From Ostrea edulis (taxonomy: Eukaryota), in assembly GCF_947568905.1 (NCBI RefSeq), contig NC_079166.1, forward strand, positions 6,014,001 to 6,078,000: 64,000 bases of DNA. Direction: 5' to 3'. Below are positions 1 through 64,000 of the stretch, piece after piece. Each line of letters opens with the position of its first letter. Within the stretch, counting starts at the first letter, position 1. The translations under genes were made by a program, and so were the position numbers. The notes beneath the pieces are model-generated. The model saw only the letters and a list, made by a program, of their open reading frames with translations, searched no databases and was not told where the DNA came from.

Positions 1-2970
1 ATGTTTGTAGAGAGATATACGTACTATATAATAAAATAAAATAGTGCATGTTTGTAGAGATACGTACTATATAATAAAATAAAATAGTGCATGTTTGTAG
101 AGAGATATACGTACTATATAATAAAATAAAATAGTGCATGTTTGTAGAGAGAAATACGTACTATATAATAAAATAAAATAGTGCATGTTTGTAGAGATAT
201 ACGTACTATATAATAAAATAAAATAGTGCATGTTTGTAGAGAAATATACGTATTATATAATAAAATAAAATAGTGCATGTTTGTAGAGATATACGTACTA
301 TATAATAAAATAAAATAGTGCATGTTTGTAGAGATACGTACTATATAATAAAATAAAATAGTGCATGTTTGTAGAGATACGTACTATATAATAAAATAAA
401 ATAGTGCATGTTTGTAGAGATACGTACTATATAATAAAATAAAATAGTGCATGTTTGTAGAGATACGTACTATATAATAAAATAAAATAGTGCATGTTTG
501 TAGAGAGATATACGTACTATATAATAAAATAAAATAGTGCATGTTTGTAGAGAGATATACGTACTATATAATAAAATAAAATAGTGCATGTTTGTAGAGA
601 TACGTACTATATAATAAAATAAAATAGTGCATGTTTGTAGAGATACGTACTATATAATAAAATAAAATAGTGCATGTTTGTAGAGACATACGTACTATAT
701 AATAAAATAAAATAGTGCATGTTTGTAGAGAGATATACGTACTATATAATAAAATAAAATAGTGCATGTTTGTAGAGATACGTACTATATAATAAAATAA
801 AATAGTGCATGTTTGTAGAGATACGTACTATATAATAAAATAAAATAGTGCATGTTTGTAGAGAGATATACGTACTATATAATAAAATAAAATAGTGCAT
901 GTTTGTAGAGAGATATACGTACTATATAATAAAATAAAATAGTGCATGTTTGTAGATATACGTACTATATAATAAAATAAAATAGTGCATGTTGGTAGAG
1001 AGATATACGTACTATATAATAAAATAAAATAGTACATGTTTGTAGAGAGATATACGTACTATATAATAAAATAAAATAGTGCATGTTTGTAGAGATACGT
1101 ACTATATAATAAAATAAAATAGTGCATGTTTGTAGAGATACGTACTATATAATAAAATAAAATAGTGCATGTTTGTAGAGAGATATACGTACTATATAAT
1201 AAAATAAAATAGTGCATGTTTGTAGAGAGATATACGTACTATATAATAAAATAAAATAGTGCATGTTTGTAGAGATACGTACTATATAATAAAATAAAAT
1301 AGTGCATGTTTGTAGAGAGATATACCTACTATATAATAAAATAAAATAGTGCATGTTTGTAGAGATACGTACTATATAATAAAATAAAATAGTGCATGTT
1401 TGTAGAGATACGTACTATATAATAAAATAAAATAGTGCATGTTTGTAGAGATACGTACTATATAATAAAATAAAATAGTGCATGTTTGTAGAGAGATATA
1501 CGTACTATATAATAAAATAAAATAGTGCATGTTTGTAGAGATACGTACTATATAATAAAATAAAATAGTGCATGTTTGTAGAGATACGTACTATATAATA
1601 AAATAAAATAGTGCATGTTTGTAGAGAGATATACCTACTATATAATAAAATAAAATAGTGCATGTTTGTAGAGATACGTACTATATAATAAAATAAAATA
1701 GTGCATGTTTGTAGAGATACGTACTATATAATAAAATAAAATAGTGCATGTTTGTAGAGATACGTACTATATAATAAAATAAAATAGTGCATGTTTGTAG
1801 AGATACGTACTATATAATAAAATAAAATAGTGCATGTTTGTAGAGAGATATACCTACTATATAATAAAATAAAATAGTGCATGTTTGTAGAGATACGTAC
1901 TATATAATAAAATAAAATAGTGCATGTTTGTAGAGAGATATACGTACTATATAATAAAATAAAATAGTGCATGTTTGTAGAGATACGTACTATATAATAA
2001 AATAAAATAGTGCATGTTTGTAGAGAGATATACGTACTATATAATAAAATAAAATAGTGCATGTTTGTAGAGATACGTACTATATAATAAAATAAAATAG
2101 TGCATGTTTGTAGAGATACGTACTATATAATAAAATAAAATAGTGCATGTTTGTAGAGAGATATACGTACTATATAATAAAATAAAATAGTGCATGTTTG
2201 TAGAGAGATATACGTACTATATAATAAAATAAAATAGTGCATGTTTGTAGAGAGATATACGTACTATATAATAAAATAAAATAGTGCATGTTTGTAGAGA
2301 TATACGTACTATATAATAAAATAAAATAGTGCATGTTTGTAGAGAGATATACGTACTATATAATAAAATAAAATAGTGCATGTTTGTAGAGATACGTACT
2401 ATATAATAAAATAAAATAGTGCATGTTTGTAGAGATACGTACTATATAATAAAATAAAATAGTGCATGTTTGTAGAGATACGTACTATATAATAAAATAA
2501 AATAGTGCATGTTTGTAGAGATATACGTACTATATAATAAAATAAAATAGTGCATGTTTGTAGAGAGATATACGTACTATATAATAAAATAAAATAGTGC
2601 ATGTTTGTAGAGATACGTACTATATAATAAAATAAAATAGTGCATGTTTGTAGAGATACGTACTATATAATAAAATAAAATAGTGCATGTTTGTAGAGAT
2701 ACGTACTATATAATAAAATAAAATAGTGCATGTTTGTAGAGAGATATACGTACTATATAATAAAATAAAATAGTGCATGTTTGTAGAGAGATATACGTAC
2801 TATATAATAAAATAAAATAGTGCATGTTTGTAGAGATACGTACTATATAATAAAATAAAATAGTGCATGTTTGTAGATATACGTACTATATAATAAAATA
2901 AAATAGTGCATGTTTGTAGAGATACGTACTATATAATAAAATAAAATAGTGCATGTTTGTAGAGATACGT
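1..2970. repeat. Minisatellite, 43/45/47-bp units, about 66 copies, runs off the window start; lies in an intron of the minus-strand HAAF-like gene
   Basis: Unit ATGTTTGTAGAGA(GA)(TA)TACGTACTATATAATAAAATAAAATAGTGC repeated head-to-tail; length variants differ by dinucleotide slips. Confidence 0.98.
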
Positions 2971-3461
2971 GGTATAGGTGAGTTTACTACATTTGGAAGG
3001 TAAACTCTTTTAAGATCATGAATTGATATCTCACCAAACTTCTTGTGCATTTGCATAATCATTAGAACAAAAGAATTTTGTAAACAGTTCTAATTTGCGA
3101 TTGAAATGTTTTATGACAGCTGAGACAACTTTTTGCAATTTATGTTAACTAAATTCTTATAAATTTTGAACATTCTAAAGATATCTGTCATATTCCATCA
3201 TAATTCAAATGATTTCCACACTGTTCTGTCTCTAAGTATAACGGATTTTTAAAATGAGACCCTTGTTTTGTTGGGCTTACATGTAGTATTTGACTAAGTA
3301 CAGCCATATCAAATTTCAAGTGCATAAAGTTTGAAAGAAAGTATTGATTTTGTTTTTCTTATAAATCCCTTTATTGCCAACAGATCAGTTGTTAACAATA
3401 TGTTGTTCGATGCCAGAGTTGTTTTATACGTTTTTAGTTTTTCTCTTCAGCTTTATACTGA

Positions 3462-3745
3462 AATATTCCATTATCACCTGCATAAGATATTTATGTCTAT
3501 CAACTGATTCGATACGGAAGAGCTTGTTCTGCGTATGACCAGTTTTTAAATCGAGGCAGCCTACTGGCAAATAGTTTAATTTTACAGGGGATTCAACAGT
3601 CTCGTTTAAAGTCAGTGTTTCGGTATATAAAGATCTAATTCACATATATTGCTTGCCATTAGGTTGGATGCCGTCCGGCATGTTTCATATATACATATTG
3701 TTAGTCCGTTCTTTACATATCAATTTTGATGACGGATCTAGAGGG
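3462..3745 (+). mobile_element. Decayed Naiad-like Penelope retroelement fragment (RT C-terminal region)
   Basis: Matches the NIPLSPAYGVYISQLIRY...QGFQQSRLKS-encoding segment of the better copies at 32870-33220 and 38323-38900. Confidence 0.75.
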
Positions 3746-4026
3746 TTTCGTTGATCATACAGCTAGCGTTTTAGGAAGGGTGGGAACTCCCGAACTCAGA
3801 AGTCTCGTTAGACTTAAGATTCAAAGCACAAGATTCGATTTTTGAGATTCGATTTTCAAAATTTGATATTTCAATTAGGCAAAAGGCAACACAATGAACT
3901 AATGTGCCCTTACTTCAAATCTGATAGTGTATTATAAAACATAGTATCCTACATTTTGCTTCCTTAATTTAAATATTGAATATTTAATCATTTCGAATCT
4001 CGAATGGATTTTCATATAATATTACT

Positions 4027-4449
4027 ATAACGAACAGTGATCAATTGCATAACTCCTATAAGAAATACAGAATAGTGGGTTGGGCAAACACAGACAGCTG
4101 AATGTACATGTAAAACTGTACCAGAGACGGGGTCAGTTGCCTAGGAGGAGTAAGCATCCCCTGTCGACCGGTCACACCCGCCATGAACCCTATATCTTGA
4201 TCAGGAACACGGAGTAATTCGTAATAGTCATAACTAGTGTGTCAATGATAGGTTGTATTGACTAGTGTGTCAATGATAGGTTGTATTGACTAGTGTGTCA
4301 ATGATAGGTTGTATTGACTAGTGTGTCAATGATAGGTTGTATTGGCAACCTAGATCATTACATGTATAACGACCTGATAATTTGCGAAATGCTGACTTTG
4401 AATGAGACTGTTGAAACCCCTGTAACATCTATTTGTTTGTCATTAGCCT
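4027..4449 (-). mobile_element. Naiad-like Penelope retroelement 3' fragment, with an internal 28-bp x4 tandem repeat at 4233-4344
   Basis: Reverse complement of the GGGGATGCTTACTCCTCCTAGGCA...CACTGTTCGTTAT 3' end; unit ACTAGTGTGTCAATGATAGGTTGTATTG starts at 4233, 4261, 4289, 4317. Confidence 0.8.
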
Positions 4450-4468
4450 CTATTTTGATTACACTCAC

Positions 4469-5826
4469 TTGAACGTCGCGGTCCACAGCAACGGAATCTG
4501 TGACGTCTGTCTTCTGCGCCGTTGTGGTGAACACTAGCCATGCCGTTTATATAACCCGCCCCAGGACACTGGTAATGAACGGCGTGGTCATATCCGTTGA
4601 CATAACCTTAAACATTGATTTGATAGCAATGTCTTTTATCAAGAAGAAAGGCAGAATGACATGTTTATGATCACATATAGCTACTACAAAGAAAGCAATC
4701 CTTCATTTGTTTTTGGACTAAATTGTTGAAATGCATTGTAAAATCTGAAGATTTATTGTCGAGCATATATATTGCATTTTGTAAAATCTTATGTTCCCAT
4801 CCTCCTACAAATACTATTGATGAGTGGGTTTACTGTGCGTACATTTAAGGCCCTGACTCTGCTACAATGCCTACGTGTATTTACGATATCAATAGAACTT
4901 GTAAGGGGGGAATTCGCACTAGAGAAATTTGATATGGATGGAGGGTAGAGAATATGTACAATAATATTTTGAAATTAAAAACTATAAAAAATTTAAAACG
5001 AAAATGCAGTTTTAGTAGAAATTAATCTAAAAATTAGAAAATGAAAGGCCCTGCTGGATGATCTACAGATCAACAGTCGACACGTTCACCTACTGAGCTA
5101 CCCAATTAGATTTAACAGGAATATAAAAAAATATTGCTGATATTTATGTTTTCATTCAAGTTTTAAAAGGAAGTCAGCGTGGCCATATACATAAGGATTG
5201 TGGTACACAGTGATTTGATTGTGTTTTAGATTCATGGAGTTACTTTTGAGCTATCCTGTTCGTGTCTTGTGATTTGCGTATATTTGATGGTGTGGTTGTA
5301 TTTGTGTTATCCCCTATAGAGCTTTGATATTACAATGAGTGTGAGAGTTCAGTGAGTTCACTGGTCAGTTAATTGTTACTTTATCAAGAGGTGTTGCCAT
5401 TTAATCACAATTTAACTCATATCATTACTAGTTTTGTTTGTCATTTCCTATAATCAATAATGTAAATATCTATTGATGCAATTGTTTATTTCAGGGTTGC
5501 AATGCAATGCACGATTAACTGCAGAACCTCCAAAAGCCTTGTTTTTTTAATATCGCAACAATCAGAACCGTTACAGTATACACATCCCTAAATAAAGATT
5601 TACCTGTCCATTGACAACGAATATCCCTGCCTCGTCTACCGGTTTCACCACAGTGGAGTTCATATCGACGGTCTTCACGAGAATTGTCATGAAACGAAAC
5701 AACTGCATCGATATACTGAGAGGGGGACCTGCAGTGGAAATTGAGCGGCCCATCCCACTTGTTTTTCCAGCTGATTACCCCATGACAGTTCAGGAGAATG
5801 CATAAAGCAAACAGAATCTTTCCCAT
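4469..5826 (-). CDS. Dermatopontin/HAAF-like secreted protein, paralog 0 (partial: downstream exons are beyond the window start)
   Basis: Coding exon 5826-5604 (MGKILFALCILLNCHGVIS signal peptide, WKNKWDGPLNFHC...SFHDNSREDRRYELHC...CQWT; phase-1 GT donor). Coding exon 4606-4469 (GYVNGYDHAVHYQCPGAGYINGMASVHHNGAEDRRHRFRCCGPRRS; AG acceptor, GTGAGT donor). Intron phases match the plus-strand paralogs; no third-repeat exon found in 2971-4468. Confidence 0.9.
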
Positions 5827-6081
5827 GGCTATTCTGATCTCACTCATCTGATTGGTATTTGGATTGTGAAATGTTTTAAACAAACTGAATACATTTTAAA
5901 GGTTCGATATGTCGATCAAAGTAAGTGCTGATTTGAAACTCTACTTGTATTACACATTTACAAAATCATTTACGTAATGTATTGTCCATTGTATTTAAAA
6001 AAGAAAAACATGAACAAACCACTCGTCAATGCGTTTCCTAAGATTGACCTGAACATACAAGTACAATATGATAAAACTCAC

Positions 6082-6146
6082 CTCAAATGGCCAGCAATAC
6101 CAATGTTTTAGCTGTGTTCAATCAGGAACATCGGCATATATATATA
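6082..6146 (-). promoter_or_regulatory. Probable TATA box and short non-coding first exon of paralog 0
   Basis: Minus strand TATATATATAT-GCCGATGTT, the same TATA+GCCGATGTT core seen upstream of the three plus-strand paralogs; GAG|GTGAGT donor at 6081. Confidence 0.55.
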
Positions 6147-7256
6147 CATGTTTTGCGACACATATGTTGGAGATAATAAATAAAAAGGTTTAAGCAAATA
6201 CACTTTTATGGTTACAAATTTGTCGTAATTACCACCTATTGTTTAACTAATTTAATGATTGAAGAACCAGTACACAATGAAGGGTAACAGGTGAAACTAA
6301 AGTGTGGTATGATATTGTAGTGACGGAGGTAATTTATGGTCCAATATTCCATCACCTGTTGTTCTACCTATTATAAAGTTTCAGTATTTCAACATTCAGT
6401 ATTTACAAATGGAAATCAAAGTAATGGAAAATGTCTGAAGTGAATGGATTATGTACAGTGCACGTGAACCATCAAAGTACTTTATTAGAATTAAAATTAC
6501 ATTCCAAATTAAATCAAAGTCCCCCCCTCCTTTGGACACAAAATCACTTACAAATACTTCACAAAGGAAATTATGTCAATTATAAATTATACTGTTACAT
6601 AGCCACGCGGCAAAGTTTCTCGTTAAGACTGCAGACGAAGTGAATAGATACAATGTGGCACTATAAGACAAAACTTCTAATCTGGCAAGAGAACCGACAG
6701 CAGATCTTCATTTGGAAATTTCTTATACTTCAAGATGCAATACCAAGGTTCAATGATACAAGATCGGAAAATGGAGTTTGAATTAACTTTTCTATTTGCA
6801 AATTTGTAAATCCCAGTAAAAACAAAATTGAAAAATAAATTAAAAGGCTGTCTATTTTCATTGTTTATTAACACATATGTTTCTAAACATGTATGTGTTA
6901 AATGATTAATTTAGTTTCATATTATAAGAAAGAAAGAAAAAATATGTAACTATCTACCAAAATGTTTGTATGGAAATATGATTTCTTTTACAAACATTTG
7001 AATACATTATGCTTTCCCATAGACTTGATCAATGTCAAATTCTAGGTGAATTAAATAAAGCAGTAAACAAAATTTTGAAAATTCTTCTAGAGGATTGTTT
7101 TATGAACTCTTCAATATGATACCACGATCACAAAACCCCCAATGCCTTAAGGAAAATTTGTTATTTTCTAAACACAGATGCATTTGTTGTTTACCCAGGA
7201 AGAACATATTATATGTTAAATCCTACATTGTGAAATGACTGGTGATCGCACGTCTG

Positions 7257-8390
7257 TTGTTAGGACGTTTGGTTTATGACCAATAGGACGTGGTGTTAGA
7301 ACGTTTGATTTATGACCAGTAGGTGGTGCGGTAAGGACGTTTAATTTATGATCAGTAGGTGGTGCGATTGGAACGTTAGATTTATGACCAGTAGGTTGTG
7401 CGTACGAGTCCCGTTGTTAGGACGTTTGATTTATGGCCAATAAGTGGTGCGATTAGGACGTTTGATTTATTACCAGTAGGTGGTGCGGTTAGGATGTTTG
7501 ATTGATGACCAGTAGGTGGTGCGGTTAGGATGTTTGATGACCAGTAGGTGGTGCAGTTAGGATTTTTTATTTATGACTAGTAGGTGGTGCGGTTAGGACG
7601 TTTGATTGATGACTAGTAGGTGGTGCGGTTAGGACGTTTAATTGATGAGTAGTAGGTCGTGGGGTTAGGATGTTTGATCTATGACCAGTAGGTAGTCCGA
7701 ATATGACGTTTGATTTATGATCAGTAAGTGCTGCGTACGAGTTCCGTTGTTAGGACGTTTATGACCAGTAGGTAATGAGGGTAGAACTTTTGATTTGTGA
7801 CCAATAGGTGGTGCGCACGAGTCCCAATGCTAGGATGTTTGATTGATGATATGTAGGTGGTGCAGTTAGGATGATTGGTTTATGACCAGTGGGTGGTGCG
7901 ATTACGAATTGTTGTTTATGACCAGTAGGTGGTGCGTACGAATCCTATTGTTAGGACGTTTGATTTATGACCAGTAGGTAGTGCGATTAGGATGAATTGT
8001 TTATGACCAGTAGGTGGTGCGTACGAGTTCTATTGTTAGGACGTTTGATTTATGACCATTACAGGTGGTGCAATTAGGATGTTTGATTGATGACCAGTAG
8101 GTGGTGTGGTTAAGATGTTTGATTTATGACCAGTAGGTGGTGCGTTCGAGTCCCGATGTTAGGACATTTAATTTATGAGTAGTAGGTGGTGCGTTCAAGT
8201 CCCGCTTGCGTCATATTGCTGCGCCAAATCTGGTATGAAACACATCACTTTTTTGCTAAGCGTTCAACCCTTAAAATTTTAGGTATGGCTTTTAAAACGG
8301 AGATGAAGTGGCATGACCAGCGTTCTCATCTTAACGAACTACGGCCCTGAGAGTAAGTATTGTATTCCGGTACTTCACCTACTATCAAAC
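7257..8390 (+). repeat. Tandem array (about 24 units of 36/50 bp) derived from the tRNA-like head of a SINE, followed by a decayed SINE body
   Basis: Unit TTAGGACGTTTGATTTATGACCAGTAGGTGGTGCGG; long variants carry GTTCGAGTCCCG (B-box-like). 8200-8390 (TTAAAACGGAG, CTACGGCCCTGAG, GGTACTTCACCTAC) matches the SINE at 46385-46712. A shorter paralogous array lies at 31383-31790. Confidence 0.8.
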
Positions 8391-10392
8391 ACATTTCATT
8401 GTGAGTAAAGAGTTCTATGAGGAGGAAGAAGTGATTCAAGGGAAATAAAGCTTCGGTTTCGGAAAGTCAGGAAGTGAGAAACAAGTGTTGAGGTCACCAT
8501 ACTGCGATAAGAGAATGGTATTTTAGCTTCTTTGATGACTGTTTGCACTTGCCTATATGGTGTCATTTAACAACAGTTTGAAAGAATAACATTACAATCA
8601 TTAGACTAATGCTGAAAGCTATCTCAACCTGTCGAGTCAAAATGCATTTCTAAATAGCTGTGATATATTGAATGCCTACTTAGTATACGATATTGTTTGG
8701 ATCAATTGTTCAATCTCAAATCCTATCACTATATGTATTTAAGAATTGAGTATTGTTACATGTACATTTAATACACCCCTGCTAAATCTAAATTTCAGCG
8801 AAACGTAATCTAAATAATTCAAGTTTTACTCCAGATACCCAATTCAGGCAAAGACTTGACCCATTCTCCGTTTTCGATCGAAAGAGTTAATTTGAATATG
8901 TTAGAAAATATTTCTCAGTTTTTAAATGTCTATACAAATTTTTTCAGATTGACCGGTCAACAGAGGGTCCTTACCCTCCAGGCAAATGATCCAACCTCTG
9001 GTGTGTCCATGGGCCCGTGTTTCCTTATCTTTAAATCTGTATTCGTTATGGAATCTATGAGATTGATCACTGTTCGTTATCTTCACCTTTTCATTTTGAG
9101 GTATTCTTTGTATATCAAATTGATATTCATCCGATTCCCTATACTGCATATAATTACATGCAGTGTGCGTTCTGTGTCACTTCCTACCCTATTGACAATA
9201 TATGGCTTGTGAACTAAGGGGTGAAAAATATCACGATTGATTATGATAAATATTAGTGATAAGTACATCTATGTAAATCCATGGAACATGATGTTAATAG
9301 GAAACCGATCCATATAACTATTTAATGAACTTGAACTTTAAACTAAATCTGGTGTACCTAAACTAAAATACACGTCAACAAAATATCAATATTGCAGGGT
9401 TATCATGGCCAAGTATGTAGAACAATTTTTGTATACAGTTTCATATAACATTGACGATCTCCCATTTCATTCAAATGAAAAGGTGAAGATAACGATCAGT
9501 GATCAGTCTCGTAACTCCGGTAAGGAATACAAATTTAATTAAGATTAAATGCACTTATCAAATTGATAAAATTATAATTGAAACAAGAGAGCCAACAATG
9601 GTAAATATATATGTGCTGATTTTACATGGGATTTGTTTAAATCACAGGACATTACTTTAGTTTAGTATTTCTATTCCAACAAATCATAACATTGCATTTA
9701 TCATGTTTTGTACTGAACACATGGATTTTGTATTGCTTGTAGAAGTTATGAGATTGATCACTGTTCGTTATCTTCACCTTTCACGGATACATTTCATAAT
9801 ATAAAATCATAGCTTTTCTATCGTTAACGAAGACCGGAGTTTTATATTTTATATCCAACAATGTTAAGATACAAACACCCGTATGAGAAAAATTTGATAT
9901 TCCGCAGCTCAGTTTTTGCTATTAAATATTGATTAAATGATCTAATAAAATAAAATAGGTCAGTGCCAGATGGCAAAAGGATACCTACTACATATATTTG
10001 CAAGGTACTAATGCATGCGCACATTAAAAATATGAAAATTCCTAAAGAAACCATTAAAAGGGGCGAGCAAGGGAATGTGAGTGTCAATGCTTCTTTTCAA
10101 TAAAATGGCGAAATATTCCAGTGATGGTATGGCTGCTTTCTGATTGCCTGAAAAAATTAGAGCACCTCTGGGGAAAATGGTAACACAATTGATAGAAAGA
10201 AATGCTGATTATGGTACAAAATTCAATATACAAAGCAATCTAATGTTTCATTAAATATTCATTTTTCCAAACGCGATTTGAAGTATCCTTCTATATGGGT
10301 GATTCTACGGCGTTTACACTAAAAACTAAAACCAATCAAAGACTGGTATTACACACAATATGTTAATTACATACACCCACTTTTTCTTCAAG

Positions 10393-10483
10393 TATATAAG
10401 CCGATGTTTTGAGCTTGTGCAAGCATTCGTTACCGGAGGAAAAGAGGAATCCAAGTGCTTGTTTTGCGGAAAATATAATAAAA
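10393..10483 (+). promoter_or_regulatory. TATA box and non-coding exon 1 of HAAF-like paralog 1
   Basis: TATATAA at 10393-10399 followed by GCCGATGTT; AAA|GTAAGT donor at 10484; TTCAG acceptor at 10867. Equivalent blocks at 35151-35241 and 56845-56937. Confidence 0.7.
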
Positions 10484-10877
10484 GTAAGTATCGAAATTGA
10501 AAATATATGAACAAAAAGTAGTCGTTGATTTTTTTATAACTGTACCTAATTTACATTGCAGAAAAAGTGTGTTTCACTATTACGATCTGATAATAGAAAA
10601 AAAATTCATTAAACTAGAGATTGAAATTACTAGATACAAAACTACTGTGTTTTAAAGAACAAGAAGTAAATAAATAAAATGATGAAATTATTGATATTAT
10701 TAACCTTATGATATTCTAGATTTTAAAATATACATGTAAATACATTTAAATGATATTAAAGATATATCTGCTTAAGATATCACACCAGTTTGAATGAATA
10801 AAAGAATTATTAACTTTAAAACAAATCTAATTAACAATTGAGGACGTCATTAAATATTTCTGTTCAGAATCAAAACA

Positions 10878-12199
10878 ATGAGGGCCCTGACATTTGCACT
10901 TTTTACACTGATGTATATGGAAGCATCAGCTCAGTGGCAAAACGACTGGGACAGGCCGCTTAACTTCCAATGCTCTTCCAATAACGCCATTTCATACATT
11001 ACATCTGTGCATGACAACAGGAAGGAGGACAGACGATTTAACTTCCACTGTAGACCTGTTCACACAGGCTCTGGATCTGTTTCTTGCCACTTATCAGGTA
11101 TTTTACTTCACATTTTCAAGATAGTTTGATTAAAGTATACATTGTTATTCCCCCTTATATAACAGTTATGAGTTATGAGATTCATCATTGTTCGTTATCT
11201 TCGTCTTTCATGTAACTCCATACGAAAACAAAAGTCCAAGGTTTTGACTGCTGTTCCAGCGACTTGTTGAAATCGACTGTTGAACGACGTGACGTTATAT
11301 TGCGCTGAAACGAGTTATCCTTTATGTCGTTTGGTTAATAAATAATGTTGTTATACACTTTAATGTTTTTTCTATATAAACTAATACGATTTAGAACCAA
11401 CATTTTAACTGTTGAGTCCACTCTCACTCTCGTGGACTCTTGACCGGTCAACTATTGACCCGGTAATAATCTGTCCAATTTCTATTGGCTACGCAAGTCA
11501 CGTGATTCTTACTCTGTTGCGTTCTTTACTTACTTTGCGTAATGGCGAGGTTCACTAATTTCGATGATAATGCTATACAGAATGCATTAGATAGAAAGCA
11601 AACCAGTAATCTGAAAAATATAATTTTCAATTAGGATATAATGGGTAATGTTTTCTTTTAAACTAAAGTACATGGAGACAAACATACGCAACCACATTGT
11701 CCTGTTCAAAGTTCAAAATCAACAAACATGTGCATTGGGGAAAAAAAAACATAAAAGAAAGAAAGTGTATAACAAAACAGTTATAGACTGTCCTCGGACA
11801 ACAGCTGTTTTGTTTGACCCGAGGACGGATCTCTTGCCAGAAGCCGTAGGCTGAGGACAACAGATCCGTCCTCGGGTCAAACAAAACAGCTGTTGTCCTC
11901 GAACAAAGTTGATAACTGTATACCGATACATGACACTTTGGCATTGCAGCTGAAGAGGGAATTCAGGCAATCCTCGAAAGCAGAGACAGCGAAAATACAA
12001 AACATGTGAAAACAGCAGAAACACCCTTAACGATTATTTTTTTAATTGCTTCCTTTATGGATATAACAAAGAAGTTGTTGAAAGGAGTCTTCGACAACAG
12101 TTGATCTGTCGGCCTTGGCCAACAGTTTGCAAACCGGCCTGACAGATCAACTGTTGCCCTCAACCCCAGTCGACAACTCTGTACTGTTTTCATAAAAGC

Positions 12200-12248
<49 letters not shown>

Positions 12249-13552
12249 GGCAGGAACGATTGGTTTGTTTATTGGCGCGTGATGTACACGTTGATATAAA
12301 GAAATAATTCGTTTTTTTACAAACCTATTCATTGTTATATGAAATAATTTTAATAATTATATCCACAGGTTACGTGAACAATTATGATCAGCCAGTCCTT
12401 TATACGTGTCCAAATGGTGGTTATCTGAATGGTGTGTCTAGTATCCATAACAACAGGAAGGAAGACAGGCAGTATAGATTTAGATGCTGTGCTCCAAGTT
12501 CAGGTATGTATGACCACAAAACCTCGTGGTAGCGTAAATCATAATTGCATATAAAAACAAATAAGAGGTTAGACATTGGAAACTGTGTAAATGAAATATG
12601 TGATAATGATGGTGATAATACTAATGATAATACTGATAATAATAAAAATTACAATGAAACGATTTAAAGGCTATTACCATACGGACTGCACATGGACTGG
12701 TTGGGTTAACAACTGGGATGAATATTTTTCGTATTCCGTTCCTCGTAATTACGTCATCAGAGGAATCAACAGCATTCACAATAATAGGAAAGAGTGAGTA
12801 TATAGTATTTACACCCTGTGATTAAGATTGTACTGTCATCAGTGGGTATTCACCTTACTATCACCACTGGTAGGTAAACACCTGATAAACATTTACATTA
12901 ATATAAGTCGGTACACACGGTCTTGTATTACGATAATTAAGTTGACATTATACGTTGTCTGACATTATCATTACAAAGTAGGTATCATATGTATAATACG
13001 CGGTCCGACATCATTACAAAGTAGGTATTATACACGGTCTGACTTCACAATTAGTAAGTGCGGTTATTACATTCATATACAGTCTGACATTTTTTAAAGT
13101 TTATGATGTCTGATATTATCATTAGTGAGTGGACAGTAGCTACTGAAGAATGTTGAATTCGATATATGCAAGTAATTTAATATTCTGTTCATCATAAATA
13201 ATTTCCTCATCTGTTCCATTCGTCATGCTGTGTATAAACATGCACCGTGAGATAGATTGGCATTGTCCGTGAGTATACACTATGAGATGTATGCGTATAC
13301 TGTACTTATAAACAATATATGCTGTTATTATTCTTACAGAAGAATGCTCTTATTCATGTTTTGTTATTGAACATAATAATCAGTATTTGTTGTTGTATAA
13401 ATCATCAATAGGAATCTATTTACAATATATTGATATCGCATTACTTTTATTATCATTATGCTAGCATCTGTTTAGTGTACATTTACGATTACTTGTTTAT
13501 TGCCAGGGACAGAAGATTTCAATTTGAAATCTGCCGGATCACCTCACAATGA
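10878..13552 (+). CDS. Dermatopontin/HAAF-like secreted protein, paralog 1 (174 aa, intact)
   Basis: Exons 10878-11097, 12369-12503, 12670-12793, 13507-13552 join in frame with GT-AG introns. Signal peptide MRALTFALFTLMYMEASA; three W/YxNxW/YD...C...SxHxNRKEDRxF/Y...C repeats, the hallmark of the dermatopontin/HAAF family. Confidence 0.95.
11221..12194 (+). mobile_element. Crypton-like non-autonomous element in an intron of paralog 1 (shorter paralogous copy at about 35950-36362)
   Basis: Short inverted ends TACGAAAACA / TGTTTTCATA; decayed peptides AAEEGIQAILESRDSENTKHVKTAE and RRFNSASEEDIQAILKKRHSQK resemble the N-terminus of Crypton/DUF3504 tyrosine-recombinase proteins. Confidence 0.55.
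11797..11897. repeat. Perfect 36-bp inverted repeat with 29-nt spacer
   Basis: GACAACAGCTGTTTTGTTTGACCCGAGGACGGATCT (11797-11832) versus its exact reverse complement (11862-11897). Confidence 0.95.
12202..12242. repeat. (AT)n microsatellite
   Basis: Uninterrupted TA run; a similar run lies at 34692-34735 directly after a Naiad-like 3' end. Confidence 0.95.
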
Positions 13553-16149
13553 AGAGGACGTTCTTGATTTATAACATGTAGAATACTGAAGTAAATGATT
13601 AAAAAACGTGTAGACCAATGTTGTTTGTTTTCTCTAAATCTTGGTATATATTTCTTTTTTAAAGGTCATGTTAAACGGTGATTTGAACCTATTTTATTTT
13701 AGAAGTGAATATTATACAAACATTTTGAACGCAAGTTCTTTCAACTTACGGGGTTCTCACGTTACATGTTATCTACAGAGTTTGTGTTTTCTGGTTGGAA
13801 TACTTCACAAACATAATGAAATGATATGTTGGGTCATAAATTGTATTTTTCAAACAATAGAATTGGCATCAACTTTCTACCTGTACTGTGCACAATTAAA
13901 CTATTAACACGTACACTATCCCTCTTTGATAATCTTACGTTAACAGAGACAGTCGGAGAGACGCAGACAAAGGAAACGTGTTTTTGAGTTTGTTAATCTA
14001 CGGTAATGGTGCAGTGTGCTGTTTTGAATAGCACTATGAAGTTGGGTTAAGGAATAAAGATGTATTCATACTTAAAGGACCTTAAGTTTTTGACAATTTT
14101 CAAATTAGACGGCTTTGAATCATCCAATGCATGACATGGTATTTTGATAAAGAACAGTTCGGTATTAATAGAAATCCGAAATGTGTTTTTGATATTGAAT
14201 TAAATGATTTAAGTTGCTATAATTGAAAACAAGATATGAAACAGGAATGCAGCATTGTCTTTAAAACGTGTGGGGTGGGTGGGGTGGGGTGGCAATGTTC
14301 ACAGTTAAGCATTTTAACTCGGAGTTCCACCGGACTATATGAAGATACCATACAAATTTACTGGTCTGTCCGTCTTCCTGGTGAAGCGCAGGAAGAGAAG
14401 ACCAAGGTGCTGACAACACTAGAGTCTCGTCTGGACTGGGTTGCTCAAAACCTTGGTTAAGCTTAACCAGTGGTTAAATCCCTTGTCCACCTGTTAACTT
14501 TTAGCCATTGGTTAAATTATGTTGCTCAAAAGTTAACCAGTGGTTAAATTCCCTAACCAATGGTTAAATATTGACCAATGTTAACCAATCTGCAGAGGTG
14601 GGATAAGTCATTTAACCAGTGGTTAAACATGACTGCCTACTTAATTGTTTATGCAAACATGATAAAATAACACAAGAAACGGGGAGGAGTTTGTACACAT
14701 TTTAATCATGATTTCACTGAAATAGAGTAAAATAGAAAGTTGAAAAGAACATGACCCACGAACCATGAAAAATGGCCTAGCCTAGGATATTGATAATTTC
14801 CGTATATAATAAGCTTCGGGATATAGGCTTTCTAGAAATGTTTTTCTTTTTTTCATATATTCTATACTTTTTTGTTAATATGACGTTGAATATTGTGGTA
14901 TTTAATGTTAAAAAATTTACATTTCGGGATACACGTCACAACAATAAACCTCCAATGACCATGTACAATGTACATGAACCTATAAATCTCTGAATATATC
15001 AAGTTATATGCACTCAAATAGCTAGAATGGCTTATTCAATGATCATAATAAGCATTTTTGACCAAATTTGGGGAATAGAAATAAGAAATATTTTGAAAAG
15101 GATGTTCAAAGCCGTGATTGTTCAACTTTACTTTTAAATTATTTTTACTTGAATTTTAAAATACTGAAATAAGAAGAATAAATATAGTATGTAGTTTGTT
15201 TACATGGTGAAAGAAGTGAATCATTGGAACAATTCTGTTTCATATCATATTCCATAGTTTTGGGGTTTTTTTGTTTTCTTTCTTTCTTTTTTTTTTTTTT
15301 TAGTATTAAAACGACCGAGTATCGAAAGCAATGGTAACGAAATAAGTTGACACCGCGTCTCGTCAAAACATGTTCAATTCGAATTTACTCGGAATTACAC
15401 GTTCAACGAGCATTTGCTGTGAAACCTGATTAAAGGAAAATTACTGTAGACACCTAATAGTAGGTATCAAATGATCTTTTTGTTACATGTACATGTAGAT
15501 TTCATAGCGTGAATAATAACAACACCACACCGATATAGGGGATCAGAGTCAGTATATTATTGACTCTGAAAATACGATTTGAGAAATGATACTGTATAAA
15601 TTTTACTGTATTTATCTTGATCAATAATTGTATATTCCTATACGTATTAATCATGTAAAGATACTGAGGTCTTTTAACCAACAATTTTTTTAAATGTTTG
15701 TGCAATACATTATTGACTGACAGAACGTAATTCATGAGCTGTGATCTAAAAATCTTCCAGGCATTAATATAGATTTGAATAGAATTACATCTAGATACAT
15801 AATTGAAATAGAATATATCTTAAGGCACTGTAGTTTTAAATTGTTTGGATTATATTGCATTTAGTACATGTAATGTATACATGCTTGTAAATGCCACAGA
15901 ATGAGAAATAATCTAAATTGGCCTATTTTCATAATGTTCCCAAAATAGAAGTATCATGTAGATCTATACAGGAAATAACATTTACAAATTATGTTTGTTG
16001 TTTGTTATTTGCCAGTTAAGTATCATAATGATAATACTACTTGTTCATAATAAGTAATTATTCTGCTAAAATCAAATACCCTTTTTATTGTCAACAAATA
16101 CATCACTGGTAGAAAGGTTATAAAGCTTTTATCTAGCACAAGTTTCCAT

Positions 16150-16820
16150 ATTCTACAGGTTTACATATGTCAGCAAGTCCTCAAAAGCAGCTTTAGGGGT
16201 TCCCAGGAGATTCTGATGCTCACTGTTAGACTTTCACTGTTGTCAAAATCCAACCTTATTTTCTCTTTTCTCAAAACTTCAGCTCTCAAAAACTTGTTTG
16301 ATTAATTATGTCACTCCTGTTTTGTTGAACATGGTGTTGTCAGCAATAGGTTCAAGTTCTTCTATGTCTTGTTGTAGGTGATTTGTACAGAAGCGAGCCC
16401 CGGCAGGAATGATGGCCTCTTTTGAAATGAAGATTTCATGCCTTACTCCTACTGGGACTACAACTAACTTTGGACCTGGTCACTCGCAGATACAACATGA
16501 AGTGTGCCCTCTTGATGTATATGGGGATGGGAGTGATACAGAAGGGGGACTAATTGGAAGAACTGCTGCTGCTGCTGGTGGTGCTGGACTGTCTTGAATC
16601 TGTTGCCTAACCGACTTGATATTCTTCTGTTTAATATGGGAGCAACACACACACTCTGGCATATATTGCACAGAAAATCATGATCAGATGGTGCCCTCCC
16701 TATCAGAGTGGTGATCACTGACCTATATTTCTTTGAAATCCTGGATCTGTGTTTTGGTTTTACTCTCCATGGACAGTTGAAACAGAGAAATAATTAGGGA
16801 CCACTCCTTGGCATATCTGA
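16150..16820 (-). pseudogene. Decayed PHIS (ISL2EU/Harbinger-like) transposase N-terminal region
   Basis: Frameshifted and stop-interrupted peptides CFNCPWRVKPK..FLCNICQSVC, SCCICE*PGPKLVVVP..IIPAGARFCTNHL and RLDFDNSESL..QNLLGTPKAAFEDLLTYV resemble bivalve DDE_Tnp_4-family proteins (recalled similarity, not searched). Confidence 0.55.
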
Positions 16821-17138
16821 AATATTTATGTCATATACATGTAATTAAAATATACAATTTGGGTTGGATGAAAATCTTATCTTCATGTTAAAACCCATTA
16901 GCCTAGGTTATTTTTCCTAAAATCTAATTATAAATCAATTAACTTGTTAATTAATGCTTGGTGAATCAATTAATAAATTGTATTCAAAAACTTGGAATTA
17001 TTTTTTTTCCACTAATAAACTGAAAATGTGTATCTTCAAATGTTTTGTTGATTAATGTCAGTGTGACATATAGAGGGGGTATGGGGTTTACAACAATGTA
17101 TATTACATGGTTAATTTATTTCTATTATGTAGTCCATG

Positions 17139-17239
17139 TAAATTTCTGTGGAAATGAGGAAGTTATTTATATTCGGTCTTTCCTATCCCGGGGTAGGAAA
17201 GACCGAATATAAATAACCCCCTCGTTTCCACGGAAATTA
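17139..17239. mobile_element. 101-bp fold-back MITE with 8-bp TSD
   Basis: The whole element is an imperfect palindrome with a perfect 24-bp core (17162-17185 / 17194-17217), flanked by AGTCCATG direct repeats (17131-17138, 17240-17247). Confidence 0.8.
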
Positions 17240-18223
17240 AGTCCATGAGAGCCTGAAATCTCCCAACCTGGGTCTGTTTAATGGACCCTTCCAAAGTCCT
17301 TTTTTAAGGAAAAAGTAAACCATTTTCCTAATCCAAAAAGAAAACTGGTGCAAAAACCATGCACATCTCCATACATGAAATGATATAAATAATAGAAAAA
17401 TTATCAGTAGTATTGTAATACATTTTCGGGGGGTGGGGGTTTGCCGTTTCACCTTTATAGATTGTTTTTTTTTTTCTTTCTTCCTAACATTTAAAACATA
17501 TCTTTTCAATATCAATTTTGTCTATAGCACAAAATAAATATTCTAAAATCAATTAAAGCGTTTGATTTTCGTGTGTATATATAAAACAAAACGAAAGAGA
17601 AAAAAACTAGGATCCTCCACTAGTAAACTATGTTTTCCATTTAGAGTTATTGCCCTTCAATCGAAAAAAAGTAAATATAATTAAGAGAATACTCTTATTA
17701 CATTTCAACACAAGTTGTGTCAAATATTATTTAACAAGATATATTTTGATACGTATTTAAATTGACCTACTTCATTAACAACAAACTTTCTGTGTGTTTT
17801 TGTAGGTTTCTTTCCACGTATATACAAGGGACTTATGAATTTACGAACTTAAATAGTAGAAGTTGAAAACAAAACAACAATATTGTTTGATCTCCGTTTG
17901 AGCGTTCAAATTCTCAAGTACAAATGTAAAATAGATAGAGCTTACAGCCGTGTTTGACATTGCCGTAATATTCGGACATTTGTTAATGTAACATGTTGCT
18001 ACAACTTTACAGTTATAATTGACAGACTTCATATTTTATAAGAAAATTTGAACTGTAGCCTATATTAATTAAACGTACATAATTTGTAAAAATTATGAGA
18101 ACCAATGGACAAATTCATACGATAGATCATACTGTCTGAATATATATCGCACATCTCCATGCGTAATACATGCGTACATGCTGGGTCTGTATAATTGAAA
18201 TGTTTACTGGGGTATTTCTAGAG

Positions 18224-18259
<36 letters not shown>

Positions 18260-20621
18260 CTATACGGCACCGATTGTGGTGAGGGCCTGTCCTTTTTGAC
18301 GTTTGTCTAACTTTAGATTATTCTAACTAGGGTATTCCGTATGGCCGAGTAAGTTTGTACTGTACGTTTGATTCGAACATTCATTCTGTTTCGAACAATA
18401 TCATTTTTAAAGTAACAAAAGGTAGGGAAATCGGTACTTTTAAAGCCATCGGAACGGACTTCGGAATCAAACATACACGATAGGTTACCCCCCCCCCCCC
18501 CTCCCCTGTACCTTTTTACCATAGGCCATGACTCTCATATTTACTCGTTTAGATATTGATTTTTTAGTTTAAAAAATATATAAGAACATAAAAACTCACC
18601 TCTTTGCTGTTTCTTTTTGAGTCGTATCAACTGTGTTAGGTGTATGTATTGACTTCCTTGGAATCTGACGTTTCCAGACGATACTTTTGTTATCATTATT
18701 TTTTTTTTCGACATGGCCGCATTGCTTACGAGTTAATTTTTTTGATGGAAAGTGTTAATCGAACTTTGCATTTTAATTTTAGTTTACAAAATTGAATCGT
18801 GAGTAATGCGGCCCATGTGAATTTATAGACTGAAGTTGGCAAATTTATGCGATTTTCCCGGAAAACGTGAAACTGCGGTAGGTTTGGGCATTTACTTGAG
18901 TGCTTTAAACATCTGGTGTGAGGAAACGATTGCGCAATACAACTTGGCTCATGTTATGGATAAAAAATATAATCTTAGATTTATTCTAAAGTGTTCTTTA
19001 ATTTTTCCAAATTTGGTAGGCCAAAAATGGCATATTGTGGGTCATGTTCTTTGCTAAAGAATCAGTCAGGTACATCACAGATCTCGTAGAGCCCCAGCTG
19101 TGCCGTCTCACCATGTTTTCATTGTAAGATATCGTTTGGTTTCCTACAACATTAAGAAAACTTATAATTATCATGTAATTCAATGCATCTCTTTCTTTAA
19201 CAACATGAATTAAATTTAAAGATTTGACAAATTCATAACCAGGATACATAGGTGCAGTCACCGGGGTAGGGGAGTAAGGGGGGTCATGGGGAAGGGGGGA
19301 ATAAATTGAGCCCCTTTATCCCTAAGTTTACTGCCGTAGTAAACCAATTCCTAACCATGCCTTTATGTTTGCCCCCCCCCCCCCACCCCCTTACGCTAAA
19401 GTCAGCTGTTTATTTATATACCTATTTCATTCAGCTTATTGAACCAATCAAATCACAACATTATTTGTTTATTTTTAAACAAACAAATACAACTTTAAAA
19501 ACTACACAATTTTTGCTAAATTGATCATTAAATTGATTTAAGCTAAATGGAGTTATTAATCATGTACACACATACTTTGTATTGTACATAAATATTTATT
19601 TATTTTATCAGTTCCATTTGTTTATCTTTGATATTTCAAAAAGAAACTTAAACATTAATGTTAGGATTTTATTTATGCGTTTCAATTAACTGAAAGCAAA
19701 CAAGTAGTCTTAGTAGATTAAAGACAGGTTGCGCACGTGTGATCATTTAATTAGGTGTAAAAACACAATGTGGACAGGTGGAGTTGAGAACTTAAGAATT
19801 TCATGCCGTTGTCTAAGTTAAGTAAACCGTAAAGAAATAATACATGAAAGAATGTAATAATCATCAATCCTGTCACAATTTAATCCTAAGGGATAATTTT
19901 TACTTCTGTGAAAAAAAAACCTCCTAAAAACCACCACCACCACCACCCCCCAAAAACACCCCAGGTACTTGATATAAAATAACACACATATTAGATAAGA
20001 TACTTACATGTGGATGATCAAAGAGGTAGGGGTACAGTACACTAGTGTTTTTAATTTATCATGCTAATGCGTACAAAATTAACTATGGGGTCGAAAGTGG
20101 TGAAGACAATAGTTTCTCTGAAGAATATCTATTGCATATATGTGATGTCAAGTAGAAATAATCAAATGGGATTGAAGTTTTAAAACATCGAATTCAGTCT
20201 ATTAAGATTTATATATGCAAAATATTTTTCAACTTTCGAGATTGAATCAATTGTATGAGGACCCAAATACTACTGGAGCTAACTGTTAGATTACAGTGAC
20301 CTTCACATTGTGGGTTGGTCTAAGAATAGATCGACTTGTTTTAGCTATTCCAACATTATCATGTACGTGTGCAGATTATTTTAATTATGCCTACTTTATG
20401 TGATGCTTTCACTGAAAATTTATCTTGTTGGATTAAAAGTTACAACTTCGTGTTAGGTGTACCAGAGGAAAAACAATTTAGAAGCCGGTTTGCAAAGGAA
20501 ATACTCAACTTGCAAATTTCCTCTGACTAAAATGTATTTCAATTCTCAGTATTTGTATTAGGAAAAGTGCAGTTTTGCTTTACTTGAGTTTAAATAATAC
20601 AATAATGTAGGCCTACCGTAA

Positions 20622-20970
20622 ATACCGAGACCTCCATCCTCAACTCCTCCTGAAATCTCGATGAATAAAGTCACTGATACCCGGTGGATCTAAATCATTT
20701 TCTATGAGACAGGGTCGAGTAGCAAAGGAGGTGGACACCCTCCAGTTTATATTCAGTGAGTTGTCTACATACAGTTTCTTTTTCTTTTCCTTTCAAACAA
20801 GTCTTCCTGTACATCTCTTTTACATTCTCAACTGTTTACCCCTCCCCTTTTTTTTCTTTTCGAGTTAACAGCATCGGTTGACTTCAGAATATATAACTTG
20901 TACAATTAAGAATAGTGTCTCATTTGGTGAAAAGTTCGCTGTCCGCTTCAGTAACATTTGCAGCAGCCAT
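20622..20970 (-). pseudogene. Decayed Myb/SANT-like DNA-binding gene of the Harbinger element
   Basis: MAAANVTE..RTANFSPNETLFLI..STDAVNSKRKK..TGGCPPPLLLDPVS*KMI..FIEISGGVEDGG with frameshifts; typical of the Harbinger second ORF (Myb_DNA-bind_5-like, TGGG motif). Confidence 0.7.
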
Positions 20971-21650
20971 TATTGTTTACATGTTCAGACAACCATTGTT
21001 GAATTATGGGATACTAACCACTGGTTAAATTCGCTTAATCGTTGGCTTTAAGCCCTAGGGCTAAACTAACTTTGAGCAACATAATTTTGACCAGTGGTTG
21101 ATTACCCAGTGGATAGTAAATCTAACCAGTGGTTAGCTTAACCACTGGTTAAATTTAACCAAGGTTTTGAGCAACCCAGTCCTGATAGATAAGGGCATAT
21201 TAAGTATCTGACATCTTAATGCAGGTATTGTTTAAATTTTGTGTCGTACCCAATATATTTTCTTACTTTAATGAGAACCATGAAACAGATATTTTCCTTG
21301 CAAAATCTATCATGTGATTTATCTTCAAATTTCGTACAATGTCTTCGTCTGCAATGTTAAGAAAGTATTTCAACAATCTGTCTCCTCCTCGTCATAATTA
21401 AATCCATCAGTTACAAAAAGTACCACGTACACTTCAATAACCTTGTGAATAAGAACACAGCGTAACAAAATACTATCAGATAAAAACATCGCCCATCTGT
21501 TGCTATTTCAAATTGTGAAATTTACTTCAACTGAATAATAATCAAAGGTTAGCTATGGTGAAAAGTTTGATATCTCAACTCCATTGTTAATTACAGTCCA
21601 TGCGTTTCTGTGGTTTACTACGGTGAAACGTTTTACTACCGTAGCTGAAG

Positions 21651-24200
21651 AGACACTGTATTTATATATTGTACATTGTAAACTGTCATCATAGACATCA
21701 TAATTATCTGTTGTACATTGTAAACTATCGTCATATACACTGTAATTATCTGTTGTATTTTGCAAACTATCGTCATATACACTGTAGTTATCTATTGTAC
21801 ATTGTAAACTATAGAAGTAGACACGGTAATTATCTGTTGTATTTTGTAAACTATAGACGTAGACACTGTAATTATCTATTGTACATTGTAAACTATAGAA
21901 GTAGACACGGTAATTATCTGTTGTATTTTGTAAACTATATACGTAGACACTGTAATTATCTATTGTACAGTGTAAACTATAGACGTAGACACTGTAATTA
22001 TCTATTGTACATTGTAAACTATAGACGTAGACACTGTAATTATCTATTGTACATTGTAAACTATCGACATAGACACTATAATTATCTATTGTACATTGTA
22101 AACTATAGACACAGACACTGTAATTATCTATTGTACAGTGTAAACTATAGACACAGACACTGTAATTATCTATTGTACAGTGTAAACTATAGACGTAGAC
22201 ACGGTAATTATCTATTGTACATTGTAAACTATCGACATAGACACTGTATTTATCTATTGTACATTGTAAACTATCGACATAGACACTGTAATTATCTATT
22301 GTACAGTGTAAACTATAGACATAGACACTGTAATTATCTGTTGTATTTTGTAAACTATATACGTAGACACTGTAATTATCTATTGTACAGTGTAAACTAT
22401 AGACGTAGACACGGTAATTATCTATTGTACAGTGTAAACTATAGACATAGACACTGTAATTATCTATTGTACAGTGTAAACTATCGACATAGACACTGTA
22501 ATTATCTATTGTACATTGTAAACTATAGACGTAGACACTGTAATTATCTATTGTACAGTGTAAACTATAGACATAGACACTGTAATTATCTGTTGTACAT
22601 TGTAAACTATCGACGTAGACACTGTAATTATCTGTTGTACAGTGTAAACTATAGACATAGACACTGTAATTATCTATTGTACAGTGTAAACTATCGACAT
22701 AGACACTGTAATTATCTATTGTACAGTGTAAACTATAGACATATACACTGTAATTATCTATTGTACAGTGTAAACTATAGACATAGACACTGTAATTATC
22801 TATTGTACATTGTAAACTATCGACGTAGACACTGTAATTATCTATTGTACAGTGTAAACTATCGACATAGACACTGTAATTATCTATTGTACAGTGTAAA
22901 CTATAGACATAGACACTGTAATTATCTATTGTACAGTGTAAACTATCGACATAGACACTGTAATTATCTATTGTACATTGTAAACTATCGACATAGACAC
23001 TATAATTATCTATTGTACAGTGTAAACTATAGACATAGACACTGTAATTATCTATTGTACAGTGTAAACTATAGACATAGACACTGTAATTATCTATTGT
23101 ACATTGTAAACTATCGACGTAGACACTGTAATTATCTATTGTACAGTGTAAACTATCGACATAGACACTGTAATTATCTATTGTACAGTGTAAACTATAG
23201 ACATAGACACTGTAATTATCTATTGTACATTGTAAACTATCGACATAGACACTGCAATTATCTATTGTACAGTGTAAACTATAGACATAGACACTGTAAT
23301 TATCTGTTGTATTTTGTAAACTATCGACATGTACACTGTATTTATCTATTGTACATTGTAAACTATCGACATAGACACTGTAATTATCTTTTGTACATTG
23401 TAAACTATCATCATAGACACGGTAATTATCTGTTGTATTTTGTAAACTATATACGTAGACACTGTAATTATCTATTGTACAGTGTAAACTATAGACGTAG
23501 ACACTGTAATTATCTATTGTACAGTGTAAACTATAGACATAGACACTATAATTATCTATTGTACATTGTAAACTATAGACGTAGACACTGTAATTATCTA
23601 TTGTACAGTGTAAACTATAGACATAGACACTGTAATTATCTATTGTACATTGTAAACTATAGACGTAGACACTGTAATTATCTATTGTACAGTGTAAACT
23701 ATAGACATAGACACTGTAATTATCTATTGTACATTGTAAACTATAGACGTAGACATTGTAATTATCTATTGTACATTGTAAACTATCGACATAGACACTG
23801 TAATTATCTATTGTACATTGTAAACTATCGTCATATACACTGTAATTATCTATTGTACATTGTAAACTATAGACGTAAACACTGTAATCATCTATTGTAC
23901 AGTGTAAACTATAGACGTAGACACTGTAATTATCTATTGTACAGTGTAAACTATAGACGTAAACACTGTAATCATCTATTGTACAGTGTAAACTATAGAC
24001 GTAAACACTGTAATCATCTATTGTACAGTGTAAACTATAGACGTAGACACTGTAATTATCTATTGTACATTGTAAACTATCGTCATATACACTGTAATTA
24101 TCTATTGTACATTGTAAACTATAGACGTAAACACTGTAATTATCTATTGTACATTGTAAACTATCGTCAATCACTGTAATTATATGTTGTATTTTGTAAA
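21651..24200. repeat. 42-bp minisatellite, about 60 copies
   Basis: Unit TGTAAACTATAGACATAGACACTGTAATTATCTATTGTACAG with substitution-only variants; it generates the 884-aa and 836-aa repeat ORFs. Confidence 0.97.
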
Positions 24201-24850
24201 CAATCATCAGGTACTTTTGGTCATTTGCGATTATTCAATATTTACAATTTTTCACGAGGTCATGAAAAATTGTAAATACTGAATAACCGTGTCCATAATA
24301 CTTCTCATTACCAGCTCGTTAGAGTTATCGCACTTTGATGACTCTTGTGCGTCATTGGTAAGAAAATGGACAAGTCTCGGGAGCAAGTGCAATATTACTG
24401 GGACATAAACAAAACGTTCATAGCAGCCTCCCCCTCCTCTTTAAGAGTTGAAATACATGTTGTATTTTTAAAGAACGTAACCATTGATCAAACTGCATTT
24501 TTCAAATATTCGAACACCATTTTATTAAAGATGGTACTTGTTTTTTAAAACTCCACCACACCTATTTTAAAAATTTCAAACAACGATGATCTCTGTCCCA
24601 AGTACATCAATATTTTATAATTTTCAAAATAGCTTCGATGCAGTTGGGAAACGCATTAGCTGTGTTAATTAGTGTTATAAACGTCTAAAAAATTCAGTTT
24701 GGCATATATATAACTTGTTCTAAATTATGGGAATTGAGGGGGGTGTACGTGTACGATTACCAAGTCCATGTCATATGAACCTGTCCTAATTGTATGATAA
24801 AATAGAATGTCTTCATAGTCTGACAGAATAACTTTAAAAACATATCAATC

Positions 24851-25172
24851 CAGGGCCGTAAATTAACCTTCAATTTGGAGGAGGCAGGGAATTAGGCGGG
24901 GGTCTGGGGGCCGCCCAGGCACCCAGACGCTCAGCACATTTTGTGCACACTGAACACGTTTCGTGCAAAATCCTTGATTCTAGGGCCTTCTAAGATGTTA
25001 CTTGACTAACTCATTCTAAAAGAAAGATTTGGAATGCTTTTTAAGGGAGGTATCATGTTCTTAGTTATTGGAAACAACATAAATTCTAATGAACTTTAAA
25101 TTTTAATTTTTTTTGGCTCAAAAGTTGGAGGAGGCAGCTGCCTCCTCCGCCTCCATGTAATTTACGGCCCTG
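24851..25172. mobile_element. 322-bp MITE with hAT-like TIRs and 5-bp TSD
   Basis: TIR CAGGGCCGTAAATTA / TAATTTACGGCCCTG; CAATC duplicated at 24846-24850 and 25173-25177; the empty site is visible in the paralogous block near 54320. Confidence 0.9.
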
Positions 25173-26949
25173 CAATCCCATTAATTACAAGAAAAGTTCT
25201 TGTGATGGATGTGCATATAGGTTTTTCCCTTCACAGTTCTCCTTGCGATTGATGCTTTGTATCGGTCAGATTTGGCAAATTTAGTACCTTCTCTCCCTCA
25301 CATAGTTAAATACGTTCGTCTGTTTTCTTGTAAAAATAATCAATTCCTAAATTTGACTTTAGAATTTTAATCAGTGTTGTGGTTTACAGTCGGTTATAAT
25401 ATGTATTCGATACCATAATTTATATTACGTGTGCCTAAGTAATGTGTTTACATTATGTTGTCCCGGCAGCACGACTTTACGCGCCTTTAATTTGAAGAGT
25501 TCCAATAATGGAAATGATAAGTTTTACTGAGTATATATTGCAAAAAATACATACATTGCAAATTAATTTATCGACAGGGGATTCTTACTCCTCCTAGGTA
25601 CATGATCCCATCTCTGGTGTGTCCAGGGGTCCGTGTTTGCCCAAGTATCTATTTTGTATTGTTTATGGGAGTTATAAGATTGATCACTGTTCGTGATCTT
25701 CACCTTTCACGAATTAAAAAGTATTTGCTATCAACATTTACAATAGACTTTGCTTTAGACACATAATTACTGCATAGACTAAAGAGGGGGAAGTATATGT
25801 ACATGCAAATATTTAGTTATCGTTTTCAACACAACGTTTAAGCATCGATGTGTAATCGTGTGAATGGCTGGCTCTGATGAAGATTGAAATACTCCATATC
25901 AATGATTATTGCATTTCATCAATGTCAAATATTACATTGACCACGTGATCTGTGTAAAACGAAATGAATTGCATGTACCACGTTATACATGTAGCTAACC
26001 CTTGATACTTAATGCTTCTGGGTGTTCTATCAGATATCATTAAACTGCGTGGAAGTTTACGTCAAGCTGGTTGAATCATTGTAAGATCCTCAAAGGTAAT
26101 TTCAACGTGGCATCTTCGTCATCCAAAAGTGACGCTCCAGTGTCTGAGAATCAGTGTGGAGCATCAACCTTGGCAAACGAAGATATCAATATGGAATCGA
26201 TTATTTCGATATATACCGAATATAATAAAGGCATCAGTTCTCGTCTCTTTTGGTACAACTCTGAGGGCGGATTTACAGTTACAGAACGCACATTTGATGG
26301 TAGATTGAATAGCAAATACAAATGGACAGAAACATACAATTGATTTGCCTTTGTTTTTGTATCGAAGTGTAAGTTCAATGTGCCTGTTAGACAGTCTGCA
26401 CTTGTTGCATATTTGGCTTTTGTCATGATCTTTTCATGTAAGTACTTGAGCATTGTTGAAAATTTTCTCTGTAAGTTTAAGTTGTTGTTTACATAAACAC
26501 CGTCCACAATTCATAGGAAGCCCCGTACTTGTTTACGTTTATTCACTAGCTGCATGTTGGAATCAATTACTTGCGATCGTTATTAAGACTGCATACTAGG
26601 AGTAATACTTAGCATAAAATATCAGAGACAAATAATCATGGAAAGTCTAATAATTGATAAGAAAAAGCAATAGGAAGGAGCAATTGGCAATCTAATTAAA
26701 ATTAGATCCTATGATCCGCTCATCTACTATCGCTACACTAGGTGTCAAACTCTGTTGAGATTGCTTCATTTTGGCTAGTTAATAGACTTGTACTACTATA
26801 AAAAAGGATTCCAAAGTTTTAAGTATACCACATGCACAATTATATTATACTTCAGTTATATATTAATACATTTTAGCAGAGTGTCTTGATTCTATCCATT
26901 ATGTGGAAATGTTTCATTCATAATCTGCAAACAAGACCAAAGACTTAGA

Positions 26950-27300
26950 CAGACAAAACATCTGCTCTGGGAAGTTCAGATTGCGATGTCTGGATAATTA
27001 TTGATGCATGTGCTCTGGGCATTGGATTGGACATTCAGGGACTTCATTCGCTTGTATGGAGCTCCACAAATGACAGGAGACATCCGACAAGGAATAGTCT
27101 TTTTGGAAGGGGTGGCATTCCATCAAGAGCAATATCATTATTGCAACACAATTCATACAATGTACGCGATATTGATTTTGATGTAAAATTGAAAAGTGTC
27201 ATTCGTGATACCAGATGCAGAGTACTTTCCATCATAAAGTCATTGTTGATATACTCTGAACTAGATAAAATTCATAGCAAATGTATTGTTGATTAGTTGT
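26950..27300 (+). pseudogene. Decayed RecQ-like SF2 helicase C-terminal fragment, possibly from an AcademH-type transposon
   Basis: Across frameshifts: VWIIIDACALGIGLDIQGL (motif V-like), YGAPQMTGDIRQ and GRGGIPSRAISL (motif VI-like), then DTRCRVLSI. Confidence 0.5.
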
Positions 27301-28074
27301 TTGTTTTACAAACAAAATAAATGTGGTAATTGCCCGCTGGTACCGTTAGAAAAACTTTGAAAATTGAATCCGAACATAGAGATGAACTAGAGTCAGATTC
27401 TGATGCAAAACATTTTGGAGAGTTCGAATCCAATAAATTTGGAAGCGACTTTCCCGTGTACTGTCTCAAAGATTTAGATAAAATTGATAAGAACTACCCC
27501 TGTACTCATCCATGTTATCTAGTAAACCTACATACAGACGATTCCTTATTTTCTCTTTTTAAATATCTATTGAATAAAAAGGTATAACATTTTAAGATAT
27601 ATTTTATGAGATATAAACATCATAACATACAGTTATTATGTGTATATGAAAAGAATTTTATTGACATGGTTGATTGTCAGAGCAGTACTTGATCTCAAAG
27701 AATGTAGATACTGTAGACATAAACATGACGAGGATCTGTAGAGTTACCCACATGTCTCTTTACACATCTCGCATTCAAAAGGATTCTGTAGTAATACATG
27801 GTGCAAGGATCACATCCTCTTTCTGTGTCATAGGTCAGTTTGTGGACCGCGTCAGCCTAAAATACAAAGAAAATTGTCCTCATTGTTTTGTTTTTACAGT
27901 AGAGGTATTTAATATATTATACACTTGAATACAGTTTTGCCCTTAACAAATTTCCTTTGATGTATTCCAAGTTTGATATTTCTATTAGGCACCTAAATAC
28001 CTAAAGTTCATCTGTCACCATTATGAAATGGAAATGTCCTTGAACAATGAAAGAATAAAAGAAGAATCTAAGAA

Positions 28075-28915
28075 AAATATTAAATCAAAAGACTTTTGAC
28101 CAACTGTAAAACCATTTTTAACAAACAAAGGATTCACCACACAGAAATACTTAATTCTCTCGGAAAATAACACGCTTGTAAACAGCCAGAAAGAGGTATG
28201 TGAAATTTTTGATGACTTTTTCATAAATGTTGCTAAACATATTGGGGATGTAGAACAATTTGATGAAAATCACCGAAGTATACAGGCAATAAAAGCAAAT
28301 AAAACAGAATTACCACAACAACATCCATTTTCTTTTAAAGCTGTCACTGGAGACTTTGTAACAAAAAGTATAAAGAAAATAAATATTAAAAAAGCCACTG
28401 GTATTGATGGAATTTCTACAAAACTCTTACACATCTCTTTACCAGTTATCAGTAAACTAATTAACATGTCCCTATCAATATCAACTTTCCCTAACCAGCT
28501 TAAGATAGCACAAAGTGACACCATTATACAAGAAGAATAGTTCATTAGATAAAGGCAACTATAGACCTGTTGGTGTTCTTCCTGCAATCTCAAAAGGTTT
28601 TGAAAGAGCAATTGAAAATCAGTTAACAATGTTTTTTAAAAATGTTTTCAATCCTTTTTTGGCAGCTTTTCGGTCAAGTTTTGGATGTCAGTCAACTTTA
28701 TTAAGAGTAATTGAAGATTGAAAACAGAAATTGGATAAAAACGAGTACACAGCAGCAATTTTAATGGACCTACCTAAAGCCTTTGACTGCCCTCCTTATG
28801 AACTACTTCTTCTTAAACTAAAAGCATATGGTCTCTCAAAGCAGCACAAGAGATGTTAAGTAGCTATCTCTCATGTAGAAAACAGTGTGTTAAAGTGGGG
28901 GAGCACACCAGTATC
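28075..28915 (+). mobile_element. CR1/L2-group non-LTR retrotransposon ORF2 (RT) fragment, disrupted
   Basis: VKPFLTNKG..KKATGIDGIS..FPNQLKIAQ/TPLYKKNSSLDKGNYRPVGVLPAISKGFE..AAFRSSFGCQSTLLRVIED*..AAILMDLPKAFDC..LKAYGLS, with stops and frameshifts. Confidence 0.9.
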
Positions 28916-31900
28916 ATGTCATAATTCTTAATCTCAATATGATATAAATATCTCCAAATTATTTCCTTTACTTCGTAAATATAGTTTCAAGAATCAAGAT
29001 ACAGTCAATTGAATTTAATTTCATTGAAAATGGGAAATACCTGCCCGCTCCTCATCATTTAAGGATGAAATGAGTTTACTATGACCGAAAAATTTATTAT
29101 TGTACTTACATCCATGAAAACACGCATCTGTAACCTTGACATCAAATGCATGTGATTAACTTAATTTATTAAAGGCTTGCGAATGGTTAGTTGTATATTG
29201 TTTAGTGCCCTTCTTAAGAATTTCACTCGTGAAGACGTCACCATTGCCGGTGAAGGATTGCAAAATTTAAACAGCTGTTTAACCACAGGAGTTTGAAATT
29301 GATCATGCTTACGCATATCTCATGGCTTGGTCAATCAAGTGCATTTTATTGACTTTATTGATAAAATTTCAAACTCCTGTGGTTTAACACTGTTTATTTA
29401 CATGTACTTACCATAACTTGATGATTAAGCTATACAATATTTAGTTTACAGAATTTATAACATAGACATATAGGTGTTATTTAAAGGCTTTATTGTTTAA
29501 TTCCATTGTTCAATCTGTCTAAACAAGATTATTAATGACCAAATGATAACTAACCTCTAGTGATTGCAGACTCGCAGTTGTCGTTTTTTCCTTGAAGCTG
29601 CATGAAGTTGATCCTGGTGTTTAGAACTTGAATCTCCTTCTGCTTTCTTCACACTGTGATATGTCATTTATTTTCCTTCTATATTATTTTATTTTTTCTT
29701 ACAGAAACATTTCACAAACACGTGTATTGCTGATTCGTCTGTCATTTTCATTCTGACCAATTTCTCTATCAGAACATTACCCTCACCATCCGCCTCTTTC
29801 ACAAAACAAGAAAACCCACAAAAACAGCATACATTAATCAGAGTGCACCCTCGAAATCCAGATCTATGTGGTGCTATCAGCGAAATTGATGGCGCGGCCA
29901 TATTGTTTATTATTTATGCTGATTTATCGGGATGCTTTAGAAAGGGTATGTTGTTCCGAGAGATCGAGCGACACTCTGATTGGATAGCATCATAGGTCAT
30001 CCTGAGGTGACCCCTAACACGGAGTTGTTAGATCCTATGTGTAGCGATAATAGATGAGTCGATCATAGGATTTAATTTTAATTAGATTGGAACAATTGGT
30101 ATTTGAACCAAAAATATGCAATATGTGCCTATCCAAAACTTCAATGAGACTGTCGCTATACAACCTCGGCTATCCATCCAATGAATACTGTTCGAATTTC
30201 TAGCTATTTAAAGTCACCCGATGTGGACATAAACACTTTCTTAATAATACGACAAACGTTATATACAAGAAGTAATTTTTTTCATAGAGTCGGTCAAGTC
30301 TCCATACTTTTATTTACAAAATATTTTACACCTGACATGTACTAAAATATCTTACTCAGTTCACAATGGAGACTTGGCCCACTCCCTATGAAAATCTGCT
30401 TGAAAAAGTCAACTTTTGTGCGTTTTTTTCTTCTCGTATACGTGATTTTAAATAGGATTTTTCAATGTTCCTTTGAAATAGGCACATCGAAAAAGTATTT
30501 TTGGAAACTATTGATTGATTATTTTAACCAGAATTCAAATTTTCCTTTTTCTGGAGACTTTCAATTTTAACTTTGATATTTGTCCTTCTGTGGGTTCTCG
30601 GCTCAAAAAAGTCACCCATCTTTGTCAATCCCAGTAAAACAAAATTGAAAAAATAGATTAAAAGCCTATCTATTTTCATTGTTAATTAACACATTGTTAA
30701 TTAACACATGGATGTGGGTATAGTGTTATCGTACGTCATTCTTTGTTGTTGCTAATGGTTTATTAGTCTTAAGCATTTCATTTGGAAGAAAACTTAATAT
30801 TCATTAATGTTTTAGGAGTTTACCACATACTTGTTTCAAGGTATTAAATGTATAACGAAAAACTATTGAATGATTTTGAAGGATTTATATCAACATAAAT
30901 GTTTATTGTTAAATAACGATGAAAGTGAAGTAGATAAAATTCATATAACCTTTAAAAGATAAGAAGCCGACCTTTATGCACTTGAGTTATCTGCCCTTTG
31001 TAATAATAACAAAAAGCTATTTGTAGTAAATGATTAATTTCATTTCATATTATAAGATAGCAAAAAATGTATGTAACTTTCTACCAATAGATTTGTATGA
31101 AAATATAATTTCTTTGAAAAATATTTGAATAAAACATGCTCCTCCCATAGACTTCAATGTTAAATTTTAGGTGAATTAAATCAAGCAGTAAACAAAATTT
31201 TGAAAGTTTCTATGGTGGATTATTTTTGATGAACCCTTCAAAATGATATAATGATTTCAAAAACCTCAATACCCTAATCAACATTAGTTACTTTCTATAC
31301 AGAGATACATTTGTTGTCTACCCAGGAAGAACATTTTGTACGTTAGATCCTACATTGTGAAATGGCTTGTGATGGTACGCCTGTTGTTAGGACGTTTGAT
31401 TTATGACCACTAGGTGGTGCGGTTAAGACGTTTGATGGATAACCAGTAGATGGTGCGGTTAGGACGTTTGATTTATAAACAGTAGATGGTGCGGTTAGGA
31501 CGTTTGATTTATAACCACTAGGTGGTGCGGTTAGGACGTTTGATTTATAACCAGTAGGTGGTGCGATTACGAATTTTTATTTATGACCAGTAAGTGGTGC
31601 GTATGAGTCCTATTGTTAGGACGTTTGATTTATGACCAATAGGTGGTGCGATTAGGATGTTTGATTGGTGACCAATAGGTGGTGTGGTTAGGATGTTTGA
31701 TTTATGACCAGTAGGTGGTACGTTCGAGTCCCGATGCTAAGACGTTTGATTTATGACTAGTAGTTGGTGCGTATCAGTCCCGCTTCCGTCATATAGCTGC
31801 GCCAAACCTGGTATGAAGCAGATAACTTTTTCGCTAAGCATTCAACATTTAAGCTTTTCATGTATGACTTTTAAAACAGAGATGAAGTGGCATGACCAGC

Positions 31901-32519
31901 GTTCTCATTTTAATGAACTACGGCCCTGAGAGTCAAGTAAGTATTGATTTCCGGTACGTCACCTACTATTAAACACATTTAATTGTGAGTAAACAGTTCT
32001 ACAAGGAGGCAGAAGCACAGCAATTCAATGGAAATAAAGTTTCGGTTTGGGAAAGTGAGGAAGTAAGAAACAAGTGTTGACATCACCATACTGCGATAAG
32101 AGAATGGTGTTTTAGCTTCTTTGATGACTATTTGCACTTGCCTATGCGGTGTCATTTAGTTTGAAAGAATAACATTACAATCATCAGACCAATGCTGAGA
32201 GCGATTTTAACCTGTCGAGTCAAAATACATTTCTAAATAGCTGTGATATATGGACTGTCTCTACAATATCATTTTGATCTATTGTTCAATCCCAAATCCT
32301 ATCGCTATATGTATTTAAGAATTGAGTATTGTTACATGCAATACACTCCCGCTAAATCTACATTTCAGCAGAACGTAATCTAAATATTTCATGTTTTACT
32401 CCAGATACTCAATTCAGGGAAGGACCCGACCCATTCTCTGTTGTAGATCGAAATAGATCATTTGAATCTATCAGAATATATTTCTCAGTTTTTCAATTCT
32501 ATAAAACAATTTTTCAGAT

Positions 32520-33445
32520 TGACCGGTCAACAGGGGACCCCTAGCCCCTAGACACCTGATACCACCTCTGGTGTGTCTCGGGGTCTATGTTTCCTGATCT
32601 TTAATTCTGTATTCGTTATGGAATCTATGTCAATTTGATATATCCCTGTGAGCTCGAAATAAAGAACACCACAGAGCCGTCCACTTCTGCTTCATACTTG
32701 CATATTGTATTGCTCACGGCGGGTGTGACCGGTCGGCAGGTGATGATTACTCCTCCTAGGTACCTGATCCCACCTCCGATGTGTCCAGGGGTCCGTGTTT
32801 GTCCAACTATCTATTTTGTGTGGCTTATAGGAGTTATGAGATTGATCACGGTTCGTTATCTTCACCTTGCATTAAAAGTAGACATTAACGGCAAACTGAC
32901 AACTCAAGTGTATGACATACGGGATGATTTCAGCTTCTCCATCGTCAACTTTCCATATTTAAGTAGCAATATTCCATTATCACCTGCATATGGTGTTTAT
33001 ATATCTCAACTGATTCGATATACAAGAGCTTGTTCTGCGTATAGTCAGTTTTTAAATCGAGGTAAGCTACTGACACACAAGTTGATGGTACAGGGATTTC
33101 AACAGTCTCGATTGAAGTCAGCATTTCGCAAATTCTATGGTCGTTATAACGATCTAGTTCGTCAATACAACCTCGCATTGGGTCAAATGCTGTCTGACGT
33201 GTTTCATACAGTTTGTTAAGCCGTTCTTGGTACACTGATTTTGACTGCGTATAAATCCGTTTATCTGATCAGGATATGGGGCTCACAGCGGATGTGACTG
33301 GTGTACAGGGGATGCTTACTCCTCCTAGGCACCTGATCCCACCTCTGATGTGTCCAGGGGTCCGTGTTTGCCCAACTATCTATTTTGTATTCCTTATAGG
33401 AGTTATGAGATTGATGACTGTTCGTTATCTTCACCTTTTCATTTT
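32520..33445 (+). mobile_element. Composite Naiad-like Penelope retroelement: 5'-truncated RT copy with another copy's 3' end nested inside
   Basis: IYPCELEIKNTT..SASYL is interrupted at about 32712-32870 by the structured 3' repeat, then resumes KVDINGKLTTQVYDIRDDFSFSIVNFPYLSSNIPLSPAYGVYISQLIRY..YGRYNDLV..TVC*. There is no C-terminal GIY-YIG, consistent with N-terminal-EN Naiads. Confidence 0.8.
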
Positions 33446-34687
33446 GAGGTATTATTTGTAAATCGATTTGATATCCACCCGATTTCCTGAAAGGCATATA
33501 CTTACATGCTTTCCTTCCTACCCTATTGACAATATATGGCTTGTTAACTAAGGGGGAAAATATCAGGAATGATTATGACAAACATTAGTGACAAATCCAT
33601 ACATGTAAATCCATGAAAAATGATGTTGATAGTAACCCGATCCATATCTTTTTTTAATGAACCTAAACTCACAACTAACACTGGTGTACCTAAACTAAAA
33701 AACACGTCAACAAAGTATCAATATTGTAAGATTATCACGGCCAAGTTTTTAGAACAAGTTTTTTATTCAATCAGTGATCAGGCTCGTAACTCCGGTAAGG
33801 AATACAAAATTAATTAAAATTAAATACACTTATAAAATTCATCAAATGATAATTGAAACAAGAGATCCCACAATGATACATATGTATGTGCTGATTTTAC
33901 ATGGGATTTGTTTAAATCACAGGACATTACTTTAGTTTAGCATTTCTATTCCAACATATCATAAATTTGAACTTAAAACTAAATCTGGTGTACCTAAACT
34001 AAAATGCACGTCAACAAATTATCAATATTGCAGGGTTATCATGGCTAAATATGTAGAACAAGTTTTGTATTCAATTTTATATAACATTGACCATCTCCCA
34101 TTTCATTCAAATGAAAAGGTGAAGATAACGATAAGTGATCAGGCTCGTAACTCCGGTAAGGAATACAAAATTAAATAAAATTAAATACACTTTTAAAATT
34201 CAGCAAATTATAATTGAAAGAGAGCGCATAATGATAAATATGCATGTGTTAATTTTACATGGGATTTGTTTAAATCATAGGATATTACTTTAGTTTAGCA
34301 TTTCTATTCCAGTAAACTATAACACATTGCATATTTTATCATGTTTTGTACTGACACACATGTATACATTTCATAATATATATCAAAAGAGATCTTTTCT
34401 ATCGATAACGGAGGCCGGATTTTTATATTTTATATCCAACAATGTTGGGATAGAAACCTCGGCATTAGAAAAAACTGGTATTCCAAAGCTTAGTTTTTGC
34501 TATTGAATATTGATTGAATGATTTAATCAAACAGATGACGTAATAACCTAGATATAACATGGGATGCTTACTCCTCCTAGGCACCTGATCCCACCTCTGG
34601 TGTGTCCAGGGGTCCGTGTTCGCCCAACTATATATTTTGTATGCTTGTAGGAGTTATGAGATTGGTCACTGTTTGTTATCTTCACCT

Positions 34688-34736
<49 letters not shown>

Positions 34737-35656
34737 TCAGAATACAAAATGATACATACTACAATGTATTTTCAAGGTACTAATGCATGTGGAAATTAAA
34801 GATATGAAAATTCTTAAAGAAACCAATAAGAGGGACGGCGGAGGGAATGTGGGGGGGGGGGGCAATAAAATGGCAAAATATTCCAGTGATGGTATGGCTG
34901 CTTACTGATTGGCTGAAAATTTGGGGGCACCTCTGGGAAAAAATGGTAACACGATTGATATTGAGGCGGATGAAGGAAATAATGATTATGATACAAAATT
35001 CGATATACGAAAGAATCTAAAATTCATTTTTCCAAACGAGGTTTGAAACATCCTTCTATATGGGTGATTCCATGACGTTGATACTAAAAACACTCAAAGA
35101 CTGGTATTACGCACATTATGTTAATTACATGCACCCACTTTTTCTTCAAGTACATAAGCCGATGTTTTGAGCTTGTGCAAGCATTCGTTACTAGAGGAGT
35201 AGAGAAATCGAAGTGTTTGTTTTGCGGAATATATAATAAAAGTAAGTATCAAAATTGAAAATATTTGAACAAAAAGTAGTTGTTATTTTTTTTTAATTGT
35301 ACCTAATTTACATTGCAGTAAAAGTATGTTTGACTCTTACGATCTGATTATAGGGGGGAAAATTGACATGAAACTAGAAATTGAAATCACTATATCCAAA
35401 ACTACTGTGTCTTAAAGAACAAAAAAGTAAATAGATAAAAAACATAAAATCAATGATATTATCAACCTGATGATATTCTACATTTTGAAATATACAAACA
35501 TCTAGATAATATTTAATCTTACTTGTAGTTATGTAAACGAGCATACATCTGCATAAGATATTACACCATTTTCATTGGATAAAAGAATTATTAACTTGAA
35601 ATAATGACATTAACAATTGTGGACGTCATAAAATATTTCTGTTCAGAATTAAAGCA

Positions 35657-38600
35657 ATGAGGGCCCTGACATTGGCACTTTTTACTCTGATGTATATGGA
35701 AACATCAGCTCAGCGGCAAACCGACTGGGACAGGCCGCTTAACTTTCAATGCTCTTCCACTGCTAACGGCATCTCATATGTTATATCTGTGCATGACAAG
35801 AGAAAGAAGGAGAGACGATTTCTCTTCGTATGTAGACCTGTTCATGCAGTCTCTGGATCTGTTTCTTGCCACTTATCAGGTATTTTACTTCACATTCTCA
35901 ACATAGTTTGATTGGAAATTATACATTGTTATACCCCCTTATATAACAGTTCCTATGTAAAAGTCCAAGATTTTGACAGTTCCGGCGACTTGTGGACCAG
36001 AACTGTTAAGAGTCGACTGTTGACCGACGTGACATTATACTGCGCTGAAACGAGTTATCTTTCATGTCGTTTGGTAAATGAATAATGTCAATACACGACG
36101 CTTCAACAGTGCATCTGAAGAGGACATTCAGGCAATACTCAAGAAGAGACACAGCCAAAAACAAGAAAAATGTTGTAAAACAGCAGAAAACATCCGAAAC
36201 GATTATACTTTTAATTGTTTCCTATATGGGCACAACACAACAGATGTTGACAGGGTTCTCCGGCAACAGTGAATCTCTCAACCTTGGCCAATGGTTTGCA
36301 CATCGATCCGGCAGATCAACTGTTGTCCTCAACCCAAGTCAACAACTTGTACTATTTTCATACAACATATATATATACAAACACTTCTACATGAGAAGAA
36401 AAATACCTTGCTGTTGCCTTCAATTCGACATTTAGATATATCGACGACGTTTTATCTATTAACAATAATAACTTCCGTTCATATGTCGGTGCGATATATG
36501 TCTATGAGCCCAAAATAAAAGACAGCACCGAGTCGTCCACGTCTGCTTCATACTTGGATATTTTTTGAAAGTAGATATTAATGGCAAACTAGCAACTGAA
36601 CTTTATGACAAACGGGATGATTTCAACTTCTCCATCGTCAACGTCCCATATTTATGCAGCAATATTCCATTATCACCTACATATGATGCTTATATCTCTA
36701 AACAGATTCGATACGCATGAAGTTGTTCTGTGTTTGGTCAATGGTCAGTTTCTAAATTGAGGCAAGCTACCGAGAAACAAGTTGATGGTACTGGGGTTCA
36801 TCAGTCTCGCTTAAATAAGCATTTCGCAAATTCTATGGTCGTTATAACGATCTAGTTGGCCAATACAACCTATCATTGGGTGAAAGGTAAAATAGCGAAG
36901 AGTGATCAATCTCATAACTCCTATCAGCAATACAAAATAGATAGGTGAGCAAACACGGACCCCTGGATACACCAGAGTTGGAATCAGGTATCAAGGAGGA
37001 GTAAGTATCCCCTGTCGACCGGTCATACCCGCCGTGAGTCGTATATCTTGATTAGGTAAACGGAGTTATCCGCAGTCAAAATTTAATCCGGCGGGTTTGA
37101 CCGGTCGACAGGGGATGCTTACTCCTCCTAGGCACCTGATCCCACCTCTGGTGCATTCAGGGGTCCGTGTTTGCCCAACTATCTATTTTGAATTACTTAT
37201 AGGAGTTATGAGATTGATCACTGTCCGTTATCTTTACCTTTCATCTACACATTGATATGAAAAAATAATTCGTTTATTTACAAACCTATTGATTGTTATA
37301 TGAATTATTTTAAGTTTAATTTCCGTGGGGATCCGGGTAAGAATAGGTCTTCAGTACCCATGCGTGTCGTAATAAGCGACTAAATGGGGCGGTCGTTCGG
37401 ATGAGACCGCAAAAACCGAGGTCCCGTGTCACAGCAGGTGTGGCATGATCAAGATCCCTCCCTGCTCAATGGCCATAAGTACCGAGCATAGACCTTAATG
37501 TTGTAGCCCTTCAACGGCAGTGGTGACGTCTCCTTATTAATGACAAATTCTCGAGAGGGACGTAAAACAATATTCAATCAATTCAATTTTATGTTTGATA
37601 ATTATATCCACAGGTTACGTGAATAGTTATGATCAGCCATTCCTTTTTACGTGTCCAAATGGGGGTTATCTGAATAGTGTCTCTGATGTCCACAACAACA
37701 GCGAGAAAGACAGGCTGTATAGATTTAGATGTTGTACTCCGAGTTCAGGTATGCATGACCACAAAACCTCGTGGTAGCGTAAATCATAATTGCATACAAA
37801 GACAAGTTAGACATTGGAATATGTAAATGAAAATTTGATAATGATAATAATAGTGATTATAACAGTAATAATAAGAATTACAATGAAACAATTTAAAGGC
37901 TACTACCATACGGACTGCACATGGACTGGTTGGGTTAACAATTGGAGTGAATATTTTACGTACTTCACTCCTCGCAATTATATCATCAAAGGAGTCCACA
38001 GCATTCACAACAAGAGGAAAAAGTGAGTATATACTATTCACACCTTGTGTTTAACATTGTACAACACATACATGTACTGTCATCTGTGAGTATATACTAT
38101 AGGCACCCTGTGTTTAACATTGTACAACACATACATGTACTGTCATCTGTGAGTATATACTATTGGCACCCTGTGATTAACATTGTACAACACATACATG
38201 TACTGTCATCAGTGGGTATCTACTATTGACGCCCTGTGTTTAACATTGTACAACACATATATGTACTGTATTAAGTGAATATATACTATTGACACCCTGT
38301 GATTGACATTGTACAACACATTGTTAGCTGACCTGTTTTTATATTCATATGAAGCAGAATTTATTCAAAAACTTCTACGTGAGAAGAAAAAATATCTCGT
38401 TGTGACCTTCAATTCGACTTTTAGATATATCGATGACGTTTTGTCTATTAACAATGATAGCTTTCATTCATATGTCGATTTGATATATCCCTGTGAGCTC
38501 GAAATAAATGACACCACAGCGTCGTCCACTTCTGCTTCATACTTAGATATTTTATTGAAAGTAGGCATTAACGGCAAACTGACAACTCAACTGTATGACA

Positions 38601-41600
38601 AACGGGATGATTTCAGCTTCTCCATCTTCAACTTCCCACATTTATGTAGCAATATTCCATTATCACCTGCATATGGTGTTTATATATCTCAACTAATTCG
38701 ATATGCAAAAGCTTGTTCTGGGTATAGTCGGCTTCTAAATCGAGGTAAGTTACTGACAAACAAGTTGATGGTACAGGGATTTCAACAGTCTCGATTGAAG
38801 TCAGCATTTTGCAAATTCTATGGTCGTTATAACGATCTAGTTCATCAATACGACCTCGCATTGGGTCAAATGTTGTCTGACGTGTTTCATACCGATTGTT
38901 AAGCCGTTCTTGGCACACTGATTTTGACTGCGTATAACTCCGTTTACCTGATCAGGATATGGGGCTCACGGCGGGTGTGACCGGTCAACAGGGGATGCTC
39001 ACTCCTCCTAGGCACCTGATCCCACCTCTGGTGTGTCCAGGGGTCCATGTTTGCCCAACTATTTATTTTGTATTGCTTGTAGGAGTTATGAGATTGATCT
39101 CTGTTCGTTATCTTCACCTTGCATACATGTACTGTAATAAGTGGATATTCACTTTGCTATCACCACTGGTAGTTAAACACAGATACCTGATAATCAAATA
39201 CATTAATCTAAGTCAGTACACACGGTCTTGTATTACGATAACTAAGTTGACATGAAACTTTAAGCATTATACGCAGTCTGACATTATCATTGTGAAGTAG
39301 TTATTATAAGTGGTCTGTAGTTGTCATTATTAAGTGTGCAGTTATTACAAGCATATACAGTCTGACATTTGTTTTAATTTTATACAGTCTGATATTATCA
39401 TTAGTGAGTGGACATTAGTTACTGTAGAATGTTGAATTCGATATATGCTAGTAATTTAAGTTAATTCCCCATACCACATCTTAGTATCGATAAACCTACA
39501 GATTTCTATCAAAATTTGCATGTATTTTGTCGAGGATGTATATTGACCAAATTCCCGAAGAAAGATTTGTTTAGCGGCCTTTTCCAGAGTAAAGCCACTT
39601 CTAAAAATAGAACATATAACTTTAAAACAAGCAGTGTTAATATACATACATCTTAAGGCACTGTCTTTATTTAAACGATAGAAATATGTTTCTTTAATAT
39701 GAATTAATGAAAATGTATTGCATTTGACTGTTTCCAATAATTTTTCATCTACTGAACCATGTTCTTGGTTTCAAGGTGATGAAAATGCAGGTATAGTAGT
39801 CAAATTATGACTAATCATAGCCTACCATATCCGGAAAATAGTGTTTTCAAAAAACCTTCAGGCTTTTTAAACATTTCAATATGATTTACCTTTACACCCC
39901 AGCAATCATTTGACATAAGAAGTAGATAGGGTATCAGATAATTTGAGAGCCCAATGACCCCCTCTAGGTTAAAAACCTTTACAAAACGCATATTGAAAAA
40001 TGGTGTCTAAACTCCCTATCTCTGCAAACATGTTTCATTCATCATTTACATTACTAAATGACCATTTCAAGAAATATTACTGGGTGGGTTTTGAAAAACA
40101 GTTTAAAACATCAAAGCTTCAAATAGCTGAAAACCACTTTCATTGATTGGTGTAAGCTATGGAGATCGGGCTTGAAGTTAAAAAAATCCTAACTTTACTA
40201 TGGATCTTACTAAATCCTTAGCCTACGTCACATGTACACTGACATGACGTCACAATAAATGAAAAAATAAAATTATGTCGCCAAATCTAGTTGGAACAAA
40301 GTGATGTAGATCAGAATGATTTTTACATTTTTAACGCCCCTTAAGAGAATGATAACCTATGCTCAAATTACAAATTTTGGGAAATTTGAATATTTTAAAA
40401 GATGAACCCGAATTCTGCATTCCTCACCCACTTGGTAATGTTTAGTTCCTGCCACTTTTTAACAATACGATACAGCCATGTGATGTGAGTGTTAACAACA
40501 TGTAACTATCGCGTACATTCCGGGTCGTTTGAATCAAAACATCACTAAAGGTCATGTCCGGCCAGAAAAGTGTTTTAGATCAAAGAAAATTACATTACAA
40601 CACCCATACTGTACGTAGAAGAACACAAACGTACGACACCTAGGCCTAGATATAGGGCCTAGATATGTGACAAATCTGTCAGCGTGTGATCTAAATTGAA
40701 ATCATTAGACACAACAGAGATATGCACATACACTGTACATGTATATGTATATGCACATTTATTATGGATTCGGAGGGCCTCGAAAGCGATTATTGTCGTG
40801 TAAATAAATATTTTAAAAAAATCCGAGGGGGTTTACAATGTTAGCATAGCTTTATATTATTGATATATTTTATTTAGATCATGACAACATCGATCGTATT
40901 CTTTAAGGTTTAAATAAATTACAAGGAACACATAACAACAATATGTCACTGTCAGTACATGTAGCACATAAAAATCTGCATAGTGTACATGTTGAATAGG
41001 AGATTCTATATTTCTACCCATCATTAATGATCGGAAATCGCACAAAAGAAATCGCCTACAATCGATACATTGAAAATAGGCAACACGATTTAACATCATA
41101 GTCTGTAATATTTGCAGAAATCTCACGGGAATTACTGAACGATTGTGTGTCATAACACAATGTGTATGGAGAAGTTGCGACTTCGCGATGTACATGTATA
41201 TAACTATAAGCACTTTTTCCCCCAGAGCGCTGTCTTGTATAGAACCGGCTTATTTCTATTATTGCGATTCGTATGTTGTTTTTTAATTCTAAAGTTTTGT
41301 TGTTTGCTTTCACATAATCAGTCCTAATACGGTCTGCAAAATTCACCAAAATGCCATCGGGTTCGTTGAATGTGTGATAACGTTCGTGATTCGTGAATAA
41401 CGTTTCTAACGTTATTTGACGTGATCTGGGGAATTACCTTAAGATTCTGTTCACCATATATAATTTCCTCATCTGTTCCATTTGTCATGCTGTGTATAAA
41501 CATGCACCGTGAGATAGATTGGCATTGTCCGTGAGTATACATTACGAGATGTATGAATATACTGTATTTATAAACAATATATGCTGTTATTATTCTTACA

Positions 41601-41810
41601 GAAGAATGCTCTTATTCATGTTTTGTTAATGAGCACATAACAATCAGGACCTGTATAAATCATCAATATAAATATATTTAGAATATATTGATATCGCATT
41701 ACTCTTATCGTTATTATGCTATCATCTATTTAGTGTTTATTTACGATTACTTGTTTATTGCCAGGGACAGAAGATTTCAATTTGAAATCTGCCGGATCAC
41801 CCCACACTGA
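35657..41810 (+). CDS. Dermatopontin/HAAF-like protein, paralog 2 (175 aa, ORF intact but motifs diverged)
   Basis: Exons 35657-35879, 37614-37748, 37899-38022, 41765-41810 join in frame with GT-AG introns; cysteines retained; motifs read HDKRKKERRF, HNNSEKDRLY, HNKRKKDRRF. Confidence 0.9.
36362..37245. mobile_element. Naiad-like Penelope fragments in forward/inverted/forward arrangement in an intron of paralog 2
   Basis: Plus-strand RT fragment about 36362-36880, minus-strand 3' end about 36885-37080, plus-strand 3' end about 37087-37243; such tandem/inverted insertions are typical of Penelope-like elements. Confidence 0.8.
37322..37585 (+). mobile_element. 5'-truncated SINE inserted just upstream of a splice acceptor of paralog 2
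   Basis: GC-rich CCGTGGGGATCCGGG..GTCGTAATAAGCGACTAA..GAGGTCCCGTGTCACAGCAGG..GTGACGTCTCC body with a (CAAT)n tail; absent at the same site in paralog 1. Confidence 0.75.
38023..38322 (+). repeat. 63-bp tandem repeat (about 5 units) that begins at and duplicates a 5' splice site
   Basis: Units start with GTGAGT at 38023, 38086, 38149, GTGGGT at 38212 and GTGAAT at 38275. Confidence 0.92.
38323..39121 (+). mobile_element. Naiad-like Penelope retroelement, 5'-truncated; longest and best-preserved copy in the window
   Basis: Open RT segment LADLFLYSYE..FRYIDDVLSINN..YLDILL..LYDKRDDFSFSIFNFP..SNIPLSPAYGVYISQLIRYAKACS..TDC*, then the structured 3' end ending CTTCACCTTGCAT. Confidence 0.88.
39460..41438. 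mobile_element. Kolobok-like non-autonomous DNA transposon (1979 bp) in the last intron of paralog 2
   Basis: TTAA duplication (39456-39459, 41439-41442); TIR GTTAATTCCCCA / TGGGGAATTACC; empty site in paralog 1 near 13178. Confidence 0.8.
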
Positions 41811-42239
41811 AGGTTTGAATTTGGAATCAGCCAGATCATCACACACTGAAGAGGATGTTCTTGATTTATAGCATGTAGAATACTACAATAAATGATTAAA
41901 AAACGTGTAGACCAATGTTGTTTGTTTTCTGTAAGTCTTAGTATATATTTCTTTTTAAAGGCCATGTTAAACGTTGATTTAAAAATGTATTTATTGTATA
42001 AAGGCAGACATGTATGAACGGTTTGAACACAAGTTCTTTCAACTTACGGGGTTCGCCCCTTAAACGTTGTCTAAAGAGTTTGTGTTTTCTGGTTAGAATA
42101 CTTCACAAACATAATGAAATGATGTGTTGGGTCATAAATGTAATTTTCAAACAATGGATCAACGTTCCTACCTGTACTGCGCATAATTAAACTATTTTGT
42201 CAACGTAGTGTGTGCTTAATTTGATTGGTCTGAATGACA

Positions 42240-42636
42240 ATATCTCATTGATGTGAAAAATGTTATTTATTAAGTAAATGATTGATACCTGATCAGGGTA
42301 TTGAGCTCACTGCGGCTGTGGTCGGTCAACGGGGGATGTTTACTCCTCCTAGACACCTGATTCCACCTCTGGTGTGTCCAGGGGTCCGTGTTTGCCCAAC
42401 TATCTATTTGGTATTGCTTATATGAGTTTTGAGATTGGTCACTGTTCGTTATCTTCACCTTTATAGGAGTTATGAGATTGGTCACTGGTCGTTATCTTCA
42501 CCTTTATAGGAGTTATGAGATTGATCACTGTTCGTTATCTTCATCTTTATAGGAGTTATGAGATTGGCCACTGGTCGTTATCTTCACCTTTATAGGAGTA
42601 TTGAGATTGATCACTGTTCGTTATCTTCACGTTTCA
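42240..42636 (+). mobile_element. Naiad-like 3' fragment whose terminal 43 bp is repeated five times
   Basis: Unit ATAGGAGTTATGAGATTGATCACTGTTCGTTATCTTCACCTTT starts at about 42420, 42463, 42506, 42549, 42592. Confidence 0.88.
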
Positions 42637-42968
42637 TATAGATAGGTTAATCCTGACGGGAATGTTCTACAGTATTGTCAGCACCTTAGTCTTCTCTTCC
42701 AGTGCTTCACCAGACGGACAGACCAGTATTTGTATGCTCTCTTCATGTACTCCGGTGGAATTCCGAGTTAAAATGCTTAACTGCGAAAATTGCCAACCAC
42801 AACCCTTATTTAAAAGACAATGTTACGTTCCTGTTTCATATCTTGTTTTTAATTACAGCAAATTAAATCGGTTGATTCAATATCAAAAAGAAATTTCTGA
42901 TTTCATATTAATAGCGAACTGGTCTTTATCAAAATACCATTCACATAGTTTAGTTCTATGCATTGGTT

Positions 42969-43240
42969 GGTTCAATACAAAATAGATAGGTGGGTAAACA
43001 CGGACCCCTGGACACACTTGAGGTGGAATCAGGTGCCTAGGAGGAGTAAGTATCCCTGTCGACCGGTCACATCCGTCTTGATGCTTATATCCTGATCATG
43101 TAAACGCAGTTATCCGTAGTCAAAATCAGTGAGCCAAGAACGGCCTAAAATTGGTATGAAACATGTCAGACAGCATTCGATCCAATGATACATGCACGTT
43201 GTATTGACGAACTAGATCGTTATGATGACCATATAATTTA
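42969..43240 (-). mobile_element. Naiad-like 3' fragment, inverted
   Basis: Reverse complement of the structured 3' end (AAACACGGACCCCTGGACAC..GTGCCTAGGAGGAGTAAG..GTCGACCGGTC). Confidence 0.85.
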
Positions 43241-44822
43241 CGAATTATACATTGTGCCTAGAGTCTTGTCTTATGGTTAAGGGCATATATATCTGCCATC
43301 TTGATACAGGTAATACTTAAAGTTTGTGTCGTACCCAATATATTCTGATACTTTGATGAGAACCATGAAACAGATATTTTTCCCTTGCAAAATCTATCAT
43401 GTGATTTATTTTCAAATTTCGTACAATGTCTTTGTCTGCAATGTTAAGAAAGTCATTCAACAGTCTGTCGCCACGTCATAATCAAATCCATCCGTTACAA
43501 AAAGCACCACGCACACTTAAATAACCTTGTGAATATGCACACAGCGTAACAAAATACTATCAGATAAAAACCTCGCACATATGTTGCTATTTCAAATTGT
43601 GAAATATACTTCAACTGAATAATAATCAAGATTAACTAGAGTGAAAAGTTTAATATTTAAACTCCATTGGTAATCACAGTCCATGCGTTTCTATGGTTTA
43701 CTACGGTGAAATATTTTACTACGGTAGTCGAAGAGACACTGTATGTATCTATTGTACATTGTAAATTATCGACATAGACATTGTAATTATCTGTTGTATT
43801 TTGTTAACAATCGTCATAGACACTAATTATAAATTGTCATCATAGACCCTAATTATTCATTATCTGTTGTACATTCTAAGCTATCTTCAAGTGCTCTTTT
43901 TCGGTTATTCAATATTTACAATTTTTCACGAGGTCAAGAAAAATTGTAAATACTGAATAATCGTGTCCATAATTACTGAACATGTATTGGAAAAAGTACA
44001 TGAATTGGAAATTAATTTATCGACAGGGGATGCTTACTCCTAGGTACACGACCCCAACTCATTTGTGCCCAGGGCTCAGTGTTTGCCCAACTATCTATTT
44101 TGTATTGTTTATGGGAGTTATGAGATTGATCACTGTTTGTTATCTTCACCTTTCATGAATTAAAACGTATTTGCTATCATGAAAGATTTAAATCAACATT
44201 TACAATAGACTTTGCTTTAGACACAGAATTATTGCATAGACTAAAGAGGGGAAAGTATATGTGCATGCTAATATTTAGTTATCGTTTTCAACACAAAGTT
44301 TAAGCATCGATGTGTAATCGTGTGAATGTCTGGCTATGATGGGGATTCCAATATTCCATATCAATGCATCGCTTTGTCCTAGTGAAATGATAAATGTATT
44401 TTATCAATGTCAAATATTGCATTGACCACGTGATCTGTGTAAAACGATAGGAGTTACATGTACCACGATATAGCTAATCCTTGATACTTAATGATTCTGA
44501 GTGTTCTATCATATATCATTAAATTGCGTGCAAAATTACGTCAAGCTGGTTGAATCATTGTACAATCCTCAAAAGAGAATTTCAACATTGCATCTTCGTT
44601 ATCCAAAGGTGACGCTCCACAGCTGATGAGAATCAGTGTGGAGCGCCAACCTTGGCAAACGAAAATATCTATATGGAATTGATTATTTCAATAACATAAC
44701 AAAAAGCATAAACATCTGATAGATTTGATATAAAAGAAATGCGTATCTATAATAATCTTTAATAATATAACAAAAGTTAAAACATCTACGTTGTTTGATG
44801 CACATTGATAAACCTTTTGAAT

Positions 44823-47800
44823 CTACAGCTGTTTTACAACATACAGTTGGACACCGTGTGGATTAACAGAAACTTTGAACTGTTTGTTCTTTGTGATAAC
44901 AAAAGTTGTTTTCATTTCGAAAGCTTCTGTAAAATTGTAAGTCATCGTTGGTGATAATTTTAAATCAGCTAATGAAATATCTAACCATCTTGGCATTCCA
45001 TCGGAATTTTCGTTGAGAAAAGCTAACGCCATTCTGTTGTTTGAAAGCCTACGATTCCAAATTTGAATTCCATTTAACTGAAATAGATAGAAATACGAAA
45101 TATTCAAGTAGTCGTCCTTGGACTAAGTGCAAGTGTTGGAAGAATAAGTTGCTGCTATTGCTTCTTTCGTTATTTCTGAATATGTGCAGATTGTTAAGCC
45201 AACATCAGAAATCAGTGATGAAATGGTATATCATAATACGAATATCGTGTTTTTTTCATAAATCAATGTTAATGACTGTAAATAAGTACAGTGGATGACA
45301 CTATTACCTTCCGTAATAAAAATCCTTGGACTCCTAATATATCTTGGTTAATTGAAATGATATTCCTGTTTTGAAGGAGTGCTTTCGAACTACTGCGCAT
45401 ATGTCTCAAATCATTTGACATGATGAGAGGCGATGCCATCAAGGCCCACATAGCTATCTGCACACGCTCCTCTTCGTGACTTAATCCGAAATTTCCCAGA
45501 ATAACCTACAGGTGAAACACTTAACAAGCTGAATACATTATATAATTTCATGCATTGCTTGTCCAAGTATCACTTGTATATGTAGTTTAAACGCCTACAA
45601 TGTAATAGAGTAGCCCTGCGAATGGTATGATATGATTAAGTTGCTTTGTTAAGAACATATTCTGTTGTTTAAATTGTACATGTAAGACAGTTAAATTGTT
45701 GATGTGAGTTTTAGTATCACACATGTACAAATGTATGCTATAAAATAAATTGCAAAAGCAAATATGTAGCATCTATATGCAGATACCCACCGACATAAAT
45801 GTTTGTTCGGCCAAATTCATGGACTTTGTTTCAAACACTTACAACTGACACATCAGTAAAGGGGTTCTGATGGCATCTATATCTTATTTACAGATACTGT
45901 TCAGGACAGACCAAGGGTTACAACATAAATAATTACTGCTGTCTATACGGAGTATATCAAAATCAAATTCAATTTTGAAAAGGGGGATGGTTTAGATATA
46001 TTGTAGAAAATATTCTTCTAGGCTTTAGCCAAATAACATAATACCATATCTGGATCATTCCATCCTCCAGGTCCAGCGTACTTAGTGAAATTCAAGGAAT
46101 TGTTTCCCCAAAAGTTAATGATGTCAGTTACACTGGACCATGAATCCTGAACATCGTAATAATTCCTCCATAAGTTACAGGTCTTCCGAACTGCAGCAAG
46201 GTCAACCTTATAAATGGATGTAATAAGAATGAATATCGCACTATGGAACAATCAAAGGCGTTTAATCTCGACATTTAGGATTCTCATGCATGTGGAAGTA
46301 TACTACATGTATATCGATTGTCTGGTAATTATTTACGTCTAGTACTGCACTATTTTAACTATATTTCTTATTGTACTTCTTAAAGTTGCGGTAACTCAGT
46401 GGTAGAACGTTTGCTTCATAATCGGGAGGTTGTGAGTTCGAGCCCCCTTCGTACCATGACCGTGTCAAACCTAAGACGTAAAAGTAGGTAGTGATTGCTC
46501 CTTCGTCAAACATTCCGCATGTAGAAGTAAGAAACACGGAATTTCGGATTTGACCTTAAAAACACATGGTAGGCGTTGGTACGATAAAGAACCCTCACTG
46601 CTACGGCCCAGAGCGCTAGGTATAAATATACATTTGTGGTACTTCATCTACAGCTGGTGTCGTCTCAATATGAGTGAAAAGGTATCGACGTGAAGTGAAA
46701 CAATCATTCAAACAATGCTCATAACCATTTTACGTGTACCTAGTCTAGTAACTACATGCACTTACAAAAAGTCCATTCACTATTTCACACTGTGCTTACT
46801 GCGTGCAAGAGCACCAGTATTACTTTGTCTTATACTTTCAAAGAGTTTGGTAAATATTTTCAATCTCATTTTTTTTCATCTTACCCTTTTTCGTTAGCAC
46901 AATAAAACATGGAGGGCTAGTCTGGTTTGAAAACCACCATGACTGCACGAAGTTACCTAGTTCGTAGCTGTATAGATACGCGATCGGTTGTGTATTTCTG
47001 AGTCGTAATAAAATATAGATTAAGTTAGTTTTTTCGTAGATGATGCAAGATAACCTCCTCAGTTTAGAAATATCGTTTGAAATGTATAAGCCTCTGTATA
47101 CATCTCAGCGTTTATGTTTCAAAACACTAATTCTCGACCTCGGATGCTATTTTGCAACATTCACGAAAACTCGAACTTTATTTCTTAATCATACTCATGC
47201 CGATAGTTCAGTTTTTAAACTGCAATATCTGGACGTTTGGTGACTATTCAATACTATACTTGTAAATCGCTCAGCAACAATTAAGTCATGTGCTATACTT
47301 GCCGAAAGTCCGGTAACTATTTTGTAAAAAGGCCACTCGCAGGAATAAACCATTTGTCTCCCCGTATTGTTCAGGAAAAATCCCATCGCCTCATAACCTT
47401 AAAAATACTACTTCATCATCATCATCATCATCATCATAGTCATGTATATCGGCACACACCCCCCCCCCCCCCAAGTCTACACGTGTTGAATGTAATGTTT
47501 CAACTCATACCAGCAGGGAAATCATTGAGATTCGAGTAGCAGCCGTCAAATTTCACGTAGTCTACTCCCCAATCAGCGAACGTCTTAGCATCTGTCTGCA
47601 TGTAGAATTCACTTCCTGGATAACCGCCACACGTTTTCTTACCAAAGTCCTCGTATATACCAAATTTCAATCCTTTACTGTGTACCTTTACCATGATTAA
47701 GCCTTTGTTACAATAATGTTAGACAACTACTACAGAATATAATTCATTAAGTGCAAATATAAATATTGAATTATTCTTCTTGCGGTTTGGAGGATTGCAA

Positions 47801-48512
47801 AGTTGTGGACAAAAACTACAATAATGATGAGATATTCATTGAGTCTATGGTTTCCATTCAATTAAGAATTTCTAGGTGATTATCTTTTTAGTGCATATTT
47901 TAAAACGACATATATACAAACTTGTGTTTGATCTCATTTATACTTACATAATCAGCTAGGTGTTTTATTCCTGATGGGAATCTTTTTGGATCAGGAAGTA
48001 GTCGTCCATCTTGATCTCGCTCTGAGGCCAACCAGCAGTCATCGATTATCACATACTCGTAACCGACGGATCTATAGCCATCTGACACCAAGGTGTCCGC
48101 CATGACTTTTATCAAGCGCTCACTGCAATAGTGGGGTTTTGACTGCTTGAAACTCATCTTAAGGAATTTTGTGTTAGTTATCGAAGTTGGCATAGACATG
48201 TACCTGTATATATATTTAATTATATATAGATATAAAGCACAAAAATTTTCACTTAATTTGGATACCCACTTCCGCCCCTACCCGGGGTTGAACTCACGCC
48301 TAGATTCTAGAAGTGACTTGCCTAGATGGTCTAGCGGTCTAGTGCGCTGGTTACATGCTGCTAGGAGATTTGAATCCGCGGGTCGTGAGTTCAACCCCGG
48401 GTAGGCGCGGAAGTGGGTATCCAAATAAAGTAAAAATTTCTGTGCTTTATATTAAATATTTCTTCACTTGGGGCAGTTATGTTCATTTAAGAGTTCATTG
48501 CTATTTTTGTGC

Positions 48513-48560
<48 letters not shown>

Positions 48561-50169
48561 TGTGTGCATCTATGTGTATGTATATCATAGTAATCACATT
48601 ACACAGTGTAGATGGGATAGGGAAGTGACGAAAGGAGGGTTGAAATGAAGTAAAGAACAGAACGAGAGACGTAAACAAAGAGGAAGGAGTTTGAGAAAGA
48701 ATGGTATGAAAGTCATACATGTACAAGATCGAGTGTAATGTCGATATCGACGACATCGACAATGTTGTGTCGATATCGTTTCGATATCAACCATATGGAG
48801 TTTTTGTAATTGACTGAGATTTGTGAAATAATTAATATTGAAAATTTACCAGATTAACTATCATGTCGATATCGGCAATATCAATTCGATATCTTATCGA
48901 TATCGATAGCTGTATGGATTTTGTTGTTGAAGTCAATCATGATAAATGACGCTGGGTGCTTTGTCGATATCGTCGACAAACTTCGTCGATATCGACAAAC
49001 TGTTCCAATATTGTATCGATATCCATCGTGTTTCGTGAATTTATTAAGAATTCCGCCCGAGGTTCATGCAGATTTTCAGATTAAACTCCAAACAATGTAT
49101 TCATTGTCCGATATCGATATCGAGGATATCGACAGTAATAGAAACTTAATCAATTTAGAATGCTTAAAAACATGCACATCTATATAAAAAACAGTGGCAA
49201 GGATGGTCACAAAAAACTTATAAATATCATGGTTCGATATCGACATGATATCGTCGATATCGACGATATCCACAGCAAGGGATACTTTGTTAATGCAAAA
49301 TACCTAAACATCTGCACAATTACCAGAATGATGCAGGCAAGGACATGCGCAATCATTTGTTTTACAATCATGATTCAGTATCGACACGATATCGTCGACA
49401 TCGTCGATATCGACAACAAGGGGATCTCAGTCAGTGTTAAATTTATAAACAGACAAATAACAATAAAGAAATATTGTTGGTAGAATGTCACAACAAAATC
49501 TTGAAACGGTAGCGATTCGATATCGATACGATATCGTCGATATCGACAGTAAGGGAAACTCATTTAGTGCAACATAACGAAATTCATACACAAGTGCAAG
49601 GTGAAGATAACGAACAGTGTAAAGAAATATAGTAGCTAGGACAGTCATAACGAATTGTTTAACAATATTGATTCGATATCGATATGATATCATGTATGTC
49701 GTCGATATCGACAGCAAGGTAAAATAAGTACACAAATGATAATTTAATCGACCATATGCGCGACCCTATGATAAACTGAGATGTCATCAAAGGTCATATA
49801 GGCTTGAATTACGGGAAAATGTTTGCAACGGATACTTTGTTAACAATCATGATTCGACATCGATTTGATATCATCGATATCGACGATATCAACATAACAC
49901 CATGTCTTGGACATAACTCATGAAAGTGGGGAACATATATGTACATATTCCGGTTCCTACAATGCTGTCGGGATTTGATATTTTTAAATGAAGCTTTAAT
50001 ACCTGATGCAATTATTTGGATCATTTTCACAATCTGTGTTGCAACGGAATCGTTCCCATGTTAGCCAGCCCATGGGCGGAGTTAGGGCTAATCCGTTATC
50101 CAATGCTTTCACCTCATCCGGTGGTCCATGCAGTACCATAAATAAGCCAATTGTCCAGAACGTCTCCAT
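44823..50169 (-). CDS. GH27 alpha-galactosidase A / alpha-N-acetylgalactosaminidase family glycosidase (408 aa, intact, 7 coding exons)
   Basis: Exons 50169-50003, 48122-47948, 47685-47511, 47397-47303, 46206-46045, 45505-45308, 45077-44823 join in frame. Motifs [34 protein letters not shown] (nucleophile Asp), [11 protein letters not shown] (acid/base Asp), [27 protein letters not shown]. One GC-AG intron. Confidence 0.95.
46385..46712 (+). mobile_element. tRNA-derived SINE, near full length, antisense within the GH27 gene
   Basis: A box TAACTCAGTGG and B box GAGTTCGAGCC, then body GGTAGTGATTGCTCCTTCG..GACCTTAAAAAC..CTACGGCCC..GTACTTCATCTACAGCTGGTG and a (CAAT/CATT) tail; a decayed relative lies at about 55300-55560. 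Confidence 0.85.
48231..48451. mobile_element. Palindromic MITE-like element with 68-bp arms enclosing a tRNA-like segment
   Basis: 48231-48298 and 48384-48451 are near-perfect reverse complements; TGGTCTAGCGG (A-box-like) and GAGTTCAACCC (B-box-like) on the plus strand. Confidence 0.7.
48517..48557. repeat. (CT)n microsatellite
   Basis: About 20 uninterrupted CT units. Confidence 0.95.
48735..49890. repeat. Degenerate 130-180-bp period repeat with CpG-rich palindromic cores
   Basis: Cores such as TTCGATATCGATACGATATCGTCGATATCGACAG recur at about 48740, 48865, 48960, 49105, 49233, 49375, 49516, 49673, 49852. Confidence 0.8.
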
Positions 50170-51139
50170 CTAGTCATAAAACATGGGTATGATCATATCT
50201 TATTATATATCAGTATCTTATTATAACTACTATCACTGTGATATTTATTTCTACTATTTTCAACATTTACAAAAATAAATTCAGGAACATGTATACTGTG
50301 TATATGCATTTGTAGAAATATTCCCGACAATCAATTGGATGTTATATGCGATACCTTTCATAACGACACGGAAATATTCTTAAGAAGAGAAAAAATATCA
50401 AAGTCAATATCGAACAATCCTACTCTACATCACATGTGGATGGTCAGCCTGGAAATGTATTTACCTAGTGGTCTTACCTGTGTATTTACATAGTGGTCTT
50501 ACCTGTGCACGAAATATATTGTTAAAATCGCATCTACTGAGTGAATATGATTCCTGTTATAAAAGTATGACGATTATTGCATTTTACCTGACTGGCTCCC
50601 CTTTTCAGGTGAGGATGAATTAAAACGAAATCAATAGAGAGATAGAACGCCAGCTGATTCAAAGCAAACAAATAATGGGTCGTCTTAGGATAAACTGCGC
50701 GGTGTATTGATTAATTTATATCAGGTCTAACAGACGACAACACATACTCAGAAAAACGTATGTGAGGATTTTATAAAAATGCTAATATATTTTTTTTCAT
50801 TTATTTATTAGCAGCATCTTCTGTTAAAAGTGGATTTTTACATTTTATCGAAAACAAGGAAAACAAAACAATAGCAGTTGTATTCATGTTTCATGACGTT
50901 TTGGAACTATGGATTGAATGCAGAAATCCACGAATATATACCCATCTTAAGTAGCACTAAAATCTTTTAGGTATGCTGATATTTTGTCATAAATATGATC
51001 GCTCTTCTGTTATCAATTTCGTTCTTTCAAAGCAGAACGTTTGCAAAAATTAGAAAATGACCCGTTTTGCTTCATATATATTTGTTTGATGAAGGACAAT
51101 GTGGCATGCTTTTATTGGTGGTGTCCTAAATTGTGCAAT

Positions 51140-52070
51140 ACGGTTTCATGATTTTCACCTTGGGGCCAATTGTGGGTTGATGAACGTCGCTTTTCTTTAA
51201 CAAAACCTGATTACCAGAATCCCTCTTATATTTTATGAGGTAGCCAAATTGTCTTTTCGGAGTTGATTAGAGTTTTCCTTTAGATGCACAAAATGTTTTG
51301 AAATTTTTAATTTCACCTGGGGGCCAAAATGGGGGTCGACAAACAGCGTCCCCCCAATTTGCAGAACCTCTACAATTTATGGAGCAGTTACATGGTGTTT
51401 TGGAAGAGGGTTGGTGGGGTTCTGAAGCTTTACAAAACGCTTTCAGAATTTTCATTGTCATCCTAGCGGCATAGGGGAGCTGAAAAACGATGTTAAACGA
51501 AATAAACGAAAACTCTGATTACCCTCGTCATGTAGATGTGCAAGAAGTTCCAATTTCACCCTGGTGCCAAAATGAGTGCCAAAAATTGTTGTTGTTTTTT
51601 CTTCTGAAAACGAAAACCCCATAATTTCCGGAACTCTTCCTACAATAGATGCAGTACCAACTTATCTTTTGTAGAATGATTGCTAGTCTCCTGTCGATGT
51701 GCAGTGCGTTTTGAGAATTTTCATTTTCATACTGGTGGCTGTATGAGGTGTGGTCAAAAACGATGGTTTAAAAAACCCAAACAAAACAACAAAAATCCCT
51801 GGTTCCAGAACTCCTCATGCATATTACGCTATAGCCAGATCATTTTTTGGAAAGTTAATAACCGGTTTCATAATTTTTATAATTACTTAGGAGCCAATTG
51901 GGGGTTAAAACGATGTTATTCTATAGGAAAACCTGGTTCCAAGAACTCCTCTTACATTTTATACAGTAGCAAAATCATCTTTTGGGGATAATTTATGGTT
52001 TCCTTTATATGTGAAATAAGTTTTCGGTATTTTTCATTTTCACCGTGAGGGGCAAATCGGTGTAAAAAAA
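51140..52070. repeat. Highly degenerate about 150-240-bp period repeat, probably the internal array of a Helentron-associated element
   Basis: Recurring ATTTTCACC(T)GGGGCCAA..GGGG and CCAGAACTCCTC blocks. Confidence 0.45.
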
Positions 52071-52897
52071 AAAAAAAAAAAACCAACAAAAGCGATGAAC
52101 AAAACACTGGTGCTCCGTGCACTGTGTCATATGTAACAAGAACATATTTTCTTTGAAGATTGGAATCTTAGCTGTTTCAAACATATCTGAACAACCAAAA
52201 ATGATAGGGGTTGAGATGACCTTGGGACATTTGCCCTTCAGAATACTCCATGTATCTTGATAACTGATTCAATATACAAGGGCTTCGTCTGCGTATAATA
52301 AGTTTTTAAATCAAGGCAGGCTACTGACAAACAAGATGATGTTACAGGGATAATTCAGCAGTCTCGTTTAAAGTAAGTATTTCCCAAATCATATGATATC
52401 TTTAATGTTCTAGTTTGTCCATACAACTTATCGTTAGGTCAAATGCTGTCTGACGTGTTTCTTGCTGATTGTGGGGCCATTCTTGGCATATTGATTTTGA
52501 CTATGGAATATTCCGTTTACCTGATCGAGATATATGGCCCATGACGAGCGTGTCCGGTCGATATGGTATGCTTACTCCTCCTAAGCACCTGATCCAATCT
52601 TTGATATAGCAGTTCGTGTTTGCCCAACGCTCGAGCTCTATTTTGCATTCTTTATTTGATATTGATCATTGTTCTTTTTTGTCGCTTTCCATACAAATAT
52701 TCATAAGTAGTGTTCAAATCATGCTTCCTGATGGTAGGATGGGGCCACAAAAGGGGATTGAAGTTTTTTAAGGGAATGTGTAAATAACCATGTTTAGCAA
52801 ATTTCTTCTTTAAACAATAAGACCATGGTTACTCATATTACAATGTAGCATGCAGGCAATGCAAATTAAAGTTTGTTTAATTTAGGACCCCCAGATG

Positions 52898-53251
52898 TAA
52901 TAATAATAATAATTGGTTTTATATAGCGCCTATTCCAGCGTATGCTGCTCAAAGTGCTTTACAATAATCAATGTACATTATTACCCCGACAGACCTTATA
53001 TCAATCTAGAACTTTCTCAGCCTCCTAGGAAGCATACAGTGCAAGCTGCCATTACAAGCGCTAAAGCACTACCGTAACATTCTAACAATATCTTTCACTG
53101 TCATAGCCAGGTACCCCTTTTACACTTGGGTGGAGTGAGGAAATTCATGTAAAGTGCCTTTCCCAATGACACAACGTCAGCCCTGCCGCGGCCAGGACTC
53201 GAAACCACGGCCTTTCGGTCGAGAGTCTAACGGCCTAACCACTAGGCCACT
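52898..53251 (-). mobile_element. Full-length tRNA-derived CORE-type SINE with L2-like tail
   Basis: Minus strand GTGGCCTAGTGGTTAGG (A box), GGTTTCGAGTCC (B box), GTTGTGTCATTGGGAAAGGCACTTTAC..CACTCCACCCAAGTGTAAA..GGTACC (CORE-like), GTAAAGCACTTTGAG..GGCGCTATATAAAA, (TTA)n tail. Confidence 0.85.
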
Positions 53252-53749
53252 GACGACTAGGGCGGGGCCAGAATTGGAGATGAAAGTCTGATATGGAAAT
53301 ATACAGGAAATGAACTAAATTAAGAAACAAACATTACCATACTTCTCATTACCAGTTCGTTAGAGTTATCGCGCATTGATGACTCTTGTGCGTCATAGGT
53401 AAGAAAATACACAAGTATCCCGAACAAGTGCGAGAATACTGGGACATAATGAAACGTTCATAGCACCCCCTCCCCTTTATTTAAGAGTTAAAATACATGG
53501 TGTATTCTTAAATAAGATAACCATTGATCAAACTGCATTTTTCAAATATCCTACCACTATTTTATTAAAGATGTTACATGTTTTTTTACTCCACCACACC
53601 TAATTTTAAACATTCCAAATAACGATGTTCTCTCTCCTAAATCCATCAATATTTTGTAATTTTCAAAATAGCTTAGATGCAGTTTGGAAACGCATTAGTT
53701 GTGTTAATCAGTGTTATAAACATCTAAAAATGCAGTTTGTCATATATAT

Positions 53750-54186
53750 GCCTGATACCCTCCGCCGTTGCCAAAATTTGAACACTTTTAAAAAACATGT
53801 AAAAACACATCTTTTTAGACTCGCATATTATTAGAATTATAGGTGGTTAAATCTTTATGGATTTTTTTACCATCATTTTAACATGACCTTTTCAAGTGTA
53901 TAATTGTGTATATTTATTTCAACAATTGTTTTTATATCATTTGATTGTACGGCGTGGAACCATTTTCATGCACATCATGTTTTAGATTTTAGTAATTTTA
54001 CTTCACATTATTGATGTTTTTCTAGCATTGTTTTGATATTATCTGTCTTAATGTTATTATAATTTCCTTTTACTACTTTTATAACATGCTGTATCATTTT
54101 TATTGTGTACAGCTCTTTGGAGTGGTTATTTCTAGTCCTATAGGACGTTATGTAAATAAATATTATAATTATTATTATTATTATAT
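53750..54186 (+). mobile_element. 3' end of an L2/CR1-type LINE
   Basis: PDTLRRCQNLNTFKKHVKTHLFRLAY* (typical ORF2 C-terminus), then a 3' UTR and ATT-repeat tail; empty site in the paralogous block near 24710. Confidence 0.75.
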
Positions 54187-54511
54187 AACTTGTTCTGAAA
54201 TATGGAAATTGAGGGTGGGGGTTTACGATTACGATTACAAAGGCCATGCCATATGAAGCTGTCCTAATTGTATGATAAAATAAAATGTCTTCATAGTCTG
54301 ACAGAATAACTTTTAAAACATATTAATCCCATTAATTGCAAGAACAGTTCTTGTGTTGGATGTTCATATAGGTTTTTCCCTTTACAGTTCTTCTTGCGAT
54401 TGATGCTTTATATCGGTCAGATCTGGCAAATTTAGTACTTTCGCTCCCTCACATAGTTTAATAATTTCATCTGTTTTCTTGTAAGAATAATCAAACTTTA
54501 ATTATTCCTAA

Positions 54512-55213
54512 ATCGGATAAAGTAAAGCATCTTATTTTACCCTGTCTGTTTGCCTGCTAGCCTGAATCATGGACCATGCTCAAAACTTTTGAATGACGAG
54601 TAATAGGACTCTTATATTTCACATTTGTATTCCTTGTGACAAAACCAAGGGTTTTAACCTTGTGAACTTGATGTATGTCATACTTGTAAGAAATCATAAA
54701 GCATTAAATGTCTCCTGAACTATTTACATTAGTGAATTTATATAATTTCATATTTGTATTATGTATACAGATTCTTTATGGCACGACCTTTCATTTGATA
54801 CTATATGGTTTGAACTTGTGTCCTTGACCTTGGCGTTCGACCTGTGGTTAAGAAAACTTAACCTATCAAACACTCTCGAACTATTTGGGATAGGCTTTTC
54901 ACATAGTGTATATAAATGTCTTTTAGATTTGTTATAGCAAGACCTTTTATTTCATTTCATCATCTATGAACTTGTGCCTTGACCTTGACATCAAGATCAC
55001 TTTAGTTATATCGATGTTACGGCTTCTCCATTTTGTGTAAGTTCAAATTTATTCATGCTATGGTCCTTTGAAGCAAGGTTGGCGTCACAATATTGGGTAA
55101 AACTTTTCATGGGAATAAAGATGACAAAACACTTTTTTTGAATATCACATTACCTGATTAACAGCAGAGTAAAGGTGATTCAGGTAAGCGATGTCGCCCA
55201 TGGTTCTGTTGTT
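54512..55213. mobile_element. Helentron-associated non-autonomous element (HINE-like)
   Basis: Copy-specific insertion with CCTTGACCTTG repeats and the terminus CAGGTAAGCGATGTCGCCCATGGTTCTGTTGTT, resembling oyster HINE ends (recalled, not searched). Confidence 0.45.
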
Positions 55214-57186
55214 TATGTCAAGGTAGTTAGAAATTAAACAGGATGAACATATTGCATATTAGAATCAGAGTGAGAGGTGACTTTCACCGTAAGTCAGTAA
55301 TTGGAACGTTTAATCTGTGGTCATTAGGCCGTGAGTTCAAACCATGTCGGGACTGCGCCAAACCTACGTTGAAGCAGAAAGGTAGTGACTGCTCTTTCGC
55401 CAAGTTCTTAGAATTAAAACTCTTTAGATTTGATTTAAAAAACGGAGGTCATTATCATGTTAGCGAATACACTGCACTACGGTGTTGGGTGTCAAACACG
55501 CATGTACATGCGAGTCTTGATTTGTGGCACTTCATCTGTAGTCAGGTAATGCTTCAATACATGTAAATATTCTTGAAGGAATGTAAAACAGAAAAAGAAA
55601 CAACGTTTCGATTCCTAAAATGCACGAGGGGGAATGTCTTCATTTGATGTCATTCTGTCTAAGCATCGCTATTTACTATTTACACTTACAAATGTTGTGC
55701 TTGTGGATCACTGGTTGAAAAACATTAGATGAATGCTGAAAATCATCTTCACTTAATAACCTAAATATTTTCTGAAGTGTTGTGTTTTACAAAAATGGCT
55801 ATTTAGATATCATTATTCTTTGAATGCATACATCACAAATCTCAAATGTTTTCATTGAACATTGCATGAATAAAAAAATGGATACCGTCAATAGAGTCTT
55901 GAAACATCTAAATTTCGGCGGAGCGTTTAATTCACATCGTTCAAGCTTTACAAAAGGTGTCCGATGTATGCTAGAGCTCGACCCAGTCTCTGTCATTTAT
56001 CGGCAAACTTCATATAAAAGCGTTTTCTCGGTATAGCTTATGAAACAATTCGTCATGATCAGATGTAGATGTTTGAAATAGCATTTGTATACTAAGTCAG
56101 AATCTACTCGTGTTCCTATAAAGCATGTGGTACATGTGTAACATTGTATGGTGTGTTACTTGTCCCTTCCCACAATACAAACATGACGTGTGAATTAACG
56201 AGTGAAAAAATACGATCATTAATTGTGAAACACATTGATAATAGGTAAATAACATCTTGTTAATGACATACCGATCCGTGGTTTTACTAAAGTTGAATTT
56301 TTAAAACTCACACCAGCGTACCTAACCCAAGAACACACATCAACTTTTATTATTACAAGATTACCATGACCAAGTATTTAGAACAAGTTATTTTCATTGC
56401 AGTTAATTTCATATCGCATTGTAGATCTCCTATTTCATTTGCATTTTCAAATCATAAAAGCCGAAAGAGCACAACATGATAAAAATAATGATATTATATT
56501 GAATTTGAATAAATATTAGCTAGTAATTTTAGTTCATCCTCCCTCAAATGAATTACAAGACATTGTATGTTTTGTTATCCTTCATACTGAAGAATTGGAC
56601 AAATTTCATGATACGAAGTACCTAGCTTTTCTATCGATACCAAAGTAAACAACGGCTTGACGTAGGTGAAAGTAAACATTGACCGGATTCTAATACGTTT
56701 TCCCAAATGATTTTTTGAAACTGTTTTATGCAACATCCTACTTTGTGGGTGAATTTGTGACGTTTATACTTTTAAAAAAAGTTTCAAAGACTGCTTTTAC
56801 AAGCGTTATTATGTTAATTACACACACCCCTGTTTTTCTTAATGTATTTAAGCCGATGTTTAAAGAGTTTATATTTAACGTTCGTTACTTGAGAGAAAAA
56901 CGAACTCGAGCATTTGTTTGCAGAAAAGATTGAAAAAGTAAGTAATGTAATTGAAATTATATGAACAAAAACAGTGTTAATTGTCTGATGTTAAACAGCA
57001 CAGAGTGTGTTTCTTAATTAATTACTGTCATTCAACTAAAGTTTGAAATGGCTGTATCCAAACTAAGTATGATCTAAAGAAAGAAATATAGTTTACATTA
57101 TATCTTTAGCAATACGCAATATCATATTTTAAAATATATATATTTCTAAACATTATCAACTCTACATTTGATAAAATAAATTGTAT

Positions 57187-57790
57187 GAAAGGTGAAGATA
57201 TCGAACAGTGATCAACGTAAAAGTCGTACAGTACCAATTGTGATGCACCAGATGCGAATTTCGACAAATAATGTCTCTTCAGTGATGCTCAAGCCGAAAT
57301 TTTGTAAATTTGAAATGACAAAAAACTTGTAAAAGCTAAAAGGAAAACTAGAGTGACAGAAAACAAATGTAACCAAATTCGTCCAAAAATCTCATGAATC
57401 CCATAGGCAATACAAATTAGATAGTTGGGCAAACACGGACCCCTGGACACATCAGAGGTGGGATCAAGTGCCTAGGAGGAGTAAGCACCACTGTCGACAT
57501 GTCACACCCGCCGTGAACCTCATATCATGATCAGGTAAACGGATTTATCCGTAGTCAAAATCAGTGTGTCAAGAACGGTCTAAGAATCAGTATAAAACAC
57601 GGCAGACAACAGTAAGCCCAATGATAGGTTCTATTGGCACACTAGATAATTATAACGACAATAGAATTTGTGAAATGCTGGTATTAAACTGTTGAAACTC
57701 CTGTACCATCAACTTGTTTGTCAGTAGCTTTCTTCGATTTAAAACTGACCATAAGCAGAACAAGTTCTTGCGTATCGAATCAGTTGGGAG
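57187..57790 (-). mobile_element. Naiad-like 3' fragment interrupted by a retrozyme fragment at 57216-57387
   Basis: GAAAGGTGAAGATATCGAACAGTGATCAA | insert | AATCTCATGAATCCCATAGG..GTGCCTAGGAGGAGTAAG rejoin into the continuous reverse-complemented 3' end. Confidence 0.85.
57239..57292 (-). ncRNA. Type I hammerhead ribozyme (stem III mutated)
   Basis: Minus strand UUGAGCAUCA CUGAAGA GAC-auuauuu-GUC GAAA UUCGCA UC UGGUGCAUCA. Confidence 0.8.
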
Positions 57791-58211
57791 ATATAACACC
57801 ATAATTATGCAGGATATAATATATACATATGAATATTCCCGTTTTCAATTTTTGTTGAAGAAGCAACCTATTTACACAATCTCTGGAATATGTAGTCGCA
57901 CAGTAAGTTTCTTCTTCGTAATTATTAATAGTTTTGTGAGGAGCAACGATAGGGACTTGGTAGAGCACTTACAGGATAAAGCGATTTATCTTTGTTTGTA
58001 AGGTTTGTTATGTAGTTTAGGAATCAAGTATAGGTACGATAACTCCTATTCATTCGACCAACCGACTGGGATACCAAATGTGCTTAAAACTGAAGCATGG
58101 CGTTGAAGAATTATGTGTATCATGTCATTTTAAATGGATGAAAAAATAACTGTTTTCTTTCAAATTAACAATTGTGGACAGTATTATATTTTTTTTTCAG
58201 ATTTTAAAACA

Positions 58212-60756
58212 ATGAGGGCCTTGACACTTGCACTTTTTACACTGATGTGTGTGTACGTATCAGCTCAGTGGAAAAACAATTGGGACAGGCCGCTAAACTT
58301 TCAGTGCCCGTCCACAAATAGTGCTATCTCTCACGTCGTATCCATGCATAATAACAAAAAGGAGGACAGGCGATTTAATTTCAACTGTAGACCTGTTCAG
58401 GCAGTCTCTGGACCCATTTCTTGCAAATTATCAGGTATTTTACTTCAAATTTGCAACACGGTTACATTGATACATTATATATTACTTTCCATAAAACACT
58501 GAAGTAAGTAAGTGACAATAACGCCTTTTTATTCATGAATAAATGTACACTTTGTATGAAAAAAGAACTATTCATTTCAAAATATCTTCCTTGATGTATA
58601 GAATGAATTGTTTTAATCACATCTACAGGTTATGTGAATAGCTACGATCAGCCAGTCCTTTATACGTGTCCAAATGGGGGTTATCTGAATGGTGTCTCTA
58701 GTGTACACAACAACAAGAAGGAAGACAGAATGTTTAGATTTAGATGCTGTACTCCAAAACCAGGTAACCGTTAACGCACAAATCCAATACTACATAAATC
58801 ATAATTGTGTAAAAAGAGATAAAGAGGGAATCTACATAGAAAACTGTAGAAATACATGCAGATGATAATAATAATGATGATGATGATAATAATGAACAAC
58901 TATTTCAAGGCTATCACCACAAGAACTGCAAATGGACTGGTTGGGTTAACAACTGGGATGAAACTTTTTCATACTTTGTTCCTCGTAATTACGTCATCAG
59001 AGGAATCAACAGTATTCACAACAATAAGAAAGAGTGAGTATATACTGTTCACATTCTGTGATTGATATTTCATCTAACACATACATGTATTATCATCAGT
59101 GGGCATTGAGTGCCATTCAACTGATTCAATGCGCGACATTTTCTGCATATGATTTTTTTTTTAATCGAGACAGGCTACTGTCAACTAATTTGATCTCAAA
59201 TACTTTCCGGAGTTTTAACAATATCGTATCTCTAAAGTTAGCATATCACGAGTCATAAGGTTATAATAACATAATGATTGATTATATTATAACGATCGAA
59301 CGGTGAAAATAATGAATGGTAATCAATCGCATAACTTCTACAAGGATTTCAAAATTAAGAGTTGGGGAAATACGGACCTCTGAATATACCAGAGATGGGA
59401 TTTGGTGCCCAGGAGAAGTTAGCATACCTTGTGGACCGCTCATAATTGTCATGAACCCTATATCTTGATCAGGTATGCGGGGTAATCCGTAGAACTGCAT
59501 GACAATTGGTATGAAATACGTCAGACATTGTTTAACTTCAAAAAGTCAGAATATAAAACATCATGAAACCAAGCACACCTGGTGGACTCGTGGAAAAAAC
59601 GACACGAGGAATATTTTTTTAAAAGTCAAAAGTTTTGACTACTAGTAATTCCTACTGAAGATACTGATGTGCAAAATCTGTTTTTGGTGACGGCATGACA
59701 AAACCCGCCAACATTACCTAAAAGGGGCGTTAGCTGTCTTTTTGTTACCAAACATTCAATTCATTGAAAATTGATCTACATTATATATTTCAGTAATAAA
59801 ACCAGTGTTTAAATATTTCAAACACTTTATAACATCAAAGCAGGCACTTGAATGTGTAATTTTGGTGATTAAATGATTATTGTCTTATATTGATATATTT
59901 CATGACATTAAACGCGGTTATCTAACCTAGGTTTATTAAGTTTATCTTGTTTTGTTCAAATTAAATCTTTTTATTAGTCATTAAAATATATTCCTATATC
60001 ATTGAGATATTTTGAGGAAAAAAGTAGTTGTCATGACTTACAAAGCTAATAACCCTTTAAGGTATTCAATGTATAATGACCATATTTCATATCTAATAAA
60101 TGGATGGTGGAATATTTGTAATCATGGTATCATTTTGAAGGGTTCATTAAATAAAAATAATCCACCACAGGAATTTTAAAAAATGTGTTTACTGCTTGAT
60201 TTTTTTCACCTAGAATTTAACATTGAAGTATGTGGGAAAAGCATGTTTTATTACAATATTTTAAAAACAAATTATATTTTCATACTAATTTAGTGGTAGA
60301 AAGTTACATACACTTTCTTTTTATGAAAATTTGAAACAAAATTAATCATTGACAAAACACATTTTTAGAAAATTAGATCGTTCTTATTTTTACAAAGAGC
60401 ACACAACTCTTCCAAAAAGTCTTAAGTGCAAAAAGGTCAGCTTCTAACCATTTACCAGTCATGTGAATTTCATCTGCTTCACTTTCATCATTATTTAACA
60501 ATAAACTTTTATGTTGATATAAATCCTTCAAACTTGTTCATTATCCTTTCATTATACATGGAATACCTGAAGATATATTATTGATATAGCAACGTTGATA
60601 AAATACCATTCTAAATCGCAACATTTACAAATTATCATTGATATCGCAATAGTATTAGTATAATTACCCTAACCTGTGTTTAGTGTACATGTTTGATTTT
60701 ATTTTTTCAGGGACCGAAGATTTAAATTTGAAATCTGCCAGATCACCAACCATTGA
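58212..60756 (+). CDS. Dermatopontin/HAAF-like secreted protein, paralog 3 (175 aa, intact)
   Basis: Exons 58212-58434, 58629-58763, 58910-59033, 60711-60756 join in frame; HNNKKEDRRF / HNNKKEDRMF / HNNKKEDRRF motifs; TATTTAA-GCCGATGTT and non-coding exon at 56845-56937; AATAAA near 60794. Confidence 0.95.
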
Positions 60757-61445
60757 ATTGGATGCCAGTTACTCAAATAATGTAGATTAATGCAATAAAT
60801 GCTTTAAAAACATATATCCTTGGTATTTTTTTTCAATTTTTGTATATTTCGTGTTTATCGTATGAAATACGGTAAATGATGTGCTGGTCTTGTTAAACAA
60901 AATGTATACGTACTTCAAACCTAAATTATTGACTGAAATCAGTAAAATAGAGTTCTGTAGCAATTTGTCTGCACGTTATCGATGCTAGTTGCGAGCTTCT
61001 AAAAATATATTGTACAATTGTAGGTTCTTTGTAACGACTTTACCAACATAGACCAGAGAATATGTGAATATGTTTTGTTGAATCTATACAGTATTTCGTA
61101 ATAGAGTTCACTACATGTATATTCACTATGAAATTACAATGCATTATGTACTATTTACATAGTTAACACAATCTCCATCCTCGATAATGAATTTGCGGTG
61201 ATAAACAACCGAATGGACATAAATGTAGGCAGGCAATATCAAAATACATGTGTTATATGTTCTAGAGGTGTTGGAGCGTAACCTTTGGGATCTCTTCTGT
61301 TTACTTTCATTTCCACGATTACTTGGATGTGATGACAAATTAATGCAGTTCTGACAGGTCATAATTTCTTATTTCAATACGTTGTAAAACATCTTAATCT
61401 CTGAAATAATTTCTGGTTTCATTTATGATTTTCTGAAACACAGAT

Positions 61446-61597
61446 GGGTGTGACCGGTCAACAGGGGATGCTTGCTCCTCCTGGGCGCCTGGTTCCACCT
61501 CTGGTGTGTCCGGGGGTCCGTGTTTGCTCAGCTATCTATTTTGTATTGCTTGTGGGGGTTGTGGGATTGGTCGCTGTTCGTTGTCTTCGCCTTGCAT
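61446..61597 (+). mobile_element. Naiad-like 3' fragment with A-to-G hypermutation
   Basis: Aligns without gaps to the 3'-end consensus of the other copies, with 15 A>G and 2 C>T differences. Confidence 0.92.
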
Positions 61598-62125
61598 GTA
61601 TGCATATCAAACTAAGATGACAAGTTTGTTAAAAGCAATACAGTGAAATGACGATTGCATATCAATTTCTTGAATCGTCTAATTCATTAGGTTGAACTGT
61701 GCGTACCTGAATTCATCATACTGATTAAAGTGTCGTTCATGAGTATTTACGTAAACCTGTAAAAGTAACAAAACTTAGCAGCTGTTTAAAAGAATGGTGT
61801 TATATTGAAACAATGCTGAAAGCGAACTTGTGGTTTAAATGGGAAAATATGGAATCTGTTAATAGAAATAGATAATTCTAGGACCGTTCTTTATCAATAT
61901 AAAATCACGTACATGTAGTTATTTACTTTATTTTACTTTAATATGAATTATATGATTTTACGTTTATTTGATAATATGGACAGGCATCCTTCTTTCAAAA
62001 TGAAATTAATTTTACAAACATTCATAATTAAAGCATTTGAAACGTACTGTCCAGTCCGTAAAATCTAAAATATTTTAAAATATTTCTAAATTTTATCAGA
62101 GTGTAAAACTTATACGGTACCAATG

Positions 62126-62180
62126 TTGATGCACCAGATGCATATTTCGACAAATAATATGTCTCTTCAGTGATGCACAA
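62126..62180 (-). ncRNA. Type I hammerhead ribozyme (stem III UAUGCA, probably weakened)
   Basis: UUGUGCAUCA CUGAAGA GAC-auauuauuu-GUC GAAA UAUGCA UC^UGGUGCAUCAA; predicted cut between 62137 and 62136. Confidence 0.82.
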
Positions 62181-62478
62181 CCGAAATGTTTGAAATCCGA
62201 AATAACTATGCAGTTTTAGAGCTAAATGTAGCCAAAAACAGCGTGCCAAAAAAGTGGAGCCAAATTCGTCCAAGGATAAGAGCTATGCACGAGGGAGATA
62301 ATCCTTAATTTTGAAATGAATTTCTAAATTTTATAACACCAATTAAATATACATCCGTATTTTCATGCTAGTAACGAAGTACTAAGCTACTGGGCTGTAG
62401 AGACCCTCGGGGACTAACAGTCCACCAGCAGAGGCCTCGACCCAGGGGTCATAATGTAAAACTTATACGGTACCAATT

Positions 62479-62531
62479 TTGATGCACCAGATGCGCATTT
62501 CGACAAATAATGTCTCTTCAGTGATGCTCAA
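62479..62531 (-). ncRNA. Type I hammerhead ribozyme (intact core, palindromic stem III)
   Basis: UUGAGCAUCA CUGAAGA GAC-auuauuu-GUC GAAA UGCGCA UC^UGGUGCAUCAA; stem I UUGA-GCAUCA / UGGUGC-A-UCAA; predicted cut between 62490 and 62489. Confidence 0.92.
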
Positions 62532-64000
62532 CTGAAATCTTTGAAATCCGAAATAACTATGAAGTTTTAGAGCTAAATGTAGCCAAAAACAGCGTGCCAA
62601 AAAAAGTGGAGCCAAATTCGTCCAAGGATAAGAGCTATGCACGAGGGAGATATTCCTTAATTTTGAACAATTAAACATACATCCGTATATAAACATGTAA
62701 TACCACAATCGAACCGCATTTTCTATAAATGTTGCTTTTATTATTACACTTATTAATGACACATTCACGTTGAAAAGCAATATGTTTGATGTGTCCTCGA
62801 AAACTATTTTCATGTACCGGAACTCTAACAAGTAATGCTAACGTTTCTGATGTCATGTCCAAAAGAACAATGCATTTCTCTTCTAATGCCAGACGCATTA
62901 GCAAAAGAATGAAGAGGTGTCAGGTAAGCATTCGAAGCCGATTTCTGACTGAAGAAGCGATTCAACTATTGCTATATAGTACTAATAGTGGTACATTGCA
63001 GTAAGTGTGAAGAGGAAAAAGGGGCGTTGTAAACGTACAGTGAGTCAATTGTAAGTCAGAAATCCGAACAATGGAAACACAATTGCTATTTCCTTCATTG
63101 CCAACCATGGTAAATATATGATGTGAATCCGAATATTGGACTCGTTGAAATGCAATTATATAACCTATCATTCATTACATTTCTCCTTGATAGAGAATAG
63201 CTAAATTTCTTTCATTCTAAAAGTCATATATTTTATTTTAATTAATATTTCGTATAGCTTTTTCAACGAAAACAATTGAGAGAATTTCTGTATTTTTGGT
63301 ATCCATGAATCCGTGATTAAAAATCTATCCATGACCCTTCCGTGGTTTACATACAATTTCTGTGTTCCGGTGATTGTCCGTATTTTGTCAGTCTCCAGCG
63401 CATATGCCATGCATCAAACTGTCATGGATATATTCAATGAAAAAGAAACTACATTCTTTTGTAATCAAACGTTCGTTTCTAAATATAGTGTATATCATGG
63501 AAGTTCTTATCTACGATTTAAGACATTCCCCAGAAATATATATCCCAAAACCCGATGATAATGCCTACTTACAAGCAATAAAAATGTATCATTATGTTTA
63601 AAAACCTTTCGACCATTCAGTAATACGATACGAAAATATTACTAAATCCGTATCAATCACCAACAACCGAAAAACATTGATTTTGAGCACATTTATTGTA
63701 AATGAAGTATGATTTGTTTTCACTATTGTAACCACCCTATTGCATTTTCACTTTTGTAGCTCTTCAAAACAGATAATAATGCGTAATCCAGCTCAATCTA
63801 AGATGTTTTGACCTTCACATATGGGCCCACGCACTCATCTTTCATATTGATAACTTAGTTTCGGTTTACCTTATTCATAATCATCACCATCTCATCAGGT
63901 AATGTCCCTCATTAGGCCATTTACGCTTGTAACGTTAACAAACAATTTACAATTTAAGGCACAGCACATTCCGGATAAACATAATTCTATACACGATGCA

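What the first reader, a model, noticed from the sequence alone, without database searches (positions are those of the whole stretch)
35657..41810. HAAF paralog 2: parallel Glu-to-Lys charge reversal in all three internal repeats
Seen: paralogs 1 and 3 have HxN(R/K)KEDR in every repeat, and paralog 0 has EDRR in both visible repeats. Paralog 2 reads HDKRKKERR (codons 35798-35812), HNNSEKDRL (K at 37706-37708) and HNKRKKDRR (K split across 38021-38022/41765). The Glu is therefore Lys in all three repeats, on different exons, and the conserved Asn is Lys in two. The N-terminal halves are also hit (WQNDWD>RQTDWD, WVNNWD>WVNNWS). Cysteines, splice sites and reading frame are intact. By hand count, exon 37614-37748 differs from paralog 1 at 11 of 44 residues with 6 synonymous changes. 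Established: the S-x-H-x-N-x-x-E-D-R repeat is the conserved signature of invertebrate dermatopontins/HAAF. Inference: three independent hits at one homologous site suggest selection to retarget or disable the repeated binding sites, for example a decoy or an anionic-ligand/mineral binder, rather than random decay.
Basis: partly seen in the sequence, partly recalled or inferred. Interest (0 to 1): 0.72.

Follow-up and report, generated by a model that had tools for sequence, protein, structure and literature searches.

The report
Dermatopontin paralog with lysine-swapped hairpin tips
One young copy in a tandem cluster of mollusc dermatopontin (HAAF-like) genes is intact and at least partly transcribed, yet it has replaced the family's near-invariant glutamate with lysine at the tip of all three repeat hairpins, which looks like a change of binding surface rather than plain decay, though selection is not proven.

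Summary
Paralog 2 has four GT-AG exons (35657-35879, 37614-37748, 37899-38022, 41765-41810) and encodes an intact 175-aa dermatopontin (Pfam PF14704). It reads HDKRKKERR, HNNSEKDRL and HNKRKKDRR where five sister paralogs all have E-D-R.

In 150 family representatives, about 95% of some 440 repeats have Glu there. About 1% have Lys, and no protein has Lys more than once.

In an AlphaFold model of a homolog, N-x-x-E is the four-residue turn of each repeat's β-hairpin. Paralog 2 changed 7 of these 12 turn residues against 22 of 144 others (p=0.0016). Under neutral simulation, a triple identical replacement at any thrice-conserved repeat column has P≈0.001.

The gene is single-copy. Its frame, splice sites and 8 cysteines are kept, the lysines are the same in three or four other individuals, and an RNA-like run carries an exact exon-1 contig.

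The codon tests do not show positive selection. Branch ω is 1.2 (CI 0.53-3.9) and the branch-site test gives 2Δ=2.07, not significant. Two derived changes are still polymorphic. Repeat 2 is a K-E to E-K swap. The net charge (+10) only returns to the level of the other paralogs (+11 to +13).

Verdict: a real, unusual variant of a known family. Functional retargeting is likely but unproven.

The parts
35657..35879 (+). Paralog 2 exon 1: signal peptide and repeat 1 (RQTDWD ... HDKRKKERR)
   Evidence: Translation. Pfam DERM E=3e-6. An exact 261-nt contig covers 35620-35880 at depth 821 in the RNA-like run X5, against about 19 in the intron.
37614..37748 (+). Paralog 2 exon 2: repeat 2 (YVNSYD ... 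HNNSEKDRL)
   Evidence: Pfam DERM E=5e-11. AG/GT splice sites.
37899..38022 (+). Paralog 2 exon 3: most of repeat 3 (WVNNWS ... HNKRK, plus 2 bases of K161)
   Evidence: Pfam DERM E=5e-6.
41765..41810 (+). Paralog 2 exon 4: third base of K161, then DRRFQFEICRITPH and the stop codon
35798..35809 (+). Hairpin turn of repeat 1: ancestral N-R-K-E is now K-R-K-K (N48K, E51K). The next codon is D52E.
   Evidence: Ancestral reconstruction. Turn assignment from the homolog model.
37697..37708 (+). Hairpin turn of repeat 2: ancestral N-R-K-E is now N-S-E-K (R104S, K105E, E106K). With N102 this creates the N-N-S sequon at 37694-37702.
38012..38022 (+). Hairpin turn of repeat 3: ancestral N-R-K-E is now K-R-K-K (N158K, E161K, completed by base 41765). 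Position 38014 is polymorphic (G/T = Lys/Asn).
37940..37948 (+). New N-W-S sequon, made by D136S (GAT>AGT) at the near-invariant Asp of the W-x-N-x-W-D motif of repeat 3
37676..37676 (+). Polymorphic site. The reference A gives Ser96. Runs X1, X3 and X4 all carry G, which gives the ancestral, family-invariant Gly.
   Evidence: table 3.
10878..13552 (+). Paralog 1, sister of paralog 2 (exons 10878-11097, 12369-12503, 12670-12793, 13507-13552). E-D-R in all repeats.
58212..60756 (+). Paralog 3 (exons 58212-58434, 58629-58763, 58910-59033, 60711-60756). E-D-R in all repeats.
4479..5826 (-). Paralog 0, exons 1 and 2. Exons 3 and 4 lie left of the window in L033.

Best explanation
Paralog 2 is a young, still functional member of a tandem dermatopontin (HAAF-like) cluster whose ligand-contacting surface is being rebuilt.

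In this family each of the three repeats is a long β-hairpin. S-x-H ends the first strand, N-x-x-E is the tight turn, and D-R opens the second strand. After splitting from paralog 1 (about 0.07 synonymous changes per site on each branch), paralog 2 kept the scaffold: signal peptide, 8 cysteines, the His and Arg of the motif, splice sites and promoter-proximal DNA. It replaced 7 of the 12 turn residues, giving K-R-K-K, N-S-E-K and K-R-K-K. It also gained two N-glycosylation sequons on motif residues.

The likely result is that the three hairpin tips now present lysine clusters, and possibly glycans, where the family presents a conserved Asn/Glu pair. The ancestral contact would be lost and binding would shift towards acidic partners.

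Shown: the changes, their independence, their clustering, intactness, fixation of the lysines in the sampled animals, and transcription of exon 1.

Inferred: that the turns are binding sites, that selection drove the changes, and what the new partner is.
For: - **Gene model and family:**
- **Rarity of Lys:** Glu occupies about 95% of some 440 family repeats. Lys occupies about 1%, and never more than one repeat per protein.
- **Ancestral state:** all five other paralogs in this clade have Glu at all three sites.
- **Structure of the motif:** in the AlphaFold model of homolog P0059 (pLDDT 92.3), the motif is a hairpin with N-x-x-E as the turn.
- **Clustering in the turns:** 7 of 12 turn residues changed against 22 of 144 others (Fisher p=0.0016). 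The neutral-simulation probability of 7 or more turn changes is 0.0006-0.002.
- **Parallel change:** a triple identical replacement has P≈0.001 under neutrality.
- **Conserved positions:** paralog 2 hit 9 of the 29 family positions that are ≥90% conserved. Paralog 1 hit none.
- **Equal ages, unequal protein change:** the two branches have equal synonymous counts (9 and 10) but 29 against 12 replacements (p=0.012).
- **Elevated ω:** ω on the paralog-2 branch is above background (1.21 against 0.30, 2Δ=10.2, p=0.0014).
- **Intactness:** noncoding divergence and the indel rate between paralogs 1 and 2, combined with the simulation, predict about 6 disabling events on a fully neutral branch. That gives P(intact) of about 0.002.
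- **Other individuals:** DNA runs from other animals show no frameshift, no stop and the same lysines. X5 holds an exact exon-1 contig that ends at the donor site, about 40 times deeper than the intron.
- **Copy number:** the gene is single-copy.
Against: - ω=1.2 cannot be told from 1 (2Δ=0.18; 95% interval about 0.53-3.9).
- The branch-site test is not significant (2Δ=2.07), and its null fits best with every site neutral on this branch.
- Six double-hit codons may inflate such tests.
- At the lower bound of ω, relaxation confined to the last third of the branch would leave P(intact) near 0.1.
- Two derived changes at invariant positions (G96S, N158K) are still segregating, and all three exon polymorphisms seen are replacements.
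- X5 shows no contig over 37700-37951, so a full-length spliced mRNA is not demonstrated.
- Paralog 2's exon 1 is at about 5% of the depth of the contig it shares with paralog 1.
- The turns are purine-only DNA tracts, so a local mutational bias cannot be excluded.
- No ortholog from another species could be found.
- The model is of a homolog, and no coordinates were available to check exposure or the geometry of the three tips.
Confidence: 0.5

Rival explanations
1. Relaxed constraint on a redundant duplicate. With paralogs 1, 3 and 4 covering the function, paralog 2 has been drifting with ω close to 1 and is on its way to becoming a pseudogene. The intact frame and the lysine pattern would then be luck, helped by a mutation-prone purine tract.
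For: - ω is 1.2 and not different from 1, and the branch-site null in which all sites are neutral is not rejected.
- Hits fall on many invariant positions: W20R, N22T, D52E, G96S, S99D, D136S.
- Replacement polymorphisms segregate at invariant positions.
- Pfam scores are the lowest of the cluster for every exon.
- Apparent expression is low relative to paralog 1, and coverage of exons 2-3 in X5 has a hole.
- A more distant copy (L023) with Lys at this position does carry a stop codon.
Against: - Uniform neutrality predicts no clustering, yet 7 of 12 turn residues changed (p=0.0016; simulation 0.0006-0.002).
- Three identical Glu>Lys changes have P of about 5e-5 to 1e-3.
- About 6 disabling events are expected on a fully neutral branch and none is seen. 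All 8 cysteines, the three His and the three Arg are kept.
- The lysines are the same in all sampled individuals.
Confidence: 0.3
2. Selection on overall charge, not on the site. The paralog-1/2 ancestor had dropped to a net charge of about +3, while the rest of the cluster sits at +11 to +13. Paralog 2 was pushed back to +10. Glu>Lys transitions at exposed, tolerant turn positions are simply the cheapest +2 steps, so the parallel hits reflect mutational accessibility and the basic function is unchanged.
For: - Net charges of the mature proteins are p0 +11, p5 +13, p3 and p4 +12, ancestor +3, p1 +4 and p2 +10.
- The ancestor had only 5 Glu in the mature protein. The three in the turns changed, and the two in strands (E137, E168) did not.
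- A net gain of +7 or more has P=0.03-0.045 under neutrality.
Against: - The Glu is about 95% conserved across the family, whatever the protein's net charge. The equally basic paralogs 0, 3, 4 and 5 all keep it.
- Repeat 2 gained no charge. It swapped K-E to E-K and lost an Arg, which points to the position itself.
- The model does not explain the losses of the invariant Asn, Asp and Gly or the two new sequons.
Confidence: 0.15
3. Artefact: assembly or sequencing error, a mis-joined gene model, or conversion from an unseen copy.
For: None found.
Against: - Independent DNA runs from two studies reproduce every exon base at the three sites.
- The exon structure, phases and lengths match paralogs 1, 3, 4 and 5 exactly.
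- The genome holds no second K-type copy.
Confidence: 0.02

Closest known systems
Invertebrate dermatopontins, including the Limulus 18-kDa hemagglutinin/amebocyte aggregation factor (Fujii et al. 1992, as cited in PMC7747718); Pfam PF14704
   Same: It is a secreted protein of about 156 mature residues. It has three internal repeats, each with W-x-N-x-W-D ... S-x-H-x-N-x-x-E-D-R-x-(W/F)-x-F-x-C. The cysteine pattern is the same, and every coding exon matches PF14704.
   Different: The Glu of E-D-R is Lys in all three repeats. The Asn is Lys in two. The invariant Asp of W-D is Ser in repeat 3, and the first Trp is Arg in repeat 1. None of 150 family representatives has Lys in more than one repeat. 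Agglutinating activity was not tested.
Molluscan shell-matrix dermatopontin (the N-glycosylated 19.6-kDa protein of Biomphalaria glabrata, Marxen et al. 2003; independent recruitment to the shell in two snail lineages, Sarashina et al. 2006; both as cited in PMC7747718)
   Same: It is a dermatopontin paralog that diverged after duplication within molluscs. Paralog 2 is the only copy in this cluster with N-glycosylation sequons (N102-N-S and N134-W-S).
   Different: There is no evidence that paralog 2 is in the shell. I could not compare the position of its sequons with those of the snail proteins. The snail shell proteins are not known to me to have lost the E-D-R glutamate (from memory, not tested).
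[quoted passage not shown]
   Same: Same Pfam family and the same three-repeat disulfide-rich architecture, with D-R-(E/Q)-W after each hairpin.
   Different: Vertebrate DPT is acidic overall, whereas this cluster is basic (pI 8.6-9.6). As far as I recall, the Glu before D-R is not conserved in vertebrates, so the invertebrate N-x-x-E turn may serve a lineage-specific contact. This point is from memory and was not tested here.

Membership tests
Dermatopontin (Pfam PF14704, DERM) | Significant match to the family profile | tested here: met
Exon by exon, the scores are 28.0, 43.5 and 27.2 bits (E 3e-6, 5e-11, 5e-6), covering profile positions 2-47, 55-95 and 100-137 of 152. Exons 1 and 3 fall just under the 28.3-bit whole-protein cut-off when taken alone; the three together are well above it.
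Dermatopontin (Pfam PF14704, DERM) | Three internal repeats with the conserved cysteine framework | tested here: met
   Three repeats align with those of paralogs 0, 1, 3, 4 and 5 and with 35 full-length family members. All 8 cysteines of the mature protein are kept.
Dermatopontin (Pfam PF14704, DERM) | Invertebrate repeat signature S-x-H-x-N-x-x-E-D-R | tested here: not met
   S, H and R are kept in all three repeats, except that S99 is Asp. The Glu is Lys in 3 of 3, the Asn is Lys in 2 of 3, and the Asp is Glu in 1 of 3. The protein is a member by homology and architecture but departs from the signature.
Dermatopontin (Pfam PF14704, DERM) | Secreted: N-terminal signal peptide | tested here: inconclusive
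   The first 19 residues are hydrophobic and nearly identical to those of paralogs 1 and 3. No signal-peptide predictor was available.
Hemagglutinin/amebocyte aggregation factor (functional class) | Agglutinates erythrocytes or aggregates haemocytes | not testable with these tools
   Requires recombinant protein and cell assays.
Shell-matrix dermatopontin (functional class) | Present in the shell organic matrix, expressed in mantle, N-glycosylated | not testable with these tools
   Only the presence of two sequons could be shown. No tissue-resolved RNA or shell proteome could be reached.
Processed or unprocessed pseudogene | Frameshift, premature stop, lost splice site or lost start | tested here: not met
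   None is present in the reference or in the contigs of runs X1, X3, X4 and X5.

The most novel reading that the evidence does not exclude
The three N-x-x-E hairpin tips of invertebrate dermatopontins lie together at one end of a pseudo-threefold β-structure and form one composite recognition face, possibly cation-assisted. On this reading paralog 2 is a natural charge-inverted version of that face. It would either bind polyanionic targets (microbial surface polymers, sulfated glycans, acidic shell-matrix proteins or carbonate faces) or act as a non-binding competitor of the highly expressed paralog 1. The three lysines would then be one adaptive event on one site, not three.
Probability: 0.2. 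Interest if true: 0.6.

Novelty: new variant of a known kind. Interest (0 to 1): 0.42.

Why it matters
Dermatopontins are found from sponges to humans, and they recur in mollusc immune-challenge transcriptomes and shell proteomes (PMC4133350, PMC7747718, PMC3374290). Even so, no structure has been solved, and nobody knows what the near-invariant S-x-H-x-N-x-x-E-D-R signature does.

This cluster offers a natural experiment. Two sister proteins about 80% identical sit 25 kb apart. One carries the canonical turns and the other has all three turns rewritten on an otherwise preserved scaffold. Comparing the two in binding, agglutination and mineralisation assays would directly test whether the hairpin tips are the functional site of the family.

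If paralog 2 proves to be drifting instead, it is an ordinary case of a duplicate in early decay.

Tried and rejected
- **Orthologs.** The representative-library search with exon 1 found only relatives of 51% identity or less. The 90%-cluster search found nothing. A cross-species test was therefore impossible.
- **Gene conversion.** This was rejected for two reasons. No other K-type copy exists. The codons between the two changes also remain different in repeats 1 and 3.
- **Assembly error.** Rejected by the independent DNA runs.
- **Fold assignment.** Foldseek found no PDB match at E≤0.001. VIA-align's best hits were Vip3 toxins at Z 7.2 and 6.7, within the range the tool describes as common arrangement. 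Jacalin-type lectins and the PCSK9 C-terminal domain scored only Z 2-3. No fold is claimed beyond 'three β-hairpin repeats'.
- **Solved structures.** None exists for the family.
- **Reads.** I set the likeness threshold to 90%. This let paralog-1 and paralog-3 transcripts lie on paralog 2's exons, so depths over exon 2 cannot be assigned.
- I re-ran it from the stored file.
- **Literature.** A search for the mapped adhesion peptide of mammalian DPT found nothing in the library, so that point is not used.
- **Joined protein.** It was built only inside scripts from window.fa. The structure model is of homolog P0059.
Full report
**Where this is.** The window is G000:C3:6014001-6078000 of an 895-Mb animal genome that looks molluscan. 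It holds four dermatopontin genes.
- Paralog 0 is on the minus strand (exons 5826-5602 and 4607-4479). Its last two exons lie just left of the window in L033.
- Paralog 1 has exons 10878-11097, 12369-12503, 12670-12793 and 13507-13552.
- Paralog 2 has exons 35657-35879, 37614-37748, 37899-38022 and 41765-41810.
- Paralog 3 has exons 58212-58434, 58629-58763, 58910-59033 and 60711-60756.
- A fifth copy (p4, L031) sits 5 kb right of the window and is nearly identical to paralog 3. A sixth (p5, L032) lies 166 kb further on.
- More distant clusters lie on C2 and C6.

All copies share the same four-exon structure, intron phases and exon lengths. Every coding exon matches Pfam PF14704, and paralog 2 gives the lowest score for each exon.

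Paralog 2 encodes an uninterrupted 175-aa protein with GT-AG introns. Its three motifs read HDKRKKERR, HNNSEKDRL and HNKRKKDRR. Paralogs 0, 1, 3, 4 and 5 all have H-x-N-x-x-E-D-R at these places.

Two corrections are needed. Repeat 2 is an adjacent swap, K-E to E-K (AAG GAA to GAG AAA), with an extra R>S, so it is not a net charge reversal. The mature protein has 8 cysteines, and all are kept.

**How unusual it is.** I searched exon 1 against 1.84 billion representative proteins, which returned 159 family members, and examined the best 150. In about 440 repeats of those proteins the position before D-R is Glu in about 95% and Lys in about 1%. The four Lys cases are in four different proteins. 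In a 35-protein full-length alignment, the Glu is invariant or nearly so in each repeat, as are the Asn, Asp, Arg, His and Ser of the motif. Paralog 2 is single-copy, and no other copy in this genome has the K-type motif. The only other Lys is in one repeat of a distant copy that carries a stop codon (L023).

**Where the residues sit.** No dermatopontin structure has been solved. An AlphaFold model of homolog P0059, built on that alignment, is confident (pLDDT 92.3, pTM 0.84). In it each repeat is a short strand followed by a long β-hairpin. S-x-H-x closes the first long strand, N-x-x-E is the four-residue turn, and D-R opens the return strand. Paralog 2 has therefore rewritten the three homologous hairpin tips from N-R-K-E to K-R-K-K, N-S-E-K and K-R-K-K. 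Fold searches gave no trustworthy relative: Vip3 toxin domains at Z 7.2, and the PCSK9 C-terminal domain and jacalin-type lectins at Z 2-3. I could not obtain coordinates, so I do not know whether the three tips lie together.

**Evolutionary tests.** The tree is (p0,(p5,(p3,p4)),(p1,p2)). Reconstruction of the p1/p2 ancestor gives 10 synonymous and 12 replacement codon changes on the paralog-1 branch. The paralog-2 branch has 9 synonymous and 29 replacement changes, six of them double hits. The two copies are therefore equally old, but paralog 2 changed its protein 2.4 times faster (p=0.012).

- One ratio: ω=0.38, lnL -1702.89.
- Paralog 2 as foreground: ω=1.21 against 0.30, lnL -1697.79. The gain is 2Δ=10.2, p=0.0014.
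- ω fixed at 1 on paralog 2: lnL -1697.88, not worse.
- The profile interval for ω on paralog 2 is about 0.53-3.9.
- Branch-site model A puts 35% of sites at ω=5.4, including all the turn changes. It beats its null by only 2Δ=2.07, and the null fits best with all sites neutral on this branch.
- With paralog 1 as foreground there is nothing.

The codon tests therefore show a strong change of regime, but they cannot separate positive selection from complete relaxation.

**Evidence against plain decay.**
1. *Clustering.* 7 of the 12 turn residues changed, against 22 of 144 other mature residues (Fisher p=0.0016; p=0.007 if the two polymorphic sites are left out). In neutral simulations from the ancestor, the probability of 7 or more turn changes is 0.0006-0.002.
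2. *Parallelism.* The simulated probability of Glu>Lys at all three sites is about 5e-5. For any identical triple replacement at any of the 11 columns identical in all three ancestral repeats, it is about 0.001. The changes are independent: the intervening codons still differ between repeats 1 and 3.
3. *Intactness.* Aligned introns and flanks of paralogs 1 and 2 differ at about 12% of sites and have 48 gap openings in 2,728 nt. That predicts about 4.6 indels in a 528-nt neutral sequence on one branch. Add about 1.5 nonsense changes, 0.2 start-codon hits and about 0.9 splice-site hits. Roughly 6 disabling events are then expected and none is seen, so P is about 0.002. If only the last third of the branch were neutral (the lower bound of ω), P would be about 0.1. 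This argument is therefore suggestive, not decisive.
4. *Conserved positions.* Paralog 2 hit 9 of the 29 family positions that are ≥90% conserved, and paralog 1 hit none. Meanwhile all Cys, the three His and the three Arg survive.

**Reads.** One call was allowed.
- In DNA-like runs X1, X3 and X4 (two studies), the contigs cover the exons with no indel and no stop. No run shows a difference at any of the three Lys sites. Exon 1 is covered in all three runs, the repeat-2 site in all three, and the repeat-3 site in X3 and X4 only.
- They show three exon polymorphisms, all replacements. 37676 A>G gives Ser96>Gly, the ancestral and family-invariant state, in all three runs. 38014 G>T gives Lys158>Asn, the ancestral state, in X4. 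37628 T>C gives Tyr80>His in X4.
- Part of the remodelling is therefore recent and still segregating. That fits either ongoing adaptation or weak constraint.
- Run X5 behaves like RNA. An exact 261-nt contig covers 35620-35880 at depth 821 and stops at the exon-1 donor, while the intron has a depth of about 19.
- A much deeper contig (about 16,000) shares the last bases of exon 1 and runs on into paralog 1's exon 2. Paralog 1 is therefore expressed far more strongly.
- X5 has no contig over 37700-37951, so I cannot show a full-length spliced paralog-2 mRNA.
- My threshold of 90% likeness also let other paralogs' transcripts lie on exon 2.

**Charge and glycosylation.** The net charge of the mature proteins is +11 (p0), +13 (p5), +12 (p3 and p4), +3 (reconstructed p1/p2 ancestor), +4 (p1) and +10 (p2). 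Paralog 2 has thus returned to the cluster's usual strongly basic state by new routes. A gain of +7 or more has P=0.03-0.045 under neutrality. This supports a rival reading in which overall charge, not the site, was selected.

Three facts count against that rival. The equally basic paralogs all keep Glu. Repeat 2 gained no charge. The other losses at invariant residues are left unexplained.

Paralog 2 is also the only copy with N-glycosylation sequons. N102-N-S was created by R104S inside the turn of repeat 2. N134-W-S was created by the two-base change D136S in the W-x-N-x-W-D motif of repeat 3. The probability of two or more new sequons by chance is 0.07-0.09.

**Reading.** My best reading is that this is a functional, rapidly diverging duplicate whose three hairpin tips have been converted from the family's Asn/Glu turn to lysine-rich turns, changing what the protein binds (confidence about 0.5). 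Drift under relaxed constraint comes next (about 0.3), then selection on bulk charge (about 0.15).

**Comparison with what is known.** Dermatopontins are ancient extracellular proteins. The Limulus member is a hemagglutinin and amebocyte aggregation factor. The snail Biomphalaria uses an N-glycosylated one as its main soluble shell-matrix protein, and recruitment to the shell happened twice independently in gastropods (all as cited in PMC7747718). Oyster transcripts annotated as dermatopontin respond strongly to bacterial challenge (PMC4133350). Mammalian DPT organises collagen and fibronectin fibrils and promotes adhesion (PMC7230369).

Paralog 2 is a member of this family by homology and architecture, but it fails the family's own signature at the Glu in all three repeats. 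I found no description of such a variant. The library searched is limited, and the key 2006 paper on molluscan dermatopontin evolution was not readable here.

**Limits.** The joined paralog-2 protein was used only inside scripts that read window.fa. The codon-model code is my own, not PAML.

Noticed in passing
window 38022-38321: The start of intron 3 of paralog 2 is a tandem array of 4.8 copies of a 63-nt unit, 90% alike. Each unit begins with the exon-3 donor sequence (A)GTGAGTATATAC, so the donor site is repeated several times. Paralog 1 has a single copy of the unit.
   Followed up: partly
window 41770-41852: The last 39 nt of the paralog-2 coding sequence, including the stop codon, are duplicated in tandem just after the stop (2.1 copies, 81% alike). 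The second copy reads RFEFGISQIITH* and lies in the 3' UTR. Paralog 1 lacks it.
   Followed up: partly
window 36889-37234: Intron 1 of paralog 2 carries a 146-nt inverted repeat (88% complementary, 54-nt spacer) inside a stretch of about 1.2 kb (36356-37615). That stretch is present at enormous copy number in all DNA runs, with summed contig depth in the millions against about 100 for the flanks. It is probably a MITE-like element nested in other repeats.
   Followed up: partly
window 21651-24201: A 42-bp minisatellite, 61 copies at 91% identity. It produces long open frames on both strands (884 and 836 aa), which are artefacts of the repeat.
   Followed up: yes
L031 133-2896 (G000:C3:6083032-6085795): A further intact dermatopontin gene (p4) lies just right of the window. 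It is nearly identical to paralog 3, so it is a very recent tandem duplication.
   Followed up: partly
window 10878-11097 and run X5: Paralog 1 appears very highly expressed in the RNA-like run X5. The contig sharing the end of exon 1 has a depth of about 16,000 and runs across the exon 1/2 junction into paralog 1's exon 2. Paralog 1 is also the least basic member of the cluster (net +4 against +10 to +13).
   Followed up: partly
L023 1507-1641; L005/L024; L010; L021: More distant dermatopontin copies in the same genome have lost the Glu in single repeats. L023 has YKDRR and carries a stop codon. The C6 clusters have SHNDRKF and YHHDRKF, where the His is also lost. L021 has VHNDRR. The Glu is therefore not inviolable in this genome, but no other copy has lost it in all repeats.
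   Followed up: no
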